DNA of 32,000 nucleotides, taken from positions 1-32,000 of the IMG/VR virus record IMGVR_UViG_3300045988_006330, one strand, 5' to 3'. The stretch comes from a virus. Positions 1 through 32,000 of the stretch are shown here, piece after piece. Both the position numbers and the translations under genes were made by a program. How positions within the stretch are numbered: position 1 is the first letter of the stretch; every line of letters begins with the position of its first letter. The notes below the pieces were generated by a model. The model had not been told where the DNA came from, did no database searches, and saw only the letters and a list, made by a program, of their open reading frames with translations.

Positions 1-2
1 AA

Positions 3-59
3 ATGATGTTGAAAAAATTGAATGCCGTTAAATTACGTGCTTTTACGCTGATTGAAATG
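3..59 (+). pseudogene. 5' fragment of a competence type IV pseudopilin gene (ComGC/ComYC-like), interrupted by the prophage
   Basis: ATG at 3 or 6 gives MMLKKLNAVKLRAFTLIEM. This is a short basic leader followed by the class III prepilin-peptidase motif (A/G)-F-T-L-I-E-M. After codon 19 the expected hydrophobic LVVLLI-type helix is replaced by NVTKTLYNFHKIT..., which is antisense to the integrase 3' end. The hybrid ORF stops at 162-164. Confidence 0.6.
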
Positions 60-76
60 AATGTAACTAAAACTCT

Positions 77-1519
77 CTATAATTTCCATAAAATAACGAT
101 GGTTTCACTAGTCACTCTAACCTTGCTTATTAAGGCGCGTGCTATGGCTTTCTGCTGCTCATAATCAAGCGTGAAGACATCCTTGGTATCAAGCACCCGT
201 CTAATATCTTTCTTTCGCTCTACAGCTTTGAGAGAGGTGTCAGCGTCTAGCTCTTTTTCGAGTGCTGTCCTTTCTGCCATGAAGTCGCTTGACCTCTTTT
301 GTAGTTCCTCTAGTGAAATCCTATCGTCGATGTATAGATCATTAAGCCTGCTAATTTTAGCGGTCAGATTGTCAATCTGTTTCTGGTAACTAGCCCGGTC
401 TATCGTCTCTTTATCGGTGTTTGAAAATAGCTTGTCGATATAGTCTGAATCAGTTTGCAGTTTGCTGATTTCGGCCAAGACAAAGTGCTCGATATCGTCT
501 TTGAAATAGAATCCAGAATCACACTTTGCATTGTTATTATAGACAGTCACGCCCTTGGTCTTCCGAGGATGTCGCTGCTTACACTCGTATTTAACTAAGC
601 GAGTGCCATCTTTTCGTATCATGCCCAGTTTGATAGCAAGAGGGGCTGAACAGTAACCGCATTGAGCTATTCCAGAAAGCATGTATTTAGCTTGAAATGG
701 TCTTGGATTGAATCGCTGGGCGGCTGTTCTTTGCCTTGTTTTGATTTCCTCTTGCGTCTTGTTAAAATCGTCCTCGGATACGATAGGTTCATGAGTACCA
801 GGGAATATCTGGCCCTTAAATTGATTATAGCCACAATATACCGGATTCGAGAGGATAACCCTAACTGTTCTATAGTTCCACTCTTTATCTTGCCCGTATT
901 GCTCATTGAGGGCATCTCTGAGCTTGGTTATCGACATACCTGACAGATACCATTTGAACATTTTCCGGACGATTAGGGCTTGATATGGATTGACTGAGAG
1001 CGTGCCAGTCTCTTTGATGTAATCATAGCCGTAAGATGTCTTTGCCCACTGCATAGACTTGCCAGACTTTGCCCGCCCTAGTTTCCCTAGCTGCATGCGT
1101 TCCTTGATTTGTTCTCTTTCGAGTTGGGCAAACACGCTGAGGAGCCCAATCATAGCCTTACCGAATGGCGTTGAGGTGTCGAAGTTTTCGAGCAAGCTGA
1201 CAAATTCTATATTATTTTCCAGAAATACATCTTCAATCAGATAGAGTGTATCTTTCTGACTACGACTTAACCGGTCTAGCTTATACACTAGAACCGTATC
1301 AAACAGCTTTCTCTTTGCGTCTCTTATCAATTGCTCTAGTGCAGGGCGTTCTGTGTTTGACCCAGAGAAACCACCGTCGGTGTATATCTCGTATATATTC
1401 CAATCCTTAATCTCGCAGTAGCTTGTTAGCTTTGCCTTTTGCTCGTCGATAGAATAACCCTCGTCAGCTTGCGACGTGGTCGATACTCGGACATAGATAG
1501 CAACTTTATGCGTTGTCAT
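77..1519 (-). CDS. Large serine recombinase (prophage integrase)
   Basis: The track ORF 77..1714 is trimmed to the internal ATG at 1519, which has a GAGGT RBS 9 nt upstream. The N-terminus MTTHKVAIYVRVSTTSQADEGYSIDEQ is the resolvase-type catalytic domain. DRLSRS, the recombinase domain, a Cys-rich zinc-ribbon region (CGYC...YECKQ) and a C-terminal coiled coil follow. Length 480 aa. Confidence 0.95.
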   Translation of the reverse strand: MTTHKVAIYVRVSTTSQADEGYSIDEQKAKLTSYCEIKDWNIYEIYTDGGFSGSNTERPALEQLIRDAKRKLFDTVLVYKLDRLSRSQKDTLYLIEDVFLENNIEFVSLLENFDTSTPFGKAMIGLLSVFAQLEREQIKERMQLGKLGRAKSGKSMQWAKTSYGYDYIKETGTLSVNPYQALIVRKMFKWYLSGMSITKLRDALNEQYGQDKEWNYRTVRVILSNPVYCGYNQFKGQIFPGTHEPIVSEDDFNKTQEEIKTRQRTAAQRFNPRPFQAKYMLSGIAQCGYCSAPLAIKLGMIRKDGTRLVKYECKQRHPRKTKGVTVYNNNAKCDSGFYFKDDIEHFVLAEISKLQTDSDYIDKLFSNTDKETIDRASYQKQIDNLTAKISRLNDLYIDDRISLEELQKRSSDFMAERTALEKELDADTSLKAVERKKDIRRVLDTKDVFTLDYEQQKAIARALISKVRVTSETIVILWKL

Positions 1520-1606
1520 TGTGTTTGTACCTCGTTTTTGATAAAATGGGTACAGAAAAGAACATGTAAGGCTGTTTTCCAGTTTACACGTTTTTTCTGT
1601 GGTGCT

Positions 1607-1654
1607 AGCTCTACACTCTAAGTTTGGCGACGGTGAGTGTAGGGCTTTTTTATT
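1607..1654 (+). terminator. Intrinsic terminator-like hairpin oriented for the plus strand, antisense to the int-side genes
   Basis: A 12-bp stem (1607-1618 with 1635-1646, core CTACACTC/GAGTGTAG) and a 16-nt loop are followed by TTTTTTATT. On the minus strand the hairpin is followed by AGCACCACAG with no U tract. Confidence 0.55.
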
Positions 1655-2198
1655 GTGATAATAATTTAGTTTTCTGTGCTTGAAATTCTTCCTCAGTGAG
1701 TACGCCGTTATCAACCAATGATTTTAATTTAATCAATTCGTCAGCAATTAGATTCTGCGATAGTGGTTGACTGTTCTGGCTCACTTCTATCTGTGGTCTA
1801 TATAGACTTTGTTTGTATGCTTCTGACGCACGTTTAATCTTGTCAGATAGGACTGGGACGGCAATCTTCGGGATGTTCTTGATATGTGCCCAAGATACCC
1901 CGTTCATCACCGAGATTTCACCTAAGAGAACCCCACTTTTAGACGATACGCCATTGACCATATCAAGAGGGATTTCAGAAGTTTGAACACCATAAATCAT
2001 TCCTTTATCGACAAACATAATGCGTTTTTGAGTTAAAACGATCAAGACAGTGTTGCCGTCATAAAATCCAGATGCTGCATACTGGATAACCTCATCGTCT
2101 GATAGCAATTGCGGCAGGTGGTTGACCTCTTTTCGAGTACCAAACATCTTAGGGACGCCCGCCTGCATTAATTGAGTTTGAACTGTTAATAAATTCAT
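1650..2198 (-). CDS. Bacterial PH-domain (YokE-like) protein with a C-terminal SHOCT domain; function unknown
   Basis: The 182-aa ORF has a GAGGT RBS. The segment LLSDDEVIQYAASGFYDGNTVLIVLTQKRIMFVDKG...GEISV fits the bacterial PH fold pattern. The C-terminus LIKLKSLVDNGVLTEEEFQAQKTKLL is a typical SHOCT motif. No signal peptide or TM segment. Confidence 0.75.
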   Translation of the reverse strand: MNLLTVQTQLMQAGVPKMFGTRKEVNHLPQLLSDDEVIQYAASGFYDGNTVLIVLTQKRIMFVDKGMIYGVQTSEIPLDMVNGVSSKSGVLLGEISVMNGVSWAHIKNIPKIAVPVLSDKIKRASEAYKQSLYRPQIEVSQNSQPLSQNLIADELIKLKSLVDNGVLTEEEFQAQKTKLLSQ

Positions 2199-2202
2199 AA
2201 TG

Positions 2203-2565
2203 TTACCTCATCATTTTTAGAAATTCATTTTTTACAAAAGTCTCATCGCAAATCGTGGTGAGATTATATTTGTTCATAAAACGGACGTAATTAAAATCGT
2301 CCAGGGATTCGTTTTCGAGCAATCCACGGATCATGTCTCTATTGGCGTGAGCTTCGTATTTCTCACGCAAACGCTCATAGTCTTTAGAATTGTGCTCTAG
2401 GTGGCCCAACTCATGCAGAATTACCTTTAAACGTATTTCTGGGGCTAAATCCTTATTGATATAAACCACCCTGTTTATTGGGTCGAGAAAGCCGTTTCGT
2501 GGCCACTCGTTAGAGCTAAACTCGCAGATAGAGACATTGAACTGCTCAAGCAATTCTTTCTCCAT
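2203..2565 (-). CDS. ImmA/IrrE-family zinc metallopeptidase
   Basis: HEXXH motif (ILHELGHLEH), 120 aa. It lies 4 nt downstream of the XRE repressor gene, the usual ImmR/ImmA-type pairing. Confidence 0.9.
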   Translation of the reverse strand: MEKELLEQFNVSICEFSSNEWPRNGFLDPINRVVYINKDLAPEIRLKVILHELGHLEHNSKDYERLREKYEAHANRDMIRGLLENESLDDFNYVRFMNKYNLTTICDETFVKNEFLKMMR

Positions 2566-2569
2566 ACGT

Positions 2570-2917
2570 TTATTTCTCCTTGCTACTCATATAGCCGGCA
2601 ATTATGCCACGGATAGCCCGCTTATCATCCTCGGACAACGGTTTCCCGTCGAACATCATTGCATTAGCTATGATTTCGTCAATGTCATGAGCGTTGGTTG
2701 GTTGCGGTTCGTCCGTAACACCCCATTCAGCGAGCGTGTCCGGTGAAATTCCCAACAAATGACAGATTTTAAAGACATTTTCAGCTTTTGCGTTCATGAT
2801 ACCACGTTCTAAAATAGAGCGAACAGTAGTATAAGAGATGCCGCTTTCTGTTGCAAAAGCTCTTACATTCCCGTATTTAGCTATAATCAGTTCCTTAATT
2901 CTTTCCTCGGCCTGCAT
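2570..2917 (-). CDS. XRE-family HTH repressor (CI-like)
   Basis: N-terminal HTH (GNVRAFATESGISYTTVRSILERG). Divergent from cro across a 150-bp switch region. 115 aa. Confidence 0.9.
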   Translation of the reverse strand: MQAEERIKELIIAKYGNVRAFATESGISYTTVRSILERGIMNAKAENVFKICHLLGISPDTLAEWGVTDEPQPTNAHDIDEIIANAMMFDGKPLSEDDKRAIRGIIAGYMSSKEK

Positions 2918-2949
2918 TTTTTGTAACCCTCATTTCTCTTTCTTCCTAT

Positions 2950-2978
2950 ATATTACCACAGAAAATTGAGTGGGTAAA
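2950..2978 (-). promoter_or_regulatory. Putative repressor promoter (extended -10)
   Basis: On the minus strand: TTTACC (2978-2973), a 17-nt spacer, then TGG-TAATAT (TAATAT = 2955-2950, preceded by TGN). Confidence 0.45.
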
Positions 2979-3009
2979 TAAAAAAAGTAAAAAAAATCGT
3001 ATTTTTCTG

Positions 3010-3038
3010 TTGACAGTGTACGAAAATTAGTATATACT
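3010..3038 (+). promoter_or_regulatory. Early lytic promoter for cro
   Basis: TTGACA (3010-3015), a 17-nt spacer, TATACT (3033-3038). This is followed by AAGGAAGGAGG and the ATG at 3068. Confidence 0.7.
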
Positions 3039-3067
3039 TAAATCAAGCTTAAGGAAGGAGGACACAA

Positions 3068-3271
3068 ATGAAAAACATCGAAGAAATTCGTAAGAATAAA
3101 GGTGTCGCATTAGTAGACATCGCCGACCTACTGGGTGTTGATTCCCGCACGGTTCGTAGCAAAATCGATGGTGTATCTGATTTCAAGTTTGGCGAGACAG
3201 TGGCTATCAAGAAAGCATTCTTCCCAGAATATGAATTAGAATACCTATTCAGCGAACGTGCTGAAGCCTAA
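3068..3271 (+). CDS. Cro-like small HTH regulator
   Basis: 67 aa with the HTH VALVDIADLLGVDSRTVRSKI. First gene of the rightward operon, with a strong RBS. Confidence 0.8.
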   Translation: MKNIEEIRKNKGVALVDIADLLGVDSRTVRSKIDGVSDFKFGETVAIKKAFFPEYELEYLFSERAEA

Positions 3272-3287
3272 ATTTTTTTAACCTAAA

Positions 3288-3305
3288 TATACGAAATTTC
3301 GTATA
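3288..3305. promoter_or_regulatory. 18-bp perfect palindrome TATACGAAATTTCGTATA (operator-like)
   Basis: Perfect dyad read directly from the sequence. The half-site TACGAAA recurs at 3019-3025 inside the cro promoter spacer. An inverted TCGTA lies at 2998-3002. Confidence 0.5.
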
Positions 3306-3336
3306 GATTAGAAGAAAAAGTGAAGATTTCAGCTCC

Positions 3337-3409
3337 GTAGTTAAAACTACACAGCAAATCCAGAAAGGAACAAGATGAACGAAGACTTTACAAGTGTAGT
3401 TGGAACTAC
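3337..3409. promoter_or_regulatory. Two copies of the 14-bp palindrome GTAGTT-NN-AACTAC (3337-3350 and 3396-3409)
   Basis: Both are perfect 6+6 dyads, 59 bp centre to centre, in the 164-bp gap upstream of the antirepressor gene. Confidence 0.45.
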
Positions 3410-3435
3410 GCTTGTAAATATAGAAAGGAGCAAAA

Positions 3436-4188
3436 ATGAATGAATTGATCAACATAACACTGAACGAAAATCATGAGCCGGTTGTTTCTGGTAGACAGCT
3501 ACATGAAACACTAGGAGTTAAGACGGCATATAAAGATTGGTTTCCAAGAATGACCGAGTATGGTTTTGTGGAGGGCGAAGATTTCAACCCGCTCAAAATT
3601 GAGCAAGTTCGGCAAGAAGGAGCGAGGAAGGTCAAGAGACAAATCGAAGACCACGTCTTAAAGCTAGACATGGCGAAAGAAATCGCAATGATTCAACGAA
3701 CAGACAAAGGCAAGGAAGTCCGAACTTACTTTATCCAAGTAGAAAAGGATTTCAATAGCCCAGAGAAAATCATGGCTAGAGCGTTGCTCATGGCTGACAA
3801 GAAAATCAAGCTCTTGGAAAGCCAAAACGAAAACCTCTTGATTGAGTTGGAAGAAGCGACTAAAAACGCTGATTACCTAGATTTGATTTTACAAACCAAG
3901 GACGGCTTGACAATCACCCAAATTGCTCAAGACTACGGGATGTCAGCTCGCAAAATGAACCAACTCTTGAAACGAGAGCGAATCCAACCCACTGTCAATG
4001 GTCAGTGGGTACTATATGCCAAATACCTTGCTAAAGGCTACGCAACAAGCCGAACATTTGATTATGTTGGTAAAGACGGCAAACCCCACAGCAATATGAC
4101 AACAGTCTGGACGCAACTTGGAAGACGCTTCCTATACGAGCGTTTAAAAGCTATCGACATCTTGCCAATCATCGAACAAGAGGATTGA
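3436..4188 (+). CDS. Phage antirepressor (AntA-like N-terminal domain plus KilAC C-terminal domain)
   Basis: The N-terminus VVSGRQLHETLGVKTAYKDWFPRMTEYGFVEGEDF and the C-terminus LTITQIAQDYGMSARKMNQLL...WVLYAKYLAKGY match the antirepressor families I recognise. RBS AAAGGAG. Confidence 0.85.
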   Translation: MNELINITLNENHEPVVSGRQLHETLGVKTAYKDWFPRMTEYGFVEGEDFNPLKIEQVRQEGARKVKRQIEDHVLKLDMAKEIAMIQRTDKGKEVRTYFIQVEKDFNSPEKIMARALLMADKKIKLLESQNENLLIELEEATKNADYLDLILQTKDGLTITQIAQDYGMSARKMNQLLKRERIQPTVNGQWVLYAKYLAKGYATSRTFDYVGKDGKPHSNMTTVWTQLGRRFLYERLKAIDILPIIEQED

Positions 4189-4197
4189 GGATGTCAC

Positions 4198-4331
4198 CTT
4201 GACGGCACTAGTGAGCTAGCGGGACAACGATTCAGTTGAAACGTAAGCAATACCATTAGATGATTTGATTTTATAATGACTCCTAAAAGACAAAAATCAA
4301 AAGTCCTCGCTAGTTCTCTAGTGTCGTCAAG
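4198..4331 (+). repeat. 134-nt imperfect inverted repeat forming a long hairpin (26-bp outer stem); structured RNA or MITE-like element
   Basis: 4198-4223 pairs with 4306-4331: 22 Watson-Crick pairs, 3 G-U pairs and 1 U-U mismatch. The G-U pairs exist only in a plus-strand RNA. An inner 9-bp stem joins 4264-4272 with 4293-4301. The element starts 10 nt after the ant stop codon. Confidence 0.6.
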
Positions 4332-4396
4332 ACAACAAAAAGGCTGACCCCTGCCAGAGTCAGACCCTAAGATATTGAAATCAAGGTAATTATATC

Positions 4397-4537
4397 ATGA
4401 AAAAACAAAAATGGGAACCGGCCATAATCAACATTATGGCAGACGGTTCCATAGTTGAAGATTTAACCAAGTACACGATACCAGCAGGGCATAGCTACTA
4501 CGATATCGTGGCAAGCATATACCAGAAAGGAGCATAG
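4397..4537 (+). CDS. Small hypothetical protein (46 aa)
   Basis: ATG at 4397 to TAG at 4535-4537: MKKQKWEPAIINIMADGSIVEDLTKYTIPAGHSYYDIVASIYQKGA. It is below the ORF-track cutoff and has a weak RBS. Non-repetitive composition. Confidence 0.4.
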   Translation: MKKQKWEPAIINIMADGSIVEDLTKYTIPAGHSYYDIVASIYQKGA

Positions 4538-4547
4538 GTCATGGGAT

Positions 4548-4913
4548 ATGAAGTATATCCAACGAAACACAGACAACAACTATACTCAAATGAATAACCA
4601 CTCAGCCCAAAACGCTGAACTGAGCTTACAAGCTAAAGGCTTATTATGGGTGCTAATGACTAATAAAGACGACTGGAGGCCCTACATTGAGGAACTTTCC
4701 AAGCGTTCAAAAAGCGGCAGAGATGCACACCGAACAGCCTTTAATGAGTTGAAAAAAGCGGGATACATCCGTATCTATCGCAAGAGCTTGGGACGTGGTA
4801 AAGGGGTTCAAACTTACCCACTTGTCCAAGACATACCGATTACAGATAGCTATTGGGATTATTGGGTTAGTCGGATTGAAAAAGAGTTATCAACAGAAGT
4901 TGTGGATAACTGA
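4548..4913 (+). CDS. Winged-HTH protein resembling the N-terminal origin-binding domain of phage DnaD-like/replisome-organiser initiators (domain only)
   Basis: YTQMNNHSAQNAELSLQAKGLLWVLMTNKDDWRPYIEELSKRSKSGRDAHRTAFNELKKAGYI fits the YTxIPNxLL...LSxxAKGLLxYLLSxPDDW...GRDxIxxxLkELeeaGYL pattern. It is only 121 aa and iterons follow directly. The start is uncertain (4548 or 4590). Confidence 0.7.
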   Translation: MKYIQRNTDNNYTQMNNHSAQNAELSLQAKGLLWVLMTNKDDWRPYIEELSKRSKSGRDAHRTAFNELKKAGYIRIYRKSLGRGKGVQTYPLVQDIPITDSYWDYWVSRIEKELSTEVVDN

Positions 4914-4938
4914 GTTACAACTTACTGACTTTACGTAA

Positions 4939-5010
4939 GTTGAAAAGTTCAAAAGTTGAAAAGTTCAAAAGTTGAAAAGTTCAAAAGTTGAAAAGTTCAA
5001 AAGTTGAAGA
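4939..5010. repeat. Tandem iterons: 4.5 copies of the 16-bp unit GTTGAAAAGTTCAAAA
   Basis: Read directly. Copies are perfect except the last half unit (GTTGAAGA). An 8-bp dyad CAACTTAC/GTAAGTTG (4918-4925 and 4935-4942) precedes them. Confidence 0.9.
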
Positions 5011-5044
5011 ATCCGACACTAATAATAACTAATAAACAATAAAG

Positions 5045-5140
5045 ACTAAGTAATAATAATATGGCGTTGACACGCACCAACTGATAACAATATGGTGCTG
5101 TCGCACACTAAGTAATAATAACTACTAACTGATAACAATA
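5045..5140. repeat. AT-rich block with direct repeats and two 12-bp dyads
   Basis: ACTAAGTAATAATAA occurs at 5045-5059 and 5107-5121. AACTGATAACAATA occurs at 5079-5092 and 5127-5140. The dyads are GCGTTGACACGC (5064-5075) and GTGCTGTCGCAC (5095-5106). Confidence 0.6.
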
Positions 5141-5175
5141 CAGTAGTTGTTAGAAGAATAAGAGAGGTAATAAAC

Positions 5176-5319
5176 ATGAAAAAACTATTTGGATGGATTT
5201 GGAGCAAAAAGCAAAATGAAGTAGAAGTCTTTGAGGTAAGACCGTATCGCATGATTGACGAAAAGGTAAGAGACTTCAATGCAGACCACGGATTGCCATT
5301 AGATCAATTAGTGGGGTAA
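5176..5319 (+). CDS. Small hypothetical protein (47 aa)
   Basis: AGAGAGG RBS 8 nt upstream of the ATG. MKKLFGWIWSKKQNEVEVFEVRPYRMIDEKVRDFNADHGLPLDQLVG. Below the ORF-track cutoff. Confidence 0.35.
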   Translation: MKKLFGWIWSKKQNEVEVFEVRPYRMIDEKVRDFNADHGLPLDQLVG

Positions 5320-5669
5320 CTCATGAAGCTGCTAAAGAAATTGCTAACCAGAAAGAAGCCCAAACAGCAAGAGCCGTTCTTTGAATGGGTGGAAACCCCC
5401 AGAGGAAAAACAAGAGCGGCTTAAACAGAAATATACCAAAAAGCAACATCTTTCAGCGTGTAGCCATGGCCCTGCCGTTGAGTGTAACTTATACCCATAA
5501 TTTTTCCCCAAAAAAACTTTACTAAATTACTTTTTTCCTAATTTTCCCATTCAAAAGTCTAATAAAACATTGAAACATGACACGGTGGGGCTTTGGGTGC
5601 ACGTTGAGAGCACTAAAAAACACGGGTAAGGGCCCGTGCTAGAAAAAACATCTATAAGGAGATTATACC

Positions 5670-7400
5670 ATGATTTCACAAACAATTGCAAAACCATCTT
5701 ACGTTAAGACTAAAGCATTCGGTCTTTGTGGCACGCTTGCCATTGCTACAGCTCTATTGATTGGAACTGGGGCAGTATCAGCCGATGAAACCACTCAACC
5801 AGTGGCAGAAGCACCAGCAGTGTCTAATGTCTACACAGCTAATAATGCTGGGAATATTACGGTAACGCCGTCTGAAACAGTGGCAGAAGCACCAAAAGTG
5901 TTGGCACCAGCACCGGTAGAATCTCAACCGCTTGCAGAAACTCCGGCAGCACCTACAGAAGTAGCTCAACCAGTAGCTGAAACACCAGCGGCGCCTACAA
6001 GCGTTGTCAAAGAGGGTGACACAATCACTGTCAACAATCCAGAAGTTGACGTGACATTCCCTAATGGCACTGGTAAATACTCACCGTTCGAGGTTGAGTA
6101 TAAAGATATTGAGTTTCCGGATAACATGGCTATCAACGAAGGGGATAAGGTAGTAACTGAGTTGCCTAAAGAAATCGGTTTGCAAACCAGCTTTGATTTC
6201 GACGTTTATAACAACAACGACGTAGTCGGTAAGGCTAACGCCGACGCACAAGCTCGCAAGATCACAACTACGTTCAATAATTATTTTACTGAGCACCCGC
6301 TCAATAAAAAAATGAGCTTGAAATTTGATGCCAAGTGGACGGATGTTGTGACACCGGGCAAACCAGTGACAGTTAACTTTGACGGAACAGTTAAGACCTA
6401 TACGATTGCAGAGGAAGGTCCACTTCCATCTAGCGAACTCTTGTCTAAATGGGGCAGCCAAAACAAAAAGGAGCCTCAAATTATCAACTGGACCTTGCGT
6501 TTGAACACTGCCCGCCAAGTTTTGAATAATGCTGTCTTGTCTGACACTTGGTCAGATAATCAAGAGTTCGTAGAGGGCTCACAGAATATTTACTTTGTTG
6601 AAGACCCACTTGCTTGGACTGGTATTGACCATTCTGCTAAAGATTACTTGGAAAGTTGGAATGTCCGAGCAGACGGATTCGATGCTAAGTTTAAAGAGTT
6701 TAACCGCATTATGTACATTGACTATCAAACCCGTTTGAAATCAGCGGTCAAAGATAGCACGAATCCAACCAACAAGGCGACATTGACAGCTGACGATAGC
6801 AGTAGCAAGTCATCTTCTAAAGTGCAGCTTGTCGGGGGACGTGGTGATGCGTCTGGTGAAAATAAACCAGAGACAACTTTTGAGATTCCTCGTGAGGCTC
6901 CAAAAGTTGACATCCCAGAATTTGAGGGCGGCATCCCTGGCATTCCTGAAGTTAGAGAATTGCCGGAATGGAACGGAGGTACGGTGCCAAATGAAGCGCC
7001 TATCCATTACAAACCTGAGTTTCAAGGCGGCATTCCGGGGATTCCGGAATTACGTGAACTCCAACCATTCGAAGGTGGTGTGATTCCAAATGATGCACCT
7101 ATCCTCGATTTGCCAGAGTTGGAAATCCCAGTAGAGCCGGAAAAACCAGCGACACCGAAAGAAGTACCTAGCAAGCCCGTAGACGCTCCGAAAACAAAAG
7201 AGGTAGAAATTACCGATGTCGTTTATAAAAACGATTCTGAGCCAAAAGAGGTGGCAAATACGACGGTTTACGGTGGTGTTCTACCGAATACTGGCGAGAA
7301 AGAAGGAATCTCTAGCACTCTTGGATTGGTAGTAATTGCTGCTGGTATCACAACTTTGGGATTGAGCTTTAAAAAATACAACGAAGGTGAGGAAGAATAA
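5670..7400 (+). CDS. LPXTG cell-wall-anchored surface protein, adhesin-like (MSCRAMM/Cna-like region plus Pro/Glu/Gly-rich tandem repeats)
   Basis: - Signal peptide: MISQTIAKPSYVKTKAFGLCGTLAIATALLIGTGAVSADE.
- Ala/Pro-rich repeats (AEAP, AETPAAPT).
- A beta-rich region of about 300 aa with a TYTFTDY-like motif (ITTTFNNYFTEHP).
- Two repeats of about 37 aa: PEFEGGIPGIPEVRELPEWNGGTVPNEAP and PEFQGGIPGIPELRELQPFEGGVIPNDAP.
- LPNTG, a hydrophobic segment and a KK tail.
- RBS AAGGAG. Confidence 0.9.
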   Translation: MISQTIAKPSYVKTKAFGLCGTLAIATALLIGTGAVSADETTQPVAEAPAVSNVYTANNAGNITVTPSETVAEAPKVLAPAPVESQPLAETPAAPTEVAQPVAETPAAPTSVVKEGDTITVNNPEVDVTFPNGTGKYSPFEVEYKDIEFPDNMAINEGDKVVTELPKEIGLQTSFDFDVYNNNDVVGKANADAQARKITTTFNNYFTEHPLNKKMSLKFDAKWTDVVTPGKPVTVNFDGTVKTYTIAEEGPLPSSELLSKWGSQNKKEPQIINWTLRLNTARQVLNNAVLSDTWSDNQEFVEGSQNIYFVEDPLAWTGIDHSAKDYLESWNVRADGFDAKFKEFNRIMYIDYQTRLKSAVKDSTNPTNKATLTADDSSSKSSSKVQLVGGRGDASGENKPETTFEIPREAPKVDIPEFEGGIPGIPEVRELPEWNGGTVPNEAPIHYKPEFQGGIPGIPELRELQPFEGGVIPNDAPILDLPELEIPVEPEKPATPKEVPSKPVDAPKTKEVEITDVVYKNDSEPKEVANTTVYGGVLPNTGEKEGISSTLGLVVIAAGITTLGLSFKKYNEGEEE

Positions 7401-7402
7401 TC

Positions 7403-7723
7403 ATGAAAGAAAATAACAAACAAGTCGTATTTTACAATGCTGAAAAAAATGCGTTCCTTGGAAAATACAAAGACAGAGGTAGCTTAGCATTTGAAGCGGG
7501 TTTTATTACTGAGTTAAGAAGTGCACTATTTTTACCGTTCGATTCGTATGAAGAACAAAAAACCGAACTTGATAAACTTGCCGAAGCGTTTGGCTGCGAA
7601 GTGCTTAATGTGGAAGTTGAATACAACGTAACTAAACTTGACGGCTCGGACTTTGAACGAACGGAGCGTGAAGAATCCATGAAGGATGACATTAAAGCAC
7701 TCCTAGAATTATTGGCGAAGTAA
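7403..7723 (+). CDS. Hypothetical protein, translationally coupled to the LPXTG gene
   Basis: ATG lies 2 nt after the LPXTG stop codon, with a GGTGAGGAAG RBS inside the upstream gene. 106 aa, acidic. Confidence 0.65.
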   Translation: MKENNKQVVFYNAEKNAFLGKYKDRGSLAFEAGFITELRSALFLPFDSYEEQKTELDKLAEAFGCEVLNVEVEYNVTKLDGSDFERTEREESMKDDIKALLELLAK

Positions 7724-7758
7724 CATAACATGAAGTGGTGGGAGGGTAGGCATTAAAC

Positions 7759-7941
7759 ATGGAACAAGAAATTTACAACGTTGAAAATCGTTGGCGGAAC
7801 AAGTACATGAATTTAGGTCGTGAGCTGGGCGAAATCATCAACAGTCAGCAAGACAGAATCTTGTCATTAGCTCAAGAAAACAACAAGCTCAAACGGGAGC
7901 TTTGGCACCTAAAAAAGTCGAAAGGCAGGAAACGGCTCTAA
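7759..7941 (+). CDS. Small coiled-coil hypothetical protein
   Basis: 60 aa with a GGGAGGG RBS upstream. Basic C-terminal tail. Confidence 0.55.
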   Translation: MEQEIYNVENRWRNKYMNLGRELGEIINSQQDRILSLAQENNKLKRELWHLKKSKGRKRL

Positions 7942-8053
7942 AATTGCTTGTAACTGCCCTAAATAATCTAGCGGCACAATTACACTAGAGAAACGGTAAA
8001 ACGGCAAATAACCCCCAAAATTTGAGAATTAGGGGCATATAAAAGGATATGAC

Positions 8054-8752
8054 ATGGAAGAAATGACATTCACGGAGTTGCAACAAAAAATGCAACTCGA
8101 AAAAAAGAAAGAGGGTACAGCTAAGTACGCTTCAAGGCACGTCGAGGACATTTACAACGTCTTTAAAAGTTTGAAATCAAATTGGAGCGTTGTAGTCAAC
8201 TATGATCTAGTCGAATTTTCTGGCAAGGTTTTCGTCAAAGCAATTGCAACGGCATCTAACCGAGAGGAAAAAGAGCAGGCAGTAGCTTTTGCAGAATTAT
8301 CTCCCGTACCGATTTTAAAAACTCGTAACGGAGACTTAAAGCAAATGAATGAACCGCAGTGGGTAGGAGCCGTACAATCATACGCTGGTAAGTACGCCGT
8401 GCAAGCGCTGTTTGCAATCGGTGAGGAAGATGTGGACCATTTTGAAGTGGCAGAGGAAAGTTTGAGACCAAACCAACCTCACAACCCTCAACCGCATCAA
8501 CACCAACAACTGCAACAAGCACGCTACGAGTCAAGAAGCAATCAGCAACCTAACTTCATTAGCAACGAGCAACATGACCTAATCATGCAGCAAATCAATG
8601 AGCTAGCTCTAATTACTGGTCAAGCAACCGAAACAGTAGCTAATTACTACTTGAAGAAGTACAAGCTCAATGACTTCCATGAGTTGCTAGTGGCAGGTTT
8701 TAACGTGGTAAGTAACGACATTCAAACGCAGATCAACAATCGAAAGGGATAA
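8054..8752 (+). CDS. erf: ERF-family single-strand annealing protein
   Basis: AKYASRHVEDIYNVFKSL...VKAIATASN...AFAEL...QWVGAVQSYAGKYAVQALFAIGEED parallels the P22 Erf core (YKYRSCEDILEGVKPLL...VKATATITDG...SSYARKYCLNGLFGIDD). A Q/H/P-rich linker follows. Confidence 0.85.
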   Translation: MEEMTFTELQQKMQLEKKKEGTAKYASRHVEDIYNVFKSLKSNWSVVVNYDLVEFSGKVFVKAIATASNREEKEQAVAFAELSPVPILKTRNGDLKQMNEPQWVGAVQSYAGKYAVQALFAIGEEDVDHFEVAEESLRPNQPHNPQPHQHQQLQQARYESRSNQQPNFISNEQHDLIMQQINELALITGQATETVANYYLKKYKLNDFHELLVAGFNVVSNDIQTQINNRKG

Positions 8753-8754
8753 AA

Positions 8755-9726
8755 ATGAAGGACGTAACTAATAATTTTTTGGAAACAATCGAACCAGTCT
8801 ATACACCGGGAACAATTAACTTTGATTTTGAAGCATTTGACAAAGCTATTCAAGCGGCAGTTAGCGAGTTATCAGACGAACAACTGGACCAGCTTGAATA
8901 TGACGATATTAAGAAGGAATTTACACGCTTTAATAGTCTTTTGACAAAGCTAGATAACAAGCGAAAAGACATCTCAAAAGTGTATAAAAACCCGCTTAAT
9001 GAGTTTGAAGCTAATTTCAAAGAGTCTAAAGGACCACTTGAAGGACTTATCAACAAGCTACGTGCTAAACGTAATGAAATTGATGAACACCGAAAAATGT
9101 TGCGAATCGACCACGTTAGATCAGTCTTTGAAAGTAAGTGCGAGCTAGCCGGACTAGACAAGGACACATTCAAGGACAAGTACGAGAGTTTTTCTAAGGT
9201 CGGTGACTTCATGGATAAGAAAATGAAGCTCAAAAAAGCGACAGAAGAAGAAATCGACGCTATGGTTTTGGCTGAGTATGACCGACTTGGGGAATACAAA
9301 TCTAACATTGGCATGATTGAGGAACAAGCCCTTGACTATGAGCTACCGGCTGAACCATACACTAGAGCGTTGCAGAATGATACACCTCTAGTTGAAATCC
9401 TCAAACAAATGAAAAAGGACCGCGATGCAGCTATTGAGCGTAAGCAGCAAGCAGAAGCCAAAGCGAAAGTAGAAGCGGCACGCTTGGCAGAAATTGAAGC
9501 AATGGCCCAACAGTCAGCAAACGAGGAAATCAAAGCGGTAAATGCTGAAACTGGTGAGGTAATCGAAGACACTAAACCAGTTGAGGGAGTGCCTAGCAAA
9601 CACGCTGAGCCTTACAAGGTCAATCTTTCACTAACTTTCCATGGCGGTGAGAACCAATGGCATCAATTCGCTAAATTGCTTGACGATAACTTTGTTAACT
9701 ATGAAATTCTAGGAGAAAATCAATGA
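8755..9726 (+). CDS. DUF1351-like protein (recombination-module partner of Erf/SSB)
   Basis: 323 aa with an acidic coiled-coil composition. It lies between erf and ssb, as is usual for this family in Firmicute phages. Confidence 0.6.
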
Positions 9727-10226
9727 TTAATTCGACTGTGCTAGTTGGGCGCTTAACCCGTGACCCCGAACTAAAATACACGACCAGTAACATTGCAGTA
9801 GCTACGTTTAGCCTAGCTGTTAACCGCAACTTCAAAGATGCTAACGGCGAACGTGAAACAGACTTTATCAACTGCGTTATCTGGCGCCAGCAAGCCGAGA
9901 ATTTGGCTAACTGGGCTAAAAAAGGCGCATTGATTGGCATTACTGGACGCATTCAGACCCGTAGCTATGAGAATCAGCAAGGTCAAAGAGTGTATGTGAC
10001 TGAGGTAGTCGCTGAAAACTTCCAAATGTTGGAAAGCCGTGCGGCGCGTGAAGGTAGTAACGCAAATCAAGGCAACACGTCTGGAGCGTTTAGCAATGAC
10101 AACGGCTATGCAGGGCCTTACGGGCAACAAGCACCGCAACAGCAAGGACCAAACTTTGCAAGGGATAGCAGCTCATACGGGAACAGTAGCCCTATGGATA
10201 TCCAAGATTCAGACCTACCCTTCTAA
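9723..10226 (+). CDS. ssb: Single-stranded DNA-binding protein
   Basis: OB-fold N-terminus [20 protein letters not shown]...[16 protein letters not shown]. Gly/Gln-rich linker and an acidic tip ending DSDLPF. Confidence 0.95.
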
Positions 10227-10235
10227 GGTAAAACT

Positions 10236-10697
10236 ATGAAAATAACTTTAAATATCGAGCCTAAACCTCAAACAAGGCCACGATTCAGCAAGTTTGGAAC
10301 TTATGAAGACCCGAAAATGAAGGCATGGCGTCGTCAGTGCTCGCAACTTATTGAGCAAGAGTACGACGGACAATTCTTCGACGGCCCGATTATGGTTGAT
10401 GTTACCTTTTACATGAAAGCACCGCTGAGCGTATCAAAAAAGCCCACGCCAAAAGCTAGAGCTAAAACGTGGGACGCATTCAAGAAATTCATGGACGAAA
10501 GACTTTGGCATGCGAAAAAACCCGATATTGACAACCTAGTCAAAGCGCTCTTTGATAGCATTTCAACCGCTGGATATAACAAGGTTGACAAGAAGGGTAT
10601 CGTCTGGACAGATGATAGCATCGTTTGTGGTTTAATAGCTCGCAAGAAGTACAGTCCTAACCCACGCATTGAATTAGAAATTAAGGAAATGGGATGA
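10236..10697 (+). CDS. rusA: RusA-family Holliday junction resolvase
   Basis: PKPQTRPRF near the N-terminus and KPDIDNLVKALFDS, the catalytic Asp region. Confidence 0.85.
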   Translation: MKITLNIEPKPQTRPRFSKFGTYEDPKMKAWRRQCSQLIEQEYDGQFFDGPIMVDVTFYMKAPLSVSKKPTPKARAKTWDAFKKFMDERLWHAKKPDIDNLVKALFDSISTAGYNKVDKKGIVWTDDSIVCGLIARKKYSPNPRIELEIKEMG

Positions 10698-10933
10698 ATA
10701 GCAAATATAAAGACAAGCTTGTAGGTGTATATGCACCGGGCAACTATGGGCATACAAGCGTATTAGATCAGACGCAAGAATTTTCAAGGTGGTTTTGGTC
10801 TAATCGCAAGGACATGGAACTTATCAGCATTAAGCTAGGTATCGACGTAAAGAAGCTTAATCGCATTCTGACACTAGAGCAGTTACTGGATGATGACTTG
10901 TTAAGGAAAATGGTCGAGCTATGCAATGGTTAA
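10694..10933 (+). CDS. Hypothetical protein
   Basis: ATGA overlap with the rusA stop codon. 79 aa. Confidence 0.55.
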   Translation: MNSKYKDKLVGVYAPGNYGHTSVLDQTQEFSRWFWSNRKDMELISIKLGIDVKKLNRILTLEQLLDDDLLRKMVELCNG

Positions 10934-11007
10934 GGCAATTTATAGCAAAGAATCCGGCAAAGGTTTTCAGAGACGGACCGGAACCGATAACTATGGGAAT
11001 TAGAAAT

Positions 11008-11196
11008 ATGAAACGCAAAGTGAAATTTTTTGACAAACTATATGACACTGACACGCTTGACGAAGAAATTAACGCCTGGATAGAAGGCTACAACAAGGAA
11101 CTGATAGATGTAAGACTAACCGTAGACTGGGAAGATGGCAACGACTACGTTAAATATACTGCCACAGTAATCTATAGGGACAGAACCGAGGGATGA
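11008..11196 (+). CDS. Cse60-like small protein
   Basis: MKRKVKFFDKLYDTDTLDEEINAWIEGYNKELIDVRLTV...YTATVIYR fits the Cse60 pattern. The track ORF begins at 10921, so the true start is uncertain. Confidence 0.55.
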   Translation: MKRKVKFFDKLYDTDTLDEEINAWIEGYNKELIDVRLTVDWEDGNDYVKYTATVIYRDRTEG

Positions 11197-11197
11197 T

Positions 11198-11356
11198 ATG
11201 AAATACAAAGTTATAGTTTACTACGACAATATGCCAGACAGTGAGCATATTTTTAGCAACAAAAACGACGCTATCAACGAGCTACATCGTTTGAGAGGTG
11301 TCAAATATCGCAATTCTAGGATGTATACAGTGGAGTTAGTCGAATGCGGTGGATAG
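11198..11356 (+). CDS. Small hypothetical protein (52 aa)
   Basis: ATG at 11198 overlaps the upstream stop codon (GATGATATG). MKYKVIVYYDNMPDSEHIFSNKNDAINELHRLRGVKYRNSRMYTVELVECGG. Confidence 0.45.
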   Translation: MKYKVIVYYDNMPDSEHIFSNKNDAINELHRLRGVKYRNSRMYTVELVECGG

Positions 11357-11508
11357 TACGAGTAGCACGCACGATGGATGATGTTAAGGAGTGCCAGTTC
11401 ACAGATAAAACGAAGGCACTAAAACACATTGAAGCGTTGAAGAAGTTAAGTATGGCAGTAGATGCTACTGTCTGGATGGAGGAAATTAACGATGATGAAC
11501 AAAAATGA
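11344..11508 (+). CDS. Small hypothetical protein (54 aa; alternative start 11374)
   Basis: The open frame overlaps the previous stop codon. ...MDDVKECQFTDKTKALKHIEALKKLSMAVDATVWMEEINDDEQK. Confidence 0.35.
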   Translation: MRWIVRVARTMDDVKECQFTDKTKALKHIEALKKLSMAVDATVWMEEINDDEQK

Positions 11509-11995
11509 AGCAGTACAGAAGCTAGCAACAGCAGGACGCCTTTCAATAGCCCACGCTGAGGATTTATATGATTCGCTTGTTCCTAAACCAGTGGTACCGC
11601 AGTACGTGGCGGATTGGTATGAGAAACATAAAGGTAATTTTGAAACTAATCTGTTTCGGGCAATCAACTTAACTCCAACCATCTATAGAGAAGGAGAATT
11701 GAGCGAATTTCAGGAATGGATAGTTGACGAACATACCAAACCATTTCAAACCCTCGTCAACATGCACCAGTTTGGTTATGAGGTCGAGAAGGAGACGAAG
11801 TATAGAGTTAGCGTAAAGGCGATTACCGATGAAGATAGATTTTTAAAAAGAGAAAAAGATGAAAACGTTTGGTATTTCGGTGATTCAAGTGCCATTGGGA
11901 TTTTACACCACACCCGCAAAGAGCTTGAGGCGAACGGCTTCGGGTGGGTGTTTAACTGCCCGGGCGTTGAAGTGAAGGAGGTAACGGATGAATAA
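11492..11995 (+). CDS. DUF1642-like phage protein
   Basis: The track ORF is trimmed to the ATG at 11492 (GGAGG 9 nt upstream). PKPVVPQYVADWYEKHK is the motif I associate with DUF1642 proteins of streptococcal phages. Confidence 0.6.
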   Translation: MMNKNEAVQKLATAGRLSIAHAEDLYDSLVPKPVVPQYVADWYEKHKGNFETNLFRAINLTPTIYREGELSEFQEWIVDEHTKPFQTLVNMHQFGYEVEKETKYRVSVKAITDEDRFLKREKDENVWYFGDSSAIGILHHTRKELEANGFGWVFNCPGVEVKEVTDE

Positions 11996-12302
11996 CCTAA
12001 TCAATAAAATCAACCATTTGGCAGACAGCCGTGGATTAAAGCAAGCTGACCCTAAAATTCAGCGGATGCGTATCACGGAAGAAGTCGGAGAAATTCGAGA
12101 TGTACTCTTGAAACCGACGAAATTCACGGAACCGCAAGCAGCACTTAAGGACGCAATCGGTGACACGCTGGTAACGATTATCGTACTGGCACATCAACTA
12201 GACCTTGATGTAACTGAGTGTCTAAGTATTGCTTATGAGGAAATCAAGAACAGAAAAGGAAAGATGGTAAATGGGACGTTTGTTAAAGAAGACGATTTAT
12301 AA
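11988..12302 (+). CDS. MazG-like nucleotide pyrophosphohydrolase
   Basis: RITEEVGEIRDVL...DAIGDTLVTIIVLAHQLDLD, the EExxE/D metal-binding helices. 104 aa. Confidence 0.75.
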   Translation: MNNLINKINHLADSRGLKQADPKIQRMRITEEVGEIRDVLLKPTKFTEPQAALKDAIGDTLVTIIVLAHQLDLDVTECLSIAYEEIKNRKGKMVNGTFVKEDDL

Positions 12303-12579
12303 TGACCTAGCTATTGCTACTGTGTTACTTATGGTCTCACTAGCAATTAACGTGACTACTGTTCTACGAGTGGTTAATAGACCAGTAGAAGCCATTGTCG
12401 TGCATAAGGCTGACAACGCCGTGGAATTACATGGCAAGGTAACCGGCAAATCTATGGTCGGGAAACTCTATACGCTTGATTGTGGAGCTTATGGAAAATT
12501 CCTTGTCAATAAGGAACAGTATGACAGCGTAAACGTCGGGGATGACATTCCTAGCTACTTAAGGGGGCGAGGACAATGA
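12271..12579 (+). CDS. Hypothetical membrane-anchored protein
   Basis: One N-terminal TM segment (LAIATVLLMVSLAINVTTVL). 102 aa. Confidence 0.5.
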   Translation: MGRLLKKTIYNDLAIATVLLMVSLAINVTTVLRVVNRPVEAIVVHKADNAVELHGKVTGKSMVGKLYTLDCGAYGKFLVNKEQYDSVNVGDDIPSYLRGRGQ

Positions 12580-12983
12580 TTCCAAGATATAGAGCGTGGC
12601 TTAAAGAAGATAAAGAAATGGTAGATGTGGATGATATTATCGCTATCAATTTCGAAGAAAAAGAAATTTGCGTGCAAACAATCTATTTTGAGCAAGGATT
12701 GCCAGATAGTCGAGATTTAGACTACTACGATTTCGACGATATCGTTTTAATGCAATCAACTGGAATGATAGACAAAAACGATAGAGAAATCTTCGAGGGG
12801 GACATTATTGACTCGACAGACGGATTCCTCACTGGCGTAATTGAATTTAGAGTAAGTTTAGGGATGTTCGTTAGTGATTTGGTAGAGTATAACAACTTCG
12901 AACGTTTATGCAATGTTGCCAGCTCAAGGAAAATTATCGGAAATATATGGGAACACCCAGAATTGGCAGAGGTAAGCTCATGA
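12576..12983 (+). CDS. YopX-family protein
   Basis: MIPRYRAWLKEDKEM...REIFEGDII...IIGNIWEHPEL is the typical YopX N-terminal and C-terminal signature. Confidence 0.8.
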   Translation: MIPRYRAWLKEDKEMVDVDDIIAINFEEKEICVQTIYFEQGLPDSRDLDYYDFDDIVLMQSTGMIDKNDREIFEGDIIDSTDGFLTGVIEFRVSLGMFVSDLVEYNNFERLCNVASSRKIIGNIWEHPELAEVSS

Positions 12984-13690
12984 GCAAAACCTACAAATAT
13001 TCAGGGCTGACACCAGAGCTGTATCAACGGCTGGTCAGTGAACATGCGGAACTCAAACAAGCACATAAAAAAGGCTCTTATAAGCAGTTCTTCCAAGAGG
13101 TCAAGCAGTGCGATGAGTTACAAGCCCGCATCATATATCAAGCATTCAACGCCGCAGTCGTGGAACGTGCGAGGATATCGCCAGCTACTGTAGACAGGTT
13201 AGAAGGCATTATTTCTGATGAATTATTCAACGACCTTCAAGATTATCTATCTACCAATTACACAAGAGGCAAAACCACGCGCCCACTGTTGGATAAAACC
13301 AACGCAGGACTGCCAGAGGGGCTGTTTAAACGGTTCCAGGAAGAAGTGGAAGGATTACGCAAGGAACACCCTAACAACCTAAATAGCTATATTAGAGACG
13401 TCAAGGACTGCGACCAGAAAAATGCTAACAGAACCCAAAACGCCCTCAATCTGTGCTATGCGGAAAAAGCTGCACTAACGCCTTTGAAGGCTATTCAAAT
13501 GGAAGGGCTACTTTCAAGAGGGCTATTCAGCGAAATTATTGATTACGTCTTCAATAACTATGAATGGAGCGAGAGATTGGACAATGAGGTTGATCGCATT
13601 ATTCTTAAATATCGGACTAGGGGCAAAGTTGGACGTAATAAAATAACTGTAAGAAAAGCCTTATATAAAGCCTATGCGCTAGGCGTGTAG
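12980..13690 (+). CDS. Hypothetical protein with an internal tandem duplication (two repeats of about 88 aa)
   Basis: The track ORF is trimmed to the ATG at 12980 (ATGA overlap with yopX, AGAGG RBS). Repeats lie at 12998-13261 and 13301-13561. They share GL-P-LF/Y-R...H...Y...VK-CD...EG-(I/L)S--LF---DY--NY. Confidence 0.7.
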   Translation: MSKTYKYSGLTPELYQRLVSEHAELKQAHKKGSYKQFFQEVKQCDELQARIIYQAFNAAVVERARISPATVDRLEGIISDELFNDLQDYLSTNYTRGKTTRPLLDKTNAGLPEGLFKRFQEEVEGLRKEHPNNLNSYIRDVKDCDQKNANRTQNALNLCYAEKAALTPLKAIQMEGLLSRGLFSEIIDYVFNNYEWSERLDNEVDRIILKYRTRGKVGRNKITVRKALYKAYALGV

Positions 13691-13729
13691 CTAGAACGGT
13701 CTATGAGGGTTCGACTCCCTTACTAGCTA
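13689..13729 (+). other. tRNA-like acceptor/T-arm minihelix A (not a complete tRNA)
   Basis: T arm GAGGG-TTCGACT-CCCTT (13705-13721). The acceptor-like stem AGCTAG (13689-13694) pairs with CTAGCT (13723-13728). Only a 9-10-nt linker stands where the D and anticodon arms would be. It begins within the upstream stop codon. Confidence 0.5.
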
Positions 13730-13753
13730 TTACCAGTCAATCTATATACGGAA

Positions 13754-13777
13754 AAGAGGAATCCTTTTGTATTTTTT
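13754..13777 (+). terminator. Weak terminator-like hairpin plus T6 after the early operon
   Basis: AAGAGG-AAT-CCTTTT (6 bp including one G-U, 3-nt loop) followed by GTATTTTTTC. Confidence 0.3.
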
Positions 13778-13974
13778 CATTCAAATCAGCGGAAGCGTGA
13801 CTGGTCGTGGATGCAACCAAATCCAGTAAATAAACAATTAGAATCGAGGAACCTTTTTTATTTCGTTTACTAATCTAAAGCGTATTACTGGTAACGTGAT
13901 TATTCAAGGTTTTATGCCTGCAATGCGAAACTGAAATCTCCATAATTCTACTTACTTTATTCTTGTATTATTTC

Positions 13975-13995
13975 AAAAAAAGGAGGAAAACCTCC
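13975..13995 (-). terminator. Minus-strand intrinsic terminator; alternatively a plus-strand SD-sequestering hairpin
   Basis: GGAGG-AAAA-CCTCC is preceded on the plus strand by A7, so on the minus strand the hairpin is followed by U7. Confidence 0.5.
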
Positions 13996-14015
13996 AAAAT
14001 GATTTCTATATCGCA

Positions 14016-14058
14016 GGCTGGAATGGTTGTATAAGAGGTTCGATTCCTCTTGCCAGTC
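14016..14058 (+). other. tRNA-like acceptor/T-arm minihelix B (not a complete tRNA)
   Basis: T arm TAAGAGG-TTCGATT-CCTCTTG (14032-14052) abuts a 6-bp stem, GGCTGG (14016-14021) with CCAGTC (14053-14058). The G-U pairs favour the plus strand. It shares TAT-R-AG-GGTTCGA-Y-TCC...CCAGTC with element A. Confidence 0.5.
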
Positions 14059-14428
14059 GTTGTCTGTCATCACTAAAAATAAAAATGAAGCTAAAAAATG
14101 AATATAGATTTTTAGTGGCTTGAACACTTTTCGACACGGACAAGCTGACAGACCTTGTCCAAACAAACCCAGCAAATTTTAAGAAAAAAGGATGTGAAAA
14201 ACCCTCTTTCTTATTGATATCTTGCATTACTAAATAGCCAAAGACCTTGCTGGTGTCGATGGCTAGAAGGAGGTGATAAAAGGCTTGAGAAACACCCAAA
14301 GAATAAATACGTATTCTATCTTTTCAATAAAATCTCTTAACGTTTCTTGAGCTAAAATAAAAAAGACCGACACAATGGCCGGCACTTTCTGAAAGTCAAC
14401 ACTACTATTATACCAGAGAGGGCTTAAA

Positions 14429-14845
14429 ATGCTATTGCCGGAAATTGATGAGAAAGCAACAATCAAACGTTGCAAGCGCAAACTTCGAGAATACCCACGA
14501 TGGCGAGAAATTGCACACGATAGCGCCGAGCAGAAAATAACACAGGAATTCACCTTTATGCCCCGTGGTGGCAGTGGAGTGAGCAGACCAGTGGAAAATA
14601 TTGCAGTTAGGCGTGTCGATGCTATGAACGAGCTAGAAGCCATTGAGCAAGCAGTTAGCGGGTTATATCGTCCAGACTATCGCAGAATACTGATAGAGAA
14701 ATATCTGGCATACCCACCGAAACCAAACTGGCAAATTGCCCAGGGAATTGGCTTTGAAAGAACAGCCTTTCAAGAATTGCTAAATAATGCCATCCTAGCA
14801 TTCGCAGAATTGTACAGAAATGGTCAATTAGTCGTGGAACGTTGA
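14429..14845 (+). CDS. ArpU-family late transcriptional regulator
   Basis: MLLPEIDEKATIKRCKRKLREYPRW... and its position immediately upstream of terS are typical of ArpU/RinA-type late activators. 138 aa. Confidence 0.8.
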   Translation: MLLPEIDEKATIKRCKRKLREYPRWREIAHDSAEQKITQEFTFMPRGGSGVSRPVENIAVRRVDAMNELEAIEQAVSGLYRPDYRRILIEKYLAYPPKPNWQIAQGIGFERTAFQELLNNAILAFAELYRNGQLVVER

Positions 14846-14923
14846 GATTTCGGTATTTTGACGGATAATTCACGGTGTCTAACAAGTGTTTAAAGTGGTA
14901 TTATTATATTATCGAAGAAAAAC

Positions 14924-14955
14924 GGAGACAACTCACTTTGTGGGTTGTCTTTTTC
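14924..14955 (+). terminator. Terminator-like hairpin in the terS leader
   Basis: 14924-14935 pairs with 14941-14952 (core AGACAAC/GTTGTCT) around a 5-nt loop, with a T-run at 14950-14954. It lies about 10 nt before the terS RBS. Confidence 0.5.
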
Positions 14956-14973
14956 AGTATCAGAAAGGAGTTG

Positions 14974-15417
14974 ATGGAAAATGGGATGACCGAGAAACAA
15001 ATGAAGTTTGCCGATGAGTACATCATCAGCCTAAATGCTTCGCAAGCGTATAAGAAGGCTTATCCTAATATTAAGAACAATGATGTTGCGAAAGCTAATG
15101 GAAGTAGACTGCTTGCTAAAGCTAACATCAAGGCTTATATAGACGAGCAACTTGAGAAATTAAAGTCGGAACGTGTTGCGGATCAACAAGAGGTCATGGA
15201 ATTTCTAACTGCCGTCATGCGTGGAGAAGTTGAAGAACCCTTGCTGGTCCTCGATGGCGAGGGCATGCAACGCATTGCTCAAGCTAAGCCGAACGTCGCT
15301 ACTCGTCGAGCTGCGGCAGTTGATATCGGTAAGCGTTATAGAATGTGGACAGACAAGGTCGAAGCTGATGTAACGCAAGATATCAATATTAATGTCGGTG
15401 AATGGAATGACGATTAA
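14974..15417 (+). CDS. terS: Terminase small subunit
   Basis: MENGMTEKQMKFADEYIISLNASQAYKKAYP is the usual small-terminase HTH N-terminus. The start is 14974 or 14986. The track's longer N-terminal extension is rejected. Confidence 0.85.
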   Translation: MENGMTEKQMKFADEYIISLNASQAYKKAYPNIKNNDVAKANGSRLLAKANIKAYIDEQLEKLKSERVADQQEVMEFLTAVMRGEVEEPLLVLDGEGMQRIAQAKPNVATRRAAAVDIGKRYRMWTDKVEADVTQDININVGEWNDD

Positions 15418-16672
15418 TCTTGAAATCAATCCAAGCAAGGTGTTTAATCGGCATATCTATGAGCATTTGTTTGATTACGACACATTCACTGAGGTTCATT
15501 ACGGCGGGGCATCTAGCGGTAAGAGTCATGGGGTCTTCCAGAAGATAGTCCTCAAGGCTCTTAAAAATTGGGACAAACCCCGCAAGATATTGATATTGCG
15601 AAAAGTAGGCTCTACGGTTCGTGATTCGGTGTTTGCGGACGTGCAAGCAGCCTTGTCTTATTTCGGTGTGCTTGCTTTGTGCAAGGTTAACATGAGCGCA
15701 TTCCGTATTGAGCTACCAAACGGCGCTGAACTGATTTTTAAAGGTATGGATAATCCAGAAAAAATCAAGTCTATCAAAGGTATTTCAGACGTGGTCATGG
15801 AAGAAGCGTCTGAGTTTACGCTTGACGATTACACACAGCTAACACTTCGTTTGAGGGATAAAGCTCACAAGCAGAAGCAAATCTATTTGATGTTTAACCC
15901 AGTTTCTAAGGCTAACTGGGTATATAATGCGTTCTTTGTGAAGAACCCTAAAAACACAGTGGTTTATCAAACGACGTACAAGGACAATCGCTTTCTGGAT
16001 GACTTGACCAAGGAGAATATCGAGGAACTAGCAAACAGAAACGAAGCCTACTACAAAATCTATGCTTTGGGTGAGTTTGCAACACTCGACAAACTAGTAT
16101 TTCCAAAATATGAAAAGAGATTACTCAACAAGGACGAGCTTAAACAGCTACCGTCCTTTTTTGGTCTTGACTTTGGTTTTACTAACGACCCGACGGCGTT
16201 TATGCACGTCAAGATAGACCGAGAGAATAAGCGGCTATACATCCTTGAAGAGTATGTCAAGAGGGGTTTGCTTAACAACCAGATTGCAGAAGCTATCACT
16301 AGCTTGGGCTATTCAAAAGAAGTGATTATGGCTGATTCAGCAGAGCAGAAATCTATTGCTGAACTGCAAACACTGGGCTTGCGTCGAGCTATTCCAGTAG
16401 ACAAGGGCAAAGGCTCAGTTCTACAAGGGATTCAATTCTTGCAGCAGTTCGACATCATCGTTGATGAGAGATGTGTCAAGACGATTGAGGAACTTGAGAA
16501 CTATACATGGCAGAAAGATAAGCATACAAACGAGTACATCAACAAGCCGTGCGATAGTTATAACCACTGTATCGATGCGATTAGGTACGCACTGCAAAAC
16601 CTTATTTTCGTCAAGGATAGGCAGGACGTAGACGCTAAGATTAGGCGTGTTAACAAACTGATAAGGAGATAG
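15392..16672 (+). CDS. terL: Terminase large subunit (PBSX-like, headful type)
   Basis: Walker A GGASSGKS. 426 aa, overlapping the terS end. A C-terminal nuclease region is present. Alternative start at 15407. Confidence 0.9.
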   Translation: MSVNGMTINLEINPSKVFNRHIYEHLFDYDTFTEVHYGGASSGKSHGVFQKIVLKALKNWDKPRKILILRKVGSTVRDSVFADVQAALSYFGVLALCKVNMSAFRIELPNGAELIFKGMDNPEKIKSIKGISDVVMEEASEFTLDDYTQLTLRLRDKAHKQKQIYLMFNPVSKANWVYNAFFVKNPKNTVVYQTTYKDNRFLDDLTKENIEELANRNEAYYKIYALGEFATLDKLVFPKYEKRLLNKDELKQLPSFFGLDFGFTNDPTAFMHVKIDRENKRLYILEEYVKRGLLNNQIAEAITSLGYSKEVIMADSAEQKSIAELQTLGLRRAIPVDKGKGSVLQGIQFLQQFDIIVDERCVKTIEELENYTWQKDKHTNEYINKPCDSYNHCIDAIRYALQNLIFVKDRQDVDAKIRRVNKLIRR

Positions 16673-16673
16673 A

Positions 16674-18173
16674 ATGACGAACACAACACATAGTGCTGAC
16701 GACATCTTGCATGAAGGACAGTACATTCCTAGATCATACCAATTCGAGCGAGACATGGAACCGACTAGCTTGCAGAAACGTGAAGACTTCCTTCGTTTTC
16801 CAAAAGAAGCTAATACACACTTCATGGCTCAATCAGCGGACGACCTAGTGGACACGTTCCAAGGGCGTGAGAAGTTAGAAAAAATGGTAGCTCAGTTTCA
16901 AGATGGACAGATAAGCCGCTTGAATATCCTAGAGAGCTACTCAAACGGGAATAACTACACGATTCTAAATGGTCGTAAACGACTAGAACCAGAGAAAGCT
17001 GACTACCGTATTAGGCACGACCTGGGCGGACAAGCTAGCCGCTTCTTTACTGGTTACACGGTAGGTCAACCTATTTCAATCGGTGCTACTGACACTAACA
17101 GTGACTTGACGGCTATTGATGATTTCAACGCTTACAACGACATTGAAGCTCTTAACCGTGAGCTAGTCTATGACGCTTCACGCTTTGGGCGAGCGTTCGA
17201 GCTGCATTATTATGACGAGTTTGGCAATCCAGCAGTGGTCTTGATTGACGCAAGGGAGATGTTCACAATCCGTAGCGCAGACGTCCGAAAGGATATTATT
17301 GCGGCTGTTCATTGTCCAGTTTACAACGGCGAGATGTTTGTCACGGTCTATACGGACAACAAGATTGTTAGTTATGATCCAAACTGGCAGGAAATCGAAC
17401 GAAAAGAGAACCCGTTTGGAATGGTGCCCGTGGTCGAGTGGCAGAATAACCGAGAGCGCTCGGGAGACTGGGAGAAAGGTATTCCAATCATTGACGCTTA
17501 CGACGCAGCAGAGTCGGACACAGCTAACTACATGTCAGACCTTAATGACGCCATGCTTGTTATCAAAGGCGATGTTGAAAGTACAGGTATGAATGCGTCT
17601 GACATCATGAAAATGAAACACGCTAACATGCTTGTGCTTGAGAGCGGTGTCGGACACAACGGACAGCAGACGTCATTAGATGCGGGCTATATCTACAAGC
17701 AATATGATGTCAGCGGCGTTGAAGCGTATAAGTCACGTTTGATTAAAGACTTCTTCCGCATTGTCGGACTGCCAAACTTGCAAGACGATTCGACTTTCTC
17801 AGCTACGTCTGGGATTGCTATCCGCTACAAGCTAGTTGATTTGCAGCAAGTTACAGCGGTTAAGCGTGGGTTCTTTGTTAAGGCACTCCGAAGACGCTAT
17901 AAACTGCTTGAGTTGCTATCTAACAACCTCAAGGGTATCGAACCAGTGGACGCTGACATGCTGACATTCACGTTCCATGAGAACCTACCAACGGATGTAT
18001 GGGCTGAGATTCAATCAGCTATCAATTCGGGCATGGAAATCTCACAAGAAACGCTTATGGAATCAGCTAGCTTTACCGATGCTCGCAAGGAAAAGAGCCG
18101 CTTGCTTAAAGAGGGTGGGGCCACTGATTTAGAAGTCAGCCAGATTGTAGGTGTTGAGGATGATGACGAATGA
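16674..18173 (+). CDS. Portal protein (SPP1 gp6-like)
   Basis: 499 aa, directly after terL, with an acidic C-terminus. Confidence 0.85.
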   Translation: MTNTTHSADDILHEGQYIPRSYQFERDMEPTSLQKREDFLRFPKEANTHFMAQSADDLVDTFQGREKLEKMVAQFQDGQISRLNILESYSNGNNYTILNGRKRLEPEKADYRIRHDLGGQASRFFTGYTVGQPISIGATDTNSDLTAIDDFNAYNDIEALNRELVYDASRFGRAFELHYYDEFGNPAVVLIDAREMFTIRSADVRKDIIAAVHCPVYNGEMFVTVYTDNKIVSYDPNWQEIERKENPFGMVPVVEWQNNRERSGDWEKGIPIIDAYDAAESDTANYMSDLNDAMLVIKGDVESTGMNASDIMKMKHANMLVLESGVGHNGQQTSLDAGYIYKQYDVSGVEAYKSRLIKDFFRIVGLPNLQDDSTFSATSGIAIRYKLVDLQQVTAVKRGFFVKALRRRYKLLELLSNNLKGIEPVDADMLTFTFHENLPTDVWAEIQSAINSGMEISQETLMESASFTDARKEKSRLLKEGGATDLEVSQIVGVEDDDE

Positions 18174-19116
18174 TGAACGCTACAATGCTGAACGAAAAGC
18201 ACAATCAGACCTAATCAAGCGAGATATAGAGCGTGACAAGGTCTTAAAAGAGCTCTATCAAGCGTCATATAACCGCATGCAAAGCCAAATAAACGGGTTT
18301 TACATGCGCTATGCTGACAAAGAGGGGCTGAGCCGTGCCGAAGCTATGAAGCGAGCTAGTGAGTTCGATGTCACTGAGTACAGAGACCGAGCTAGGAAGG
18401 CAGTAGTCGAGAAAGATTTCTCGCACGGCACTAACCAATGGCTGAGACTGTTTAACCTTAAAATGAAAGTCAGTCGCTTGGAGCTGCTCAAAGCAGAATT
18501 AAGGCTTGAAATAGCTAGCCTTATATCAGACGTTAACGAAGTCTTTGACGAGGCGCGTGAGAGCGAATATTTAGCCGAGTTTAGGCGTCAAGCGGGTATC
18601 TTGGGCAATTCTGCCGTCAATGCAGTAAGCCGCATGAGAGCGATTTTAGACGCTGATTTCTACGGGCAGCATTTTAGTCGTAGAGTTTGGGGCAGAAACG
18701 GACTTCATGCAAACATGCAGAAGGATGTGTTTAGCTCGTTAGCACGTATCTTCACCGACATGGACGGTTTTAAGCAGGAACGGCAGCGATTAGCTAAGAA
18801 ATATAACACAAGTCAGTCCAATGCCCAACGGCTACTCAAGACCGAAATAGCTCGCATTAATGCTGATACAGAATTGATGATGTTGAAGGAGAATGACTTC
18901 ACGCATTTAATCTATGTCGCTGAAAGTGGGGCTTGCGATATCTGTAAGCCTTTGGATAGAAAAGCCATACCGATTAACAAGGCGGAAAAGGGGGTTAACA
19001 TGTACCCAATGCACCCTAACTGCCGCTGTTCAGCGTATGGACACATCAAAATGGAATACAAAGCCGGCGGCAGCACTCTTGATGAAGAAGCTGTTAACGG
19101 CGTTTGGGGCGAGTAA
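18151..19116 (+). CDS. Head morphogenesis / minor capsid protein (SPP1 gp7 family)
   Basis: It follows the portal gene and carries C-terminal CDIC...HPNCRC motifs typical of gp7-like proteins. Confidence 0.8.
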   Translation: MLRMMTNDERYNAERKAQSDLIKRDIERDKVLKELYQASYNRMQSQINGFYMRYADKEGLSRAEAMKRASEFDVTEYRDRARKAVVEKDFSHGTNQWLRLFNLKMKVSRLELLKAELRLEIASLISDVNEVFDEARESEYLAEFRRQAGILGNSAVNAVSRMRAILDADFYGQHFSRRVWGRNGLHANMQKDVFSSLARIFTDMDGFKQERQRLAKKYNTSQSNAQRLLKTEIARINADTELMMLKENDFTHLIYVAESGACDICKPLDRKAIPINKAEKGVNMYPMHPNCRCSAYGHIKMEYKAGGSTLDEEAVNGVWGE

Positions 19117-19203
19117 GCCTTTGTCCAGACCGTGCTGATGACATTTAAAAGCTGCATGAGTTCGTCGAGGTTGGACGTAAAAGCGTAAAGAAAGGAGCCT
19201 ATC

Positions 19204-19755
19204 ATGGCAGAAAAAGAACTTGAAACAGTTGAAAATCCTCAAGAGGTTGAAGCTAGCCAACCAGAAAAAGAGGAAAAAATGGTGTCAGTCGCTGAAATGC
19301 AGCGCAGACTCAAACAGATGGAAGAAAAACATACTCTTGAAATTGCTGATATGCAAACCGGTATTCAAGCTCAAATTGAGGAAGCCGTTGCTAAAGCTAA
19401 AATGAGTGAAGAAGAACTTCAAGAGCTGCAACAGAAACAGCGGGATAAAGAATTCGAAGAAGCCCAGAGCACAATTGCAGCGCTTGAAGCTCAAATTGCT
19501 CAACGTCAAATGCAGGATATCGCCATCAAAGAGCTCGAAGCTCAAGGCGTGCCCGTCAACGAGTCAACGCTTGCATTCGTTGTTAAAGGCGACGAAGAAG
19601 CTACCAAGCTAGCTGTTTCAAACATGGCTAACATTCTAAACTTGCAGAAGCGTGAAGAAGCAAAAGCTCTACCACCTCGCACAAGCGGCGGAGAGGAAGG
19701 GCGTTCACATCGTGGAAAAGACAAGTTTGATAAAGCCAAAATCACTAATTTCTAA
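19204..19755 (+). CDS. Scaffolding protein
   Basis: 183 aa, strongly E/K/Q/A-rich coiled coil, immediately upstream of the capsid gene. Confidence 0.75.
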   Translation: MAEKELETVENPQEVEASQPEKEEKMVSVAEMQRRLKQMEEKHTLEIADMQTGIQAQIEEAVAKAKMSEEELQELQQKQRDKEFEEAQSTIAALEAQIAQRQMQDIAIKELEAQGVPVNESTLAFVVKGDEEATKLAVSNMANILNLQKREEAKALPPRTSGGEEGRSHRGKDKFDKAKITNF

Positions 19756-19773
19756 TTTAAGAAAGGAGAGCGC

Positions 19774-20706
19774 ATGGCTCAACAAAAATTTAATCCAGAC
19801 ACAGTCCTATTGTCTGATTCTCTTGGAAAAGAGGTCACATCAGAACAAATCACTGATCTATTCACTGACGAACTCGTTAAAACTTCAAAAGTTATTCAGC
19901 TTGGTCAAAAAGTTGAAATGGACGGCAAAATGGTCCGTAAGGGCGTTGAAGTTGGTCAATTGACAGACGCTTATTTTGTGGGTGAAGGTCAAAAAATTGG
20001 TACTGCAAAAGTACAAACTAAATCTTACGTTCTTGAATCTCGCAAATTGGCGGTTATCTTGCCAGTCACAGAAGAAGTCCTCAATTACACTTGGACTGAC
20101 TTCTTCGAATCAATCAAGGATAAGGTTGTTGACTTGTTTAACAAAAAAATCGACGGGGCAGCATTCCTCGGTTTGTATAACAACCCATTCGGTGCCAACG
20201 TTTTGGCGTCTGCTAAACGTGCTCAAAACATCGTATCTGGGGACATCAACCTTAATAACATCTATGATGTGGAAGATAAGTCAGAAAAAGAACCTAACGC
20301 ATTCGTAGGTCACCGCACAATCAACCGCACACTCCGTGGGATTGTCGACAATGTTAACGGTGGTCAACACATCTTCACTAAACCAGCTAACCCTAACGCA
20401 ATCGGTGAGCTTGATGGGCTTCCATATTCGCAACTTCAATTGCAAGATGGGCAAACTTACCCAGCAGGTACATTGATTACTGGTAACTTCAATGGTTTGG
20501 TTTACGGTATTCCAAACGGTACTAACTTGCGTCTTAAAATCGCAGACCAAGCTACTTTGTCTAAAGTTCAAAATGACGGTACGCTTGATTCTGGTGACGT
20601 TCACTTGTTTGAACAAGACATGCAAGCACTCCGTGCTATCTTTGAAATCGCTGTAGCAATTCCAAACGACGAAGCATTTGCAGCTATCCAACCAGTAGGA
20701 GTCTAG
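19774..20706 (+). CDS. Major capsid protein
   Basis: 310 aa with a strong RBS (AAAGGAGAG). Assigned by position after the scaffold gene. Confidence 0.8.
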   Translation: MAQQKFNPDTVLLSDSLGKEVTSEQITDLFTDELVKTSKVIQLGQKVEMDGKMVRKGVEVGQLTDAYFVGEGQKIGTAKVQTKSYVLESRKLAVILPVTEEVLNYTWTDFFESIKDKVVDLFNKKIDGAAFLGLYNNPFGANVLASAKRAQNIVSGDINLNNIYDVEDKSEKEPNAFVGHRTINRTLRGIVDNVNGGQHIFTKPANPNAIGELDGLPYSQLQLQDGQTYPAGTLITGNFNGLVYGIPNGTNLRLKIADQATLSKVQNDGTLDSGDVHLFEQDMQALRAIFEIAVAIPNDEAFAAIQPVGV

Positions 20707-20719
20707 TCAGGAGGTTTAA

Positions 20720-20992
20720 ATGACCTATAAAGCTAAGATTACATTCCGTGACTTGCAAGATAACGAGTATATCTATCAAGCCGGGGAAGTTTACCCACGA
20801 GAAGGCTATGAGCCATCTAAAGAGCGTGTGGCAGAAGTTCTTGAAAAAGGCGGTATCGAACAAGTCGAGCCGTCAAAAGATCTTACAGTCAAAGAGCTCA
20901 AAGCAAAACTTGATGAAGCTGGTATCGAATATGATGCCAAAGCAAAAAAAGCAGATTTAGAAGAACTTCTAAAGGCTGCGGAGGAGGTCTAA
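20720..20992 (+). CDS. Small head-associated protein with a HeH/SAP-like C-terminal motif
   Basis: LTVKELKAKLDEAGIEYDAKAKKADLEELL is a helix-extension-helix pattern. Confidence 0.55.
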   Translation: MTYKAKITFRDLQDNEYIYQAGEVYPREGYEPSKERVAEVLEKGGIEQVEPSKDLTVKELKAKLDEAGIEYDAKAKKADLEELLKAAEEV

Positions 20993-20993
20993 A

Positions 20994-21341
20994 ATGAACG
21001 ATATCCAACTTGAGAAGATTAAGCGTCGGTTGGGTATCGACGTTGAAGACGATCTTGAGGATGAATTGATCGAAGACTTAGTCAACGACGCTGAGAGCTA
21101 TTTCAAAGCACTAGTTGGGACAATCGAGATTGACAAGAAGTATCATTTCATCATCGAAAATGTTGCTTGCAAGCTCTATGGTCGAAAAGGCTCAGAGGGT
21201 GTCAAAACTGAGAACGTAGACGGCTATTCAGTCACTTACGAGGATTGGGACGACATGTTCAAGCCTTACAGAAAGATTTTGGATAAAGATTTCGGTCTAG
21301 ACGGTTCGCTGGCTCGAAAAGGTAAGGTGAAGTTCTTATGA
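20994..21341 (+). CDS. Head-tail connector (gp6-like DNA-packaging protein)
   Basis: The N-terminus IKRRLGIDVEDDLEDELIEDLVNDAESYF is typical of this family. Confidence 0.7.
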   Translation: MNDIQLEKIKRRLGIDVEDDLEDELIEDLVNDAESYFKALVGTIEIDKKYHFIIENVACKLYGRKGSEGVKTENVDGYSVTYEDWDDMFKPYRKILDKDFGLDGSLARKGKVKFL

Positions 21342-21646
21342 AAACACCGCACCGCATCAAGTTAGTGAAGCAGGGTGTCTCGACTTACAACCCGATTACT
21401 GATAAGCACGAAGAAAAGGCGCAGTCTAGTAAGATTGTGCCTTGTTTGGTTAACTTCATTGACCAACAGCGGGCATTTGAAGCCTATGGGAGTAGGTCTG
21501 ACGTGGTCATGATATGCCGATTCAATCAAGAGCAGAAGCCGTTTGACTACGCTCTATACGAGGGTAAGAAGTATTATCCTATCGAACGCATTGACGCACC
21601 GATAAAAGGGGCAATCCGATTGAAACGAGGTGAGCTAAATGGCTAA
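21338..21646 (+). CDS. Head closure / head-tail adaptor protein
   Basis: Assigned by position and size (102 aa), with an ATGA overlap. Confidence 0.6.
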   Translation: MKTPHRIKLVKQGVSTYNPITDKHEEKAQSSKIVPCLVNFIDQQRAFEAYGSRSDVVMICRFNQEQKPFDYALYEGKKYYPIERIDAPIKGAIRLKRGELNG

Positions 21647-21992
21647 TTTCACAATCGAGTGGAGAGGGGACACAGTCCTCGCTGCTGCTTTGAATAAGGC
21701 AAGCCAAGGGGTTAGAACACAAGCCCAAACAGCTCTTAAAAACTCAGCCGAGAAAGGCAAGAGCATTTCAAAAGGGCTTGCGCCAGTTGATACCGGCTTT
21801 TTGAGAGCTAACATCACCACTAGGCACATGGGCGAGGAATCGCACATTCATTCAGCCGCCTCTTATAGCGGATTTCAAGAGTTTGGAACACGCTATCAGC
21901 CCGGTAAGCCGTTTATGCGTCCAATGATGCAACAAATCGAGCCTTATTTCACGGAACAAATCCGAAAAGTAATGGAAGGAGCCTTTAAATGA
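21639..21992 (+). CDS. HK97 gp10-family neck protein
   Basis: The motif ...GFQEFGTRYQPGKPFMRP is characteristic. Confidence 0.7.
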   Translation: MANFTIEWRGDTVLAAALNKASQGVRTQAQTALKNSAEKGKSISKGLAPVDTGFLRANITTRHMGEESHIHSAASYSGFQEFGTRYQPGKPFMRPMMQQIEPYFTEQIRKVMEGAFK

Positions 21993-22369
21993 CACCTAAC
22001 CACGACTTATTCAGAAATCTATTTGCTATTGCTAGTGAGACGCTAGCAACTTACGACTACTTACCCGATTCATCCGCTAGCTATCCTTTCGCTTTCATTG
22101 GTGAGAATAGCTCAGCACCTACACTCAATAACGACAATTTTGGAACGATAAGACAAACCGTCCATATCTACGGGACTAGAGTGCAGCGTGCAGAGCTAGA
22201 CGCTCACTGTCAGACGTTGGAACAAGCTAGCGAACGAATTAAAGGGTTTGAATACAACTTATTGAAGACTGGGACAGACAAGCAAGTCTTACCAGATAAT
22301 ACAGACGTCCAGCCATTGATTCACATTGTGCTGGATTTTTCATTTTCATATACCAAAAAGGAGGAATAA
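21989..22369 (+). CDS. Tail completion / tail terminator protein
   Basis: Assigned by position immediately before the major tail gene. 126 aa. Confidence 0.5.
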   Translation: MTPNHDLFRNLFAIASETLATYDYLPDSSASYPFAFIGENSSAPTLNNDNFGTIRQTVHIYGTRVQRAELDAHCQTLEQASERIKGFEYNLLKTGTDKQVLPDNTDVQPLIHIVLDFSFSYTKKEE

Positions 22370-22912
22370 ATGACAGAACTTGTTTTAGGGAAAGACCTCA
22401 TGGTCTTCTTCCGCCGTGTTAGAGACCAAAAGACGCAAGACGCTGCTAAAGTACGTTTCCAAACAGAACACACTTTCAACGCTGAAAAAGAGGTCGAAGC
22501 CACCAAAACCAAAGACGGCGTAGTCAACTCTATTTCAGACGGTGAAGTGTCTGGAGAATTCGTATCACTTGCGTATCGTGAAGATGGCACTACTGTTGAA
22601 ATGTGGCGTGAAATGCAGAAATGGTTCTTTGCAGGCGACAAAGTAGAGTGCTGGCAAGTTGACCTTGCTTCTAAACGCATGTCTGGGGGCAAAGAAGTCT
22701 ATAACGTTGAATACTACCAAGGCTACCTTAAGAATTTTGAAACTTCAGCACCCGCTGACGACAAAGTTGAGCTTTCTTATGAAATGGCTATTGATGGCAA
22801 CGGTATTATTTCAACCGACAGCTTGACAGAGGCTCAGAAAAAAGCAGTTGCAAGTGCTCAATACGACTACCACACTCTTGCTAAAGAAGACGGCCTAGTT
22901 TCATCTATCTAG
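22370..22912 (+). CDS. Major tail protein
   Basis: 180 aa, assigned by position. A strong terminator follows. Confidence 0.75.
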   Translation: MTELVLGKDLMVFFRRVRDQKTQDAAKVRFQTEHTFNAEKEVEATKTKDGVVNSISDGEVSGEFVSLAYREDGTTVEMWREMQKWFFAGDKVECWQVDLASKRMSGGKEVYNVEYYQGYLKNFETSAPADDKVELSYEMAIDGNGIISTDSLTEAQKKAVASAQYDYHTLAKEDGLVSSI

Positions 22913-22920
22913 TCTAACTG

Positions 22921-22947
22921 CAGGGGCTTTGTGCCCTTGCTTTTTTT
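22921..22947 (+). terminator. Intrinsic terminator after the major tail gene
   Basis: CAGGGGC-TTTGT-GCCCTTG (7-bp stem) followed by C-TTTTTTT. Confidence 0.8.
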
Positions 22948-22967
22948 GTATAAAGGAGAAATAAAAC

Positions 22968-23309
22968 ATGATTCTATCTATCAACGGACGAGACTTTAAT
23001 TTGATTTTCGGACTTGCATTTTTGCGTGAAATCAACAAATTGCACTCAGCAGAACTTGAGGGCATGAAGACTGGTTACGGTGCCATGACATTGATTTCAG
23101 CCGGCGTCGCTATCAACGACCCTCTTGCATTCGTGGATATCATCAAAGCTGGTACGATTACAGCGCCACAAAAGCCAAGTGATGCAGACATTGAAGCCTA
23201 TCTTGCTGATTTGATTGACAAAGGTAAATACAAGGAGACAATCGACTCTATTATTGACGAGTTAAAAGCGTCATCCCTACTCAAACTCGCAATGAACGTT
23301 CAAGAGTAG
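22968..23309 (+). CDS. Tail assembly chaperone (gpG-like)
   Basis: 113 aa, lying between the major tail and tape measure genes. Confidence 0.7.
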   Translation: MILSINGRDFNLIFGLAFLREINKLHSAELEGMKTGYGAMTLISAGVAINDPLAFVDIIKAGTITAPQKPSDADIEAYLADLIDKGKYKETIDSIIDELKASSLLKLAMNVQE

Positions 23310-23686
23310 GGCAAAGTCAACCAGATTATGATTTCAGCTATGACGACGCAATGGCCCTCTTGATTGCAAGGCACGGCATGAGCTACGTCGAAGCTGCCAG
23401 GACAACGCTTGTTGAGTTCGAGGTGTATAACACCGCCTACGCAATTAAACAAGAGGACATCCGCTTTAACGCAGCAATTCAAGCATGGTATAACCAGACC
23501 GTGCAAGCTACCAAAGGCAAGGGCAAGAGTGTTCGCTCAGCTTACAGAACCTTTAATGAGTTTTATGACCATGAAAAAGAGTTCAGTAAGATATTTAAAC
23601 CAGAGGACACTGCGCCTAGAAGTCGAGCGCTCTCGTTAGCTGATAAGAATAGGATCATCAATCAAACAAAGAAAGGGGGTAGTTAA
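23258..23686 (+). CDS. Tail assembly chaperone -1 frame extension (gpT-like part of a G-T fusion)
   Basis: The -1 frame relative to gpG is open from 23258. It overlaps the last 17 codons of gpG. A-AAA-G lies at 23264-23268. Confidence 0.5.
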   Translation, partial: RVKSVIPTQTRNERSRVGQSQPDYDFSYDDAMALLIARHGMSYVEAARTTLVEFEVYNTAYAIKQEDIRFNAAIQAWYNQTVQATKGKGKSVRSAYRTFNEFYDHEKEFSKIFKPEDTAPRSRALSLADKNRIINQTKKGGS

Positions 23687-26655
23687 TGGGAGCATCTTTT
23701 GACGTTACGGCCATATTACGTGCCAACTCAAGCGACTTCACCAATGGTGTCAATGCTGCCAAGTCTGCCCTTGCTGATTTGAGAAATCAGTCTGGGGGCA
23801 TGCTTGCTCAAGTTGGTAGCAGTTTAAAGTCAGTCGGTAGCGCCATGCAATCAGTCGGAGCTGGAATGACCACGGCTTTTACATTGCCTATGGTCGGTGG
23901 GTTAACTGCCGTCATCAAAGGTTATGCAGACCTTGAGCAATCGTTGGGTGGTGTCTCTACACTATTCAAACAGAATGGTTCAAGCGTCAACACCCTAGCC
24001 AGAGACTACGGCATGACCAGACAACAAGCCCAAGCGCTCTATAACACAATGGACCGTGAGGGAACCAACGTCATTGAGAACGCCAACCGAGCCTATAGGA
24101 CGGCTGGTGTGTCTGCTAACCGATACATGGAGCAGGTAACATCGTTCTCAGCTACCTTGCTACAAGGTCTAGGCGGTGATACTGCCAAGGCTGCAAAATA
24201 CGGGGATAAAGCCCTTGTCCAAATGTCAGACAATGCGAATAAATTCGGTACTAACATGACGGACATTCAAAACGCTTACCAAGGCTTTGCCAAGGACAAC
24301 TATTCAATGTTGGACAACTTGAAACTTGGTTATGGTGGTACCATGTCCGAAATGGCACGTTTGGTCAATGAGTCTGGTGTCTTAAACGGTGAATTTGAAG
24401 CCACAGCTGATAATATCCGTGACATTCCATTCCATACCTTGATTGATGCCATCGGTATTACTCAAGATAGGCTCGGTGTTACTGGAACGACTGCAAAAGA
24501 AGCGAGTACAACCGTGTCCGGTTCGTTCAATTCCATGAAGGCTGCCGCTGAGAACTTAGTGGCCGGTCTTGGTAATAACGAAGCTAATATCAAGCAACTC
24601 ATGGAAAACATGAAACAGACTATCATCACATTTAAAGACAATGTGGTGCGTGTTCTAGGGACTATCTGGGACAATCTGCCAGTGGATGGCTGGGTTAAAT
24701 GGACAGCCTTAATCATCGGCACTGTAGGGCCGGTAATATTTGCCCTTGGTACACTGATAACGTGGGTCGGTAACGTCGTTTCTGCACTAAGTACAATCGG
24801 TGGTGCTATTAGTTCGGTAGTAGGATTCTTTTCAAGCGGTTCTACCGCAGCGAGTGGACTAGGTGCTGCTTTCAGTGGGTTATCAGTCGGGGCTCTTGCT
24901 GCTTTTGCTGCGATTGTTGCTGCCGTCGCTATGGTCGGGGCTGCACTCGTTGATTTGTGGAACAATAACGAGAATTTCCGTGCACAAGTTACGGCAATCT
25001 GGGAAACCATCAAGAGTGCAATCACTAGCGCTGTTCAAGCCATCGTGTCGTTTGTTATGTCAATCTGGGGTCAGCTAACGTCATTCTGGAACGAAAACCA
25101 CGCCTTGATTATGCAAACAGCGACGACTTACTGGAACATGTTCAAGGGCATGATTGAAAACGTCATGAACGCAATTCTTCCAGTAGTTCAAACTGGATTG
25201 AATTTGCTAATTACACTGTTCTCGACAAGTTGGCAAATGATTACCACTGTTATTTCAACAGTCATTGAAGTTATCCTCAACATCATCAAGATGGGGATGC
25301 AGATTTTGCAAGGCGACTGGTCTGGAGCGTGGGAGACGCTTAAAACTATCTTGTCTACTGTTTGGGAAGGTATCAAGTCGCTTGTTTCAATCGGTATCAA
25401 TGCTATTGGTCCGATTATCCAAGCGGGGATTCAGTTTATCCTCGCAATCTGGAACGCAGCATGGGCATTGTTAGCTGTTCCATTCCAAGCACTTTGGGCA
25501 TTGCTTCAACAAATCGCTGGTGGAGCTATGTCTGCCATTAGTGGTGTTATTAGCGCTGGTATTGCTGTGATTCAGTCTATTTGGTCAGCAGCGTGGACGG
25601 TTATCCAGACAGTTTTCTCAACAGTTTGGAACACAATCATGTCTATTCTGTCACCTATAATGGCTGGTATCTCAAGCATTATTTCAAGCACCTTGTCAGC
25701 TATTCAAGCGATTTGGAACGCTATCTGGACTGGAATTCAAGCTGTTTTAGCTGGTGTATTGGCTGCTATTGTTGGTTTGGTGACTGGTAACTTCTCGCAA
25801 GTTCAATCGGCTATCACATCGATCATGTCAGCTATCCAATCAACTATCAGCGCAATTTGGAACGCTATTTTGTCGCTTATTAGTAGCGTATTGAGTGCGA
25901 TTGCTAGCACTGTATCAAGTACATGGTCAGCTATTCAGTCAATCGTTTCAAGCGCTATGAGTTCCGTTCAGAGCATTATCAGCTCTGCTTGGAGTGCTGT
26001 TAGATCAGCAGTAACAAGCGCCATGAGCTCAATTCAGTCAGCTATCACTAGCGGATTTAGTGCCGTGGTATCAGCGGTAACAAGTGCCGGTCAGCGTATC
26101 ATTTCAGCGGTCCGCTCAGCGTTCAGCGGTGCACTTAGTGCAGCCCGTGGGTTTGTTGGACAAGCTGCAAGCGTCGGTTCTCAATTGATTAGCGGTTTCG
26201 TTAGCGGGGTAACATCAGCAGCCGGGAAACTGATTTCAGCGGTTAAAGGCGCTGTAAGCAATGCCATTAACGGAGCTAAAGCCTTGCTTGGTATCAAATC
26301 ACCATCTCGTGTGTTCCGTCAATTCGGTATCTACACAGATAAAGGTTTCATCATTGGTATTGATAGCAAAGCGGATCAAGTAGCTCGTTCAATGCGCTAT
26401 ATGGCTCAAGGTGCTATCGACGCGTTCACCGGTCAAGATATCAACGGAGCCATCACTGATGAACTTGGTAGCATGGACGGCCAGTTAGGTCGATTAGCAG
26501 GGTATGATCCATCTGTTTCATTCAACGGCGGCAAGATGTCAGTTACTCAACAAGCAGCGGACATCGTGCTTAAAATGGGTGATACAACTTACAGAGCATT
26601 TACTGAGGACATCACTAACGCTCAGTCAATGGAATTAATGCTTGATAACTATTAA
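23686..26655 (+). CDS. Tape measure protein
   Basis: 989 aa. The long central region is Ala/Ser/Ile/Trp-rich with periodic repeats (...SAIQAIWNAIWTGIQ...). Confidence 0.9.
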   Translation: MGASFDVTAILRANSSDFTNGVNAAKSALADLRNQSGGMLAQVGSSLKSVGSAMQSVGAGMTTAFTLPMVGGLTAVIKGYADLEQSLGGVSTLFKQNGSSVNTLARDYGMTRQQAQALYNTMDREGTNVIENANRAYRTAGVSANRYMEQVTSFSATLLQGLGGDTAKAAKYGDKALVQMSDNANKFGTNMTDIQNAYQGFAKDNYSMLDNLKLGYGGTMSEMARLVNESGVLNGEFEATADNIRDIPFHTLIDAIGITQDRLGVTGTTAKEASTTVSGSFNSMKAAAENLVAGLGNNEANIKQLMENMKQTIITFKDNVVRVLGTIWDNLPVDGWVKWTALIIGTVGPVIFALGTLITWVGNVVSALSTIGGAISSVVGFFSSGSTAASGLGAAFSGLSVGALAAFAAIVAAVAMVGAALVDLWNNNENFRAQVTAIWETIKSAITSAVQAIVSFVMSIWGQLTSFWNENHALIMQTATTYWNMFKGMIENVMNAILPVVQTGLNLLITLFSTSWQMITTVISTVIEVILNIIKMGMQILQGDWSGAWETLKTILSTVWEGIKSLVSIGINAIGPIIQAGIQFILAIWNAAWALLAVPFQALWALLQQIAGGAMSAISGVISAGIAVIQSIWSAAWTVIQTVFSTVWNTIMSILSPIMAGISSIISSTLSAIQAIWNAIWTGIQAVLAGVLAAIVGLVTGNFSQVQSAITSIMSAIQSTISAIWNAILSLISSVLSAIASTVSSTWSAIQSIVSSAMSSVQSIISSAWSAVRSAVTSAMSSIQSAITSGFSAVVSAVTSAGQRIISAVRSAFSGALSAARGFVGQAASVGSQLISGFVSGVTSAAGKLISAVKGAVSNAINGAKALLGIKSPSRVFRQFGIYTDKGFIIGIDSKADQVARSMRYMAQGAIDAFTGQDINGAITDELGSMDGQLGRLAGYDPSVSFNGGKMSVTQQAADIVLKMGDTTYRAFTEDITNAQSMELMLDNY

Positions 26656-26677
26656 GAGAGAAAAGAGGTTTTAGCTA

Positions 26678-27469
26678 ATGTATGATTATGCTTCATTGAA
26701 GCGCACGGAATCAACGGTGCTGCAAAGAGCGCCAGTTGATAACATGCGTATCAACGGGACTCCTATAGAAGATATCATCCAAGGGTATCGACAGCTCACA
26801 GTTAAGGGACGTTCATTGCTCAATCGTGAAATTTCAACTACTCGAGTTCCTGGGCGCCGTGGTGTTTGGGTGGACAGTGTCAACGATTCAGAGCGTGAGA
26901 TTGAAGTTAAATATCAGTTAACTACAGTTACTAGCCAAGTCATGAGGACCTCTTTCCGAGAGCTTAACCGCATCTTGAGAGAGGTAGGGCCTAGCGGTTA
27001 TCTTGAAGTCACATTTGACGATGAGCCGGATTTTACTTACTACGCAATATTCAAGGAAGCGGACGAAGTCGAGGAAGATAGGCTTTCAGTCATTAGCAGT
27101 TTCGTTTTGCTAGTGCCAGACGGCTATAAGAAACGAGTCCCAGAGCGTTCTAATGACGTTGTTTATCTAACTTACGCTAAGCAGGTAATACCTGAGAAGA
27201 TTGTAGCCATGACAACGGCAGCGGCGACAGAATTTGAAATCATCAACGGTCAAACCAAGCTATCGTTTAAGGGTAGCTACGCAGCTAATAAGGAAATCGT
27301 CATTAAATTCGGTACCGAAGAAGTGACAGCTACTTATGACGGGCGTAATATCCTAAGCGAATTACAACGTTTTAGCCCGCTAGAGCAGTTCTATGTTAAG
27401 GACGGCGACAGATTGAGCGGCAAGAATGTAACTATCCGTGAGGTACAGTGGAGGGATGAGAGTCTATGA
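26678..27469 (+). CDS. Distal tail protein (Dit)
   Basis: 263 aa, directly after the tape measure gene, with an ATGA overlap with the next gene. Confidence 0.75.
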   Translation: MYDYASLKRTESTVLQRAPVDNMRINGTPIEDIIQGYRQLTVKGRSLLNREISTTRVPGRRGVWVDSVNDSEREIEVKYQLTTVTSQVMRTSFRELNRILREVGPSGYLEVTFDDEPDFTYYAIFKEADEVEEDRLSVISSFVLLVPDGYKKRVPERSNDVVYLTYAKQVIPEKIVAMTTAAATEFEIINGQTKLSFKGSYAANKEIVIKFGTEEVTATYDGRNILSELQRFSPLEQFYVKDGDRLSGKNVTIREVQWRDESL

Positions 27470-30400
27470 TCTATTTATTCGATAAGGACGAAAAACTTAT
27501 CAAGATTGTTCGCAAGCCTGCAATTAAGAAGGCTTTGCAAAAATTCAGTCTTACCACTGAAAATTACGTTTCAGACCGCTTGACCGTTGAAATGAAAGCT
27601 TTGAAGGATGACGAGCTGGAAAAACTGGAATACATGGCTATTCAGTCAATCGACGACACGCATAAATTCCATTATTTCTACATCGCCCAAGAGAACACCA
27701 AAGGCGATATTACAACACTTATCGGTGTTCAATCCGGTATCGAGGAACTACGCAAGACGGTTACTTACGACAAGCGCCCAACGGACCAACGTGCTAGACC
27801 AGTCATTGAATGGCTATTAGCTGGCACTAACTGGACCCCTCGTTTTATCGCTGAGACAAACCCAAAGAGCACTAATTTCTATTACATTTCCACATTCGAT
27901 GCACTAAAAAAGGTGTGTAAGGTGTGGGGCTTAGAAATGCAGTTCTTCGTTGAAATGAATGGCGCTCAGATTGGCGCTAGATACATTGATTTCAAGCGTA
28001 AAATTGGCGAAGCCGTTGGAAAGCGTGTGGTTTACGGTCATAACGCCCTTGAAATTCTGCAAGAGGTCGAAAAGACAAACCTATACACCGCCTTAGTTGG
28101 GCGAGGTAAAGGGGAGCAAGTCAGCTCAGCAGAAGACACCGGAAAAGATGCCGACGGGTACGGGCGCAAAATCAACTTCGAGGAAATTGTCTGGTCGAAA
28201 GCTAAAGGGGACCCACTAGACAAGCCCCTCGGTCAGAAGTACCTTGAAATTCCAGAAATGACCGCTAAATACGGGATTAAACAACCAGACGGCAAGATGC
28301 GTCCAAAGATTGGCTTTGTCGAATTCAGCGAGGAAGAAGACAAGAACGAGCTTATTAAACAGACTTACGAGGCTTTGATTGAGGCTTCAAGACCTAAACT
28401 GACACTTAAAACAACAACGGTCTATCTGAAAGGCGCTCGGATTGGCGACACTATCCGAGTGGTTCGACACGATAGGCACCTTGATTATGATACACGTATC
28501 TTTGAGATTACATTCAACCGCTTAAACGATGAATCTAGTGACGTCAAACTAGGGGACCGAGTTGGCGAAAGCAATGACGCAAAGGTACAAAGTACCGTCA
28601 ACAAGGCTCTTGACGAGTTTAAAGCCGGTGAGTTCACCGAGTTTGTCAAGAAGTTGCCAGAGTTTATCCCGTCAGCTAATGGTTTTAACCATAACTGGTA
28701 CACAAGCACTGATCCAACGGAATCTCACCCCGGACAAGTCCTAATCAATGACTCTTGGTACAAGCCAGACCCAGAACATGAGGGACACACTATCATGTAT
28801 CGCTGGACTGGTGAAATGTGGCAAGAGGTATTGAGGACATGGGACGGCACAGGGCTGCAAGACAAAATCAAGAAAGAGTTTGAGAAAGTCGCAGCTAACA
28901 TGGCTAAACAGCAATCAGAACACGACAGAGTGGTTGCTGAAATTACAGCCAAAGCTACTAATGTGGAAACATTAGCTAGTTTAGCTAAATCAACCGCAGA
29001 GGACGCTTTTAACCGTCTAAACGACGTCAAGAGTGAAGCCATCGCAGAAGCTCGTTACTTGGACACCGTCGAGCGTGCAGAGACAGAGAAGAAGATTGCT
29101 GCATCTAAAAAAGACGCACTATCAGAAGCTGTCAAACTGGTTGATAATGCTAAAAGTACGCTAAACACGGACTTATCAGAGACTGAAAAGAGAGTTGAAG
29201 CTCTAAAAGGTTCTATTGGTACATTGTCAAATGACACGTCAGTACAGTTTGCCAAAATCAATAATGCCCTCATTTCAGTAGCTAGCAAGCAAGATGTTGA
29301 CAAGGTCAGTCAGCGCGTGTCTAATGCTGAGACGGTTTTAACACAGCAAGCAGGGCAGATTTCAGCCAAGGCTAGCAAAGAGGATGTCAACGCTGTTTCT
29401 GGGCGTTTAAACAAAGCTGAGAGCTCTTTGACGGTGCAGGCTGGGCAAATCAGCCAGAAAGCCAACAAGCAGGACGTAGACACGCTGACAGGGCGTGTGA
29501 ACCGTGCCGAAACATCAATCACTCAGCAAGCGGACATGATTGCGTCCAAAGCTAACAAACAAGAGCTTGATAACGTCAATAATCGAGTCATAAACGCTGA
29601 AAGCCGTATCACTCAACAAGCTAACGAGATTAGCCAACGAGTGAAAACAAGCGATTTTAACAATGCTACTCAGAGACTTGCGACGGCTGAGAGTTCAATT
29701 ACTCAGTTAGGAAATAAAATCACTACTGAGATTAGCAGAGTGGATAGTAAAATCCCGACAGATTTTGGCAGTCGTAACTTGATTTTGAAATCAGCAGACT
29801 TCAGTAATGTACATTCGTACACCGGACGTGGCAACAATATCGCCATTTCAACGGACAACGCATCATATATTATCAACTCAAACGGCAACAGCTCTAATTC
29901 CTGGGGCGGTGTCTCATGGAATATGGCTGTTTCTGAGATAAGAGCTGGTGAAACGTTCTCATTGTTGGTTCCGTGCTACATCGATAGCAGAACAGAAATT
30001 GGGAACGGGGCAATTGTTGCAATAAAAAACAATAAAACAAACGCTATCGCTTTCGAATACCAAATTCCGACGGCCGTTAAAGATAAATGGTTCGATGTCA
30101 CATTGAATTTCACTGCTACCAAAGACACCAATTTATCAGACTTTCCGTTTGGGATATATGTAGTTAGAAACGGCTATTTGAAAATCAAGCCACCTATGTT
30201 GGTCAGAGGGGCACTTATCCCTTTGCAGCACACAGTAGCACCAGAGGACACCGAAGCTGAAATCAGCACGGTTAAAACGACGATTACACAAACCGAGCAG
30301 GGTGTCAGTCAGTTATCTCAGAAACAATCTGAAACAGATAGCCGTATCACTAACGCTGAAACTACGGTCAATCAATTGGTCGATGAAGTATCATCAAAAG

Positions 30401-32000
30401 TGTCTAAGACTGATTTTGACAAACTCTCTAAGAGTGTAGCAGCTAATAGCACCTCAATCACTCAGACTGATAACAAAATTAGTTTGAAAGCAGACCGGAC
30501 AGAAGTCCAAACTGCTAAAGCTACGGCTGATAGTGCCGTGTCTAAAGGTCAAGAGTTAGAGCGTAAAATCAACCAGACTAACGCAGAGTTACGTGTTACA
30601 GCGGATTCTATCGCTCAAAAGGTTTCAAGAGTTGATTTTGACAATCTTGGGAATAAAGTCACTAACGCTGAAACGCAAATCAGCACGTTAGCCGGCAAGA
30701 TTGAAACTAAACTCTCTAGGGTTGACCTAGACAGCGCTATTGATAGCAAAGGCTTTTTGAAAGAGTCTGATGTCAATAGATTGGTCGATAACAAAGGTTT
30801 TGCGACGGCTACGGCTGTAACGAACCTTATCCAACAATCTGAGCGAGGAACGACTCAACTTATTAGCGAGGTCAAGAAACAGATTCCGTCAGTTGATACA
30901 CTTTCAGCCGGTGGTGAGAATCTTATCCGAAACTCAGCATTTCCAGAGAATCTTGACAATTGGGGTTTTTGGCAAACTCCACAACAGAACCCTAATCTGT
31001 CCGTTTCACAGCATCCGTATTACTACAATAGCGCTAAACCGCTATTCTTGCTTAAAACATCATCATCAGTACCAGCGTCTACGCCACGTTTTTCAGTTAA
31101 GCGCAACACTGATTATTCTTTCAATTTTCAATTGTTTGCTACGGGGAATATCAAGGGGGTAGACATCTATTTTCTTGGTCGGAAGTCGAACGAAACGAGC
31201 AAGAATTACACAAAACCAGTGCGTTTTAAAGCACACACTGGTTCACCGTCAGTCGCCGGAATCGTTAAATGGCACTTAACATTTAATTCTGGTGAATGCG
31301 ACGAAGGCTATATCCGTATTGATAACACTGGTACTACCAACGGTAGTGAGGCGTCGCTATTCTTCACCGAACTAGACTGCTACGAGGGGACTATGGACCG
31401 TTCTTGGCAACCGTCGCCAAAAGACGCAACCCAAGAAGTGACAGTTAAATTCAATGAAATTAAGTCTACCGTTGACGGTTTCAGCCGCACCATTGGCGAA
31501 CATGGCAAGTCTATTTCTCAAATTATCCAAGAGGCACAAGGTACGGTTTGGAAAGTCGAGAACCTAGAGGATAAGTGGGCGTTTAATCTTGGTGTTACTA
31601 ACAAGCAACTAGACAAGCTAGATACTGGCCTTGAAGCTACCAAGTCCGAAATGTCCCAGATTGCTGGTTCATGGGCAGTCAAGAATTTGACAAGGTCTGG
31701 TGATGTGCTTAACCAAATTAATCTCAACAAAGACGGTTCGGTTAAAATCGACGGTAAATTGGTTCAAATCACTGGCTCTACCTACATCGAGGATGGTGTT
31801 ATTAGCTCAGCTAAAATCGGAGAATTGTCAGCAAGTAAAATCACTAGCGGACGCTTAAACGCTTCACTGGTTGACGTCGTTAACCTAAACGCCGAGAGTG
31901 TCACTAGCGGCACATTTACCGGTTTGAACTATCGGGGCGGTAGAATCGAAGCACTCAATGGAGCGATGAGGGTAGATCTAAACGGCTCAGAGATGCACTT
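27466..32000 (+). CDS. Tail-associated protein/fibre (Tal N-terminal domain, coiled-coil repeats, two CBM-like modules); 3'-partial
   Basis: I read this frame as open from the ATG at 27466 to the window end, about 1,511 codons. It is absent from the ORF track because no stop codon lies in the window. The N-terminus MIYLFDKDEKLIKIV... and the first ~390 aa look Tal-like. Five 30-aa repeats lie at 29293-29742. NLI-(L/R)-(K/N)S modules follow. Confidence 0.85.
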   Translation, partial: MIYLFDKDEKLIKIVRKPAIKKALQKFSLTTENYVSDRLTVEMKALKDDELEKLEYMAIQSIDDTHKFHYFYIAQENTKGDITTLIGVQSGIEELRKTVTYDKRPTDQRARPVIEWLLAGTNWTPRFIAETNPKSTNFYYISTFDALKKVCKVWGLEMQFFVEMNGAQIGARYIDFKRKIGEAVGKRVVYGHNALEILQEVEKTNLYTALVGRGKGEQVSSAEDTGKDADGYGRKINFEEIVWSKAKGDPLDKPLGQKYLEIPEMTAKYGIKQPDGKMRPKIGFVEFSEEEDKNELIKQTYEALIEASRPKLTLKTTTVYLKGARIGDTIRVVRHDRHLDYDTRIFEITFNRLNDESSDVKLGDRVGESNDAKVQSTVNKALDEFKAGEFTEFVKKLPEFIPSANGFNHNWYTSTDPTESHPGQVLINDSWYKPDPEHEGHTIMYRWTGEMWQEVLRTWDGTGLQDKIKKEFEKVAANMAKQQSEHDRVVAEITAKATNVETLASLAKSTAEDAFNRLNDVKSEAIAEARYLDTVERAETEKKIAASKKDALSEAVKLVDNAKSTLNTDLSETEKRVEALKGSIGTLSNDTSVQFAKINNALISVASKQDVDKVSQRVSNAETVLTQQAGQISAKASKEDVNAVSGRLNKAESSLTVQAGQISQKANKQDVDTLTGRVNRAETSITQQADMIASKANKQELDNVNNRVINAESRITQQANEISQRVKTSDFNNATQRLATAESSITQLGNKITTEISRVDSKIPTDFGSRNLILKSADFSNVHSYTGRGNNIAISTDNASYIINSNGNSSNSWGGVSWNMAVSEIRAGETFSLLVPCYIDSRTEIGNGAIVAIKNNKTNAIAFEYQIPTAVKDKWFDVTLNFTATKDTNLSDFPFGIYVVRNGYLKIKPPMLVRGALIPLQHTVAPEDTEAEISTVKTTITQTEQGVSQLSQKQSETDSRITNAETTVNQLVDEVSSKVSKTDFDKLSKSVAANSTSITQTDNKISLKADRTEVQTAKATADSAVSKGQELERKINQTNAELRVTADSIAQKVSRVDFDNLGNKVTNAETQISTLAGKIETKLSRVDLDSAIDSKGFLKESDVNRLVDNKGFATATAVTNLIQQSERGTTQLISEVKKQIPSVDTLSAGGENLIRNSAFPENLDNWGFWQTPQQNPNLSVSQHPYYYNSAKPLFLLKTSSSVPASTPRFSVKRNTDYSFNFQLFATGNIKGVDIYFLGRKSNETSKNYTKPVRFKAHTGSPSVAGIVKWHLTFNSGECDEGYIRIDNTGTTNGSEASLFFTELDCYEGTMDRSWQPSPKDATQEVTVKFNEIKSTVDGFSRTIGEHGKSISQIIQEAQGTVWKVENLEDKWAFNLGVTNKQLDKLDTGLEATKSEMSQIAGSWAVKNLTRSGDVLNQINLNKDGSVKIDGKLVQITGSTYIEDGVISSAKIGELSASKITSGRLNASLVDVVNLNAESVTSGTFTGLNYRGGRIEALNGAMRVDLNGSEMH

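Follow-up and report, generated by a model that had tools for sequence, protein, structure and literature searches.

The 738-bp region at positions 13691-14428 of the window, i.e., of the whole 32-kb stretch of DNA that was analysed, is a conserved, modular structured RNA of the plus strand, a chain of small modules present in varying numbers of copies rather than a single large ornate RNA, and it probably acts at the switch from early to late gene expression. The chain is built from T minihelices, pseudoknot modules in which a 7-8-mer pairs with the loop of a downstream hairpin (four in the window: C-a, C-b, K1/H8 and C-c/H9), an orphan Shine-Dalgarno (SD) sequence, and a tail. The original prediction of a large structured RNA holds in the general sense of conserved, non-coding, covarying and plus-strand-specific helices, not in the sense of a ROOL or GOLLD RNA; the covariation among related phages which it had named as a check was found in the minihelices, in H8, and in the 7-mer/loop pairings. 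Frequent G·U pairs in the minihelices and the 7-mer/loop pairings place the structures on the plus strand. The argument rests on conservation and covariation, not on folding energy, with thermodynamic z-scores that are no more than modest for both 14015-14280 (-2.3 for the plus and -2.05 for the minus strand) and 13685-14019 (-1.2 and -0.8, respectively). Folds of the whole region by RNAalifold were noisy, and tests helix by helix were used instead. Two candidate pairings were rejected, a long-range helix TCGACAC/GTGTCGA (14131-14137 with 14253-14259) and an alternative GCTTG/CAAGC pairing from a single-sequence fold, neither of which is maintained in the homologues.

The gap between the DUF1340 ORF (12908-13690) and the arpU gene (14429-14845, plus strand) is the largest non-coding stretch of the window, in line with the coding desert of about 740 bp originally described, and it holds no conserved ORF. 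The features listed in that description are all present in 13691-14428, two of them displaced by one base. The product of arpU matches phrog_248, "transcriptional activator" (E = 5e-44), and the gene is 96-100% identical to the window copy in 80 IMG/VR loci. Its start was placed as follows:

14416-14422 and 14429-14431, plus strand: ribosome-binding site GAGAGGG and start codon of arpU, from the ORF list and the phrog_248 match.

The minus-strand ORFs had been dismissed as genes, rightly so: the TTG frames of 72 and 97 aa are broken in 23 of 23 long homologues, and neither matched a Pfam or PHROG family. On the plus strand, frames of 70-117 aa occur in some homologues, with TTG or GTG starts, in differing frames and with low-complexity sequences. 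Coding hypotheses were thus rejected for both strands, the ORFs being unconserved and without a Pfam or PHROG match. The DUF1340 protein has no sequence homologue in the PDB; its AlphaFold2 model is all-helical (pLDDT 72.7), and Foldseek returned no match better than E = 1.8 and no clue toward an RNA-binding role.

The order DUF1340, gap, late regulator was found in more than 100 distinct contigs of oral streptococcal phages, with gaps of 95-790 bp, and likewise in sampled members of the S. thermophilus phage genera Moineauvirus, Brussowvirus, Vansinderenvirus, and Piorkowskivirus. The regulator that follows is ArpU, DUF1492/LtrB or a third type, in the same placement whichever family is present. 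A DNA pattern alone retrieves 92 IMG/VR stretches; DUF1340 precedes the stretch in 72 of 74 cases and a regulator follows it in 69 of 70, i.e., the context is kept in about 97% of the contigs so retrieved. In one locus (L373) DUF1340 has been lost and the T minihelix retained. The architecture is shared by oral phages at 70-95% DNA identity and recurs with different sequences in dairy phages, the units being present in one to two or more copies; some contigs dispense with the module set, having gaps of 95-242 bp that lack K1/H8, one of which truncates T. S. salivarius and S. thermophilus are the hosts given for the phages and proteins with named records. Genome contigs profiled with a DUF1340 protein query yielded no confirmed locus, and the pattern GGTTCGANTCC-N10-16-GTCTGTC was too loose for use in genome contigs, unrelated genomes being among the matches listed, presumably through ordinary tRNA genes. 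The GenBank records of several pac-type phages begin inside the region.

Two tRNA-like minihelices had been proposed from the window, and both stand up to comparison with the homologues:

13688-13729, plus strand: T1 minihelix, acceptor strands TAGCTAG (13688-13694) and CTAGCTA (13723-13729).
13695-13703, plus strand: 5' bulge of T1, 9 nt, AACGGTCTA, with a D-loop-like GG.
13704-13709 and 13717-13722, plus strand: T stem of T1, TGAGGG/CCCTTA, closing the T-loop TTCGACT (13710-13716).
14016-14058, plus strand: T2 minihelix, acceptor strands GGCTGG (14016-14021) and CCAGTC (14053-14058).
14022-14032, plus strand: bulge of T2, AATGGTTGTAT, again carrying GG.
14033-14038 and 14046-14051, plus strand: T stem of T2, AAGAGG/CCTCTT, closing the T-loop TTCGATT (14039-14045).

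The stop codon of DUF1340 (TAG, 13688-13690) provides the first three bases of the T1 acceptor stem. Across 39 distinct copies, 97% of the T1 cells are paired, as against 32-54% when the partners are slid, with the 7-bp acceptor reaching 99.6%; here and below, cell counts overstate the number of independent events, since many of the sequences are close relatives. Three T1 pairs change on both sides (TAGCTAG/CTAGCTA to TAGCCAG/CTGGCTA; GAGGG/CCCTC to GACGG/CCGTC), and none of 500 shuffles reached the covariation score. T2, whose acceptor comprises 6 bp plus one bulged G, is paired in 100% of the cells across 23 distinct copies, again matched by none of 500 shuffles, and five of its 12 pairs change on both sides (GGCTGG/CCAGTC to GACGGG/CCCGTC or GGCGAG/CTCGTC; AAGAGG/CCTCTT to CATGGG/CCCGTG). 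At two positions of T2 the commonest pair is G·U, and the plus strand is thereby fixed. Trained solely on T1-type copies, a covariance model scores the T1 of the window at 68.5 bits and recovers T2 (22.4 bits, E = 4e-4). Minihelices of the TP-J34 type form a continuous 12-bp helix.

Each minihelix comprises a T-arm with a stem of 5-6 bp, a G-C closure and a 7-nt UUCRANU loop, stacked on an acceptor of about 7 bp (7 bp in T1, 6 bp in T2). The loop is TTCGAYT in most copies, TTCGAAT or TTCAACT in a few, the GG...CC closure is invariant, and the motif GGTTCRANTCC occurs only twice in the 32 kb, both times in the desert and on the plus strand. Together with the GG of the bulge, the T-loop suggests an elbow-like fold. 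A full cloverleaf is absent, as merely 9-11 nt separate the acceptor 5' strand from the T stem; the acceptor is followed by T-TACCAG or A-TTGTCTG, without an encoded CCA, and the first acceptor pairs are U-A, A-U, G-C in T1 and G-C, G·U, C-G in T2, hence there is no G3·U70.

The C-type modules follow a common plan, in which a 7-mer pairs with a hairpin loop further downstream:

13733-13804, plus strand: C-a, CCAGTCA (13733-13739) with TGACTGG (13798-13804) in the loop of a short GCG/CGT hairpin.
13823-13891, plus strand: C-b, CCAGTAA (13823-13829) with TTACTGG (13885-13891) in the loop of a GCGT/ACGT hairpin.
14169-14265, plus strand: C-c, CCAGCAA (14169-14175) with TTGCTGG (14247-14253) in the H9 loop.
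14235-14265, plus strand: H9, outer stem TAGCCA (14235-14240)/TGGCTA (14260-14265) and inner stem GAC (14243-14245)/GTC (14255-14257).

Over unique contexts, C-a pairs as CCAGTCA/TGACTGG 22 times and through the U·G intermediate CCAGTTA/TGACTGG three times; its interior contains an SD-like AAGAGGAA and a T-run, and it represents one copy of a tandem unit of about 91 nt, exactly one of which is missing in the deletion variants. C-b pairs as CCAGTAA/TTACTGG (53 times) or as the wobble form CCAGTAA/TTGCTGG (14 times), and its flanking hairpin covaries between GCGT/ACGT, GCGC/GCGT and ACGC/GCGT. In C-c, CCAGCAA/TTGCTGG (62 times) is joined by CCGGCAA/TTGCCGG (twice) and a G·U intermediate, and in some lineages the H9 stems have been swapped wholesale (GATTAGCAAT/ATTGCTGATC, AGTCTTGC/GCAAGACT, TAGCCAAAG/CTTTGGCTA). 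When C-c/H9 was counted with pseudoknot brackets, 92.9% of the cells were paired, compared with at most 38.6% when slid, and eight pairs changed on both sides, compared with 3.4 in shuffles. The C modules qualify as H-type pseudoknots, the 7-mer/loop helix occurring in five Watson-Crick states with wobble intermediates and the host hairpins covarying.

Between C-b and C-c lie, besides T2, a linker and the K1/H8 module with its variable insert:

13917-14015, plus strand: linker X, with hairpin GGAGG (13982-13986)/CCTCC (13991-13995) preceded by an A7 run (13975-13981).
14062-14069, plus strand: 5' strand of K1, GTCTGTCA, complementary to the H8 loop.
14071-14117, plus strand: H7, CACTAAAAAT/ATTTTTAGTG, a variable insert between K1 and H8.
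14138-14160, plus strand: H8, stem GGACAAG (14138-14144)/CTTGTCC (14154-14160) with the nearly invariant 9-nt loop CTGACAGAC (14145-14153).

The H8 hairpin had been noticed at exactly these coordinates. Six of its seven pairs change on both sides across 43 distinct copies, with a covariation score of 0.577 compared with 0.161 in shuffled alignments (0 of 500 shuffles match), and the same loop is carried by at least nine different stems, including those of the S. thermophilus phages 5093, TP-J34, P7601, and CHPC928. In unique gap sequences the minihelix is followed by GTCTGTCA 97 times, by GTCAATCT, the start of a C module, 23 times, and by GTCTATCG once; GTCTGTC is present within 160 nt upstream of 147 of 153 CTGACAGAC loops. 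As an H-type pseudoknot, K1/H8 combines a strongly covarying H8 stem with a K1 pairing that is backed by one compensatory case, the divergent locus L081, where GTCTATC and the loop GATAGAC represent an exact compensatory change and the only instance of covarying K1. With zero nucleotides between the H8 loop and the 3' arm, all eight K1 pairs cannot coexist with the full H8. H7 is a perfect 10-bp inverted repeat of the oral-phage variants, replaced or absent in S. thermophilus phages, and covaries weakly (76-88% of cells paired). The hairpin of linker X covaries as well (GGAGG/CCTCC, GGGG/CCCC, GGAGA/TCTCC). The 11-codon ORF reported behind its AGGAGG is present at 13999-14034, one base from the position first given: the ATG (13999) is conserved, the frame ends with TAA (14032-14034) inside T2, and the start ATGATTTC is kept in every listed copy, with a downstream frame that differs between copies.

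This pattern of change bears on two further explanations. It is very improbable that the region is non-functional, being what remains of tRNA genes or a lost cargo gene, as the alternative of decayed cargo would have it: the T-arm-like fragments are indeed not full tRNAs and the region shrinks to as little as 95 bp, but every helix tested covaries (H7 weakly), the compensatory changes extend across phage genera in an architecture held in common by oral phages and rebuilt from other sequences in dairy phages, about 97% of the contigs retrieved by the DNA pattern keep the context, and no homologue contains a full tRNA or an intact ORF in the gap. An element acting as DNA, be it a replication origin or site of the phage-encoded-resistance (PER) type, a packaging site, a set of protein-binding repeats or a recombination hotspot with repeat-driven gain and loss of modules, must also be considered rather improbable. 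It would account for the many direct and inverted repeats and the length polymorphism, for deletion junctions that fall exactly between repeated T or C units, for hybrid T1/T2 copies such as that of L010, and for the point at which the pac-type records begin. On the other hand, compensatory changes via G·U intermediates are unexpected for double-stranded protein sites, and the canonical T-loop points to RNA mimicry. As to the ori/PER sites of Sfi21-type S. thermophilus phages, these are non-coding elements situated inside the DNA replication module; the present region follows the last early gene and adjoins the late regulator.

The orphan SD sequence AAGGAGGTGA at 14267-14276 was recovered as described and proved to be part of a longer site:

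14265-14277, plus strand: extended orphan SD AGAAGGAGGTGAT, within which GAAGGAGGTGAT (14266-14277) forms 12 consecutive pairs with the 16S rRNA 3' end.

With what is taken to be the sequence of the 16S rRNA 3' end, a site of at least nine consecutive pairs is found in 94 of 111 distinct gaps, as against 88 of 2220 shuffled gaps (4%). The longest complementarity amounts to 14 pairs (AGAAAGGAGGTGAT), and most other variants, e.g., GGGAGGTGGT, retain pairing via G·U. No conserved ORF follows the extended SD, the downstream GTG/TTG frame being intact in only eight of 23 homologues. The site recurs once per module unit in phages with duplicated units, and in sequence it corresponds to a STAB-SD, i.e., a 16S-complementary site in a leader that is not used for initiation.

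The tail upstream of arpU carries signals that read in the opposite direction:

14354-14383, minus strand: predicted intrinsic terminator, GCCGGC-CATTGT-GTCGGT (plus-strand positions 14383-14366), its U-run corresponding to the plus-strand A-run 14354-14364.
14407-14417, minus strand: candidate extended -10, TCTGGTATAAT (plus strand ATTATACCAGA), with a poor -35.

The extended -10 TGGTATAAT that had been assigned to 14408-14416 is present at 14415-14407, one base away, and ATTATACCA or ATTATATCA is found in nearly all ArpU-type tails and also in LtrB-type tails of unrelated sequence. About 25 nt downstream in the minus sense, the predicted terminator, a G+C-rich hairpin followed by a U-run, is almost invariant over some 60 distinct tails; the fold of 14350-14400 amounts to -13.3 kcal/mol on the minus strand vs -3.0 on the plus strand, and two unrelated LtrB-type tails display the same asymmetry (-12.9 vs -2.3 and -10.3 vs -5.6). 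The pair would yield an RNA of about 45 nt antisense to the arpU 5' UTR. The minus-strand terminator noticed at 13975-13995 is likewise in place, the linker X hairpin (13982-13995) and the adjoining A-run reading on that strand as a hairpin with U7, a terminator-like arrangement that is predicted as such.

It might then be supposed that minus-strand transcripts are the functional products, namely the short antisense RNA from the TGGTATAAT promoter to the terminator at 14383-14354 and possibly a longer one reaching 13995-13975, which would repress or insulate the late activator, e.g., in the lysogen, the plus-strand structures being secondary. In its favour, three unrelated tails each combine the extended -10 with a downstream hairpin of far greater stability on the minus strand and a following U-run, and there are weak minus-strand promoter-like sites at 14340-14300. 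Such transcripts would account for only the last 75 nt or so; read on that strand, the G·U pairs found in the minihelices, in H8 and in the 7-mer/loop pairings turn into A·C mismatches, and many homologues have the U-run of the terminator at 13995 broken (TTTCGTTTTT) or cut to four T. The proposal is regarded as improbable.

The best explanation, put forward tentatively and with slightly less than even confidence, is that the region serves as an intercistronic leader, placed after DUF1340 as the last of the early genes and ahead of the late activator, that governs RNA processing and stability and gates the activator. No plus-strand promoter or terminator was predicted inside the desert, and because canonical signals of this kind are missing there, early transcription would read through it. 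RNA-seq of phage 2972 assigned ArpU to the early cluster and detected no late promoter; RNA processing was invoked in that study (PMC11551762). The minihelices would be recognised by RNase P and/or RNase Z, such that the leader of the late regulator is cut from the early mRNA; the pseudoknots and a ribosome-bound SD-like site could protect the new 5' end against 5'-exonuclease, much as a STAB-SD would; and the pyrimidine tract and the small antisense transcript may tune translation of the regulator. Overall, both when the late activator appears and at what level would be gated post-transcriptionally. Several details stand against such a leader, i.e., the lack of an encoded CCA, the 6-bp acceptor of T2 with its bulged G, and the total of 13 rather than 12 bp in T1, as do the weak z-scores, the single covarying case of K1 and the contigs that dispense with the module set. 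Nor is the extended SD, some 210 nt downstream of T2, located at a predicted 5' end, which also counts against the processing reading, and RNase P cleavage at T1 would remove the stop codon of DUF1340, an awkward consequence.

A role in trans, which has to be set against the leader in cis, is judged unlikely. According to this proposal the minihelices, alone or together with the pseudoknots and the 16S-complementary site, would be set free as small, stable mimics of tRNA or of the tRNA-like domain of tmRNA, and would titrate or recruit RNase P, the CCA-adding enzyme, EF-Tu, SmpB or the 30S subunit, or act as decoys for a tRNA-directed defence nuclease. It can draw on the canonical T-loop and conserved bulge GG with the elbow-like fold they suggest, on a copy number of one to two or more, as for a dosage-type accessory, on a 16S complementarity far beyond the needs of initiation, and on the persistence of T in L373 despite the loss of DUF1340. 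The modules, however, have neither a plus-strand promoter nor a terminator of their own, Rfam gives no match to tmRNA or YrlA, and the position upstream of the late regulator, fixed in about 97% of cases, fits a cis role better. With no anticodon arm, CCA or G3·U70, aminoacylation and decoy roles toward anticodon nucleases are unlikely.

A wider reading can be entertained as possible, though on balance doubtful: an undescribed class of phage RNA, common to the sampled phages of the S. salivarius/thermophilus group, in which minihelices would recruit the host tRNA-processing machinery to cut the early mRNA, loop-strand pseudoknots and a 12-14-nt anti-SD-complementary ribosome trap would decide the fate of the late-activator message, and the released pieces may act in trans. 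If so, the early-to-late switch of these phages would be largely post-transcriptional. Yoghurt and cheese fermentations face their main biological threat from S. thermophilus phages, which are also a workhorse of CRISPR research. A covarying RNA element between the early operon and the late activator represents a concrete candidate for the early-to-late step, and, if borne out, it would add a new motif of tRNA mimic and pseudoknot to the RNA catalogue and offer a target for the engineering of phage resistance. It may have been overlooked because pac-type records are by convention opened within the region and because annotation pipelines leave it blank or insert spurious small ORFs.

The element is absent from Rfam, and searches of the literature on DUF1340, on tRNA-like elements in streptococcal phages and on the stem-loop annotation of TP-J34 turned up no description of it. 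All Rfam families were searched at gathering score in the window and 20 homologous loci with no match, and at E ≤ 10 only T-loop fragments and chance matches appeared, T-loop fragments of 13-17 nt matching tmRNA models. The suggested kinship with ROOL or GOLLD has to be abandoned: neither gave a match in the window and 20 related loci, nor in a permissive search of 13500-14600 (E ≤ 10), and the tRNA-gene adjacency on which the idea drew dissolved as well, ARAGORN finding no tRNA or tmRNA gene in the window and 162 related loci. Only the context, a Firmicute prophage with a long ORF-free stretch, fits these families; at the sensitivity of the Rfam 15 covariance models they are refuted, there are no tRNA genes nearby, and the region, in contrast to them, consists of small repeated modules strung together in varying numbers. 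That it belongs to ROOL, GOLLD or another described family of large RNAs is next to inconceivable.

Closer parallels exist for the individual modules. With the YrlA Y RNAs and the tRNA-like domain of tmRNA, the minihelix shares an acceptor-like stem, a canonical T-arm and a D-loop-like partner without an anticodon arm; the YrlA RNA of M. smegmatis, with an acceptor stem of 7 bp, is an RNase P substrate to which CCA is added (PMC4201824). It differs from both in lacking a true D arm, a Ro-binding helix, G3·U70, an encoded CCA and a tag ORF, and in being embedded in an mRNA across a stop codon, those RNAs being separate genes. Assignment to tmRNA is precluded by negative ARAGORN and Rfam searches and by the missing G3·U70 and tag ORF, that to YrlA or other bacterial Y RNAs by the lack of an Rfam match and of a D stem, and by neighbours that are DUF1340 and ArpU rather than a Ro60 (Rsr) gene. 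Processing signals of tRNA-like shape within longer transcripts are exemplified by RNase P sites in E. coli intercistronic regions, mascRNA at the 3' end of MALAT1, and the tRNA-miRNA units of MHV68. They resemble the present element as tRNA-shaped structures inside a longer RNA at the boundary of functional units, the role proposed here; the minihelix, with putative cleavage, differs by its missing D and anticodon arms and by its combination with pseudoknots and an SD-like site.

The STAB-SD of Bacillus thuringiensis cry3A, like the polypurine 5' stabiliser found downstream of an endonuclease cut in early RNA of Bacillus phage SP82, likewise consists of an SD-like sequence that has no start codon and is placed in the 5' leader some 100-150 nt ahead of the gene, and in SP82, as here, the site belongs to a phage early transcript, in the present case downstream of a putative processing site. 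The complementarity to 16S rRNA is longer here (9-14 nt), and the stabilising effect is putative. Finally, the 3' tRNA-like structures of TYMV and TMV, which are aminoacylatable, occupy the genomic 3' end behind an upstream pseudoknot domain, and build their acceptor from a pseudoknot, share with the present element the association of a tRNA mimic and a string of pseudoknots in a viral RNA; here, in contrast, a plain helix serves as the acceptor, and the element has an internal position with its pseudoknots downstream.

The window, a Streptococcus prophage, belongs to the salivarius/thermophilus phage group; its closest named phages are the S. salivarius phages SA-TP2 and Javan536, and S. salivarius is also the annotated source of a protein 93% identical to its DUF1340 protein. 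As originally predicted, the stretch between the DUF1340 ORF and arpU, which is followed by the small and large terminase genes, is a coding desert; with 738 bp (13691-14428) it is the largest ORF-free stretch of the window. The minus-strand ORFs had rightly been distrusted, the TTG frames of 72 and 97 aa having no protein-family match and being broken in 23 of 23 full-length homologues. Plus-strand coding was likewise rejected: the homologues hold sporadic, low-complexity frames of 70-117 aa, started by TTG or GTG and lying in differing frames. Every single feature listed in the original prediction was found in the desert, two of them displaced by one base, namely the minus-strand extended -10 TGGTATAAT (correctly 14415-14407) and the 11-codon ORF (correctly 13999-14034). 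The proposed identity as a ROOL or GOLLD RNA in a tRNA-gene context did not hold, since neither the window nor any of 20 homologous loci matched an Rfam 15 family at gathering score, and ARAGORN, run on the window and 162 related loci, detected no tRNA or tmRNA; with permissive filters (E ≤ 10), Rfam 15 returned only 13-17-nt T-loop fragments of tmRNA models and obvious chance matches. At the sensitivity of these tools, this rules out ROOL, GOLLD, tmRNA, YrlA and genuine tRNA genes, and the probability left to ROOL or GOLLD is next to nil.

On comparative evidence, the desert is a structured RNA element on the plus strand, with the order T1, C-a, C-b, X, T2, K1/H7/H8, C-c/H9, Shine-Dalgarno (SD) site and tail, where T denotes tRNA-like minihelices, C pseudoknot modules, X a linker, K1 a strand complementary to the loop of hairpin H8, H7 the hairpin between these two, and H9 the hairpin of C-c.

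Features of the desert and its flanks
12908-13690, DUF1340/phrog_1814 ORF of 260 aa, 5′ flank
13688-13729, plus strand, T1: 7-bp acceptor-like stem, 9-nt 5′ bulge AAYGGTTTA, 6-bp T stem, loop TTCGACT
13733 and 13798, plus strand, C-a: CCAGTCA and loop TGACTGG, host hairpin GCG/CGT
13823 and 13885, plus strand, C-b: CCAGTAA and loop TTACTGG, host hairpin GCGT/ACGT
13917-14015, plus strand, linker X: covarying hairpin with SD-like 5′ arm
14016-14058, plus strand, T2: plan of T1 with 6-bp acceptor, bulge AATGGTTGTAT, loop TTCGATT
14062 and 14146-14153, plus strand, K1: GTCTGTCA and loop TGACAGAC, host hairpin H8
14169 and 14247, plus strand, C-c: CCAGCAA and loop TTGCTGG, host hairpin H9
14265-14277, plus strand, orphan extended SD AGAAGGAGGTGAT: 12 consecutive pairs with the 16S 3′ end
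14354-14428, tail: A-run, hairpin, minus-strand TnTGnTATAAT, then the regulator's RBS
14429-14845, ArpU-family late transcriptional activator, 3′ flank

The T-loop, its G-C closure and the GG of the bulge match tRNA conventions (U54 U55 C56 R57 A58; G18 G19). In 39 copies of T1, 97% of cells are paired, compared with 32-54% when the partners are slid, three pairs have changed on both sides, and none of 500 shuffles reached the covariation score; in 23 copies of T2 the pairing is complete (100% of cells), with 5 of 12 pairs changed on both sides and again no match among 500 shuffles. At several positions G·U is more frequent than any other pair, and the structure is thus confined to the plus strand. 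When trained solely on T1-type copies, a covariance model scored T2 at 22.4 bits (E = 4e-4) and the copies of S. thermophilus phages at up to 28.3 bits; nothing else in the 32-kb window matched convincingly. A function at the DNA level, as an origin or in packaging or recombination, is disfavoured by the wobble-mediated covariation and the T-loop, and is considered very improbable. The DUF1340 stop codon always lies within the first T module: in the oral type (window 13688-13690) its TAG provides acceptor bases 1-3, and in the TP-J34 type (L002, L163-L168; S. thermophilus phages) it spans the acceptor/T-stem junction, so that the terminating ribosome must unwind the minihelix. The DUF1340 protein (window 12980-13687) looks, by eye, like an internal tandem duplication of a ≈ 100-aa unit; its AlphaFold2 model is all-helical and has no Foldseek match below E = 1.8, and the PDB holds no sequence homologue of the protein. 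A 10-nt perfect complementarity was also seen between AAGAGGAATC (13754-13763, in C-a) and GATTCCTCTT (14042-14051), a stretch of T2 that runs from the 3′ half of the T-loop through the 3′ strand of the stem. It might provide an alternative fold in which T2 is opened, or may be chance, ≈ 0.3 such matches being expected in 740 nt by a rough estimate; this complementarity was not seen in the S. thermophilus phage sequences.

Four single-stranded 7-8-mers in the window are each complementary to a hairpin loop 60-85 nt downstream. Over unique contexts, the C-type pairing takes about five Watson-Crick states, the commonest being CCAGCAA/TTGCTGG (62), CCAGTAA/TTACTGG (53) and CCAGTCA/TGACTGG (22), the rare ones CCGGCAA/TTGCCGG (2), CCAGCTA/TAGCTGG (1) and CCAGTTA/TAACTGG (1), with G·U and U·G intermediates (14, 3 and 1). 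The C-module host hairpins covary, some lineages having wholly different stems of 8-10 bp, and H8 shows the clearest covariation among host hairpins (43 copies; 6 of 7 pairs changed on both sides; score 0.577 versus 0.161 in shuffles), its loop CTGACAGAC being carried on at least nine different stems, including those of phages 5093, TP-J34, P7601 and CHPC928. The K1 pairing is invariant except in the divergent locus L081, where strand GTCTATC and loop GATAGAC constitute an exact compensatory change, and where different sequences likewise preserve T, H8 and both C pairings. For steric reasons all eight K1 pairs are incompatible with a full H8, and partial or alternating pairing is likely. When the pseudoknots of 39 units were written explicitly, 92.9% of cells were paired versus at most 38.6% when slid, and 8 pairs had changed on both sides versus 3.4 ± 1.2 in shuffles; many sequences being closely related, such counts of cells exceed the number of independent events, which is why the strongest arguments are the L081 lineage and the stems that were replaced as a whole between oral and dairy phages. 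In locus L037, the H8 loop reads CTGACTGGC and matches the C-a strand rather than K1.

The element's place is fixed: it follows the last early gene and precedes the late regulator, of whatever type. The gap, 95-790 bp long, was present in each of 160 IMG/VR loci collected with ArpU and DUF1340 as anchors, and mere decay, the second option of the original prediction, is exceedingly improbable. The gene 3′ of it encodes ArpU, a DUF1492/LtrB-type regulator or a third, 140-aa type. A tblastn search located DUF1340 in 336 phage records of GenBank; every one is a Streptococcus phage, most with S. thermophilus hosts (S. salivarius and S. thermophilus being the hosts among named phage and protein records), and sampled members of Moineauvirus, Brussowvirus, Vansinderenvirus and Piorkowskivirus share the order DUF1340 gene, 267-479-bp gap, late regulator. 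A protein-free DNA pattern (T-loop ... GTCTGTC ... CTGACAGAC), searched in 2.9 million IMG/VR contigs, matched 92 stretches; 72 of 74 are preceded by DUF1340, and 69 of 70 are followed by a late regulator. L373 has lost the DUF1340 gene, yet keeps the gene's final ≈ 20 nt and the minihelix. The element follows the early/late junction and not one particular flanking gene; it was also seen upstream of the third, unrelated 140-aa candidate regulator (L312, 1780-2202) and downstream of a 223-aa ORF unmatched by the DUF1340 tblastn query (L347, 3577-4248).

Comparison by BLAST and MAFFT showed the gap to be modular, shorter forms lacking entire blocks with deletion junctions between repeated units. 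Of the dairy phages sampled, P7601 has the shortest version, 267 nt with T, K1/H8, C, SD and tail; in CHPC928, CHPC926 and L5A1 the T-K1/H8-C-SD unit stands twice in tandem. As hybrid T copies and deletions the size of one unit show, the array is reshuffled by recombination between repeats, which evidently drive gain and loss of modules. Recombinant or deleted variants include L010 (T1/T2 hybrid with a mismatched acceptor), L053 (95-bp gap, T cut within the T-loop) and L036, L042 and L059 (242-bp gaps without K1/H8). The linear GenBank records of the pac-type phages 2972, 858 and CHPC1248 begin within the gap, matching from record position 10 or 132. The DUF1340 gene of these records (as seen for CHPC1248), and therefore the first minihelix, lies at the far right end, and such splitting between record ends may be why the element has gone unremarked.

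The 3′ end of 16S rRNA reads …GAUCACCUCCUUUCU-3′, and 94 of the 111 distinct gap sequences (IMG/VR loci and GenBank phages) offer at least nine, and up to 14, consecutive pairs to it, as opposed to 4% of shuffles; most other variants of the orphan SD, for example GGGAGGTGGT, retain the pairing via G·U. No conserved ORF follows this site in the homologues compared, and phages with duplicated units have it once in each. That the element acts in trans, releasing tRNA-mimic or ribosome-binding RNAs, appears unlikely. The hairpin of X occurs as GGAGG/CCTCC, GGGG/CCCC and GGAGA/TCTCC, and with its A-run is a predicted terminator when read on the minus strand. The mini-ORF at 13999-14034 enters T2, and its start ATGATTTC, preceded by a hairpin-sequestered SD, keeps the ATG in every listed X copy (≈ 40 distinct sequences) while frame and length vary, so that the act of translation, and not the peptide, may matter. 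Three purine tracts, AAGAAAAAAGG (14181), AGAAGGAGG (about 14265) and AGAGAGGG in the arpU RBS region (about 14415), are each able to pair with the pyrimidine tract CCCTCTTTCTT (14202-14212), a possible translational switch.

The tail hairpin is asymmetric in stability, being far more stable on the minus strand (-13.3 kcal/mol versus -3.0 on the plus), and two LtrB-type tails unrelated in sequence have the same layout and asymmetry. The extended -10 is followed after ≈ 25 nt by a predicted minus-strand-specific terminator (window 14354-14417), and this pair recurs in three unrelated tails with different late regulators downstream (window; L164-L168; LtrB-type IMG/VR loci). An RNA of ≈ 45 nt, antisense to the 5′ UTR of the regulator, would be expected from it. 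That the desert as a whole yields mainly minus-strand transcripts is improbable; this is plausible for the tail only.

A promoter scan predicted neither promoter nor terminator on the plus strand of the desert. RNA-seq of phage 2972 placed ArpU in the early cluster and found no separate late promoter, from which its authors proposed differential processing and stability (PMC11551762). Along these lines, RNase P and/or RNase Z might recognize the T modules, a 7-bp acceptor stem having been described as a major RNase P determinant (PMC4201824), and the cut would free the leader of the regulator from the early mRNA. The new 5′ end would then be shielded by the pseudoknots together with the SD-like site and its bound ribosome, and the tail would contribute antisense or translational control. 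This proposal as a whole is tentative, its probability falling somewhat short of even: CCA is not encoded, helix lengths are non-canonical, a cut by RNase P at T1 would remove the DUF1340 stop codon, and some contigs do without the modules.

Rfam 15 contains neither the RNA family nor its architecture, no description was found in the searchable literature, and the TP-J34 GenBank record annotates the gap merely with six unnamed stem-loops. The element is of clear interest to phage gene regulation and RNA biology. Each of its ingredients has precedents, in tRNA mimics, H-type pseudoknots and SD-like stabilizers, and the protection proposed for the processed 5′ end would resemble that by STAB-SD and SP82, the stabilizers of Bacillus.
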